Source: Eledone cirrhosa (lineage: Eukaryota). From it: a DNA stretch of 64,000 bases. Each line of letters opens with the position of its first letter. Within the stretch, counting starts at the first letter, position 1. The notes beneath the pieces are model-generated. The model was not told the DNA's origin, made no database searches, and saw nothing but the letters and a program-made list of their open reading frames with translations. The position numbers and the translations under genes are program-made. The stretch spans positions 171,492,001 to 171,556,000 of the forward strand of contig OZ024740.1 of the NCBI GenBank assembly GCA_964016885.1, read 5' to 3'. Shown piece by piece: positions 1-64,000 of this stretch.

Positions 1-1035
1 ATCCATTGGAGCATGCAGGCTTCGTTTCTTTCTAATTTACGCAAGTCTTCCACAGACAGCGCCAAGGTCTCACTATCTTGTAACATTGCAGTTAGCAGTG
101 GCAGTAGCTCCCTGAACTTCTTCCATCCCGTTTTTACTCTAGTTATTGTACTTTCTGAACACCCACCTCCGCTGCTAATTCGGTCGCCTAGGTGGCAGAA
201 GCTGTCTACTGTTTCTACAGAGCCCTCCCAGAGTTTGGTGGTACTTGTTTCCTGTGGCTGTTTGCTGCTTGCTGTCCCAGCACAGCTGCTACATGTGAAG
301 CCTACATTCTTAGTTAAGCTTCCTGAGATCCCGCTACATCTCTTGTGTACCCATTGTTTGCATTTGGGGCAGAGAATGGAGTTCCTACTTACACCTTTCC
401 TACATACTGAGCAAGGCCATTTCGCTGAGGGGATCTGGGTTCTGTTTTCTCGTCTACTTACAAGGACCTTAGTCTTTGTCATGTTGACCCTGAGACCCCT
501 TCTCTCTAGTCCCTGCTTCCAAGTTTGGAATTTCTTCTCTAGTTTACCATAAATTCAGCTATAAGTGCGAGGAGTTCCCATGGGCATCTGGTCTTAAACT
601 CCTCCGTTATTGCCTGCAGAACTATGATGAACAGGAGAGGGCTAAGAACAGAGCCCTGATGGACACCGACCTGTATGCTAAATTCCTCGCTATAGTTATT
701 GCTAATCCTAACTTTGTTGACTGCTCCCCTATACATGGCTTGTACAGCTTTCACAAGCCATTCATCTACTCCTAGTTTTCTAAGAGCCCACCAGATTATA
801 GCACGGGGAACTCTGTCAAAGGCTTTCTCAAGATCGACGAATGCCAGGTAGAGCGGCTTACTTTTAGCTAGGTACTTTTCCTGTAACTGCCTCACAAGGA
901 AGAGAGCATCAGTGGTGCCTCTTCCCGGCACAAACCCAAATTGCATCTCATCTAGTTTCACCCGGTCCCTAATCAACTGTGCTATAACTCTTTCTGTTAC
1001 TTTCATGACCATCAGCTTTATACCTCTATAGTTTC
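1..1035 (-). mobile_element. RTE-clade LINE fragment (RT domain, decayed)
   Basis: ORF 539..1012 has QFGFVPGRGTTDA, AFVDLEKAFDRVP and GVHQGSVLSPLLF, with the YADD region deleted. Highly similar to the copy at 18442-20890. Confidence 0.93.
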
Positions 1036-1338
1036 CATTAAAAAAACATTATACATGACAAAAAAAGTACATTACTAGAAATCCCATACATTATAAAATA
1101 AATAGGATGTGTTGGGGTCTCAATATGTAAACTAAACGACTAATTTTAGTTTTAAAAAAAATCAATGGAGACAACCTAAAAAAATTACCGATTTTCCAAC
1201 CCACCTGCTTATTCCATCCCATCTATTATTTGGGACCTGAAAGTACCTTCTCTCCACTGACCACTCCTACTTCACTCCAAGCTATAAATTATATAATTAT
1301 GATTCATTTCTGAAAATTTTTTCTGCTGTCTTTTTCAG

Positions 1339-1416
1339 TTCAGTGTTACCAGTGTTCATATTGTAACAAGAAATTCCAAACTGAAAGATTAATGCGAGAT
1401 CATGTTCGAATTCATG
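1339..1416 (+). CDS. HINFP: HINFP (histone H4 transcription factor) internal exon, C2H2 zinc finger
   Basis: tttttcAG|..|GTaaga. Encodes QCYQCSYCNKKFQTERLMRDHVRIH. Phase is compatible with the next exon. Upstream exons lie outside the window. Confidence 0.88.
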
Positions 1417-1469
1417 GTAAGAGGATTCAACATTTAAAATTTTGTTTTCTTATCCTTTGAAATGATAAT

Positions 1470-1880
1470 AATGGTTTCTACTTTAGGCACAAGGCCAGCA
1501 ATTTGAAGGGAGGGGAAAGTCGATTAAATCGACCCCAGTGCATTACTGGTACTTTATTTTGTCGACCCTGTAAAGATAAAAGGCAAAGCTAACCTCGGCT
1601 GGATTTGAATTCAGAACGTAAAGGGCAGTAACTCTGTGCTGAAAAGTATGGTGTCCGATGCTCTACTGATACTGCCAATCCAGAAATGATAATAATTGTT
1701 TCTACTTTTGGCATAAGGCCAGTAACTTTTGGGGAGGGTAAAAGTCAATAAAATCGACTAGAGTAGCTTACTGGTACTACATGTTATTGATACTGAAAGA
1801 ATGAAAGGCAATGTTGACCTTATAGGGATTTGAACTCAGATAAAGAGCTGAATCAAATGCTGTTTAATAGTGTAATGATC
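1470..1880 (-). mobile_element. Two tandem tRNA-derived SINEs (MetaSINE-type core)
   Basis: Reverse complement of the core (g)ccttt(c/t)atc..t.c.gggtcga.aaaataaagtaccag, with a B-box-like g(a)ttcaaatcc. Same family as 22962-24078. Confidence 0.8.
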
Positions 1881-1963
1881 TGCCAATACACCATTCATTA
1901 AAATTGCTAACTCTGCATATCTTATGAAGGGTAATCATACTATATGTTTTCTTTTTTGTCTAG

Positions 1964-2084
1964 TGAACTCATACAAGTGCCCATTATGTGATATGACATG
2001 TCCAAACCCACATGGTCTTAGAAATCATCTTCGATATAAACATACAAGTGAACGGCAGTATAATTGCCTTGAATGTGACTATAG
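1964..2084 (+). CDS. HINFP: HINFP internal exon
   Basis: ttgtctAG|..|GTgagt. Encodes [40 protein letters not shown], matching the HINFP motif [14 protein letters not shown]. Confidence 0.93.
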
Positions 2085-2879
2085 GTGAGTAATTCTGTAT
2101 TCATTTATTCATTCCTTTTTTTTTTACTTAATCATTTTGATACCCAACTGAAACCATCCTTGGTTCTATGATACAAGCTGTTTATTTTAAAGTATTTATA
2201 TTTATCTATAAATCTTACATCATAATTATTGTAACAACCTTTTTTAAGTTATGTTCCAAACACCAATGTAATAATGATCTCTACTTTTGGTACAAGGCCA
2301 GTAATTTGGTGGGGAGGTAAAAAGTCAATTAAATTGATTGCAATACTTGACTAGTATTTTATTTTATCAACCCTGAAAGGATGAAAAGCATGGTTGACCT
2401 CTGTGGGGAGGTTGAGTGAGAAAAAGAGAAAGCGAAAGTGAGAAGAGAAAGGCTGAGAGCAATAAAATAAAATCCAAAGTAAGATTTCAATCTTTGAAAG
2501 AAAAAGTATTACTGTATATACTTGCAGGGCCTCCATGAGAAATTTTGCAAGGTGGTACAAGACCCTTTTGGGGCCTGAAGCAGGCAAAGATTTTTCTCAA
2601 AATGGATGTTACATGGTTGCTGTGAGGCTTTCTTAGCACTTGGGCCCTGGAACAATGTACCGGTTGGATCCCCATCTCATAGGCCCTGTATACTCGTATA
2701 TAAGCTGAGAAATATGTGACAAAAAAAATTGATGGTAAAATGGGATGTGACATATATTCGAGGTTAAGATTTTGCCAATTTTCACCAACTTCAAAATTCT
2801 ATGTAAATAAGGTGCTTGAATATCTAGAGTGATTATTTTTCAATGAAACATTGTTTTTCTACATTAACTACATCGTCGT

Positions 2880-3610
2880 TGGTGTACACAAGAGATGTAG
2901 GATAACAAGTAGACTAACAGGAAGGGAAGAATTTGTATGTAGAAGATGCATAGGGGTAACTGAGAGGAAGAGCGCCAGTAAGTAAACCTATTCCAGTCAC
3001 AGGAAGGACCCATAGCTTCTGCTATCTAGGCGACTTAATTAGCAACAGAGGAGGGTGCTCTGAGAGCATAATAGTTAGAATAAGGATACGATGGAAAAAA
3101 GTTTAGAGAGCTTCTCCCACTTTTGACCACAAAAAGTTTCTCTCTATGTACAAAAGGACGCCTGTATGCGAAGTGCGATGCTGTATGGTAGTGAAACATG
3201 GGCTATGACTGCAGAGGACTTACGTAGACTGGAAAGAAATGAAGCAACCATGCTTCTTTGGATGTGCAGTGTAAGTGTGAGAGAAAGGCAGAACTTGGAT
3301 GAACTGAGGGAGAAACAGGATTTAAGAGGAATCCGAGGTAGTGTGCAGGAGAGAACACTGCTTTGGTTACGACATATGATGCATGTGGCCAATGATCACT
3401 GGGTGAAGAAGTGCCAGGAAATCGCAGTGGAAGGAAGGGAGTTGCAGTAGAGGTAGACCCAAACAAACTTGGCCAGAGGTTGTGAGAGCTGATCTCAAAT
3501 CGCTGGGCACTGGGACTCACAGAGGAAATGACAAAGGAACGCGATGAGTGGAGAGATGCTGTACTGAGATGGACTCATCCAACCTATGCAAGCATGTAAA
3601 AGCGATGATA
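2880..3610 (+). mobile_element. RTE LINE 3' fragment
   Basis: ORF 3166..3450 MLYGSETWAMT..RRLERNE..LRGIR..RTLLW. Ends in a (GAT)n-like tail. Confidence 0.85.
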
Positions 3611-3625
3611 TATATATTATATATA

Positions 3626-3817
3626 TACATATATGTGTGTTTGAACAATAAAAACAGAAGTCAGGCATAAGTAGAGAGTCAGTTCATTGTTTTACGATCG
3701 TTTCAGAGGGTCAATCTTCACCAATCAATCGACCCTCTGAAACAATCGTAAAACAACGAACTGACTCTCTACTTACACCTGACTTCTGTTTTTATTGTTA
3801 AAACACAGATATATGTA
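3626..3817. repeat. Long imperfect palindrome (about 90-bp arms, 12-nt loop)
   Basis: 3626-3715 is the reverse complement of 3728-3817 with a few mismatches. It follows a TA-rich tract. Confidence 0.92.
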
Positions 3818-4335
3818 AATGACTCTGTAATCCGGACTGATTTTCTTTGAGGATACCTTAGAAGGTGATCACCTACCACAAGAACTACTGGTCACACTGC
3901 CGATTCTTGCCACTACTATCCTTCCTAGAATATATTAAATTCTAACAACCTTATCAGCCCCGCCACAACCAGATAGACTCAGAAGACATGGAGAGAGAGA
4001 GTGACAGATAGACAATACTGTTGACAGAATGCTTATTTCTAGTATAAATGAAAGATTTTTAGAACATTTCCACCTACCTTTATCTTATATTTGTGGTTCC
4101 ATGAAATGCTAGAATGGTTTTGGTAGATTGTAATATTCCAGTGTCAGATGGATAAAAAGGTTATATAGTTATTATAGTATAGATTTATTAGTTATATCAA
4201 ATGCAACACATTTAAATTCTTCATTATATTTTCATTCTTTTAGATTAATCCTGTGTTTACTGATATGCTGTTTGTAATGTTTTGAGTAAATAAAAATTAA
4301 TTGAATGATATGTTTCTATTCTGTTTGATTACTAG

Positions 4336-4471
4336 GAGTAAAGCACCTTCAGATCTAAGACGTCACATGGAAACTCATTCAGAAAATACCATTATGTGCC
4401 ATGTGAAAGGATGTCATTTTGTAACTCGTCTTTACCAATGTTTGGCTACTCATTACCAAAAAACACATCAG
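4336..4471 (+). CDS. HINFP: HINFP internal exon
   Basis: tactAG|..|GTcagt. Encodes RSKAPSDLRRHMETHSENTIMCHVKGCHFVTRLYQCLATHYQKTHQ. Confidence 0.92.
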
Positions 4472-5759
4472 GTCAGTTTCATTTTACTTGCTGAAACAAA
4501 GTTAGTTTAACCCTTTGGCATTTAAACCAGCCATATCCAGCCAGAATTCTCTCACCTCTTTCTGTTCAAACCGCCTATAACTGGCTGCTCATACTGAGAT
4601 TAAGGTATTGTTCTCAAAATAAATAACATCAAAATCTTGTAGATTCGATATTATGTGGGAAAATTATATAAGATACAGAGTAATCTAAGTGCTAAAATTA
4701 TTTATGTAAAATTTATGAGAAAATTGTAATGCATGAAAATTATATGAACACGTTTATTTCTCAGTAATGGAAGTACAGATTATTTTGCAAAGTTTTTCTG
4801 ATGGACCTTATCCAGTTCAGGGTGTGAAGTTAATCCTATGTCAGAAATATATTTTCTATCATTAATTAACTTCTTGGTCCAAGACCTTATCTGTTCTACC
4901 TTTACAATAAGATTCTGGTTATCTACATGTAGAACTGCATAATACCACCCCACTGATAGGCAAGAATTTCCTCACTTCAATCTCTGGCACACAGATGCAC
5001 TGTTTCCACTCTAACCTTTCTACTATTAATATGATGGCTTCTGTTCTACAGCTGGCATGCCTTGTGTCACGCCTGTTCAGGTGCTACTAATTCACTCATC
5101 TTTCCTTCTCATTACCTATGTTGTAACTACATCCTTAGGCCCACACTAATCACTACACTCAGTCCTTCTTTCCTAGAACGTCTCTCTAATATATTTTTAT
5201 GCAAACATCAGCATGCAACTATTCAAGAAAAACATCGACCATGTAGAGAAACTCTTATGTCAAATGTGTGGCGTGTAGGTGACACAAAGCCAATTCTACA
5301 AATTTACTGTTTGCATTCATGTACAGCCATGAAGGAGATGGGCAGAACAAACAATTGCTAAGACATGCCTACATCATCTTTCAGACCAATCAATGATTCA
5401 CTCTGATACCATACATCTTGTCTGTGAGGAAATGGCAAAATAAACATCATATATTAATGATAGTTGCAAAGTCATAAGGCTGGAAATTTCACTTATTTGT
5501 TGTGTCATGGCCAGTCATCATGGATAAGGTGGTTACAATAGACAGCAAACCAGATATGGAGTCTTTAATAGAGAAGTGAAGCACAGCAGACCAGCTAACT
5601 TGTGCAGCAAATTAACTATGGAATCATCAATACAAACAACTTTTATCAGAAATTATAGATTCAGCCACAGCCATATATATATGTTTGTATGCATGTATAT
5701 ACATATATATATGTTTGTATGCATGTATATACATATATAATAGATTCTCCCATTGTATA

Positions 5760-6600
5760 TCAATGTATGAGGGTTCAACAGTCTTCTCAGTTCAGCTTTT
5801 TATAGTCATACTTTAAATGGTATTTTAGTCCAACTGCTGACTTACATATAAAGCAGCAGATGACAGGATTTTGAGCAGAGCAGGATGGAAGGTTTCATCG
5901 AATCTTGGTGTTAGATGTTAGATCATGAAGATGGACCAGATGAGATTTTTCAAAGTTCTTTATACCTTCATGGCAGACAGTTCTCCATTAAACCCAAGAA
6001 CCTCATGCCATGTTTGATAGTCACTTCCAAATCTAGCATTGAAATCTACCATTATGATGAGCTTGTTCTTGAAAGGAGAAGTGGAGACCACTCTGTAAAG
6101 CTGATCATAAAATGTTACGATATCCTGTTCAGATGATTAAAGTTTAACAGAGGTGTTGTTTCTAGCTCCAGAGAAAGAGTCATGATATGATCACTGATAC
6201 CTTTTGGGAATAATGTTAGGCATCTAACAATGTTAGATCTAATGACTAAACCAGCACCAGACTGACAGTGGTTCTCTTCACTTGCCAAGGAGTCGGGTTT
6301 CACTTATCACACAAATATCGATGTTATATATGTTTAGTGCATTACAGATGAGGGCTGATCTTCGCTCCAGACTTGAAATGCTGCTCTGAAGTGTTCTCAT
6401 ATTCCAGGAACCAAAATTTGAATTTAAATTCTTTGTTTTATTTTGACTGCATATTTGGATAACTAGACAGCCACGGTTTACTGCTAGGTTAAAAGATTGA
6501 GCAAGCATTTGTTTAGGGCTTCTTTTACCATCCCAACCCTGTGTAGAGAAACCACCTGTGTAGGTCTAAAAAGACATGCTTTGTCACCATCAGAGGACAT
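5760..6600 (-). mobile_element. Decayed RTE (BovB-like) LINE, AP-endonuclease N-terminus
   Basis: ORF 6278..6508 FGSWNMRTL..ERRSALICNAL..YNIDICVISETRL carries the APE WN.RT and SETR motifs. Confidence 0.75.
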
Positions 6601-6829
6601 GAACAGCACATATTGCTCATATTTGTACATGAATGGCGACCATCAGGTGATGGTCGCCTCAATCCCAATGAACAACACAACTCAGGTATTGGATGACCGT
6701 TTACTTTCAAGAATTTCACCCTTTGACTGGTTTTGTGACAGACTCATGAGCGACTTGATATTAAAGCATATATATATATATATTAGGTTGGTTTTTATAT
6801 ATATATAAGGAAAGAGAGAAGGGGAAAAA

Positions 6830-7366
6830 AAAAACAGTCCACGCTGTAATGTGGTCGTGTAGGTAACACGATAAAAAGCTCCCAATCCACACTATAAATG
6901 TGGTTGGTGTTAGGAAGGGCATCCAACCGTAGAAAACTGCCAGATAGTCCTATACGAGTGAGACAGGTCACCCGACCAATCTTGCCTCAAGTGGGACAAC
7001 TCCCGTCTAACCCATGCTAGCATGGAAGATAGATGTTAAACGATGACGATGACGATAGCAAGTTAGATGTTTGGGAATCCTCCTGATATATATTATGTTG
7101 GTACCACAAAACATCCAGCCCACACTGTAAAGTGACAAAATCACCCAATCCACACTGTAAAGTGGTTGTGTAGGAGACATGGCAAAAAGCACTCGGCACA
7201 TACTGTAAATTTTGTTGGCATTAGGAAGGGCATTCAGCCGTAGAAAACTAGCCAGAAACAGTCCTGTATGAGTGAGACATAGTCACTCGACCCAACTTGC
7301 CTTAAATGGGACAAACCCGTCTAACTCATGCTAGCATGAAGATGGACATTAAATGATGATGATGAT
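6830..7366 (+). mobile_element. Two solo RTE 3'-end (SINE-like) copies
   Basis: cacactgtaaa repeats, ggtgttaggaagggcatcca.c.gtagaaa, cccatgctagcatggaa and a (GAT)n tail, as at the 3' end of the RTE at 18442. Confidence 0.82.
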
Positions 7367-7389
7367 GGTATATATATATATATATATGT

Positions 7390-8052
7390 AGTAGATGTTC
7401 AGGGAAAATTGATAGTAGAAGTGTCAGTGATAGGCACATTTTTCAAATGCAGGTAGAATCTATAGAGGTGGTGGATAGTTTCTGATATCTAGGTGATCAA
7501 ATTAGCAAGGGAAGAGGATGCTCCGAGGCCATAATATTTAGAATAAGGACAGGATGAAAGAAGTTTAGGGAGCTGCTTCCTCTGTTGACAATGAAGGGTT
7601 TCTCCCTACGAACGGAAGGTCGGTTGTATGATGCCTGTGTGAGATGCGCAGTGCTGCATGGTAGTGAGACATGGGCAGCAACTGTGGAGGATATGCGAAG
7701 CTGGAGAGAAATGAAGCAAGAATGTTCTGATGGATGTGCAATGTCAATGTGCATGGACGAGTTGAGAGTGAAACTGTATGTAAGAGGAATAAACTATAGT
7801 GTGCAGAACAGAAGACTGCATTGGTATGGCCATGTGATGTACATGGAAGATGACCACTGGGTGAAGAAGTGCTAAGAAATCCCATTAGAAAGAAGATGCA
7901 GTGGAGGAAGACCACGAAAAACATGGGCGGAGGTGGTGAGAGCTGACCTCAGATCGCTGAAGCTCACAGATGACGAATGGAGAGATGCTGTGCTGAAGAG
8001 GACCCGTCCCACTCTTGGAAGCAAGGAAAAGCGGATGTAAAATGATGATGAT
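7390..8052 (+). mobile_element. RTE LINE 3' fragment
   Basis: ORF 7585..7875 KGFSLRTEGRLYDACVR..LHGSETW..RRLHWYGHVM, followed by a (GAT)n tail. Confidence 0.87.
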
Positions 8053-8459
8053 ATATATAATATATGTGTGTGTGTGAAAGAAAGTATTCATAATGATAGA
8101 AACTGATGGTTGTAAAAAAAGCCAGCCATCTGAGCTGTTGGTACAAGACAGTCTGATAGTTAAAAATATGTTAACTGAGTTTATATATATGTACAGTGTG
8201 TATATAAGCTTAAAGTGATGATAATTTTAAAGGCAACTAGAAAGTGAAAAAAATTGGTTGTCTTATGAATAGCTGAAAAAAAATGCAGGAATGCTAATTG
8301 CTTATTGATTAAAAGCCATTTGATCTCTCCAGTAAAATAGTGTGAAGTAAAATACCATTGTATTATGTATATGAAGTAATCACTGCAATGTCATATCAGT
8401 TAAAGTGGAACAACTTATGAAATATTTTATAATTTTAATTATATTTATATTTATTTCAG

Positions 8460-8584
8460 GGTATTGATACTCATCGTTTTGCTTGTCACATTTGTAAAGC
8501 TTTATACACACGAGGGTCTCTGCTTACCAAACATCTCAAAAAGACACACAAATATAAACTCCCATCTGGTTACTCAAGATTTCG
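8460..8584 (+). CDS. HINFP: HINFP internal exon
   Basis: atttcAG|..|GTaaat. Encodes GIDTHRFACHICKALYTRGSLLTKHLKKTHKYKLPSGYSRFR, matching the HINFP (W)PSGH.RFR motif. Confidence 0.93.
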
Positions 8585-9969
8585 GTAAATATGTTTTCTA
8601 AAATATTATTTACATTTACAGTCTAACCCATGCTAGCGTGGAAGATAGACGTTAAATGATGATGATGATTTTCTCACTTTAGAATCTCAAATTCTCAGTC
8701 ATTCTTGGATCTCTCAACTTGGATCATTATTTAACGTTCATTTTTTCCCTGCTAGTAAAGGCTGGACTAGTCTCAGACCAAGTCAATGTTTAATGGGTAC
8801 TACTGACCTCTCATATCGGCCGGGGGCCACATCTTGATTGCATACATTTCTGTACCTTACAGAGTATCTTGGGTTCATCTTATCATTGCACTAGCACTAA
8901 GGTTATCATGTGTTTGACATAACTGAAGAATTCTATTGGCTCTTTGTTTGGCAAATTTTCTACAGCTGGATGCTTTTCCTATCACTAAAACCACTTTACA
9001 GAATGTACTGGGTGCATTTTATCATTGCACTGACACTTGGAAGGTTTTCATACCTTTGTCCCAACTAAAGATATAAGGCTCCTTGCTTTGTAACCGAACC
9101 ACTACACATAGTCTTAAGTCATAACTCGGTTGTTATTAGGTACTTAGTTTAATGATACTTTATTTTAAAGTAATTATATTTATCTAAAAATCGTCCACCC
9201 TAATTTTATATAAGAACTTGTAAGGTTTGAAAATCTTTTACTAACAATTACTCACCATGCCAAATCACATATGCATATAACTATAACAATCTCCCTCCCC
9301 AGAGTAGAGAGGGCACTTCAGTTGGGTGACGGTGCCATGGAAATGCACCCATTACACTGGCGACAGGAAGGGCACCCCGCTGTAGAAACCATGCTTAAAA
9401 GGTTGAGAAGATCCTTTAGTTGTGTCAAAGACATAACAACCTACATGATGATGATCTACACGATAAACACACCTAGGACATGCTGTAAAGTGGTTGGTGA
9501 TAGGAAGAGCATCCAGCCATAGAAAGCTTGCCTAACAAGTAATTGGGAAGACCCTTCAGTTTTGTTTCAAAAGACAATAATTTCTCCTGCACATTCGATA
9601 GAATGTATGACTGTATGTAAGCAAGAAGCAGACCTGCTTCAGTACTGACTTGGTTAATGTTGACTCTTCCAACCCTTGTTAGCAGGGAAAGCAGATGTTA
9701 AACAATGATGACAATAGTAATGAAAGATTTAAAAAAAAAACAGTTTGTATTACCACTGAGAGAAACAGAAAGTAAGAGGTTTGAGGATTTTAAATGGGGT
9801 TTGGATTTTTGCCCATTTCTCAAACATAAAATGGGATTTGTATTTGGATCTGCACATATTCATGTATATACCGTAACTCATCCCATCCCCAAAATTGTTG
9901 GCTTAATGCCTAAATTAGAAACGATTAGTCGATATTTTTAATGTAGTGAATTCTTTAAATATTTTTCAG

Positions 9970-10333
9970 TTATACTATGAGTGAAGATGGCTTTTGGCGT
10001 CTGCAAACTGTACGTTACGAAAGTGTGAACTTGATAGAACAAGTCCTGGTCAACGTAGCTGAAGCAACAGCTAATTCTGAAGAGATGGCATCATCGGAAA
10101 GCTCTGATCCAACAACTACCACGGAATTAGTTAGTACAACATATAATCTAGAAATGTTAGGAGATGTAGCCCTTCACACACCAAATAAACTTGATATTGT
10201 CACTGACAAAATAGCAGAAGAAGAAGAATTAGTAAGGACTGAAGATAGTTATAATATTGCTGATAATAATCCTGATAATACCCCTGATAATAATCTTGAT
10301 AATGATATTGAAATGGAGAAAATCAGCCAGTGA
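9970..10333 (+). CDS. HINFP: HINFP last coding exon
   Basis: ttttcAG|. Encodes RYTMSEDGFWRLQTVRYESVNL (HINFP-specific C-terminal motif RY...EDG..RLQ.VRYESV), then an acidic tail and TGA. Confidence 0.93.
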
Positions 10334-13300
10334 AGCCTTTATTCATTTTCAAACAACATTTAATCAAACTGCAGTATGTAAATTTGCGAATGCTGGTGAT
10401 TTATGTTTTAGCATTCTAAGATATGAGAATATTACCTTCTGCCTTATCTAAAATGTATATATTTCTCATCTGTTATATCTTATGTATAAAGAAAATATTC
10501 ATTTCTCTGTTGCCAGTTTTTTCTTTTGTGTAATGTTTGTTATTTTCATTAGTGAAACCTCTTTATGATGACTTGTGTCCAAAAAGAGGAGGAATAAAGA
10601 TATGCATTAATTCAAGGAAATCAGCTGAAACATTGTTAATGATGCTGACAACCATTCATAACTATGTGTTAACAGGCATAAATTAAGCTAATTTAAAACA
10701 GAAAATATTGTCCTTCTTTGCTCAAAATCATGAAAATGTTTAATGGTGCAGCTAATGGTTTCTTTAGCTTTGGTCTCTAGTCAGGTAATAATACATTTTG
10801 CAGATAAAAGAGCAACTATTATAGTTACACTTTTCTGTTATATTTGCTGTAGCACTGAGATGACAGAATGTCTAGAAGAATTTGATGCCAAATACATGAT
10901 TTGTTACAGAAAATAGTTGTATCTGTAGGATTTTGGTCCTGCATGAAATTATGATCTGCAGTATATATTGTGTTGGCGCTTTGAACAAGTTACATTAACT
11001 CTGTTTCTTGCTATTTCTAATGAAAGTCATTGCCTATGATTTTTAAATAATTTTGTGAATAATCAAAAATTTGGAAGGGTTTAGTAATCTAACTTTTTCA
11101 TTATTAAACTAGTGTTTGGGACATAATTTAACAAAAGTTCTTACATAAAACTATGATGGAAGTTTTTTTTTTTTTAGCTAAAATAAACAGCTTTGCATCA
11201 TAGAACAGACCTTTTTATGATTAGCTGATAATAGATTCCAACACCTCACATGGCAGGATGAAAAAATTGGGTTTAAAGACAAATATTTGGTTCACTTCAT
11301 CTAGGTACATATTGTAAGAAGGAAAAACTGAGATGCCGCTTGTCATTGTGATTAACTTACTTATTGCTATTTGTATGTATTGTATATATAAAATAAATTT
11401 TTTATAATGCAATTTTCATTTCTAATATTTTTGTATTCCAAAATACTTTCTCTGTTTTGCCTGTCTCTTTACCTTTGAAAACAAATATATATTTATTATT
11501 TAGTTAGACTTGGTTAAAAGAAAAATGTATTTCCAATGCTTGTGTTATACATTTGACAAATACATCTGAAAGGCCTGTAATATTTTAAGGTGACATTTTT
11601 ATTAATTTCACCCATATCGATTTAAATTGATTCTTATATGCTTCTTCAAAATACCTAAATGTTTGATGTTATTGATTACATAAACAAAAAACTATACTAG
11701 TTTAAAGAATGAATATAGGTCGAAACATTGGTTTATTTTTACTTCAAGTATGTCATGTCTGGGATGTGAAAACCCCCATAGTCCTGGTGTCACGATAAGA
11801 TACACTTAGTACACTTTGTAAAGTGATTGGCATCAGGAAGTGCATCGAACTCTAGGAATAAAAAAAATATGAATGTATGCAAGATGTGGCCTCCAGCCTG
11901 TCTAAGAGGAAAGTAGCTTCGATTAAGTATTGGCTTGATTGGTAATGGCCTATCCAATCCATGCCAGCATGGTAAATGTAAAATTAGAGAGTGAGTATTG
12001 ATTGAAATCCTTCTATATATCTGATATATATTTATTATTGCACAGGGTGATGATGAAATGGCTGAATTTGATCTCACAATGTAGAGGATCAACACTAAAT
12101 AATATTTCTGCTAACTTGTTAGATGATATTTCTTCAATGATTGTTGCTCTAATCAAGCAATCCTTTATCTGATCATATTCACAGTAGTCCAGTGATATTA
12201 TTACTGTAGCGTGATATAGTTTTCTCTTTTCACTTCACACTGTCTTTTTCCTGTTAATTGACAAATCATGACAGGTCCATATCTTTTTTTTTTTGTTTCT
12301 GGCACATGAAAGCTTATGTTGATGAAATATAATTCAAGTAATACTGCATAGTGTTTTCAATAGCATGTAATACAAACTCTCTTATATTTATAAACATCAA
12401 GATCTAAAATCTAAATCACAGTCTCCTAATACTTGCAATTCAAATCTAGGATGTAAAGATGACAATATTTACAACTTAATCCAGCCTTAGAAACCAAGCC
12501 CAAAACGGAGCATATGAACAAGATGTGGTCACCTGATCAGTCTAGCCTAACCATGTAAGCATGGGAAATAGGCATTAAACAGTGATGATGATGATATTTT
12601 TTCAGCCATTTTTCCATGCTTGTATGCAGTGTACCTTTTGCTCAGAGAGAATTCCTTCATTTCTAACAGAGGTAGTAACTTCCAGAACTTTTCCCATCCT
12701 ATTCTAATTACTATGCTTTTAGAGCAATCTCCTCCAGTACCAATTAGGTCACATTGGTAACTGAAGCTATTGACTAATTTTATGGAACCTTCTGTGGATT
12801 AAAAAAAAAGTTTATTTTACTAAGTATCCCTGTGTATCTGACACATACAAAGTCTACCTTCTCTGTTAGCCTGCCTACACTTCTTGTGTACCTATATTTT
12901 ATATTTAGTACATGGTATGTGAGAAAAACGCCAAAGCTGAGAATGTAGAACAAATCCTCTGCTGCTAATAAAACAAAATAATTGCTGTGGTTTAACAAAC
13001 AGAGATCGATAAACTAAGTACCAGATTATTAATGCTAATATGATGAAACCTCGAGAAGGCTGTGCAGCAGCATGTCCGCAGTTAATCGACTGAATCCAAC
13101 GAAAGAATTAAAAAATATATATTTATGATTTCTTTCTATCAACAAAATAGAGAAAAAATCGAATTCAATAAATTTATGATACTTCTTTTTAAAAATTGAT
13201 GTAGTTATTTAAAACAACATTAAAACAATTTTTTTTAATTATTAAAAAAAAAAAACGAACGAATTATCTCCCTTAAACTTCCATTCGCAGCACATAAATT

Positions 13301-13455
13301 CATAATAAAGACGTATTTGAGCCCATATAAAAAGGAAATATATATATTTACATTAAATAGTATATTTGATTTTCAACTAAGCTAATTTTGTATTAAAAAA
13401 AAACACAAAAAAAAGGGGGGTTAGCATTCAACAAGTTTACGAATAAATTAATACT

Positions 13456-13500
13456 GGCGGGATTTTTGAAATAGGGCGTTTTGAGAACAACGGTGACGTC
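13456..13500 (+). promoter_or_regulatory. Candidate CDE-CHR element plus CRE-like site in the RBM7 promoter
   Basis: GGCGG-gatt-TTTGAA (13456-13470) and TGACGTC (13494-13500), 60-100 nt upstream of the ATG in a locally CpG-richer patch. Confidence 0.45.
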
Positions 13501-13558
13501 CCCTGTCATACGCTCTTTAGGTATTTGCAGTAAAAATCTACTGCTAACATAATTCAAT

Positions 13559-13642
13559 ATGGACGCCCAAGAGAGAACATTGTATGTTGGTAATTTACCG
13601 GAGAAAATTACCGAAGAATTACTTTATGAATTATTTTTGCAA
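13559..13642 (+). CDS. RBM7: RBM7/RBM11-like RRM protein, exon 1
   Basis: MDAQERTLYVGNLPEKITEELLYELFLQ|GTaagg. Contains RNP2 (LYVGNL). Phase-0 join to 26097. Confidence 0.88.
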
Positions 13643-15553
13643 GTAAGGCTTATAAAGTTTGAACAAAACTACATAGTAGTGCCCCATGATTTTGTTTCCT
13701 CATAAAACTTTTTAATAATGCAAATGTTTAAATGAAATTTCGCAGAGATACGTTTTCTACAATATAGATTACGATTTTGTTGATGAAATTTTGAAAAGTT
13801 AAAAATAGAAAAAAAAAACCCAAACTCATTTTACATAATTAATAGTTGTAGAAATGGTATTCTGTTCTTGTAAAAATTCTAACATTATCCAATATGCATT
13901 ATTAAGGAAGTTATGATGTAATAAAGTCAGGAGGCACTAAACTTTTATTTAGCGCTATTTTAATTATTTTTCTTTTTACTAATTTTGTGTTGAATTGTTT
14001 CAGATTTAAATTTTCATTTTAACTTGTTTTTTATTCTTAAAACTAGGTTATGAAGGCGATCTTAAACTTAAAACTTCGGCGATCTATCGTTTTATGTCAG
14101 TAAATTATTTTCACTTTGTCTATAGACAGCTATAATGAAACTGAAACACTTGATTTTTCGCTGAAATCCGAATGGTTTATTTGTGATATATATAGTCTTT
14201 TTCTGTCCGTTGCTACTTATTTTCAATATTCTGTAACTAAAACAAACTCAAACTACCATCATGATTATAAAGCAAATAAAAATATAAATTATTTCAAGTA
14301 ATATAAATAGTGTATATATCCGATCTCTCCTCAAATCTTAATTAGTGCTATTAAAATGAAAGTTAAATTCTAAGTAAAATACAAACCGAAACCATGAAAT
14401 GTACTTAGTTTCTGCATATATTCTGCTATAAGATAATTCATATACATAACTTCTTTATTATTATTATTTTTGCGTTTCAATAACCAATTATAGTAGAAAA
14501 CAACACTAAGGTGTTTCATTCGTGACCAACCAATTTTTTTCTCATATATAGTTTTGTATCTTGGGACCATATGGCGTTTGATTTGCCGAGCGGGACACAT
14601 TGTTTACTAGTAGAACCGTGACCAATTTTAATTTTGCCGAATACGTGCGTTAGAAATGGCCCTTGACCTCATTATTCACATTATTAAAAGTGAAAGAAAT
14701 ATATAGTCTTGTTATTTGAGATGATTTCTAACTACATTTATAACATGGCAAATTCTGGATACTTATTTACTAATATCAAATAATTTACGGAAAATTATTT
14801 CGGAAATAACGGATAATGTTTTCCTACCGAATATGTTATGAAATCAATGGGTATTGGCGATGCCATCGTAAAGATTATTACAAAGAAATATTAATCAGGA
14901 TTTTACCTAAGGCTTTCAACTAAAACGGGAAAATGAATTGTCATTAGGCATTAACTATTTCGTTACTGTATTTCTAATGAAAGAAAGACATTGCCTGTTA
15001 TTTTAAAATAATTTTGAAAATAAAAAACCTGAAGGGATTTAGTAATATAACTTTTTCATTATGAAGCTGGTGTTTTACATAAAGTTAGAATGGGCGGTTT
15101 TTAGACAAATATAAACAACATTGTAGAACTAGAGGTGGTTTGGTATTTAGAGAGTTAAAAAATCTTCAATCATTAAGAATTGAGTTTCTAATATATATTG
15201 TTGCTTTCGTGGCAGTCATTTACTGTTACCATATTTTACATGGATTGATAGTTAGATGCGGCAGTCAGTGATAAAAGATTAACAAATCAAAGTAAAAGAT
15301 TTCTTTTTACTGAATATTATATTCTCAGATGTCAGAAAATTGAAAACCTTTTTTAAAAAAAATCGAAGTTCAGACATTTTCTCCCAGTGGAACTCCACTC
15401 ACATGTAGACTGCACTATGCAGACTTCTTTGAGAGGACGAATGTCTCAGTCTTCGTAGCTCTGGTTTTCATCCCTGCTGTGCAGCACATGGTAACAAACC
15501 TATCAAGTGCATGTCAGAAATCACCCTCCAAACAAGTTAAGTAGTACCATCAT

Positions 15554-18441
15554 AATAATAATAATGAAATCATTGTGCACAGTGCTCAGGTGCACTACAA
15601 CTCATCAAAGGTGCATGTATAGTACATAGAATAATGTACAAATGTCAGGAAAATGAACAGTGTATGAGTCATGATATAATAACAATAACAATAATGAAAT
15701 ATTGCGTACAGTGCCCAGGTGCACCACAACTCATCAGAAAAGTGCATGTACAGTACATAGGGCAATGCACAAACATCAGTAAAATGAACAGTGCACGAGT
15801 CATGATACACACGTGTGCATGTGTATGGAAGGGGTACATCAGGTGTAGTTTTGGCGTATTTCGGGAAGCATGAGTGTCTTAAAGGATGCAGTGTCTCGGC
15901 AGCTAACAATTGACGCAGGCATTTTGTTCCAAGCTTCAGCAACTCTGAGCGTGAAAAAATGTCTGCGAGAGTCATGGGAGCTGTGCTGTTTTCTTATCTT
16001 GTAGGCATGTCCACGTGTGTTAGACACATGGAGATCAAAGAGGCGCTCAGGGTTGCAGTTAGCGAGATGGTTAAAAACTTTGTGGGTATTCACCAAGTCC
16101 ATTGCCAGACGTCGGAGCTTCAATCAATCCATGCCCAGGGAAGCAAGGCGTTCAGAGTATGGTAGGTGTCTGATGGAGGGTATGCGCTTGGTTGCACGTC
16201 TCTGAACAGTTTCCAGGAGGTCAATGTTCCGAGCAAGATAGGGGTTCCAGACTTATGATGCGAATTCCAAGTGTGGTCGCACCATAGCTGTATACAGTTT
16301 TAAATAGATGGCTGGAGAGCGGCTAACAAAGGTCTTGCTGAGTGATGCCAAGACACCCTCGGCCTTCTTGACAATCTTAGAGACATGCTTTGTCCAACGC
16401 AAATCGTTGCTGACAGTAATGCCCAGGTCACGTTCACAAGAGGACTTTTTGATGTCAGTGTTGTGGAGGGAGTATGTGGACGCTGGATTTTTCCTTCCAA
16501 AATGCATGGTGGTACACTTTTCCACAGCCAGCTTCAGTTGCCAGTCTGTGATCCATTGCTGCATTGTATCCAGGTCTGACTGTAGGAAAGAGTTTTAAAT
16601 TTCAGGATCAGTCCTTTTGATTTCAAGGTACAGCTTGATGTCATCTGCATATTTTAGTACCGTGGCATTCTGTAAGTTGGCATCTATGTCATTAATATAT
16701 GTCACAAACAAAAGAGGACCAAGAACAGATCCCTGTGGTACACCAGATGACATCTCATATGGTGAAGAATGCTGTCCTAGAACCGTGACTACTTCCTTTT
16801 GGCTGAGAATGAAGGATTTCAGCCAGTCGAAAAGATCATCCCTCATACCCATTGCAGAGAGTTTTGCCATAAGTCTTTTGTGTGGCACAGAATTAAAAGC
16901 CTTAGCAAAGTCAAGGTAAACAACATCCACCCATGAGCCGCTGTCAGTGATCCGGGTGATGTCCTCAAGGAACTCGATAAGCTGATCACAGCAGCTGGAG
17001 TTAGGGATAAATCCAAACTGTGATGGCCGGATGAGGCTGTGAGAGCTCCAGAAGTTCCAAAGTGTTTCTCTGACACAGGATTCCATCAGTTTTGCCATAC
17101 AGCTAGTAAGACTGACTGGACGATAGTTGACAGGGGAATGACACTGGCAGTTTTCCACTGCTCCGGAGTAGCACCATTGCTGAGACAGTATTGAAAGAAG
17201 AAAGAAAGCTGGCGCAAAAGGAAATCCCTGCCACGTTTGAGAAGCAGGTATGTCACACCATCAAGACCAGGGGAGGCATAGTTGCGCTTATTCTTAAGGT
17301 GACGTCGCAACATTGCAGGTGTAAATTCCATAGTTGTTATGGAATTTGATGTTAGAGATGGTGGAGATGGTACATTCTGGTTTTCAACCGTAAAAATACT
17401 TGCATAGCACTCAGCAATGAGTTCTGCGCATTCCTTGGGATCGTCAGTGATCTGGCTTTTGTGGGGATTGCGAAGAGGACCAACTGGAGAGTGAGGTCTC
17501 TGCTTTGAATGAACATATTTCCAGAACACCTTACTGTCAGGATTGGTTGCGATGCACTGTTCAAATTCAAGCACTGCCTTCTTTGTCACTTGCTTGAGAT
17601 GGTTAGAAGATTTATTCCGCTTTTTTCTGTTGGCATCTGATCTATGCAGTTTATATTCCCGTTCAGCGTTCCGACGTTCTTTCCTGGCAAGTCGGACCGC
17701 TGAAGTTTTCCAGTTTGCACTTTTGGGGTGGTTATTTTTCCGCTTCCATGGCACTGATGCTGCACACGCTATCCATATTGAGTCCAGGATGCTTTGGAGT
17801 ATAGAGTTCACATCTCCAGAGTTATACATCTCATGCCAGTTTGGGCGCTGTAGCTCAGTGCAGTACAAGTTCCAATCCGCCCTCTTCCAATCAAAGCAAG
17901 CAGATTGGAGATGGCTCTGGTTTTTGTTGCTGCCCTCAAGTGCCAGATTGGCAATGATCATAGCATGATCAGAGTCGCCTAGAGGTTCCTCAGTAGTACA
18001 ACTGATAACCACTTCAGGAGTAGTGGTGAAGATCAGGTCCAAAGTGTTGTCACCTCTTGTTGGAGACGTGACTACTTGTGACCAGTTTGAGTCCAGCACT
18101 AGTTCAAGGAAATCGTTTGCACCCTGTGGCCAACGAAAGGTTTCCCAATCGATCTCAGGATGATTGAAGTCACCTGCAATAAACACATAAGTGGCTGTTT
18201 TCTTGGCAGCAACTCTGAGGATATCGCAAAGCTGTGTGTCCTGATGGTAGTTTGGGGGTCGATAAACAACACCAAGCAGAAGTGTTGACATGGTCATACG
18301 TATGTCACAGAAAAAAACTTCTTCCTGTGATTCGTTCAAATCAACGCAAGGAATTACCGAAAAGTTTGAATGAACGTAGACCATCACACCACCACCACGG
18401 CGGTTAATGCGGTCCTTGCGGAAAAGGTTGTACCCAGTAAT
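15554..18441 (-). mobile_element. CR1-clade LINE, 5'-truncated (ORF2 EN-RT plus 3'UTR)
   Basis: GDFNHP, SDH, NYRPVSLTS, YLDFAKAF, GVPQGSVLGPLLF, YADD, VRPHLEFAS and FFTLRV..WN motifs with an (ATT)n tail. Near identical to 38918-41836. Carries a 28-bp deletion and stop codons. Confidence 0.95.
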
Positions 18442-20890
18442 CATCATCATCATCACCGTTTTACGTCCGTTCTTCCACGCTAGCATGGGTTAGACGGGTT
18501 GTCCTGTTGTGGGCAGTGTCTGGTCGGCTGACCATGCCTTGCTCATACAGGAACTGATCTGGCTTGATTTCTACAGCTGGATGCCCTTCCTAACACCAAC
18601 CTCATTTACAGTGAGTGCTGGGTGCTTTTTTGTGGCGCCTACACGTCCACTTTACATTGTGGGCTGGGTGCTTTTTTGCCGTGGCACCTCCACGACCACC
18701 TTGCGGTGGAGGCATATTGTCTATATGCTTCAGCTTGTACCCATGGGAGGTCGGGTACCCCATTACTGCGTGACGCCAGAAGTCACGGTCGTGTGTCATT
18801 GTCTTTGAGAGGTGTAATTAGGTACGGTCGGCTTTTATCACCTCATCCCAGGTCATCTTGGGTCTCCCCACTCCGCGGTTTCCATCAACTTTTAGTGCTC
18901 TGCACCTTTTTATGCAGCTGTCATCCTTCATACGCATCACATGTCCATACCAGCGCAACCGCCTCTCCTGTACACAGCATTTGATTCCTCTTATGCTCAG
19001 TCTCTCTCTCAATTCATTTATGCTTTGTCGTTCACGTATATTACTGTTACACATCCATCGGAGCATGCAGGCTTCGTTTCTCTCTAATCTACGTAAGTCT
19101 TCCACAGACAGCGTCCAGGTCTCACTACCATGCAACATCGCTGTTCGGATACACGCATCATACAGTCTGCCTTTCATTCTGAGGGAGAAGCCTTTTGCAG
19201 CTAGCAGTGGTAGTAGTTCCCTAAACTTCTTCCATCCCGTTCTTACCCTAGTTATTGTACTTTCTGAACACCCACCTCCATTGCTAATTCGGTCACCTAG
19301 GTAGCAGAAGCTGTCTACTGTTTCTACAGGGCCCTCCCAGAGATTGGTGGTACTTGTTTCCTGTGGCTGTTTGCTGCTTGCTGTCTCAGCACAGCTGCTG
19401 CATGTGAATCCTACATTCTTAATTAAGCTTCCTGAGATCCCGCTACATCTCTTGTGTACCCATTGTTTGCATTTGGGGCAGAGAATGGAGTTCCTACCTA
19501 CACCTTTCCTACATACTGAGCAAGGCCATTTCCCTGAGGGGATCTGGGTTCTGTTTTCTCGTCTACTTACAAGGACCTTAGTCTTTGTCATGTTGACTTT
19601 GAGACCCTTTCTTTCTAGTCCCTGCTTCCAAGTTTGGAATTTATTCTCTAGTTCTACCCTAGATTCAGCTATGAGTGCGAGGTCATCAGCATACAGGAGT
19701 TCCCATGGGCATCCAGTCTTAAACTCCTCCGTTATTGCCTGCAGGACTATGATGAACAGGAGAGGGCTAAGAACAGAGCTCTGGTGGACCCCAACCTGTA
19801 CGCTAAATTCCTTGCTATACTCATTGCTAATCCTAACTTTGCTGACTGCTCCCCTATACATGGCTTGTACCGCTTTCACAAGCCATTCATCTACTCCTAG
19901 TTTTCTAAGAGCCCACCAGATTACAGCACGTGGAACTCTGTCAAAGGCTTTCTCAAGGTCGACAAATGCCAAGTAGAGTGGCTTACTTTTAGCTAGGTAC
20001 TTTTCCTGTAATTGCCTCACAAGGAAGAGGGCATCGGTGGTGCCTCTTCCTGGTACAAACCCAAATTGCATCTCGTCTATTTTCACCCGGTCCCTAATCA
20101 GCTGTGCTATAACTCTTTCTGTTACTTTCATGACCTGGTCCATCAACTTTATACCTCTATAGTTTCCTCTATCTAGTGCATCGCCTTTACCTTTGTAGCA
20201 GTTGACAATGATGCTACTGCACCAATCTTTTGGTATGGCACCTTCTAGTATTACCTGGTTAAGGATACGTGTGGTCATAGTGTGACCTACAGACCCAGAT
20301 GCCCTCAGCATCTCGGCAGCTATACCCGATGGACCGGTTGCCTTCCCCATCTTCATATCTTTGATTGCCTTACTTACTACGCTGCTGCTGACTTGTACTG
20401 CTGGTCCCTCTATAGGGTCTACTTGGGGTAGGGCCTCTTCTTCCCATGCATTCTCCTCAATTAGTAATCTATCATAATGACTCTTCCATGCATCTTTCTT
20501 CTCAGCACTTGTGAGGGCAAGCTCACCTTTATCATTCCGGATACACTTCTCTCCAATGACATCACAACTATCTCTGACACACTGCCTCGCAATCTTGAAT
20601 ACCTCCTGTTTCTGGCCTTCATGTTGTAAAACATGCTTGAATTTTCTATCCTCTGCTTCCCTCCTAGCTAAGTATACTTGTCGCCTAGCTTCCCTCTTGG
20701 TCTCTATGTAATGTACCCTGCTCCCCCCGTTCTTCCATTCTTTCCATGCCTGTCTCTTGGCCTTAACTGCTTCATCTACCTTATTGTTCCACCACCAAGT
20801 CACTCTCCTCCTGCTTGAGGTCTTACTCCAGCCACAGACCTCATCCGTCGCCTCTAGTAAATTATTTTTTAGGAACTCCCAGTTCTCTAC
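18442..20890 (-). mobile_element. RTE-clade LINE, young and 5'-truncated (uninterrupted RT plus embedded zinc finger)
   Basis: 661-aa ORF 18818..20803 with RT motifs and YADD. The 3'UTR has hairpin repeats and a (GAT)n tail. The endonuclease is missing. Confidence 0.96.
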
Positions 20891-20899
20891 TGTAAATTT

Positions 20900-22260
20900 C
20901 AGCCGCCAGTCCTGATATCACTTCCAACCTGGCTACGAACAGCTCAGGTGACAGTGTGCACCCTTGGCAGTGGCCGACACCCACATTGAATGGTTTTGAC
21001 TTAGTTATACTTATCCAAACTCAAATACTAGGACATTTGTATAGAGGCTTCAAGGCAACAAGTAGCTGTCCATTGAATCTTCCACAACAGGTCCCATGGA
21101 ACACAGTTGCATGACTTTTCGAGATCTACGAAACAAGGCACAGAATACTTTCTATTTAAGGCTTTTAACATTTTGGGCTGAATTTCATCCTCCCCAGAGG
21201 CCTTGCCACATTTGAACTCTTTAATTGCTCTGGTGACCTCAGACTCTGAGAAGTTAGTCCCCATGTTTTAGCTTGGGATATTTTTACTGTCCCAGCCACA
21301 ACTTTTTGCACCTGCAAGTGCAAGGAGGAGGACAGATTTTCAAGTCAAGCTTTGTAAGCTTTCTCCTTGGTTCAGATGGCATCTTTAACCTCCTGATTGA
21401 AGCAAGGTATCCTCCTGCTGAGCTGAATAGTCTCCATTCTGTTTCAACGTCTTCAGTTTGCTCAGTGTGTTCTGAATTTGTATGCAATAATATCCTCATA
21501 TCTTGTCCTGACCTTCTTATCAGCCAATGTTTACCACCTTCTCCTGTAAGTCAAGCTGGACCTACAAATTTTGTAGGTCTTGACTTTAGGTAGTTACAAG
21601 TTGCAGATAACTAGATGTTGACAGCTCAGGCCCTGTCTTAATACGGACACCCAGCGCAGAATCAAAGAGATCAGAGACAATAACAAAATCATTTACTGAT
21701 CCCTGGCCCTGATTTCATGCATACCAAGTGTATTTACAGATGTCTTCATGGTGGAAGGTGTTCATAATGGAAAGCCCATTACTAGAACAGAAGTCTAATA
21801 AAGCCTCCATTTCATTTAGATTGGAAATACTATTCTTTCCAATCACTCTTTTTCATGTCTGGTGGTCAGTGCCAATATATGCATTGAATTCTCCCATTAG
21901 GATATATGACTCAGTCATAACTACAACGAATGCTGTCGTGACTACATCAAGGAAAGATCTGTATTCGGGCTCTTTGGTGCATAAACCTGCACCATCCACA
22001 AAGGCTAAGCTTCAAGAATCATCCATCTAAATCGACAATACCAGAGCCATGGAACTTTGTTGAGGAAACCCCAACTACATCTAGCCGATAGTATCTGGCC
22101 CCCTCTACTAGTTCCTGCTCCTTACCTGTAAGGGTTCTAATGTTCCAGTTGGCTATTTGCATCCCACATCTGCCAGAACAAGTCGCAAGCTCATCACCAG
22201 TTCTCACATTGTTTGATGGAGACTACAATATATTTTTTCAACAGGCCCCTTGTTACCCTG
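20900..22260 (-). mobile_element. Decayed RTE LINE of a second family (Rex3/Expander-like), EN and partial RT
   Basis: IANWNIRTLTGKEQELVE..YRLDVVGVSSTK, EVTRAIKEFKCGKASGEDEIQPKMLKAL and CFVDLEK. Confidence 0.78.
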
Positions 22261-22961
22261 CATGAAGGACGATGTTATATGAATGCTTTTATTGCAGTTT
22301 TTGGTGGTCTTATTTGCACCAGTCCCAATTTGGTACTTTTCTTAGACCCGTGAAGGATAATATCTATCTCTCCTTCAAATTACTCTGACTACAAAATTAA
22401 GAAAGTACATATTGGATAATGTAGTCAGAAATACTGAAAAAAAAAGCGTTTTCCGGCCATATTATTTCCTAAAGCATGGGTTAAACTTGCAGGGCCCCAT
22501 GACAAGCTTCTCTAGTTGCTGTATCATTTGCATACCCCCGCACCAAAAACTTTGGCTTTCATTTCCTCCTCCAACACTTTAGTCCAGTCTTTCTTCGTCT
22601 TCTTCTTCCTCTACTTCTTTCCACATTAATTTCCGTCACTCATCAACGCATGACCCAACCATCACAATACTCATTACTGGCTCTATATCTATCATCTGCA
22701 ATTCATTGGTTATCTACTTCTCTCTGAGCAATATTCCACTGAAGCATTCTCATTTTCGTTCTTTCCAGTCTTTTTGCTGCTCCACTGTTCAGTTCCTAAA
22801 ATGTCCACTCTTTCTACCATCACCATGCCCAATCCTCTTTCTCCAAAACAGTTAGATATTATGCTTATCAAATTTTAGTTTACCTCTGGACACTTACATG
22901 CTAGGAGAAAATTCTAAATTAGTATAAAAAAAATGGAGATATATTTTTATGGCATTATTTT

Positions 22962-24078
22962 TGGCAGTATCGGTAGAGGGTCGGACGCCATGCTTTCCAG
23001 CATAGTTACGTCCCTTTACGATCTGAGTTCAAATCCCGCCGAGGTTGACTTTGCCTTTCATCCTTACGGGGTCGATAAAATAAAGTACCAGTAATGAACT
23101 GGGTAATTGCTGGCCTTGTGCCTAAAGTAGAAACAATTTAAAAAAAAAAGATTTTCTCTAACCCTTATGGAAATCAAAAAATTGACACATACCTCCCTAA
23201 ACCAAGTAATTGTTTCTACTTTTGGCACAAGGCCAGCAATTATCCCAGTGTATTACTGGTACTTTGTTTTATCGACCCCGTAAGGATGAAAGGTAAAGTT
23301 AACCTCGACGGGATTTGAACTCAGTCCGTAAAGGGACGTAACTGCTGCAAAGCATGGCGTCCGATACTGCCAATCCACCTCCCTAAACCAAATAATTGTT
23401 TCTACGTTAGGCACAAGGCCAGCAATTACCCAGTGCATTACTGGTATTTTATTTTATCGACCTCGTAAGGATGAAAGGCAAAGTTAACCTTGGCGGGATT
23501 TGAACTCAGAATGGCAAGGGCCGTAACTCTATACGTCAAAGCATGGCGTCCGACCCTCTACCAATGCTGCCAATAAACCAAATAATTGTTTCTACTTTAG
23601 GCACAAGGGCAGCAATTACCCAGTGCATTACTGGTACTTTATTTTATCGACCCCGTAAGGATGAAAGGCAAAGTCAACCTCGGCGGGATTTGAACTCAGA
23701 TCATAAAGGGACGTAACTATGCTGGAAAGCATGGCGTCTGACCCTCTACCGATACTGCCAATCCACCTCCCTAAACCAAATAATTGTTTCTACGTTAGGC
23801 ACAAGGCCAGCAAATAACCAGTGCATTACTGGTATTTTATTTTATCGACCTCGTAAGGATGAAAGGCAAAGTTAACCTCGGCGAGATTTGAACTCAGAAT
23901 GGCAAGGGCCGTAACTCTATACATCAAAGCATGTCGTTCGACCCTCTACCAATACTGCCAATAAACCAAATAATTGTTTCTACTTTAGGCACAAGGCCAG
24001 CAAATACCCAGTGCATTACTGGTACTTTATTTTATCGACCCCGTAAGGATGAAAGGCAAAGTCAACCTCGGCGGGATC
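22962..24078. mobile_element. Cluster of six tRNA-derived MetaSINE-type elements (one on +, five head-to-tail on -)
   Basis: A-box tggcagtatcggtag, B-box gagttcaaatcc, core gcctttcatccttacggggtcgataaaataaagtaccag. Units are about 190-198 bp. Confidence 0.92.
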
Positions 24079-24337
24079 CAAATAATGATAGTTGATCGTT
24101 TTTAAACATGACCATGCCAAAATTGCTCTAAGTTTATAAATCCAAGAAGATTCTAAACTGAGTTTTCTAAAGGATTTTACGAAAACTTTTATTATATTTA
24201 CAGATGATTAAATAAAATATACAATTTAATAATAGTGTTAGCAAAAACATGAAAAAAATATTTCAAATTATAGTGCTTGAAACAGTTAATACAGAGATTT
24301 ACTTTGCTACCTAAATACAAAGTAAAACCTACTACAG

Positions 24338-24808
24338 TCAGTAGGCATCTCTAACAAAATACACCCCCACCCCATCCACACCTGCCCCTTTCAATGTAAA
24401 GTTATGTTGGTGCCACAAAATCCAGGCCGAAACAAATGAGATCGTGTAGGTGTCACGAAAAAAAAAAAAACACACAGTCCACGCTGTAAATGTTACCGTA
24501 TAGGCAACACGGTAAAAACGTCCCAGTCCCACACTGTAAATGTGGTTGGTGTTAGGAAGGGCATCCAGCTGTAGAAAACCCGCCAGACAGTCCACGCTGT
24601 AATGTGGCCGTGTAGGCAACACGGTAAAAACCTCCCAGCCCCACACTGTAAATGTGGTTGGTGTTAGGAAGGGCATCCAACTGTAGAAAACCCGCCAGAC
24701 AGTCCTATGCGAGCAAGACAACCACTCTTGCCTCAAGTGGGAAAACTCCCGTCCAAACCCATGCAAGCATGGAACACGGACGTTAAACGATGATGATGAT
24801 GATGATGA
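24338..24808 (+). mobile_element. Solo RTE 3'UTR with internal tandem duplication
   Basis: A module of about 112 bp is repeated (24476-24587 and 24588-24700). Ends in a (GAT)7 tail. Confidence 0.85.
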
Positions 24809-24809
24809 T

Positions 24810-25350
24810 TGCTCACAGCCTGTTCACTTCTAATATTTTGTTTAGAACACTGTTTGCAAGTTCTGTCTTTGTCTAAATCTACAGGCCAGTACATAGCATC
24901 CTGAATCTGGGGAATTTCTTCCAGGGGCATTTTCCTTTATAAGAATAGTTCCCCAATAAGTTGATGGGCCAGGCTTATTCTGAAACTCAACTGGGTACAT
25001 TATTTTTTCCTTGCTTTGTCTAGGCAGGAGTTTATGGTCTGCACGTCCACTCCATTCATGTGCTACATAAAATATTTTACTTCCTTTAGTCATGGCACAA
25101 TGCAGTGTTCCCCAGTCTTTTGTTTTCGATAGACCCTTGTTAAATCATTGGGACTGGAATTTGTAGTCAGCAGTGTCACAGTCCTCTTATCATGCCAGGC
25201 TGTTGCCACCAAGTTCCCTTTTTACCTCTGTATTGTATCACCTTTATTCAATTTTGCTGCATTAACAGCTTTTGGCATGTCTTTCTTATTTTGTCTTATA
25301 GTGCTACAAGCAGAGGTCCCATTTTAAAAGTTCTTGAAAGAGTTTGACAG
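24810..25350 (-). pseudogene. piggyBac-like transposase remnant
   Basis: Manual translation gives LFQELL..GTSACSTIRQNKKDMPK..KLNKGDTIQR*KGNLVATAWHDKRTVTLLTT and a Cys-rich end YWPV..DRTCKQCSKQNIRSE. Confidence 0.7.
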
Positions 25351-26096
25351 AGGATAAAAAATTATCACAATACACCTGCTGATTTTTTCTCCGTTTGATT
25401 TGGAACTTTCCCTGTATAAACTTGATTAGTTTAAACTAAAAATAATTTCCTTATTCATCCAATCATTGAGTATTTTACATCAGAAAATAGCACCCCTCCC
25501 TGGTTGACTACGAATGTGAAATGTAGACTTACGGCACGCTTTGACTTAGACATTGTAATGTCACAGCTAGAGTTGTAGTTAGGGGGCAAGGGGCTAACGA
25601 AAGATTCTTATATCAAATTATGTTGGGTAATTTATTATTTAAATAATCTTTGAAATTGGTGATTCTGTTCCATAGAACCAGAAGTGGTTTGGGCTATGTT
25701 AGTACCAAAAAGCTTAAGTAGAATAAAGTATCCTTTTGTATTTTAGATGGTAGAGTAGAAATTGAGGGAAGTTTGGTTGTTATTTCTTGTAGGTGAAGCA
25801 GTCACCTAGAGATTCCTTTGAAATTAAAATTTTTCCAGAGTAAATAATTGAAGATTGATGCATATAAGAAATAAAATGAATTCAACCCTATGAGTTGATA
25901 TTCATCCACTAGATTTCGTTTTTTCTATATAGGCATATTATATAACTTGCCCCAGTTTATCTATCTGGGTGTTTACTGGAAAGAAAAGCATTCAATTGTA
26001 TAAGCATTTTTCCAACACTAATATCTGTTTTCAAAATCCATGTTTGTACAGGAAAAGTTATTTTATTTGTAAAACTTTTTTCTTTTTCTATTTCAG

Positions 26097-26561
26097 TCTG
26101 GTCCACTGGAGAAAGTTTTTATGCCCAAGGAAAAATCATATGCATTTGTTCAATTTAAGCACACAGAATCTATTCCTTACACACTACAGATCTATGAAGG
26201 AGTTTCACTATTTGGCAAAGTTTTATCTCTTCGAGCTCGTCAGCCACGCTTTAACAGTAATCAACCAGAAGAAATCCCACCAAGAGATGTAAGTCGAGGT
26301 AATAGTCCACACAGAAACCCTAGCAATCGATCAGCAGGTGGTTATTATAATCAGCCATCTAATTATGATAATAGATATCTAAGCCAAAATGCTGGCTACA
26401 CACACCATCAGAACTTGCCTAACATGATGCCAGATAACAATCGCCATGAACATAGGCATCACAGACATGACCTTATGCCTATGGATTCTGGCAGAAGTCA
26501 CCGAGGATCAGGCTTTAGAAATAGCTCCACTTACAGACATGACCCATATAGAAGATATTGA
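26097..26561 (+). CDS. RBM7: RBM7/RBM11-like RRM protein, exon 2 (last coding exon)
   Basis: ctatttcAG|SGPLEKVFMPKEKSYAFVQFKHTESIPYTLQIYEGVSLFGKVLSLR, with RNP1 and the RBM7-type KH..S.PY motif. Low-complexity R/H/N tail. Total 182 aa. Confidence 0.9.
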   Translation, partial: SGPLEKVFMPKEKSYAFVQFKHTESIPYTLQIYEGVSLFGKVLSLRARQPRFNSNQPEEIPPRDVSRGNSPHRNPSNRSAGGYYNQPSNYDNRYLSQNAGYTHHQNLPNMMPDNNRHEHRHHRHDLMPMDSGRSHRGSGFRNSSTYRHDPYRRY

Positions 26562-28640
26562 TTAAACGAGTCCTCCTATCTTTAAAAGTGATGTTTTTTT
26601 TTCAATACACTACATAGGTTAATTCCATTTTTTTTTTTCAAAGCTATCTCTAAAATTTAAAGATAGCAAGAAATTTATTATTTTTTATATATGCATATAT
26701 ATATTCAACTTTGTTGAAATATTTTTATCAGTTCAAGTTTGTGTATTCATAACTTGTAAATCTATTCTCTTCATAGCTATGTGTATGTGTGGATGAACGT
26801 GTCTATATGTTCTATCTTTCAATGTAAAGGTGTTTTGTAGGAATTTTTCAAATGCGCAGGAAACCGTTTTTATTCTAAGAATAAAATACATGACCTACAC
26901 CTATGTTATATATTTCCTACCTTTCCATACCCTATTTTTCATATTCTCAGTACTATCTGAACCCAACCTCCAGCACATTATTTTCCTCTCAGACAAATTG
27001 TCAGTTCAAAAACATCAGACACCTCTATTGTTTTCAAAAGTATCATGTTACCTTGGAAGTGAAGTAATATATAATTTTTGCTTATACATATTTTTAATTA
27101 AATTTGATTTGTTTTCAGGAATACAACTTTGTTAGTTGTATGTCAATCCTCCAATCAGATTCACCTTATCGACAAATTTTTAACTTATCAACAAAAATGT
27201 TTAGTTTCTTATTTCACTGCAAGGCTACAAATTTACAAGGAATTTGTCTGATGTTCATGCTTTTCTCAAGTGAGTTGATTTCAATTGAAACTGAGTAATG
27301 GAGTTTGTTTACTTATTGCTTTATACAATTCATCACACAAACTATTTTTTTTTACTAGTTATGCAATCTCAGATTTATAAAAAGAAAAAATGGAGCATTG
27401 TGATGAAAAAATTCTAACCATTGTATGATATTGTCTTATATTTGCACAAAGCCATATATTTATAGTGATGGATATACTTGTATGTATGGACCCATAACAC
27501 CTGATGGACTTGTAAGGGTGTTGCCATGGGACAATTTAAACCTGGCGAAGCCCCTCTCCAGGAAGGGTATACTTGATTGAAGCTTTATCAGGGTCTGATT
27601 GGATCTTTTATTTATATCCTATTTTGGAGAAATGAAAAGCAAAGTATACCCTGGCATTTGAAATTAGAATGTAGATTTTCAAGATGAAAATGTTTAGTCT
27701 CATGATGAGTGATGCATGTTGCTTCATGATATAAGAAAGAGCAGAATGATGGAATTACAAATAAGATGAGTGACGGTGATGGTAGATATCCGTGTAGTCA
27801 TGAGTGAGGAGAGTGAATGGTGGTTGTTGTAAACACGGATGATGGTAAGAGTTATTAGGTATGGAGAGATTCAGTATTTCCCTTGTTATGGAGGTGTCAT
27901 GATGGGAGGGATCAAACATGGATAAATTAAATGCCATTCCTCTTTACATAGCTGGCATGGAATAGTAAATAAGAAATAAAGCAGTGATCTAACAGGAGTA
28001 CAATTGGTGAGATAACTAGTATAGATATATTATATCTTCATACATACTCATAACAGAACATATCTGATACATTTAACTACATGATAAGCATTTGCTACAC
28101 ATTCAGATTCTATCATTCTATGAGGATATACTGGATATAGACATGACTGGCTTTCAATGCTCCTATCTCTACTAGTATCACCCACCAAAATATAGAATAC
28201 ACAAATGAAGATTTCAGTAAACTCAACTTTGATTTTTGGTGTATTTCACATAGATAACAAAATCAATCTGGAATAGTTCTCATAAATCATTATTCCATTG
28301 AAGTGTGGTGGATTGGTAGGGTTGTTAGAGCATCAGAAAAATACTTTGCAGCTCACATTTTACTGAGGTCAACTTTGCAAGTCATCCTGGGATTAATAAA
28401 ATACAAGTGGAGTACAGGAGTTGATTTATCGACTTTCTGCTTGCCAAGTAACTTAACATATGGTTCTTGTATAAAATTATATTGAAAAAAAAATTGTCAT
28501 TGGACCAGGTTGGCATCAAAACACTGAAATTTATAATTTTTGACGCTATACATAACTTTTCAGTATAAATAAAAAAGCCCATGCTTAGAATGAATAAGTA
28601 TTTTAATTTTTCACCGACGATAAGTGTACAAACATTACAA

Positions 28641-28721
28641 TCATGAATTGATTGTAGATTTATATACAAGGATTTCTTTCTGAATTAAATCTGGAATTTC
28701 AACAGCAAGCCATGGTCCCAA
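28641..28721 (-). CDS. UFC1: UFC1 (UFM1-conjugating enzyme) exon 5
   Basis: ttttcAG|LGPWLAVEIPDLIQKEILVYKSTINS*. Confidence 0.95.
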   Translation of the reverse strand: MGPWLAVEIPDLIQKEILVYKSTINS

Positions 28722-28849
28722 CTGAAAATAAAAAGTTGATTGCTATTATTTCAGTGTATAAATGTTGGTTTGTTTTCGTCATACATTCTATAATTTATTA
28801 TTTAAAAAAATATATCTCACAAATATGATCAACCTTTTCGTTACTCTAT

Positions 28850-30656
28850 TTCCAATAGAAGGACCAGCAGTGCAAGTTGAAGGTAGTATAATAAGTAAGG
28901 CAATCAAAGATATGAAGACAGGCAAGGCAGCTGGGTCTTTGGAGATAATTGCTGTAGTTCACACCATGGACACCCGGATAGTAAACCAAGTCATACCAAA
29001 TGACTGGCGTAGCAGCATCATCATTAACTGCTACAAGGGTAAAGGAGATGCACTAGATAGAGGAAACTATAGAGGCATTAAATTAATTGACCAGGTCATG
29101 AAGGTCACAGAAAAAGTTATAGCGCAACTAATCAGAGCAAATTGAAATGCAGTTTGGTTTTGTGTCAGGTAAAAGTACCACAACTACAGGAGAAGTACTT
29201 AGCTAAAAGTAAGCCCCTATACTTAGCTTTTGTTGACTTGGAGAAATCATTTGACAGAGTCCCCCGCGCCATTATCTGGTGGGCGCTTAGAAAACTAGGG
29301 GTTGATGAATGGCTTGATAGCTATACAAGCCATGTATAAAGAAACAGTCAGCAAGGTTAGAATTAACGAATATAGTGAAGAATTTAGCGTAAAAGTTGGT
29401 GTCCATCAGGGCTCTGTCCTTAGCCCTTTAGGCTATAGCAGAGGAGTTCAAGATCAGCTACCCATGAGAACTTCTCTATGCAGATGATCTAACGCTCATA
29501 GCTGAATGAACTGGAGAAGAAATTCCAAACATGGAAGCATGGCCTAGAATCAAAAGGCCTAAAATTTCTAGTATGTAGGAAGGAAAATAGGGTACAGATC
29601 CCTTCTGGGAAATGGCCAGGCTCAGTGTGTAGGAAAGGAGTAGGCAGAAATTCCAATTTATGTCCCAAATGCAAAGTATGGGTGCATAAAAGATGTGGGA
29701 TCACAGGTAAGCTATCTAAGAATGTAGATTTTATATGTGGCTGGTGCTCAGGTGCAATAAGTAGCAAGCGCCCACAGGATTCTAGTTCCTTCTATTGCCC
29801 AGATGGCTCTATAGAAATAGTGGACACCTTCCGTTACCTAGGTGACAAAATCAGCAGTTGTGGAGGGTGCTCCGAAAGTACAGTAGCCAGAGTCAGAACA
29901 GGTTGGAAAATGTTCAGAGAGCTTATACCACTATTGGCCACTAAAGGTTTCTCTCTAAAAATGAAAGGCAGACTTTGATGCCTGCATATGAACAGCAATG
30001 TTACATGGCAGTGAGACGGGCATTGTGTGCAGACTGGAGAGGAACGAAGCATGCATGCTCCACTGGATGTGTAATATACGTGAACATCATAGTATAAAGG
30101 AACTAAGTGAGAAATTAGGTATAAGAGGGATCAGATGCTGTTTACTCGAGAGAAGACAACGTTGGTATGATCACATGATGCGCATGAAAGACAGCTGTAC
30201 AAAAAAGTGCATGGCGATCAAAATTGACGGAGTAGGCAGACTCAGAAAAACCTGGGACGATTTGATAAATTCCGACCTTACACACACCTCTCTAAGACAA
30301 TGTCGCTATGCAGTAATACAGAAAACCCGCCTTACCTAAAGTCAGTAGACACCTCTTAATCAAATATACACCCCCTCCCCCAATCTCTGTAAAGTTATGT
30401 TGGTACCACAACATCCAGTCCTAAATAAATGAGGTCATGTAGGTGTCGCGACAAAAAAAAAAAACACAGTCCACGCAGTAATGTGACCATGTACGTAACA
30501 TGGTAAAAAACCTCCCAGTCCACACTGTAAACGTGGTTGGTGTTAGGAAGGGCATCCAGCCCCATACGAGCGAGACAACCAATCTTGCCTCAAGTGGGAC
30601 AATTCCCGTCTAAACCCATGCTAGCATGGAAGATAGACGTTAAACGATGATGATTT
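28850..30656 (+). mobile_element. Decayed RTE LINE (RT, zinc finger, 3'UTR)
   Basis: Frameshifted ORFs 28762..30339 are colinear with the 661-aa RTE ORF. Ends in a (GAT)n tail. Confidence 0.92.
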
Positions 30657-30857
30657 CTGATGAAAGACAATACCTGTGATTTTCAAATGATTTAGAAAAT
30701 AATATAGAATCTGGAAGGATTTAGTAATGTAACTCAGTTTCTCGTTAAGCTGGTGTTTGGAGCATACCTTAACGTTTCTAATATAGAATTGTGATGAAAG
30801 GTTTTTAGATAAATACAAACACTTTAAAATAAACAGCTTTATTTAAAACAAAACAAA

Positions 30858-31082
30858 AGCACCCAGCTCACTGTAAAGTGGACGTGTAGGCGCCACGGAA
30901 AAAAAGCACCCAGCACACTATAAATGAGGTTGGTGTTATGAAGGGCATTCAGCTGTAGAAATCAAGCCAAAATCAGTTCCCGTATGAGCAAGACAAGGTC
31001 AGTCGACCGGACACTGCCCACAGCAGGACAACCCGTCTAACCCATGCTAGCGTGGAAGAACATGTAAAATGGTGATGATGAT
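30858..31082 (+). mobile_element. Solo RTE 3' end
   Basis: Near reverse complement of 18442-18650. Confidence 0.82.
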
Positions 31083-31199
31083 TTCATTGAACCAAAGGCA
31101 TTTATTATCAAAAGGGTTAATGAAGCAACAAAAAATGTTTTAAGGCCATTTTCCCTACTAAAGCAGGGTTTAGCCTTGTAGGCCACATTACAAGCTTCT

Positions 31200-32110
31200 C
31201 TATTTTGCCTTATCTGTATCCTCCATCATCTCTAATGTCTTTCTCATCATTTCCCTCAGTCCATAATATTCTCTGCTATTAATATCAGATCAACTGCATA
31301 CTATAATTCTCATGGTAAACCCTCCTTTACACTTAGGTTAGTAACCTCAATTACAAGCTTGTCACTATTCTTGTCTGTCTTCATTAATCTAACCAACCAT
31401 TTCTCCACTCCTAACTTTCTCAATGCCCATGTTTCTACTTTGCATAAGCCACCGAACTCTATCAAAAGCTTTTTCCAGATCAACAAATTTTTCCTATTGT
31501 CCCTGTACTTCTGCAACTGCCTTACAATAAAACATTCCTCTTCCTAGCACAAATCCAAACTGAATTTCACCAATCTTCATTTTTTTCTTGCCCTCTTCTC
31601 TAACATTCTTTACATTACCTTCATTCCATATTCCAGTAGCTTAATTGCTCTACATGAGTCACAGCCTAGAGGATTGCATTTCCCCTTAGTATAGAAGGAT
31701 GAAAACATTCAACTCCAAATCTACTGGATTATGGTCTTCTTTCACCACCAACCTATAAATCTCTGTCATCTTCACATCACAACTCCCCGTTGACCCTCCT
31801 GCTTTTTCAATGCTTCACTTTCTTTCTCAGTTATCTCTTCTGCCAGTCTGAAAACTGGATTGCTCTTTATGTTGCCATCGTATTTATTCTCCAGATTCAA
31901 CAATCTCTACATATAATGTCCACCTTTCCTAAATTCAATGCGAGTTAATGATTTCTCCCACTTCATCCTTAAAAAAGTTCACCCCTGTCACATCACATCC
32001 TTCTCTTGCTAAATACCTTGCAAACCTAAACACCTCTCTGACACTGCTCTTTATTCATAAAGATTTTTCTATATGCCTCCTGTGTTCTTGCAGCCCTCTT
32101 GGCTGCCTTA
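31200..32110 (-). mobile_element. Highly decayed RTE LINE
   Basis: Fragments WALRKLGVEKWLVR and RQLQKY, plus a QFGFV-like segment. Confidence 0.65.
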
Positions 32111-32397
32111 TAATTCCGATGACCTGCATATCATTCATTTTTCTAAATAATTTAAACAGTATTTTTCTGACATTGTCTAAAATGACATAGCCTTGTATGT
32201 AAAGAACACAGGCGAATGTTGACATTAATAAAATTCTGGTTGTGTTCAATTTTGCTCAGAATCTACACTAAAACTTTTCATTTTAACCATCCAACTTATG
32301 CCAGCATGGAAAGCAAATGTAAAATGATTACAGCAAATTTTTAGTATAGTAATTTAATTATTTCACTTCATGACGTATTATTTTATAGAAGGGTGAT

Positions 32398-32582
32398 GGA
32401 TTTGGTAGTATCGGTAGAGCGTCGGACACCGTGTTTTGCAACACAGAGTTATGACCCTTCACGTTCCGAGTTCAAATCCTGCCAGGGTTAACTTTGCCTT
32501 TCATCCTTACGGGGTCGATAAAATAAAGTACCAGTAATGCACTGGGGAAATTGCTGGCCTTGTGCCAAAAGTAGAAACAATT
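32398..32582 (+). mobile_element. MetaSINE-type tRNA-derived SINE
   Basis: A and B boxes plus the gcctttcatccttacggggtcgataaaataaagtaccag core. Confidence 0.88.
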
Positions 32583-32812
32583 ATTTTAGACTCCAGAGAG
32601 ATGAAAGTTAAATCCTGTTAAGCATCTTAGTCTTGCATTCAACAATTTATGCCACGTTTGATTTTAACCCTTTTGTTACTATATTTCTAATGAAAGATGC
32701 TGTATATGATTTTCTTGGAAGAGTTTTAGATAAATATAAACAGTTTTGTATCATAGAACTAAGAGCTTTTTCAGCCAGCTTAATATCAGAAGAGTTAAAC
32801 ATTGATACTTAC

Positions 32813-32903
32813 CCCAAGTGCCATTGCATGGGCAATACCAAATTTAGGCACATTTCTTGCCCAAAGAGGCTTAAAATGATCAGTCAAGCAAATTTTCCCA
32901 CCT
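32813..32903 (-). CDS. UFC1: UFC1 exon 4 (catalytic Cys)
   Basis: tttacAG|[31 protein letters not shown]|GTaagt. Confidence 0.97.
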
Positions 32904-33044
32904 CTGTAAAGAAGAAATAAGAATGATACATTATAAAAAGCTACCTAATTTTAAACAATAGTTTTTTAATGCAGCAATATTTAATTGGCATCTGTATTTA
33001 AATTATTTTAGAAGTTTCACTATACAAATCCAATAATGGAATTA

Positions 33045-33949
33045 TCTATATATATAACTGAGGATGTCTGTCTGTGTGTGAGTTTGAATCCCTAAAACTC
33101 GAGAACCACCCAACCGACTGTTTTCAAACTTTACACATGTAATACTTGTTTCAGGGAGTGTTCTGAGCAAAAACAATTTCAAATTTTCAATGCCCTAGGG
33201 ACTGCATTAGGCGATTTAGCGATCTCTCTCTATAATTCTTAGTCTTTCTCTTTTTAGATAGATACATACATATAACGACGCGACCTTATAATATGTCTGT
33301 ATGTCTGACTGTCTGCATTACGTCACTTCCCTGAGGATGGATGTCTGTGTGTGTGTGTGTCTGTGAGTTTGAATCCCTAAAACTTGAGAAGAACCCAACC
33401 GATTTTTTTCAAACTTTACATGTGTATTACTTATGTTTCAGGGAGTGTTATGCACATAAAAAATTCAACTTTTTGATCTCCTAGGGCCCACATTAGGTGA
33501 AAAACTGCGTTTTTTCAGGTTTTTAGGGTTTTTTTGAGTCGTTACACCAGACTGATTTCCTTGAAATTGTAACTATGTATTAGTCTCTTCTTCATACCAT
33601 GAGCTAAGAAAATCCAACTTTTTTATGGCCTAGGGCCCGCATTAGGTGAAAAACTTCATTTTTTTCAGCTTTTTTGAGGCGTTATGTCTAGCTGATTTTC
33701 CCGAAATTTCAAGGCATATTATGCACATAAAAAAAATTCATTTTCTTGATCCCCTAGGGCCGGCATTAGGTGAAAACCTGCATTTTTCCTGCTTCATTGA
33801 GGAAAATCTTAAAGATTATCCAGCCATCAGGGGATTCGGTTTATTTTCTTTACATATTGTCCAGGTATGCAGTTTTTCCACGATTAGGTCTGTTGGCGGC
33901 CCACCTTCCAAAATACCTTATCCCGTGCAACGCCGGGTACCACTGCTAG
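33045..33949 (+). mobile_element. Non-autonomous Helitron
   Basis: Starts with 5'-TC and ends with the hairpin cccg-tgcaacgc-cggg followed by CTAG. Inserted between A and T with no TSD. A second copy lies at 54448-55413. Confidence 0.88.
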
Positions 33950-34030
33950 TAAGGGATAATCTAAGAGAAATGTAGTTTGGTTTGTTCACTATACAGATGT
34001 AATGATGGAATTATGAGGGAGCCTCTACAG

Positions 34031-34372
34031 CAATGGTTCTCAAACCTGTTTTTATTCATGCCACACTTTAGAACAAGTAAAAATATTTTGGTACAATTCG
34101 TACCTAAATTTAGAAATTTATACAAATTAGCATACAGTAGAAATATACATAATTAAAATTACAAAAGTTATTCATACATTCTTTAATCAATAAATGGAGC
34201 AAAGTTATCAATGAGAAACATTACACTTGGCGTTTTTTGGCAATGTTTTCATTCATAGTTAAGTTGTTTACCACGTCGGCAGCTATATAAAAACTATTAC
34301 GAATTTCAATTTGTATTTTTCACATTTTGATATAGAATCTTGCTCTTTTATGGTGCAGTTTGAGAACCACTG
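34031..34372. mobile_element. hAT (Charlie-like) MITE
   Basis: TIRs caatggttctcaaac / gtttgagaaccactg, with an 8-bp TSD ctctacag / ctctacaa. Confidence 0.8.
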
Positions 34373-34639
34373 CTCTACAAGGTCACTAAGCTGCTAGAAA
34401 TAGCAGTCAAATTATATCATACTATATTAGGACAAAATGTCACGGTCCAAGACTAGATAGGTCACAGAACCTTGTTTTGCTCATACATTCCATTTTTGGC
34501 AAGGTTTCTAAAGTTGGATGCCATTTCTAATGTCAACCACTTTTCAAAGTGTACTCGTAACAAATGTAAGAATGTTTTTTTTTATGACTTAGAGAGGGAA
34601 AGGTAGCATCCAAGACCCTTCATTTCCCAAAACAGAAAC

Positions 34640-36010
34640 CTAATCTGAATACTTAGAACTAAATGAACTAAATTCATCAAAGCTGGAGGTGAACCAATTA
34701 TCAAAGCACTTCAACATCTTTTTAACTGTATCATTACTACAGGAAAAAGCCCAGACATGTTCAAGAAAGCATTGATAGTTGTACTCTACAAAAAAAGTAG
34801 CAGACTTGATTGTGGGAACTATCGTCCTATCAGCCTATTGAGTCACCTTTACAAGCTTTTCATGAGTATCATTGTAGCACGAGTGAAGTCAGACCTTTAC
34901 ACCTCATTTCCTGAAACACAAGCTGCGTATCAACCTGGAAGAGGTACCATTGAGCAGATCCTAGCTATTGAACAAGTCACTGAGAAATCAATAGAATTCA
35001 ACAACCCTGTGCACATCACCTTCATTGACTTCACAAAAGTTTTTGACAACGTGAAATTACCCAGCTTGTGGCAACTCTTAAACAAGACCTCAATTAACAA
35101 AAAATACATCAACCTACTGAAAGAAACTTACACCAACTCAACAGCATATATCAAAACAGATTTTGGGAACTACACGGTCTTGAAGGGAGTTAAGCAGGGG
35201 GATGTACTATCAGCACTTCTTTTCTGTATAGTTATAGCTGCACTTATCTACCAAACTAAAGAGGAATGCTCCTCTGGCTATCAAATCTTAGCTATGAGGA
35301 CAATCTGGCCATCATGAGTTACTCTAGAATTGATCTGCAAGAACTGAATATACTGGCCAAACATTTGCATCAACACTTCCAAAACAAAATGTATGTCAAC
35401 TGATAAAAACAATGCCAATCTCGAACTCACAATCTACAAACAGCAAATTGCTCAAGTTATGGAGTTTGTATATCTCGGTCACAAACTATCAAACAACAAT
35501 GGAATAGTTGCTGCACAGTATCACATCGCTCTAGGTTGGGCAGCTTTCAACAAGAACAAGGAAGTACTAACATCAAAATGAGTTTCCTATCATTTGAAGG
35601 TTAAGATCTTTGATACTTACATTCTACCAGTTGTTATATGGTCTTGACTGTGTTAATTGGACGACAAGGTCACTTCAGGAGCTCTTTACATTCTACAACC
35701 ACATCATGAGACTTATGACTAGCAAGCGGCTCAGCGACCGTATCTGTATCAGTGAGTTGCTCAAGATTACCAAACTTAGACCAATTACATCAATTGTCAA
35801 GTCAAAAGTACTCAACCTATATGGTCATATAAAAAAAATCAACTCGTGGTGTAAGTAGGTTATGCTTGGAAGGAAGGTTGGCTGGTAAGAGAAGCAGAGG
35901 CTGGCAGCCAAAACTGGCTTGATAATGTCAACTTATGGACTAGACTTGATCTTTGCTGCTGGTGATCGAACTTTGTGGGGAGAGATATCTCATGATGCGC
36001 AGTCTGCAAC
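34640..36010 (+). mobile_element. Decayed non-LTR retrotransposon RT (RTE-group)
   Basis: ORF 34757..35317 has NYRPISLLSHLYKLF, FIDFTKVFD and GVKQGDVLS. Downstream are EFVYLG and LYGHI. Confidence 0.85.
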
Positions 36011-36974
36011 TGGCGGAGTTTAAGTGTCACAAAAAAAAAATCTAAATGAACTCTGCTAAAGTTACTCAAGAGCCAGGCGGAAGTGTTAAACCAGAAAATG
36101 GATTACACCTACCACCCAAGTATTCAGAATGCAAAGAGCCAAAACAAATACCAAAAGGCATCTCATCTGATGCTTCAATAACTCCATCAATTCACCATTG
36201 GTACTTTAATTTATCAACCCCGAAAGGATGAAAGGCAAATTTGAACGGAGAATACAGAGAGCCAGAAGAAATACCTCAGGACATTTTGTTCTACACTAAC
36301 AATTCTGATGATAAATGAAAAAAATAGTGTTAGCATTAGAAGGTAGACAGCCAAATCAATATTAAATTATTAATATATGTATTGTTGGTGCCATGATAAA
36401 ATACACCCAGCATACTCTATAATGTACGTTAGTGTTGGAGTCATGATAAAATGCTCCCAGTACATATTGTACAGGTTGAGCATAGATATCACTCTAAGAT
36501 TGGGTGATTAGTGTTACCAAAATCATCAATGAAATTTTTCTCCAAGAATTTATTCTAATCTATTCAGACAAAAGAGCTGTAACAAGATATAGTTTAATAA
36601 CTTGGAATATTCTGAAATATTTTCATTTAATAATTAGGAAGGGCATCCAGTTGTAGAAAACCTGCCAGACAGTCCTATACGAGCAAGACAACCAATCTTG
36701 CCTCAAGTGGGACAATTCCCGTCTAAACCCATGCTAGCGTGGAAGATAGACATTAAACGATGATGATGATGATTTCTGATGAATTCTAGGTATTTATGAA
36801 AATTAATAAATTAAAAGAAAATGAAAATACAAGTGTTTTCGGGTGATTTTTTCCTGATAAAACATGGGTCAGCTATGCAAACCCTATTACATACTTTTAT
36901 ATTTTGCTCAATTATTTATATCCCTTCTACCTCATCATATCCCCATCCTGGCTTTCCTGTCTTCCTCCAAAAAT

Positions 36975-38050
36975 GGTTACGTATGTAGTGGGATCTCAGG
37001 TAGGTTAGCTAAAAACAGGTTTTGCATGTGGCCGTTGCACAGGAACAGACAGCCGCAAATGCTCTCAAGAAACAGGTGCTATCAAATTCTTGGAAAGTTC
37101 TGTAGAAGCAGTAGACAGCTGCTGTTACTTGGGTAACCAAATTAGCAGAGGAGGCTGGTGTTCCAAAAGTACAGTAACCAGAGTGAGAACGAGATAGAGA
37201 AAGTTCAAGGAGCTACTACTGTTGCTAATTACAAAAGGTTTTTCACTGAAAATAAAGGACAAATTGTATGGTGCGTGTATATGAGAAGCAATGTTGCATG
37301 GTAGTGTGGTCTGGCATTGTGTGCAGAGGTCCTGTGAAGATTCGAAAGAAATGAAGCTTGCATGCTTCAATGGATGTGTAATAATACATGAACTGCAAAG
37401 CATAAATGAATTGAGAGAGAAACTGAGCATAAGGGGGATCAGATGCATTGTGCAGGAGAGGAAATTGCATTGGTATGGATGTGATGCATATGAAGGATGA
37501 CAGCTGTGTAAAAAGGTGCAGGGCACTCAAAGTTGATGGAAGCTACCTCTATGGGAAGTACTACAGAAGACCCGTCTTCCCATGTGCATTAATTGAAACA
37601 TACATCTAATATGCACCACATTCCTCTACTTTACCCTCCACCTTCCATACACTTCCCATATCCTAACACTCTCTACTCCTCACCAGATATGTGTCCCACC
37701 CTAGATCTACCTCTCTCACCCCAGTCCCCGGTCCATACTGTAAAGTGGTTGTTTTGGTGCCACAACAAAAAGCACCCAGCCCACACTGTAAAGTGATCAT
37801 GTTGGTGGATTGACAAAAAGCGTCAAGTCAACACTGTAAAGTGGTTGTGTAGGTGTCATGCCAAAAAGCATCCAGTACACACTGTAAATGTGGTTGGTGT
37901 TAGGAAATGCATCCAGCCGTGGAAACCATTCCAGAATCAGTTCTGCATGAGTAAGATGCAGTCATCTGATCTGGCATGTCTCACAACAGGACAACTCATC
38001 TAACCCATGCTAGCATGGAAAAATGATGTTAAATGGTAATGATGATGATG
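36975..38050 (+). mobile_element. Decayed RTE LINE 3' part and 3'UTR
   Basis: MLHGS..INELREKLSIRGIRCIVQERKLHWYG, cacactgtaaa repeats and a (GAT)n tail. Confidence 0.85.
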
Positions 38051-38067
38051 AAAATCAAAAGACTCAC

Positions 38068-38144
38068 CTGTACATTTTTGAAGTTTTTCCATCAAGCTCA
38101 GGTAGAGTTATTTCTGGTGCTGTTGTTGGAAATGTTACAGGGAT
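38068..38144 (-). CDS. UFC1: UFC1 exon 3
   Basis: tttgcAG|[25 protein letters not shown](R)|GTgagt. Confidence 0.96.
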
Positions 38145-39205
38145 CTGCAAAAACAAGAGTCAACTTTACAACTAGATATTGAAAAATAGCTTAGCAGCAA
38201 ACTATTTCAGTAGGAATAATTTTTTTTTTAATTCCTTATAAATTCCCAGTTATTCTACCAAAAACTATACTGATGGTTTGTCAATCCTTTTGGTACCAAC
38301 CTGCCTGAAACTGTCTATGGTTCTATGATACATAACTGACCATTTTATCTAAGAACTTTTTGTTAAGTAACGTTCCAAACATGTTACTAATGAAAAATTT
38401 AGTTATTTTACTAAATATCCTAAATTCTTGATTAATTTAAAATGTAATTGAAGATCATAAGTAGTGTGTTGAATTAGAAATATGGTTGAAAAACAGTAAT
38501 TAAGGTCTTTTTATTAATTTCTTCATGACCACGAATGAAAGAGTTAAAGCAGTTGTGTCTAATTTTTTATAATAAAAGTGTTAAAGCAGTTGTGTCTAAT
38601 TTTTTTTAATTTACCAAGAATGAAATTGGGGTTGACCATTTTATTTACATTACTATTCCATTGTTAAATAATCATCATTTTATGTCTGCTTTCCATGGGT
38701 TGGATGGGTCAACATTTTTGATAGGGAATACACACAGCCAAGAATTCTAAGATTTTAAAAGAAATAGAACTCTGTAAAGTGGTTAGTAATAGGAAGAGTA
38801 TCTGGCTGTAGAAAACCTGCCAAACAAAATGTCAGGAAGGAATTTCCTAGTGTTGGTGCCACAATAAAATGCACTCAGTAAAGTCCTGGCCCACCTGGAG
38901 GTCAGAGGCTCTGTTTATAATAATAATAATAATAATGAAATTATTGTGTACAGTGCTCAGGTGCACTACAACTCATCAAAGGTGCATGTATAGTACATAG
39001 AATAATGTACAAATGTCAGGAAAATAAACAGTGTATGAGTCATGATATAATAACAATAACAAAATATTGTGCACAGTGCCCAGGTGCACCACAACTCATC
39101 AAAAAAGTGCATGTACAGTACATAGGGCAATGCACAAACATCAGTAAAATGAACAGTGCACGAGTCATGATACACACATGTGTGCATGTGTATGGAAGGG
39201 GTACA

Positions 39206-41971
39206 TCAGGTGTAGTTTTGGCGTATTTTGGGAAGCATGAGTGTCTTAAAGGATGCAGTGTCTCGGCAGCTAACAATTGACGCAGGCAGTTTGTTCCATG
39301 CTTCAGCAACTCTGAGCGTGAAAAAATGTCTGCGAAAGTCATGGGAGCTGTGCTGTTTTCTTATCTTGTAGGCATGTCCACGTGTGTTAGACACATGGAG
39401 ATCAAAGAGGCGCTCAGGGTTGCAGTTGGCGAGATGGTTAAAAACTTTGTGGGTATTCACCAAGTCCATTGCCAGACGTCGGAGCTTCAATGAATCCATG
39501 CCCAGGGAAGCAAGGCGTTCAGAGTATGGTAGGTGTCTGATGGAGGGTATGCGCTTGGTTGCACGTCTCTGAACAGTTTCCAGGAGGTCAATGTTCCGAG
39601 CAAGATAGGGGTTCCAGACTGATGATGCGAATTCCAAGTGTGGTCGCACCATAGCTGTATACAGTTTTAAATAGATGGCTGGAGAGCGGCTAACAAAGGT
39701 CTTGCTGAGTGATGCCAAGACACCCTCGGCCTTCTTGACAATCTTAGAGACATGCTTTGTCCAACGCAAATCGTTGCTGACAGTAATGCCCAGGTCACGT
39801 TCACAAGAGGACTTTTTGATGTCAGTGTTGTGGAGGGAGTATGTGGACGCTGGATTTTTCCTTCCAAAATGCATGGTGGTACACTTGTCCACAGCCAGCT
39901 TCAGTTGCCAGTCTGTGATCCATTGCTGCATTGTGTCCAGGTCTGATTGTAGGAAAGAGTTTTAAATTTCAGGATCAGTCCTTTTGATTTCAAGGTACAG
40001 CTTGATGTCATCTGCATATTTTAGTACCGTGGCATTCTGTAAGTTGGCATCTATGTCATTAATATATGCCACAAACAAAAGAGGACCAAGAACAGATCCC
40101 TGTGGTACACCAGATGACATCTCATATGGTGAAGAATGCTGTCCTAGAACCGTGACTACTTCCTTTCGGCTGAGAATGAAGGATTTCAGCCAGTCGAAAA
40201 GATCATCCCTCACACCCATTGCAGAGAGTTTTGCCATAAGTCTTTTGTGTGGCACAGAATTAAAAGCCTTAGCAAAGTCAAGGTAAACAACATCCACCCA
40301 TGAGCCGCTGTCAGTGATCCGGGTGATGTCCTCAAGAAACTCGATAAGCTGATCACAGCAGCTGGAGTTAGGGATAAATCCAAACTGTGAGGGCCGGATG
40401 AGGCTGTGAGAGCTCCAGAAGTTCCAAAGTGTTTCTCTGACACAGGATTCCATCAGTTTGGCCATACAGCTAGTAAGACTGACTGGACGATAGTTGACAG
40501 GTGACATGCGGTTGCCCTTTTTGAACAGGGGAATGACACTGGCAGTTTTCCACTGCTCCGGAGTAGCACCATTGCTGAGACAGTATTGAAAGAAAAAAGA
40601 AAGCTGGCGCAAAAGGAAATCCCCGCCACGTTTGAGAAGCAGGTATGTCACACCATCAAGACCAGGGGAGGCATAGTTGCGCTTATTCTTAAGGTGACGT
40701 CGCAATATTGCAGGTGTAAATTCCATAGTTGTTATGGAATTTGATGTTAGAGATGGTGGAGATGGTACATTCTGGTCTTCAACAGTAAAAATACTTGCAT
40801 AGCACTCAGCAATGAGTTCTGCGCATTCCTTGGGATCGTCAGTGATCTGGCTTGTGTGGGGATTGCGAAGAGGACCAACTGGAGAGTGAGGTCTCTGCTT
40901 TGAATGAACATATTTCCAGAACACCTTACTGTCAGGATTGGTTGCGATGCACTGTTCAAATTCAAGCACTGCCTTCTTTGTCACTTGCTTGAGATGGTTA
41001 GAAGATTTATTCCGCTTTTTTCTGTTGGCATCTGATCTATGCAGTTTATATTCCCGTTCAGCGTTCCGACGTTCTTTCCTGGCAAGTCGGACCGCTGAAG
41101 TTTCCCAGATTGCACTTTTGGGGTGGTTATTTTTCCGCTTCCGTGGCACTGATGCTGCACACGCTATCCATATTGAGTCCAGGATGCTCTGGAGTATAGA
41201 GTTCACATCTCCAGAGTTATACATCTCATGCCAGTTTGGGCGCTGTAGCTCAGTGCAGTACAAGTTCCAATCCGCCCTCTTCCAATCAAAGCAAGCAGAT
41301 TGGAGATGGCCCTGGTTTTTGTTGCTGCCCTCAAGTGCCAGATTGGCAATGATCATAGCATGATCAGAGTCGCCTAGAGGTTCCTCAGTAGTACAACTGA
41401 TAACCACTTCAGGAGTAGTGGTGAAGATCAGGTCCAAAGTGTTGTCACCTCTTGTTGGAGAGGTGACTACTTGTGACCAGTTTGAGTCCAGCACTAGTTC
41501 AAGGAAATCGTTTGCACCCTGTAGCCAACGAAAGGTTTCCCAATCGATCTCAGGATGATTGAAGTCACCTGCAATAAACACATAAGTGGCTGTTTTCTTG
41601 GCAGCAACTCTGAGGATATCGCAAAGCTGTGTGTCCTGATGGTAGTTTGGGGGTCGATAAACAACACCAAGCAGAAGTGTTGACATGGTCATACGTATGT
41701 CACAGAAAAAAACTTCTTCCTGTGATTCGTTCAAATCAACGCAAGGAATTACCGAAAAGTTTGAACGAACGTAGACCATCACACCACAACCACGGCGGTT
41801 AATGCGGTCCTTGCGGAAAAGGTTGTACCCAGTAATGGTGAAAACCCCATCACAGAGTAAGGAATGTGCCCATGTTTCCGTGACTGTGATGAAGTCAGGG
41901 TCGATGCTTCTGACGTAGGATTCGAACAGATGTATCTTGTTGCATAAACTGCGAGCATTTAATGACAACAA
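39206..41971 (-). pseudogene. CR1 ORF2 (AP endonuclease plus reverse transcriptase), single in-frame TAA at 39962-39964
   Basis: ORFs 39962..41971 and 39206..39931 are in the same frame, 30 nt apart. NARS, TETW, GDFN, SDH and YADD motifs are present. Confidence 0.92.
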
Positions 41972-42027
41972 TTTGTACCCTGCTCGCAGTTTATGATGGT
42001 GTGTAGAGGGTGGCAGGTTGTTCTGGT

Positions 42028-43392
42028 TTAGTTTCCCAGAGTTGTAGCAGTTTTTACATTGCCAGTTATTGCGGATAGATCACACTCAGACCAGCTGGTA
42101 TCTCTCTTCCACGTTTCACCAGCCTTGACAAACCTCCAGATCTGCCCATCATCACGCAGACTGAAACTTTCATCTTGTGCTGAGTTCCGATTCAAGGAAG
42201 CTGCAGCACGTAGTTTTGGACGTACATGGGGTGGTAGGCCTGGGCGTGTTCGGAAGGTAATCCGATTTTCACGCCCAGCTTTAGCAGAGGCCAGATGATA
42301 TGAGGTTGCCTCTGCGGGGTCCGAGAAAGACAGCCTGATGAGTCTGGGTTTTGGACCAGGTCAACCAAGGCGGAGGGCACCCTTTGGGGGAACACAGCCT
42401 AGGTCTTTGGCTGAGCTGGCAGCAAATGCCTGAAGATCAGCCTTGTCCTCTGGTACCCCAATGGCAATCACTTCATGGGTAGCAGATTCCGCAGTCTTTT
42501 CAGTCTTTCCAGCAAGAGGTACAGGGAGATTCTTTAGCAAGGCATTCCGATAAGACCCCTCATTGTGGGGTCCTACCCGAATGCTTGCCTCTATTCCTGC
42601 AACTTCCCTTCTCAGAGCAGAAATCATTAGTTGCAGTTCCGCAAAATCTGTACTGGTCGGTTGTTGTTGTTGTTGTTGTTGCTGCTGCTGCTGCTGTCGT
42701 TGTTGGTGATGATGATGTTCCTCCACGGGAATGGCAGGGGAGGACACAGTCGCAGGTTGTTGCTGTTGTTGGTGATGATGATGTTCCTCCACGGGAATGG
42801 CAGGGGAGGACACAGTCGCAGGTTGTTGCTGTTGTTGTTGTTGGTGATGATGATGTTCCTCCACGGGAATGGTAGGGGAAGACACAGTCACCAGTTGTTG
42901 GTGTCGAGATGTACTGGGAGTTGAAGACATGGGTTGTTGTTGTTTCTGATGTTCTCCCACAGGAATAACAGTAGAAGCCAGTGTCATGGGTTTTTGCCGT
43001 TGTTCAGTAACAATGGTAGAGGAAGACATAGTCATTGGTTTTTGTTGTTGTTTTTCAATAACATTAATAACATTCGTGAAGGCAGGCACACAGGCCAGAC
43101 ACTGAAAGGACCAGGATTTTAGCTGGACCATCTCCCATATTCCATCCATCATAGCATTATGATGTCTCTTTTTTTGGCCTGGGATCCTCTGGAAGCCTGT
43201 GGCGCATTGAAGGCAGACAGAGATGCGACAGGTTCCACATTCGACCCAGCGATTACGGAACGAGTTTTCGGGTTCCGCACAGATATGGCAGATGTGATTT
43301 TCTGGGCAATGTTCTATCTTGGGACATCGGCCGGTTTTGTCGCATATTTCATCGATGGATATCACCATGGCAATTTTGTTATTTCTACCCAT
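42028..43392 (-). pseudogene. CR1 ORF1 (PHD-like finger, Q/H repeats, coiled coil), one internal TGA at 42361-42363
   Basis: CHIC..WVECGTC..C..C..FQCLAC and VIAIGVPED. The frame continues after the stop as RLG*PGPKPRLIRLSF...TTLGN*. Confidence 0.82.
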
Positions 43393-44958
43393 CCGTAGAA
43401 AAACACAGAATGTAAACAATATAGGTTTAGCGCACTTGATTACGATAGAAATAAAATGTCTGTTTTTTTGTGTATTTTGTTTCCGTTTTCCTAAATGTTG
43501 TGTGTGTACAGAAGAGTCTGAATTACATTACATGTAAACAAATAAATATGCTGCGTAAGTTAAATGAAACGTACTGTAGAAGGCAGTTGTTTATTAACAG
43601 CGAAATAAGGTTTTTTTTTGTTTTTTTCCCCCCTGCTTCTTTATAGTAAACTTTCAATAATATTTTTTTTTCCAAATTATTAACTTTCAGCTGCTAGTAT
43701 ATATATATAATTAAAAGGTGTATGTGGGTTAGAAGCGAGGTCAATGTTAAGAAATATTTTACCAATGTAAATTGGTAAAATTGGCCGGTATAGTGTCTCA
43801 CACGAAATAGTGTGGTTTCTTTTCACGTGTGTGTATATGCATATGGTATGTATCTGTATATAAATCTGTGTGTATATTGTTGTTTATATGTTTTGTGGAG
43901 TACTTACTGCGATCCTTAAGGGACGTAGTGATTTGTTTTGTTTTTTTTTCCTTTTTTCCCCGTCCATGTCCACACATGGTTTGTTGGCGAAAATCAAGTC
44001 AAATTATATATACTTCGTTAAAATAATTCTATCTTGAAACTGGTACTAGTTGTCAGGGAACAGTGAAAGTAATTGTGATAATGAATATTGTAATCCATCT
44101 GACATGTGTTTAAAGGGCAGTTTTTGGTGAAAATATTATATTTTGTTCGGTCAAGACGTGGTCAAGCGACCTTCCTTGTTGCCATGTTAACTCCCTTATC
44201 CTTTTAAGTACTAACCAGTCAGCAATGACATGTCCAGCCTAGATGTTAAATGATGATGATAATGTTAGTTAGGAAAGGAGTAAACAGAGAGTTTTTGAGA
44301 GATACCAGAAATGGTATTAAAACCACTTATTATGCTTCCGTAACAAAACAGATTTCCTTATATAGCTGGATTTAAAGGTAAAGAAAATGGGTTACTTTGA
44401 CAACAAAAATCACAAATATACAGTAATAACAGCTTGTTGCTCATCCACTTATTTATTTTTACATGTTAGAAACCTTAAGTTTATCATCATGTTTATGTCT
44501 ACTTCTCCATACTGCCATAGGTTACACGAGATAGTCATTTTAGTCAATTCTTACAATATACACTATATCTATTCTAAACACTAATATACATGATATATAT
44601 TGTGTAAAAACACACGGTATAGCATTTACATTACTCTATATACACTATTGCATTTTTGTGGCAAAAGCTTTATCTAACATAATTATCTCACATAATACTG
44701 AATCTATGAAATTTTGATAACAATACCTTAACATCGGTATGAGTAGCCGGTTACAGCTGGATTGAACAGAAAGAAGTGAGAGAATTTTGGCCAGATACGA
44801 CCAGTTTAAATGCTAAAGGGTTAAATCCACAAGAGGAAATATAATCAATGTTAAAGAGTAAAGATTCCAATTTATCTTTAGTATCTTTTTTTAAATTATT
44901 TTAATTTCAATCAATACACTCTTCAATTATCTTCAGGTGAACAAATCTAATTACTTAC

Positions 44959-45090
44959 ATCAAATTCAACATCAAATTCATATTTTAGTAGATTGTGTAT
45001 GTACCAACATTTCCCAAACCATCTTGTGCCTTCTTTATTTGACTCTAATCGAAACCAATCATTGTCTGCATCTTTATTATTTTTAACATA
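44959..45090 (-). CDS. UFC1: UFC1 exon 2
   Basis: tcttcAG|[44 protein letters not shown]|GTaagt. Confidence 0.97.
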
Positions 45091-45314
45091 CTGAAGAAGA
45101 AAAAAGAGAGAGTAAAATAATGTGAAGAATAATTTTGAAATATAATTTTTAGTTTTTGAAAATAAAAGAAAGATATCTAAAGATACAACGCAAGTATTTT
45201 CAGGCCATTTTCCTTACTAAAACGGGTTAGGCTTGAGGGCCTCATGACAGGTTTTATACTCATCATGGGGTCCTTTTTGAGGCAATGTTCTACAGCTGGA
45301 TGCTCTTCTTAAAA

Positions 45315-45530
45315 TGATAATAATAATGAAAATTATTCTGTATAGTGCTGAGGTGCACTACAACTCATCAAAGGTGCATGTATAGTACATAGAATAATGT
45401 ACAAATGTCAGGAAAGTGAACAGTGTATGGGTCATGATATACACAGACACACACACACATATGTGTGTGTGTGTGTATGGAGGGGGAATATCAAGTGTAG
45501 TGTTGGCAAATTTCGGGAACCATGGAGGTT
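45315..45530 (-). mobile_element. Short 3' fragment of the same CR1 family
   Basis: aataataatgaa..aggtgcactacaactcatcaaaggtgcatg is shared with 15554 and 38918. Confidence 0.85.
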
Positions 45531-46224
45531 TTGGTACCAACTCTTTTAGTTGTCTCTTATGACACACAAAAATACTGTGTACCTATTTTTAACTGACTAC
45601 ACACAGCAATATTTTAAGATAGATAAATAAATTTATTATTAAGCTAAAAAAATATAAAGAAAAAGGTGAGAGTTCAACAATTTCTTTCTGTTTGTTTCTG
45701 TCTATTTGGTGGATTTTTATTTGGATACAAAACTACCTGAAACTGTCCCTAGTTCTATAATACAAAACTGCATATTTAAAGATGTTTATAGTTATCTAAA
45801 AACTTTTCATCATAATTTTATGTAAGAGCCTTTTGTTAACTTAAGTTCCAAACATCAGTTTGTAATTAGAAAGGTTAGTTATATTACTAAATCCTTCCAA
45901 ATTTGTAATTATTTTCAAAGTTATATGAAAATCATAAGCAGTCTTTCATTAGAAGTATAGTAAAGAAAGGGCTAAAAAATACGAGTGATAATGACATTGT
46001 TTGATGAGTGTTAATGGCACTTCTTAACTGGCCATTCAATCGATTGTTGTTGTTGTCTAGCCATCATCAAATAGACTTATGAGTAAAGATGCTTTAGCCA
46101 TAGCAATCCTGCCTTAGATTATCTTTAAATTTATCACTTCAATTTCACTGTTGTCAATCTGAAGCTACTACATTTGGTGGCTGGCTAAAGAATTACATAT
46201 ACATATATAAATATGCTCTTTTCC

Positions 46225-47915
46225 TTGTACGACAACTACAGGAGAAGTACTTAGCTAAAAGTAAACCCCTCTACTTAGCTTTTGTTGACTTGGAGAAAGC
46301 CTTTGACAGAGTCCCCCGCTCCATTATCTGGTGGGCACCTTAAAAAACTAGGTGTAGATGAATGGATTGTGAGAGCTATACAAGCCATCTATAAAGAAAC
46401 AGTCAGCAAGGTTAGAATTAAAAATGAATATAGTGAAGAGTTTAGCGTAAAAGTTGGTGTTCATCAAGGCTCTGTCCTTAGCCCCCTCCTGTTTATTGCC
46501 CTTCAGGCTATAACAGAGGAGTTTAAGACCGACTGTCCATGGGAACTTCTATATGCAGATGATCTAACTCTCATAGTTGAATCTATGGCCGAACTAGAGA
46601 AGAAATTCCAAACATGGAAGCATGGCCTAGAATCAAAAGGCCTTAAAATTAACTTGTCTAAGACTAAAGTTCTAGTATGTAGAAAGGAAAATAGAGCACA
46701 GGTGCCCTCTGGGAAATGGCCATGCTTAGTGTGTAGGAAAGGAGTAGGTAGGAATTCCATTTTATGTCCCAAATGCAAACTATGGGTACATAAAAGATCT
46801 AGTGGGATCACAGGCAAGCCATCTAAGAACATAGATTTTATATGTGGCCGATGCTCAGGTGCAATAAGTAGCAGGTGCCCACAGGATACTAGCTCCTTCT
46901 ACTGCCCAGATGGTTCTATAGAAATAGTGGACACTTTCCGTTACCTGGGTGACAAAATCAGCAGTGGTGGAGGTTGCCCTGAAAGTACAGTAGCCAGAGT
47001 TAGAATTGGATGGAAAAAGTTCAGAGAGCTTATACCACTGTTGGCCACAAAAGGTTTCTCTCTAAAAATGAAAGGCAGATTGTACGATGCTTGTATACGA
47101 ACAGCAATGTTACATGGCAGTAAGACATGGGCATTGTGTGCAGAGGACCTGCGCAGAAAGGAATGAAGCATGCATACTCTGTTGGATGTGTAATAGTCAT
47201 ATACACGAACGGCTAAACATAAATGAACTAAGTGAGAAATTAGGAATAAGAGGAATCAGATGCTGTTTACCTGAGAAGATTACGTTGGTATGGTCATGTG
47301 ATGCACATGAAAGATGACAGCTGTATAAAAAAGTGCAGGGCGATCAAAATTGATGGAAGTTATGGAGTAGGTAGACCCAGAAAAACCTGGGACAACTTAA
47401 TAAATTCCGACCTTGCACACTTGCGCCTCTCTAAGACAATGTCACTGGACCGAGATCTTTGTCGCCACGCAGTAATACAGAAGACCCGCCTTCACTACAT
47501 GCAAAGTTAACCTACAGTCAGTAGGCTCCCCCAAACCAAACATACACCCTAACCCCCTACTCCATCCTTCCACTCCCGCCAACACCACCCTTTCTCTATA
47601 AAGTTATGTTGGAACCACAACATCCAGCCCAAACAAATGAGGTTGTGTAGGTGTCACAACCCCCCCCCCCAAAAAAAAAAAAACACTGTCCACGCTGTAA
47701 TGTGGTCATGTAGGTAACACGGTAAAAACCTCCCAGTCCACACTGTAAATATGGTTGGTGTTAGGAAGGGCATCCAGCAGCAGAAAACTTGCCAGATAGT
47801 CCTATACGAGCGAGACATGGTCACCCGACCAATCTTGCCTCTAAATGGGACAATTCCCGTCTAACCCATGCTAGCGTGGAAGATAGACGTTAAACGATGA
47901 TGATGATGATGATGA
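46225..47915 (+). mobile_element. RTE LINE, 5'-truncated
   Basis: ORF 46282..47166 has GVHQGSVLSP, YADD and the zinc finger. Followed by a 3'UTR and (GAT)n tail. Confidence 0.93.
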
Positions 47916-48329
47916 TATATATATATATATATATATACATACACATATATATATGAATTGATTTAAAAATAGGGCTGTGTGGTTACTAGGAAATGTTATA
48001 AAGAAACACGAGGGAACAGAAAACATCTGTCTTCTGTGTTTTCTGATTCCTTTTTCCCCCACGTTTCTTTATAATATATATATATATATATGCATGTATG
48101 TATGGATGTTTAATTGTTTATTGTTGATGTTTCAAACAATCGAGACACCAAATATATATAATACAAACGTCTACCTGGTCATTCGATTGGCTAGAAATAG
48201 GATCCAAATCTCCCTGAAATAACACCCTACCATCTTAAAAAGAGGAAGCACACATTCGATAATGGTAGTCCTAGATACTTCTCAAAAGGAGGTATGGTGT
48301 CAACTTGCTTGACATGGCAGCTCCCTGCC

Positions 48330-48680
48330 CAGACCGGTGAACAGTATTCTGCAACTGAGTGTGCATCAGATCCCCAGCTGTTTGCTGCTAACTTGCGGAT
48401 GATATTAATCCTGTTCGTGAGCTTTTTAGCAACCCTCTTTAGGTGCTCTCATTAGGTCAGGCTGTGATCCAATGTTACACCAAGATATTTGGGGTGTGGT
48501 TCATTCTTGACAGGTCTAGCACAGAAGGAGGCCTTGAGTTCCATCCTAGCTTGTCTGGTGTTGAGATGGAAGGTTGTCACAATGGTCTTGCTTGGGTTGG
48601 GCTGAAGGCGACAGTAGGAGTAGTAGGCCTCTATTGAGTAGTAGTCCTCCATCTTCAGCGAATGGGAGATGGCAACCTTC
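48330..48680 (-). mobile_element. Decayed LINE RT C-terminal fragment
   Basis: YYSYCRLQPNPSKTIVTTFHLN..PHPKYLGVTLDHSLT. Confidence 0.72.
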
Positions 48681-48957
48681 ATGTGGTTCATCATGTATGG
48701 AATTCATTCCAACTAATGGTATAGCTTGATATATGCCCATGGTCACGGTTGGAATGTCTTTGATCATATATCTATTTAATCATGATCTAGTTTGGGCTAA
48801 ACAACAATATACGTTTTAATATTTAATAGATGAAATTGTTGATTACCTTTTCTGTTAGCAATTATTGACATAATATGCATGTAGGCTAAAATTAATTAAT
48901 ATTCAGCATTTGGAAATAGTGTTTGTAGAGACACTCATTATGCGAGTGTGTATATGT

Positions 48958-48991
<34 letters not shown>

Positions 48992-49412
48992 GATATATTA
49001 AACACACACACACATATATATGTGTGTGTGTGTGTATCTCTTTATAGCAACAGTGACTATATAGACTTTGTAAATGTTTTTTCATAGATTCATTGATAAC
49101 GTGTAAATTGGTGCCTTTCATTCTGAAATACGGTTTTGTTTTGTGTGGGTGTTTTATTTCTATATTCTAATTAGGCGTTTAATTGATAAGAACAGACAAG
49201 GTGAATTCTATATTCTAACAACAAAAATAATGAATTTCATCTGTAATATAAAATAAGTAAAGGAAGCTGTGTAAATGATATACAGGCAAAATAAAGTGAA
49301 AACAAAGATGATGAAACAGCTGACAACCAGCCCAACTGAATGTTTGCTAAACACACCATATTGATGAGTATTAATATATGAAAAACAAATTAATCTGTTA
49401 ATTTTAACGAAC

Positions 49413-49535
49413 CGTTATTAAAGACATGTATTCTTCTTTAAGTCGCTGGACCCAGAGCTCGCCATCGCGTGGACCAGCTTTGGTTTTTAATAAAGGAACC
49501 TGTGCTAGAGTTTTCTTCGTGACTTCGTCCACCAT
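49413..49535 (-). CDS. UFC1: UFC1 exon 1
   Basis: [41 protein letters not shown]|GTtcgt. The five exons sum to 504 nt, or 167 aa plus stop. Confidence 0.96.
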
Positions 49536-50439
49536 GTTGAAAATTTAAGAGAAGTTATCTCCCTTGATCGTCACTCTTGCTGTTTAATATTGAACTTGTC
49601 AAATGACTAATTTTCGTGAACAATCGATGAAATATTACTGGTGGATATTTTATTAACTCTAATGAGGGACAAAATCAACTGTGGTTTGAATGTAGCTTCT
49701 ACATTGCTCTTACTTTTAACGGGTTTCTTAAATTGGCAGACGACCACATTTATAGAGAATGGATTATAGTTAATTGAATCGACAAATCGGCTATTTGTTT
49801 TTGATGTTTTTTTTCCCACCCTCGGATAAATGAAAGGCAATGTCAAATTCAGCTGGATTTGAGCTCAGAACTGAAACCGATGAAAGGAGTCAGGAGCATT
49901 ATAACAACAATATATAACAAATATACAAACTAAAAGAGAGTCCCCCTAACCACCGAGAAACGATGTTTCTTCCAGTTTTAAAAATAACGAATCATATTAC
50001 AGATATTTTCTGACAACCGAATAATGGAACAGCATGCTCATAGCTAGAAAATATTTAATCTTGCGGTGTGCTAGATCAGGACTGATTGAGGTTCAAGCAA
50101 CAATTTCACTACATCATATTCATAAAACTGGTAAAATAAATGTGACTTTAGAAAGCAGTGGGTAAGTAACTGGGAGATTAGCATATCCTATTTACATAAG
50201 CACTGTAAAATTGTTCTTAGAAGTATAAAAAAATATCGTGCAATATTACAGCATGTCGATAAAATAAAGTACCAGTAATGAACTGGTTAATTGCTGGCCT
50301 TGTGCCTAAAGTAGAAACAAATATTACAGCATAGAAACGAAATCACTTCAAGGGAAATAGTTCTTAGTCTACAGAAAGAGTTATTTCCCTTAAACCTTAA
50401 ACTGTAACCTGCCAATATTTAACCGAATGAAGCTTAAAA

Positions 50440-50625
50440 AATAATTGTTTCTACTTTAGGCGCAAGGCCAGCAATTACCCAGTGCATTACTGGTACTTTA
50501 TTTTATCGACCCCGTAAGGGTGAAAGGCAAAGTAAACCTCGGCGGGATTTGAAGTCAGACCGTAAAGGGACGTAACTATGCTGGAAAGCATGGCGTCCGA
50601 CTCTCTACCGATACTGCCAATCCAC
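50440..50625 (-). mobile_element. MetaSINE-type SINE
   Basis: Near identical to the array units at 23581-23770. Confidence 0.88.
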
Positions 50626-50719
50626 AATAATTTTCAGAGTGAGGCGATAAAAAGGTTGCTTTATAATTAGTCCTTATGTCTTCTCACATACACTGAGATG
50701 TAATCTAATGATTGCTTTA

Positions 50720-51590
50720 TAGTCTTGGCGGATCTAGTAGAGAATGAGGAGAGAGATGATCTGACTGTGGCGGTCCAACTGATAGGGTCTGTTCTTGCGG
50801 GTGTCAATGTCCATTCTTATCCAAGTGAGTAGGGAGGTGGTTCGAGGACCCAGGACGTCAGATGTTTCCACCGCTATGGGGTCAGTGAGCAGATAGTACT
50901 TTGTCATCTTGAGATCTACAAAACCAGAGTCTGACGCTGGTTTACCAGTTTGAAGCTGGAGAAAGTATTTCTGCAGGTTTCATCCCAGATAAAGGAGCTT
51001 ACCACTTCGGATAGGAAAGATTGTGAAGCCCTCTGGCCTTTTGCTTCTTTCTTGGTCGTATCGTGCCAGTTAAAGATGTGATGGGATGTCGGCTACATCC
51101 AAGACGTGTTTAACAATTTCGTTGAGAGTAATATGAAGAGGCTGATGTCTGAAAGTGTTTACTGTAGACCAGTAACTGTATTTTTGTGGCTCGCAGATTT
51201 GGAGACAGCTTGAGTGAAAATCCAATGCGGAGACAGTCATTATACAGCTGAGTACTATTTGATGGCAAGGGTATGGCGTTCAGCCTGACACCACTGTGAT
51301 GCTGGGCGATGGAGGTCAAACATGCCAATTGGTGTTGATTAAGCAGGTACACAAAGTTGTCCGAAGTTTTGTCAATGGATAGCATCATATTTGAGTTATA
51401 CAGATAGAACATCCGGACCCCAAATACCAAGTCGAGTCGAGATCGCATGGACAGGTTCTTATGCCCTGGTCGTGATAGGTTTTTCGGTAGTGTAGAGAAT
51501 GTTGCTTATAAGGACGCAGTAGAAGATGAAGGAAGAAATAAATGTTGCCTATTCTAAATGGGATGAGTGCTCCAGCGCGACCACATAGGA
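50720..51590 (+). mobile_element. Very decayed L1/Tx1-like LINE fragment (tentative)
   Basis: GC-richer stretch with scattered RT-like peptides (CEAL..FASF, MARVWRSA-like) and no intact motif. Confidence 0.3.
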
Positions 51591-51661
51591 TTTGAAAGTT
51601 GTTTGAAATTGTTTATTATTAGCACAAGACTTCAGGTTAATATTAGAGGGTCATAAGAGCA

Positions 51662-51870
51662 GTGGATTGGCAGTATCGGTAGAGGGTCGGATGCCATGCT
51701 TTGCAGCATTGAGTTACGGCCCTTTATGATCTGAGTTCAAATCCCGCCGAGATTAACTTTGCCTTTCATCCTTACGGGTCGATAAAATAAAGTACCAGTC
51801 ACTTATGGGTCGATTTAATCGACTTTCCCTCTCCCAATATTGCTGGCCTTGTGTCTATATAAGAAACCAA
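51662..51870 (+). mobile_element. MetaSINE-type SINE
   Basis: A and B boxes plus the core. Confidence 0.87.
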
Positions 51871-51915
51871 TATTAGCGGGGCCATTAATTAGCATAAATA
51901 TTCCGAAAACATGTA

Positions 51916-52225
51916 GGCTGCGTGTGGCCTAGTGATTAGAGTGATACTATCACATGAGTTCGATTCCTGGACCGGACTGTGCGTTGTATTTTTGAGCAGA
52001 ACAGGCTATTTCACGTTGTTCCAGTTCATTCAGACTGTATCCAAACTGTGTCGGCCTTTACTTTTTCCGTGGACAACATCGGTGGCGCGGAGAGGAGAGA
52101 TTGCCGTGTATGGGAGACTGCTGGTCCATCACAAAAACACTTTTCCCGTGCTTGTGTTTCGTTGAGGAACTTTCTATGTCGAAACCCATGGTCAGCCATA
52201 GCCAAAGGGGGCTTCCTGTGCTTTA
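51916..52225 (+). mobile_element. tRNA-derived SINE of a different family
   Basis: A-box tggcctagtga, B-box gagttcgattcc, then a ttgagcagaaca..ttcacgttg.tccagt.cattcag core-like segment. Confidence 0.65.
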
Positions 52226-53384
52226 ATTGAATTATATCAACAGTTGTGATCGTGGAGGATTTCTTAAATGGCTTACATCCTCTGGCGTAAACGTTGAGGG
52301 TTCAGTTAATGTCGCGTGTCTTGAGAATTGGTTATATAGAATTCACTAAATACCATGTGTCCTAAAATTTGGTTATATGTATGTATTGCTCCGCAAATCC
52401 TGGTGAACTTTTAGGGGCACCGTAGTGACATACGACGTGTCTTTGGCATTGAAAACCCGATTTTTCCACAGAGAGATAGATAGATAGATAGAGAGGGAGG
52501 GGTAGGGTTGGGGGGGGGGGATTGACCCCAGTACTGGGTAGGTTCATTTTTATCGACCTCGAAAGGATGAAAGGAAAAGTTGACCCAGGCACTTGGTTAT
52601 ATACAGTTCATTAAGTGTCCTATGTCTAAAGACAGCTTAATGAACACTATTATTATATACGTCTGTATATCTATGAACACTGTATGGTCAATTTCGGGGA
52701 TGCCAAGCCTATAATAAACATTTTATTACGATGTTAGGAAACCTTTAATGAACACTGTGCTCTAGCGTCCTGTGACGTAAGCCACTTAATGAAGTATACT
52801 TTATTAATTGGCTTACGTCATTATGGGCTTGGCTTCTCCGACGTGGCTATACAGTGTTTATAAATTTGTAGACATGTATAATAATAGTGTTCATTAATCT
52901 GCTTAAGTGCTCATTAAGTTTTCATACGATGTTCATTAATTTGACGAGGATTGACAATATCGGTAGAGTGTCGGACAATATTCTTTGTGTCATTTAGTTT
53001 CGACTTTCTACTATCTGAGTTCAAATCCGCCGAGATCAACTTTACCTTACACTCTTCAGAGATCGATAAAATAACGTACCAGTAATGTACCAGTACATTC
53101 GATTTTCCCTTTCCCACAAATTGCTGGCTTTCTTGTGTTTAAATTGATAATCGTTAATTTTCATACATCCACTGATGTAGCCGCAGATATACATATAGGG
53201 AGTCTATATCTACTGTCAAGACCGTAGATGGTTCGTTAAATGGCTTACTTTCTCTGAAGTTGCCGTAGTGGATCCACTATTGGTAAATGTATCATAACGT
53301 CGTCGTAGTGATTGTAAGTTGATTATGTCTCATAGCGAGGCGGTAGACATATCATCAAGTGGAATACATGACTTTGCGGGGTCG

Positions 53385-53900
53385 TAGAGGATTTGTTAAG
53401 TGGCAAACATCACATCGGCCTTCGCGGGTTCATTAAAGGAAGGAAAGTTCCAGGCGTAACTGTAGTCTTCATTAAAAGTGTTACGTTCCTGGTGTGGTCG
53501 TAGCAGGTTCATTAAAAGAGGTACATAGTTGATGTGACTGTTTTGAGGGTTCATTAAAAGTGGTACATTTTTGGTGTGACTGTAACGTGTTCATTAACAG
53601 TGTTACGTTCTTTGTGTGACTGTTGCGTGTTCGTTAGATGTGGTATGTTCTTGGTGTGACTGTTGAGGGTTCATTAGATGTGGCATATTCTTAGTGTGAC
53701 TGTAGGGGGTTCGTTAGATATGGTATGTTCTTGGTGTGACTGTAGATGGTTCAATAGATGTGGTACGTTCTTGGTCTGGCTGTAGGAGGTTCATTAAAGG
53801 GGCTGTGTTCCTGGTGTGGCTGTAAGGGGTTCATCAAGCGGGGTACATTCGAAGTGTGGCTCACATCTTCCCGAGGTGACCGTAGAAGATCCATCAACTG
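53385..53900. repeat. Degenerate minisatellite, about 40-bp unit
   Basis: Unit approximates gttcattaaaagtggtacgttcttggtgtgactgtagagg, roughly 12 copies. Weaker copies extend on both sides. Confidence 0.85.
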
Positions 53901-54447
53901 CCATATGTTTTTTGGCGCCTTCCATGACTGGCTTATATAGCATGATGTGCTCACAAAGGAGTCATTTAGATTACCGTAGTGGGTTAATTGCCAGCACCTC
54001 CAGACATGGCCGTTGAGCCTTTATTAATTACCTTCTGTTCTCCGATATGGTTGTAGAGTATTCAGGATATGACCTGGGGCACCGGCTCCTGCAGAGTGTC
54101 CATAGGGATCGATATCTCTATGAGGTCGTAGAAAGTTCATTACGGGGTCTACATCAGCCGCTGTGACTGAAAGGTGTCCATTGTGAAACCGTAGAATGTT
54201 CATTAATTGGCATATATCCATCCCCCAGAATGTAGATTGCTCATTGAGTGACATACGGCCCCGGACTAGCCATAGAATGTTCATTATATGACATACGTCT
54301 ACTGTTGTTGTTGTAGAGTGTTGATTATGTTAGGAGAGGAGAGGGCACCAAACATTTATAAGTATCATTAAAATGACATGGTAGACACAACGTTAAACGT
54401 CTAGAGTGGGGCCCAATAACAGTCTGCACCAGTTGTAGAAACCATTA

Positions 54448-54752
54448 TCTATATATATATAACTGAGGATGTCTGTCTGTGTGTGTGTGAGTTTGAATCC
54501 CTAAAACTCGAGAACCACCCAACCGACTGTTTTCAAACTTTACACATGTAATACTTATATTTCAGGGAGTGTTCTGAGCAAAAACAATTTCAAATTTTCA
54601 ATGCCCTAGGGACCGCATTAGGCAATTTAGCGATCTCTCTCTATAATTGTTAGTCTTTCTCTTTTTAGATAGATACATACATATAACGACGCGCCCTTAT
54701 AATATGTCTGTATGTCTGACTGTCTGCATTACGTCACTTCCCTGAGGATATC

Positions 54753-54810
<58 letters not shown>

Positions 54811-55413
54811 TGTGTGTGTCTGTGAGTTTGAATCCCTAAAACGCGAGAAGTACCCAGCCGATTTTTTCAAACTTTACATGTGTATTACTTATATTTCAGG
54901 GAGTGTTATGCACATAAAAAAATTCAACTTTTTGATCCCCTAGGGCCCGCATTAGGTGAAAAACTGCGTTTTTTCAGGTTTTTTGGGTTTTTTTGAGTCG
55001 TTACACCAGACTGATTTCCTTGAAATTGTAACTATGTATTAGTCAGTCTCTTTTTCAAACCGTGAGCAAAGAAAATCCAACTTTTTAATGGCCTAGGGCC
55101 CGCATTAGGTGAAAAACTTCATTTTTTCAGCTTTTTAGGGCCTTTTTAAGGCGTTACGTCTAGCCGATTTTTCCGAAATTTCAAGGCATATTATGCACAT
55201 AAAAAAATTCATTTTCTTGATCCCCTAGGGCCTGCATTAGGTGAAAACCTGCATTTTTCCTGCTTCATCGAGGAAAATCTTAAAGATTATCCAGCCATCA
55301 GAGTATTCGGTTTATTTTCTTTACATATTGTCCACGTATGCAGTTTTTCCACGATTAGGTCTGTTGGGCTTCCAAAATACCTTATCCCGTGCAACGCCGG
55401 GTACTACTGCTAG
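54448..55413 (+). mobile_element. Non-autonomous Helitron (second copy)
   Basis: A|TC...cccgtgcaacgccggg..CTAG|T. The internal (TG)n is expanded relative to copy 1. Confidence 0.88.
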
Positions 55414-55552
55414 TTATTCATAAAGTATATAATTTTTAGTTAAAATTTTACGCAATATGTCAGTTAGAAGCACTATTGTTAACAAACCTTATATAACATA
55501 TCTTTCCAACGAAGTGTGAAAATAATTGACACTCTTGACAAGCATTTCAAAT

Positions 55553-55670
55553 ACATACACACACACAAACACACAAACACAAACAAGCACACACACACAA
55601 ACACAAACAAGCACACACACACACACACAAACAAGCACACACACACACACACAAACAAACACAAACAAGC

Positions 55671-55701
<31 letters not shown>

Positions 55702-56389
55702 AACAAGCACACACACACACACACACACAAACACACAAACACACAAACACAAACAAGCACACACACACACACAAACACAAACAAGCACACACACATACAC
55801 ACAAACAAACACACAAACACAAACAAGCACACACACATACACACACACAAACACACAAACACACACACACACACACACACGCCCACGAACACACACACAC
55901 ACACACACACACAAACAAGCACACACACACACAAACACACAAACACAAACAAGCACACACACACACACACACACAAACACAAACAAGCACACACACACAA
56001 ACACACACAAACACAAACAAGCACACACACACACAAACACACAAACACAAACAAGCACACACACACACAAACAAACACACACACACACACACACACACGC
56101 CCACGAACACACACACACACACACACACACAAACAAGCACACACACACACAAACACACAAACACAAACAAGCACACACACACACACACACACAAACACAA
56201 ACAAGCACACACACACAAACACACACAAACACAAACAAGCACACACACACACAAACACACAAACACAAACAAGCACACACACACACAAACAAACACAAAC
56301 AAGCACACACACACACACACAAACACACAAACACAAACAAGCACACACACACACACACACACAAACAAGCACACACACAAACACAAACA

Positions 56390-56427
<38 letters not shown>

Positions 56428-56512
56428 AGCACACACACACACACGCCCACGAACACACACACACACACACACAAACAAGCACACACACACACACGCCCAC
56501 GAACACACATAC
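55553..56512. repeat. Complex (CA)n-derived satellite
   Basis: (CA)n interrupted by recurring aaacacaaacaag and gcccacgaac motifs. Confidence 0.95.
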
Positions 56513-56783
56513 ATTCAAGCGGATGACTGACACAATCGTTAGAATATCGACGTTGTAATATTCTGATCCGTTTCTCTGCGCCCTGAGTTCAAATCACGCC
56601 GAATTAAATCTTGTTTTCCATCCTATCTGAGTCGATAAAACACCATTCCACTGCTGGGGTAGCCCTTTCTCCTTCACGCAGCCACCTACTGATGTTCCAT
56701 TGGGTCAAGAGTGAGAGCACCGAGAGAGTGTTGCTCGGGACTACATGGACAGGTCATACATAATTGCGAGTGATGACCGTAGT

Positions 56784-56849
56784 GCCCCCCCCCCCCCCCC
56801 CCCGCGCACACACACACACACACACATATCACACACACACACACACACA

Positions 56850-56926
<77 letters not shown>

Positions 56927-56940
56927 ACACGCACACATAC
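56784..56940. repeat. poly(C) and (CA)n microsatellite
   Basis: Direct inspection. Confidence 0.95.
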
Positions 56941-57479
56941 TATGGTGAACGTCAATGAAACCAGGATAAGAAGCGGCGTAATAGGTCTCCATGCTTGAGA
57001 CAGACTTTAGACATTAGTCTTTATAGACACCCCCAAATTCGTTGGATTATTATGTATGTATACATCAATCCATACATACATATATACATATATACATATA
57101 TACACACGCACACACACATATACACACATATATACGAGGGTAGGTTGAAATGTTCATATGATGGAGTGATGCTAGTACAGATCATACATACACACAGGCA
57201 GAAGCATTTACAAGGGATTTTAGAGAAAAGGAGACGGTAGTGAATATGATCGTATCCTTATATATTTCATTTCGTGGTATTACCGTAAGAGAAACTGCTT
57301 AGCTTCGGGTACAACGATAAGGCGGTACAACCGCAATCAGCTGACCTACGAAGTGTGGAGTCACTACGTACGTGGAGGTGGATAGAACCGGGAAGTGGTG
57401 GGGGTGGAGTAAATGTTGGAAAACATTCAACACCAACGGCTTCACAGCCTCGGCACTGAATTCCATAATTGCTCTGAAA

Positions 57480-58310
57480 ACCTTTGGCCGATAACGAATT
57501 GATACAGCGATCGATCACCGGAAAATAGCTTCGATTCAGTTGCACAATAGATCAGTCAAAAAAAAAAAAAAAAAAAATCGCGATGCATTAGAAAGGTTAA
57601 TTCATTATATTGAAATTTTGGCCTGTTAAGAATTACCATTCGAAGACACGATGAAACAGAACGATCAAACAATAAGGGTAATTTTCTGGCTATAAGTGAA
57701 GCAGTAGCGGAATACGATGACTGTTTAAGATCGCATTTAGATTTCGTGAAGAAAAATGCTAACAGCGCATTTTCTGGACCTCCAGCTGATATCAAACACC
57801 AGTTGAAGGTGAAATTAAAGCAATGATTGCAAAAACATCATTTGTTGCTGTTATGTTTGATAAATCTACAAATATTTGAATGAAATCTCAATTGTCACGT
57901 GTTTTGTAATTTGTTGATGAGAACGAAAAGCTTCATGAAAGGTGTTGGAGATCGGTCGATGTCAGTAAAGATAGAAGAGCTGTATCGCTAACAGAAGTTC
58001 GAAAATTTGTTAGTGAATTCACCTCTAGCCAAAAATTAATCGCTCAATTGTATGATGGAGTGAGCATGATGGCTGGGTATTTGAACTGAGATTTTTGGTG
58101 CGAACGTCATATTTGCAAATTGTTTTGCACATTCACTTAATTTCGTACTCGCTCAATCAGCTTCAAGTACTCGTGAATGTCGAAATTTCTTCCAAACTTT
58201 AATAAAGAATTTCACTTTTTTTCTCAAAGTCGATGGCTCGAATAAAACTACTAGATGAAATCGTTAGAAGGTGATTTCCAAAGTCATCCGAAACACGTTG
58301 ACAAATATCC
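57480..58310 (+). pseudogene. hAT transposase remnant (ZMYM1/DUF4371-like)
   Basis: NNKGNFL, FVAVMFDKSTNI..SQLS.V..FV, LIAQLYDGVSMMAG, FANCFAHSLNFVL and SETR, with multiple stops and frameshifts. Confidence 0.82.
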
Positions 58311-58690
58311 ATTTCGTCCGACAAAATTATTGTTTTCTGAGATATTTTCAACGACATTAGAAAATCCAGTTATTTTTCACGTTGAGTAAAAATTTAAAAC
58401 AATGTGAAAGTTCAGATTTGTTGATATATCTCATTATTTATGGGTTTTATTATTTTCTCAGAATTCTCTCGTAACCAATGACAGACATCATGGTAGGCTC
58501 GTAACCAGAGTGTTATGAATGAGGGGACATCAAGTCCAGTCGAGAGAGGTATCACGCTTGAAACATAGCCTGTTGGTAGATGTAGAAGTGCATTTTCCGA
58601 GGAAGGCTCCACTGCTCCACTCTCCGCCATGGTGATTGACCTGTACCATGGACTTCATGCCCTGCTTTCCAAGTCACCCTTTTCCACAGG

Positions 58691-59205
58691 TATGTATGTA
58701 TGTATGTATGTATGTATGTATGTATGTATGTATGTATGTATGTATGTATGTATTTTTTTGTGGAGCGAGAGACTCCTAGTTTTCATCAAGACATCACTCT
58801 AGGAGAAGGTCACTCTGATATAAAACCTGTAACTTCATTTGCATCCAATGTAGACCAGTTCTTCTTTTTGGGTAAATGCATTCGATGTTCAGAAAGTGGG
58901 ATTGGCCTCGTGCAAAGCCTTTCCTCACTTAAAAAAGCTTCAAGCACAGGCATCGCATGATACATGACATTTTTTGCGATGCATGGTATTGCTGGCCATA
59001 GGCAAGTCCCTAGCAGGACTAAAAAGCCACGTCCATGATACTCATACTTAAGTATCAAGCGATGGCATTACTCGAAATCGAGTCTCAGCCATTATGTATG
59101 TATGTATGTATGTATGTATGTATGTATGTATGTATGTATGTATGTATGTATGTATGTATGTATGTGTGTGTGTATGTATGTATGTATGTATCTATGTATG
59201 TATGT
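58691..59205. repeat. Two (TATG)n microsatellites (58691-58752, 59093-59205)
   Basis: Direct inspection. Confidence 0.9.
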
Positions 59206-59820
59206 ATTTAAATAACATTTTGAAGTCTTTACGGCCCCATCTTCAGAATTACAATGACCATTCTAGTGGCAGCTATTATAATTGGTTTCACTTATGCTGT
59301 AACTAAGCATAAAGAACTAATTAGAAATTACGAAAAATCTTTGATAAAAATAATTAAATCTGAGCACAGTCATGTTTTCAAAGGTGGAGACAGTTCGTCT
59401 GTGGACAAGAAAACGTTAGATATATATTATAATAGATTCATTCATGCATAACATGAATTACTAGTTAAAACTTCAAGCAAAGTTTGGTATACATAGTATT
59501 GTTAACAAACATTATGTGACACGAATTTCTAGTGACGTGTGAAAATAATTGACACTTTTTACAATGTTTTAAAATGCACATGCCCATATACACACACGCA
59601 GCGCACGCACACACACAAACACACATACACATATCAGATTATAGAGGCAAAAAGGATGTCATCAACATATGGGTGATGTGATACATACTACTCAACAAAT
59701 TTGACACTTTCTGGATACTTTGTGAATGAAGTCAGCATCTCAACCAGGCACAATTATTTTCTGAAATATTGAACCTAGAAAATAGATATTTAATTTTAAA
59801 TTCTTTAACAATGATCTCTG

Positions 59821-60468
59821 TGAATGGAGTTCCACCGAAGCAGGTGGAGATGTTCAAGTATCTCGGGGCCGTGTTCACCAGTGATGGGTGGCAGGAGGCT
59901 GAGTTAATTGCAAGAATTATAAGAGCTGGTGCTGTAATGTGCCAGCTTCAGCATTCGGTAATCAGAAGAAAGGAGGTAGATGTAAAAGCCAAACTCGCTT
60001 TCTTCAATTCAATATTCGTGCCAACCCTTACCCATGGTATGAATCTTGGGTAATGACCGAAAGAATACGATCATGAATTCAAGCTGCCAAAATGGGATTT
60101 ATTCGAAGGGTTTTATGGAGTAACGTTACTCGATAGAGTGTGTAGCTCGGAGATCAGAGAGTCACTTCATGTAGAGCCGCTATTTCCCCGAATTGAGAGA
60201 TCACAGCTTCGATACTATGGGCATGTGGTTAGAATGTCTCAGGAAATAATCGCTGGACATATTTTACAGGCAAAACCAACCGGCAGGAGACTCAGGGGTA
60301 GATCCAGAGCAAGATGGTTGGATAACATCCATGAGCTTGGCTGGTCTCGCTTGGGGGATTCAGCCCGATCAGTTGGAGAAGGTTGCTTTTGATAAACCCA
60401 CTGGAAGGATTACTTGAGGACTCTGCCCCCACGACCCTCTCAACAATAAGTCTTTGAAGAAGAAGAAC
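59821..60468 (+). mobile_element. 5'-truncated RTE (Rex3/Expander-like) LINE with a 26-bp TSD
   Basis: FKYLGAVFTSDG, IFVPTLTHG, IERSQLRYYGHVVRM, and a (GAA)n tail. TSD tttaaattctttaRcaatgatctctg at 59795-59820 and 60469-60494. Confidence 0.9.
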
Positions 60469-61378
60469 TTTAAATTCTTTAGCAATGATCTCTGCATCGG
60501 TAATATTAGACTGTTTAGTTTCTTTGCAAAAGTAATTATGTTGCACAATTATGGATAGAACTTGTCATTCCGTTTAATTAATTATGATGTAATAGTGGAA
60601 AACGCACTCTGCGTTATGCACCTGTGAATGGTGGAGGAATGGAGTTAAATATCAATTTTAATTAAAACAACAGGAGGCCGGACTGCAAAAAACACTATAT
60701 ATATTTCAATGGCCTGGTTACGTAAGACCCTTGCGATATTATCAGGTGTGGATTGCATAATTAGCTAATCAATAAAAGGAATTGCGGCAAACACAAATAG
60801 AGAATAGAGAAAATATTTGATTCGGAGATGGCCTACGAAACCGTTGTTATTGTTGCGGCATACAATCTCTCTCTGAACAAACTTTCGATAAATAAGCGGA
60901 CCTAAAAGCAACGTAAAACCCCTTATTTTCCTGCAGTAACTTGCATCTTGCACAGGGACCTAGAACCGAGGCCCCCTCTCACTTCATCCGATAACGGACG
61001 GACAAGTAATTTTATATGCACATTACATGGAAAAAGTGGTCAATATTCCCACTGCATTGTGAATGTAATTGAAATTATTATTTTCACCACTTCTACATTT
61101 CCATACCGATATACATGTATATATATATATATATTTGTAGTTTTTCCAAATTGAAGGATGAGTATTTAAACTTTATTTTATTCTGAGTTAAGGCTCTATT
61201 GATTTTTCCCTTGATTTCACAAAATTCTGTGGATGAATCTATGTCTTGATTCTTTTTGAATTGAGTTTGAATTATTTTCCCACATCTTACGTTAACTTTT
61301 TTTCCATTTTGAAGTTATAGTCACTTATATATTATGAAATACTGTTGGCTTCACGCTCACAATAATGTTTATACTTTC

Positions 61379-61430
<52 letters not shown>

Positions 61431-61442
61431 GATATATATACG

Positions 61443-61784
61443 ATATTAATAAATGGAAACTATATTTATAAAACCATATTTATTTCATTATACATATTTC
61501 AAGGACACCAAGTTAAATTATGGTGTGCTTTCATCAGATAAAATATAATATAGAACAGTTTTATAAATAAATATTGACATACCCTTAAAGAATGCAACCA
61601 TTACTGTTGGAAGCTTCCAACAGTAATGGTTGCATTCTTTAAGGGTATGTCAATATTTATTTATAAAACTGTTCTATATTATATTTTATCTGATGAAAGC
61701 ACACCATAATTTAACTTGGTGTCCTTGAAATATGTATAATGAAATAAATATGGTTTTATAAATATAGTTTCCATTTATTAATAT
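61443..61784. repeat. Perfect palindrome, 171-bp arms, no spacer
   Basis: Centre gttggaag|cttccaac at 61613/61614. Abuts (TA)n. Confidence 0.95.
61682..61746 (+). ncRNA. Minimal type-I hammerhead ribozyme (candidate; mirror copy on - strand in the left arm)
   Basis: Stem I tattttat/atgaaata, core CTGATGA, stem II aagcacacca/tggtgtcctt, GAAA, short stem III and an AUA cleavage triplet. Confidence 0.68.
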
Positions 61785-61866
61785 TGTATTTTTATATCAG
61801 TAATATTGTGCTTTATATCAGTTATTAAAATATTTGCTTGTTGTATCCCAACAATTTAAATAGAAC

Positions 61867-62363
<497 letters not shown>

Positions 62364-62448
62364 ATCTTCTATACACAATCATATACACCCGTGTATATTT
62401 ATCTATCTATCTATCTCTATATATATTATGCGTTTATGGAAAATAAAG

Positions 62449-62486
<38 letters not shown>

Positions 62487-62491
<5 letters not shown>

Positions 62492-62993
62492 AGTTAATAT
62501 ATATTAATATATGATAAACACATACGTGTTTGTATTGCAAAAGACGAAGTTAGCTAGAATGAAATAAACTAATTAAAATTAATACAATTTGTCTGTCTCG
62601 ATATAAGTCAATAAAGACAAGCTTATATTGGCAAAAGCCGTGATTCCTGGACAAATTTAAATTTCAAAATCCAAACCTGCTCCGTAGATGAATTTGAACT
62701 TCGAAACCTAAATATGTTTCGCAACGATGGTATAAAAAGTGAAATATTCAAATCTTCTGTGCTTATCAACAGGAATCCAGTAAAATTAGTAAATTTCACC
62801 TTCAAAAATTTTGTAGGACTGATTCACACGAGGTATAATCAGCTATACTAGCTATAAGCTTGTCTTTATTGACTTATATCGAGACAGACAAATTGTATTC
62901 ATTTTAATTAGTTTATTTCATTCTAGCTAACTTCGTCTTTTGCAATACAAACACGTATGTGTTTATCATATATTAATATATATTAACTTGTAT
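62487..62993. repeat. Inverted repeat, 141-bp arms, 225-bp spacer
   Basis: 62487-62627 versus 62853-62993 with one mismatch. Abuts (TA)n. Confidence 0.93.
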
Positions 62994-64000
62994 TTCACTG
63001 CTCAGAAATGCTTCTTTCTTTGAGCTAATTAATTGTAAATGACTTTGAGTTTAAACTCTAAATATAATATAATATATATATATATATATAAATACATGGA
63101 GAAAGCTAATAGCGATACTCCGGCCAAATCCCAACTCACTCAACAAACATTAGGAAATACCTGAGTATATTCCCAATTAAACGTTTGGGGTGCTAACTAT
63201 ATTGTATTGTGTGGATAATTGGCTGTATTATTTCATATGAGATATATCAAATATATCATTTCCCAGACGACTCGTTTCATTATAAGATTTCTACAAGTTG
63301 GGTGAAAATATACCAACTTATGTAGAAGCTTGTATAAGATCAACAGATCTTATATATATATATATATACCTTGTTTTTTTCGTATATATATATTTTTTCT
63401 CATATATATTTCCTCCCTCATTTTGCGTCTATGTACTTTTTGGTTTGATTCATGTGATAGAAGATATTAACTAATTGTTTGTTTAATCATTACATTCTAT
63501 ACTTAAAATTTATCTTCCATTCTTCGTTACCGAACTATCGTTCAATATATGGGTAATATATCTCTAATATCCAATATTGATCCCCTTTTCATAATTTATA
63601 ACTATAATTTACACATCTTCCTATTTATTATATTTTTTTATTTACTTCAATCAAGATTTTAACTTTTAATTTATAATTTTCAATCTTATTACTAATTGTA
63701 ATTTCCATTTTGAAACCATAATATCTAGACCCTAGAATTAAGTTTATATTATCTTCGCGGGTGATGGTCAATTCTATTGTCCAAACATGATTTAAGGGTT
63801 GTATTGGAACCTATTGAAACTTATACTCCACCACTACCACAAAGTTTCGGTTGGTTGCCACTGAACGAGCGACTAACAGTAAACTACAACTTGGTGGCTG
63901 GTACGAACTCTATGACTGTGTCACCTTACCTGCTTGGATGGGGTGATTGATTGGTTGGGAAAGAGGGGGGGGGGTGTGCCTAGTCTAGTTTCGTTGTATT

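Follow-up and report, generated by a model that had tools for sequence, protein, structure and literature searches.

To judge from its sequence, the long palindrome in the 64,000-nucleotide stretch of Eledone cirrhosa DNA analysed here (the window) is made of two opposed copies of the terminal repeat (pLTR) of an abundant Penelope-like element (PLE) with Hydra-clade motifs. It is probably a coding-free, head-to-head stub of that element, left when two cDNAs primed on opposite strands of the target were joined through their 3' ends. The locus itself is ordinary, one of thousands, and its value lies in what such copies tell us about PLE integration, for which this genome offers thousands of head-to-head insertions as test material. 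An inverted pLTR with a one-sided tail has already been published; what is new is this family and the statistics of how its ends are paired.

The original prediction described a spacerless palindrome of 342 bp. On re-measurement, exact complementarity indeed covers 171 bp per arm (61443-61784) around a centre between 61613 and 61614, with a spacer of 0, and a looser inverted-repeat call gives arms of 182 nt at 98%. As limits of the insertion, however, the predicted coordinates fall short on both sides: the left arm begins at 61438, not 61443, and a tail runs on to ~61872. We number the arm from position 1 at 61614 and call its short 3' end, at 171-176, S and its tailed end, at 259-260, T; boundaries were taken from BLAST ends and may be wrong by a few bases. 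The left arm (61438-61613, minus strand) is an antisense pLTR copy that ends at S, at arm position 176, and its alignment (row L084) spans -1 to 176 at 100% to the copy in locus L031. The right arm (61614-61789, plus strand) is the sense copy of positions 1-176; relative to the usual 5' end at -11, its first ~10 nt are missing. It leads into an ~85-bp element tail (61790-61872, plus strand), which reaches the long end T at arm position ~260 and gives way at ~61872 to a (CA)n(TA)n target tract (61871-61993), with the next element family inserted at its end. Only the right side carries a tail, so the insertion is asymmetric; it totals ~435 bp, has no coding sequence and consists of the pLTR only. 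On the left lies a (TA)n target tract (61382-61437), within which a piece of the element's short end is duplicated as a brief stub (~61427-61437). A target-site duplication is unreadable because (TA)n on one side and (CA)n(TA)n on the other border the insertion. The earlier description of the insertion as very recent holds loosely, in that arms are identical in 6 of 39 head-to-head pairs, but the tail of the window copy bears private changes.

Searches of the genome placed the arm within a complete element. With 40 of 175 candidates scored, the arm had 57 matches at 96-100%, many of them arranged as inverted pairs. At locus L031 it forms the 3' terminus of an element that has a 540-aa reverse transcriptase (RT) plus GIY-YIG frame and a ~1.6-kb 3' UTR, and a second copy, inverted and tailed, stands at that element's 5' end. 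The arm was also present in all 20 loci selected by their ORF. In the tandem copies L066 and L067, arm and tail end ~50 nt before the ATG and lead into the 5' UTR, so that together they constitute the pLTR and the start of the next unit. The full arrangement, a partial tandem of the pLTR with an inverted 5'-truncated copy and a tail at one end, recurs in L031, L064, L066, L067 and others. The full ORF, of ~742 aa, has a YRDD and a VVY...NYVG core (read by eye), as in an RT with a C-terminal GIY-YIG nuclease; Pfam returned no significant family for the 540-aa fragment. There are 323 protein relatives at E<=1e-20, nearly all unnamed, and the closest one with a name is a hypothetical protein from the cephalopod Argonauta hians, 39% identical. 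A protein search found 29,240 candidates in the genome, and all 150 of the 150 scored were 89-99% identical. By exact-pattern search with reversed-sequence controls, a 28-mer just downstream of the ribozyme has 43,456 copies in the 3.0-Gb genome (control, 0). These results suggest a Hydra-type family that is very large and was recently active, in an animal genome of 3 Gb. Thus the suggestion that the palindrome is a PLE by-product is borne out, the arm being the terminal repeat of an RT plus GIY-YIG element.

The assignment to a Hydra-type family rests on motifs. The DKT motif and the CxCX5C linker were each found in 16 of 20 ORF frames, the misses being truncated or broken frames; in the printed proteins the nuclease lacks CCHH, and CxxC and CxH flank the conserved E and N. 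These features, together with a C-terminal GIY-YIG domain, a minimal hammerhead near the 3' end and (TA)n targets, are as given for the Hydra clade in PMC8557442. Unlike that clade as described there, RWR replaces RWK (literal RWK in 0 of 20 frames, RWR at that place in 4 of 5 printed frames), and the element, with an ORF of ~2.2 kb and a 3' UTR of ~1.6 kb, comes to ~4 kb, whereas published lengths are generally <3 kb. Also unlike Hydra families, it has tens of thousands of end copies. The supplement to PMC8557442 includes one octopus Hydra family, Hydra-1_Obim of Octopus bimaculoides, and the ribozyme sequence of the window family is unlike that in the Hydra-1_oBim row.

The evidence on integration comes mainly from two samples of copies. 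Sample 1, selected on an intact ribozyme, was drawn from the first 100 exact ribozyme matches on the window's contig and kept 80 loci after removal of the overlapping L101, L104, L105 and L116; sample 2 was picked by the 28-mer outside the ribozyme and kept 78 after removal of the overlapping L217, L242 and L243. Rows are not fully independent, since L100, L140/L141 and L241 contain mirror duplicates and both samples come from one contig. Across copies, 3' ends fall at two fixed sites, S (171-176) and T (259-260). At the other end, 62 of 153 arms in sample 1 start at -13 to -1, 17 of them at -11, which we infer from these starts to be the 5' end of the element RNA; copies of older subfamilies, where distance from the young reference accounts for ends at 25-41, start at the same 5' place.

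The two 3' ends are almost always paired with one another. The 43 adjacent head-to-head pairs of sample 1, in 40 loci, comprise 36 S+T, 2 S+S and 1 T+T, with 4 unclassed, and the 21 pairs of sample 2 comprise 18 S+T and 3 unclassed. Over both samples, 54 of 57 classifiable pairs are S+T (binomial p=4e-13 against one half, with rows that are not fully independent). Longer insertions, in which internal sequence separates the arms, likewise terminate in S at one edge and in T at the opposite edge (e.g., L258, L273, L280 and L285), and in 37 of 41 pairs dinucleotide runs occupy both outer flanks, in keeping with a (TA)n preference. Each of the fixed ends coincides with a short TA-like word of the element, matching the (TA)n/(CA)n target over 3-8 nt (L066:3458-3735 and window 61785-61872), which suggests brief pairing between primer and template. 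Some whole insertions are repeated nearby as mirrored or duplicate copies (L100, L140/L141 and L311/L314), representing later duplications or assembly duplicates.

The arms of a pair appear to come from one source. Non-majority bases shared by paired arms number 41, compared with 6.6 for shuffled partners (maximum 17 in 500 shuffles), and arms diverge by 1.8% within loci versus 3.0% between loci (39 pairs, with L100 counted twice and pairs with <40 nt of overlap left out). Shared variants and lower divergence within loci together indicate one source per insertion. Homogenisation of the arms by gene conversion is not needed as an explanation, as arm and tail diverge equally from the majority sequence (1.63% and 1.58%). 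In the de-duplicated set, without L141 and the second L100 pair, the S arm reaches >4 nt further 5' than the T arm in 20 of 34 S+T pairs, and the tail is on the T arm only; in these 20 pairs each arm therefore holds sequence that its partner lacks, and neither was copied from the other. In 5 of the 34, the T arm starts at 155 or beyond and the arms barely overlap. The joins, counted in the same set, are insert-free in 18 of 41 cases, 9 of which overlap by 2-4 nt (13% expected, p=1.7e-4); the other 23 bear inserts of 1-26 nt rather than clean microhomology, and some inserts are copied from nearby element sequence (L134, L148 and L157).

These observations bear on the model of self-priming, in which a single cDNA snaps back on itself at a self-complementary word and serves as its own template, so that both arms derive from the same element. 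Such a model, on an antisense template, is proposed for PLE inversions in PMC3846280. It would account for the variants common to paired arms, for the inserts copied from nearby sequence, for the identical window arms meeting at AGCT and for the recurrence of spacerless centres at AGCT (5 loci) and CCGG (66 loci). However, a fold-back copy cannot exceed its template, as happens in 20 of 34 S+T pairs, and the arms of 5 barely overlap; self-priming also offers no reason for the second arm to terminate at the other of the two fixed sites. We therefore consider it unlikely as the general explanation, although it may account for a minority of copies, the window copy included: snap-back synthesis would equally well produce two arms that match perfectly over 171 bp and meet at a self-complementary word. 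The fold-back origin first proposed for the palindrome is accordingly possible for this copy and cannot explain most others, whose arms are not nested.

Paired ends, a shared source and non-nested arms instead favour two primed cDNAs that were end-joined. In this sequence of events, the element's RT-endonuclease would cut both strands of the (TA)n tract in one event, by analogy with an anole element in vitro (PMC11167929). The same source RNA, an uncut transcript, would serve as template for two cDNAs, whose priming sites in its upstream pLTR would be S for one and T for the other; synthesis of both would proceed toward the RNA's 5' end, and the short arms would be run-off cDNAs primed in the upstream pLTR. 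Host end-joining would then close the head-to-head junction between the cDNA 3' ends. Since most T arms run past the S site, a single RNA template would need strand displacement, or else a second RNA would be involved. In the window copy both cDNAs may have stopped ~10 nt short and annealed through AGCT, a self-complementary meeting point that would yield the zero spacer. We lean slightly toward the broader view that asymmetric twin priming, with S on one strand and T on the other from one transcript, is the standard route of PLE integration. If true, it would settle whether PLE inversions arise by self-priming or by double priming, and the prediction of two primed cDNAs, for which the pairing statistics argue, is testable in a system like that of PMC11167929.

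The zero spacer of the window copy can be traced to the element itself. A 10-bp near-palindrome centred on AGCT (61612-61615 here, where the arms overlap by 4) lies ten bases inside the usual 5' end, and both window arms end there, at its 4-bp self-complementary word. Five loci have this exact centre with differing flanks, and in the 4 of the 5 that can be compared by arm, the diagnostic variants differ between loci and are common to each locus's own two arms. A predicted second hotspot was confirmed at a neighbouring CCGG word, which has 66 spacerless centres. Ten of these 66 loci were examined: long-armed S+T insertions account for 4, the tail is shortened in 1, and the remaining 5 show interruptions or deletions. 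One of the ten, L299, has a mirror of only ~20 nt followed by a jump to position 60, which may reflect snap-back or later deletion.

It might be thought that a shared centre points to a self-propagating, non-autonomous unit, like a retrozyme or a MITE, that is copied whole. The five loci with one exact centre are what such copying would produce, and non-autonomous units do exist here, the non-coding 557-bp tandem unit of another family lying 0.6 kb away. Yet the 4 comparable same-centre loci carry different diagnostic variants, each common to its own arms, and centres vary widely across the 43 pairs of sample 1. Moreover, the ribozymes are on opposite strands rather than in tandem, which precludes release of a monomer, and in the read-through RNA they are predicted to be sequestered (arm-arm pairing P=0.999, ribozyme stems P=0.0). 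The related non-LTR retrozymes are PLE-derived units with same-strand tandem, mostly canonical type-I ribozymes and circular monomers, according to PMC7229834 and bioRxiv 10.64898/2026.07.22.740005. The window insertion resembles them in being small, non-coding, hammerhead-bearing and related to PLE pLTRs, and differs in being an inverted pair with one minimal ribozyme per strand instead of a same-strand tandem. Among the public sequencing runs screened, none from RNA matched a sizeable portion of the window. On these grounds we regard whole-unit copying as very improbable, and the self-contained retrozyme-like unit offered by the original prediction as an alternative is not upheld.

We also considered whether the palindrome could be a fold-back artefact of library preparation or assembly, since perfect spacerless arms resemble such chimeras. 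In the four public runs searched for reads or contigs spanning the locus, records piled up on the repeat and none spanned it, which leaves room for this reading. On the other hand, the mirror stops at the family's short end with the tail on the other side, and the flanks are unmirrored; within three sister loci sharing this centre, the two arms show 6, 2 and 6 differences; and junctions of the short end with (TA)n are present, as loose ends, in raw reads of another individual. The different flanks and variants at a shared centre in fact indicate repeated independent formation and real DNA. An artefact is thus the least probable of the explanations weighed here, and we retain the joining of two primed cDNAs as the preferred reading.

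Published units of endonuclease-bearing (EN+) PLEs, as described in PMC8557442 and PMC3846280, include an inverted 5'-truncated copy, a pLTR and a one-sided tail, and palindromic head-to-head junctions are documented there and in PMC8969392. The window family shares with them the head-to-head arms, palindromic junction, tail at one end, pLTR ribozyme, (TA)n targets and lack of a discernible target-site duplication. It differs in its tail of ~85 bp, compared with 30-40 bp, and in that the window insertion is made up wholly of pLTR; in addition, S+T pairing and arm provenance are counted here over about 60 pairs. The origin of the inverted and tandem structures of PLEs is named as unresolved in PMC8557442. 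Our literature search, which missed most subscription papers, found no paper stating obligatory S+T twin priming or a two-strand model of PLE inversions.

The closest experimental parallel is the Poseidon element of Anolis carolinensis, for which PMC11167929 describes two internal RT start sites in vitro that bound the tail, cutting and extension of both strands, an AT-rich target and an uncut RNA template. The two start sites and the AT-rich target have counterparts in the window family, and the use of both strands and of an uncut template would be further likenesses. The anole element belongs to another clade, however, and no strand difference in start site was seen for it in that study, in contrast to the pairing of S with T. 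Its start site is moreover called non-homologous to the target, whereas starts here lie at TA-like words matching the target.

A second parallel is L1 twin priming, in which primings on opposite target strands lead to an inverted insertion joined at microhomology, with arms that do not overlap and a second site that varies. In the window family, by contrast, both sites are fixed and the arms usually overlap.

Each arm carries a minimal type-I hammerhead, at 61682-61746 on the plus strand and as a mirror copy at 61481-61545 on the minus strand, and both fold as originally drawn, with predicted cuts after 61738 and 61489. Motif, folding and covariation bear on the plus-strand copy. Its stem I (61682-61689 with 61739-61746) has 8 bp, one of them G-U; the core CUGAUGA (61690-61696) is followed by a stem II with 9 of 10 bp and by GAAA; and helix III is a short, near-palindromic segment of 6 nt, followed by UA and the predicted cut. 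A motif scan of both strands of the whole window returned five matches, namely the one at 61690, its mirror, the pair in the next palindrome and a weak one at 36776. An Rfam scan of 60000-64000 gave 13 matches at E<=5 and no hammerhead, a result uninformative for minimal variants. The 54-nt ribozyme has 2,609 exact genomic copies (reversed control, 0), and the full core is intact in 80 of 91 arms chosen through a motif lying outside the ribozyme, N7 being its only freely varying position; the ribozyme is therefore not a chance match.

Variation among these arms suggests constraint on the fold. In stem II the pairs 85-112 (GC/AT), 88-109 (AT/GC) and 89-108 (TA/CG) are swapped on both sides, the pair 91-106 is broken in about a third of the 91 arms, and stem I varies within pairing; these covariation counts represent a few subfamily events, not 91 independent ones. 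Helix III occurs in two alternating forms, a perfect palindrome and one with G-U pairing, as would be expected for dimeric activity. From these patterns we infer selection on the ribozyme within the source lineage. Of the stems, only II is supported by thermodynamic folding, with a z of -1.8 for the ribozyme alone; stem I pairs with P=0.47 in the ribozyme alone and 0.002 in the context of the arm, and helix III has P=0.001 as a monomer and a self-duplex of -2.2 kcal/mol in silico.

At the window locus, read-through RNA is computed to form a hairpin of -279 kcal/mol; whichever strand is transcribed, the antisense arm emerges first, so sequestration of the ribozyme is predicted. The window copy would thus be a silent passenger, its ribozyme buried in a long hairpin. 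The family seeds many long perfect hairpins, which could yield double-stranded RNA or DNA fragility. We also asked whether ribozyme cleavage defines the inserted 5' ends and rejected this, as only 4 of 102 arms start at 118-134 and none at the cut site, +126. The RNA copied into insertions is likely uncut, in keeping with the absence of 5' ends at the cut site and with the anole element.

The palindrome is followed, over the next 1.2 kb, by two more long inverted repeats. The nearer (61993-62359) is a second palindrome with a 26-nt centre and a different minimal hammerhead in each arm (CUGAAGA core), with predicted cuts after 62238 and 62114. Its 49-nt ribozyme has 2,097 exact copies, and the copies share a fixed 5' end and terminate at either of two fixed sites separated by ~55 bp. 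At L199 a GIY-YIG frame with a CxxxxCxxC linker and CCHH lies between inverted copies, and L195 has an RT frame; by these signatures the family is of the Neptune type of PLE. The third insertion (62487-63070), also head-to-head, derives from a 557-bp non-coding tandem monomer (L311-L316), of which a 35-mer has 849 exact copies, and shows the same pairing of a short and a tailed end with TA flanks. A canonical hammerhead was sought in this third repeat family and not found, and the family is a candidate ribozyme-less, non-autonomous PLE passenger. The short-plus-tail rule is thus seen in all three neighbouring families (Hydra-type, Neptune-type and 557-bp tandem). Between 61382 and 63070, within about 1.6-1.7 kb, three unrelated PLE-type families have inserted successively in TA tracts, and each insertion leaves TA runs open to further insertion.

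Elsewhere in the window, no host exons were recognised among frames of at least 170 aa. Long frames at 16595-20917, 34667-35317, 39206-42079 and 46279-47166 are like LINE endonuclease/RT proteins, and imperfect inverted repeats of ~180 bp occur at 22961-24077. A short inverted repeat at 63323-63350, just before a TA tract, is possibly a tiny stub of the same type as the head-to-head insertions.
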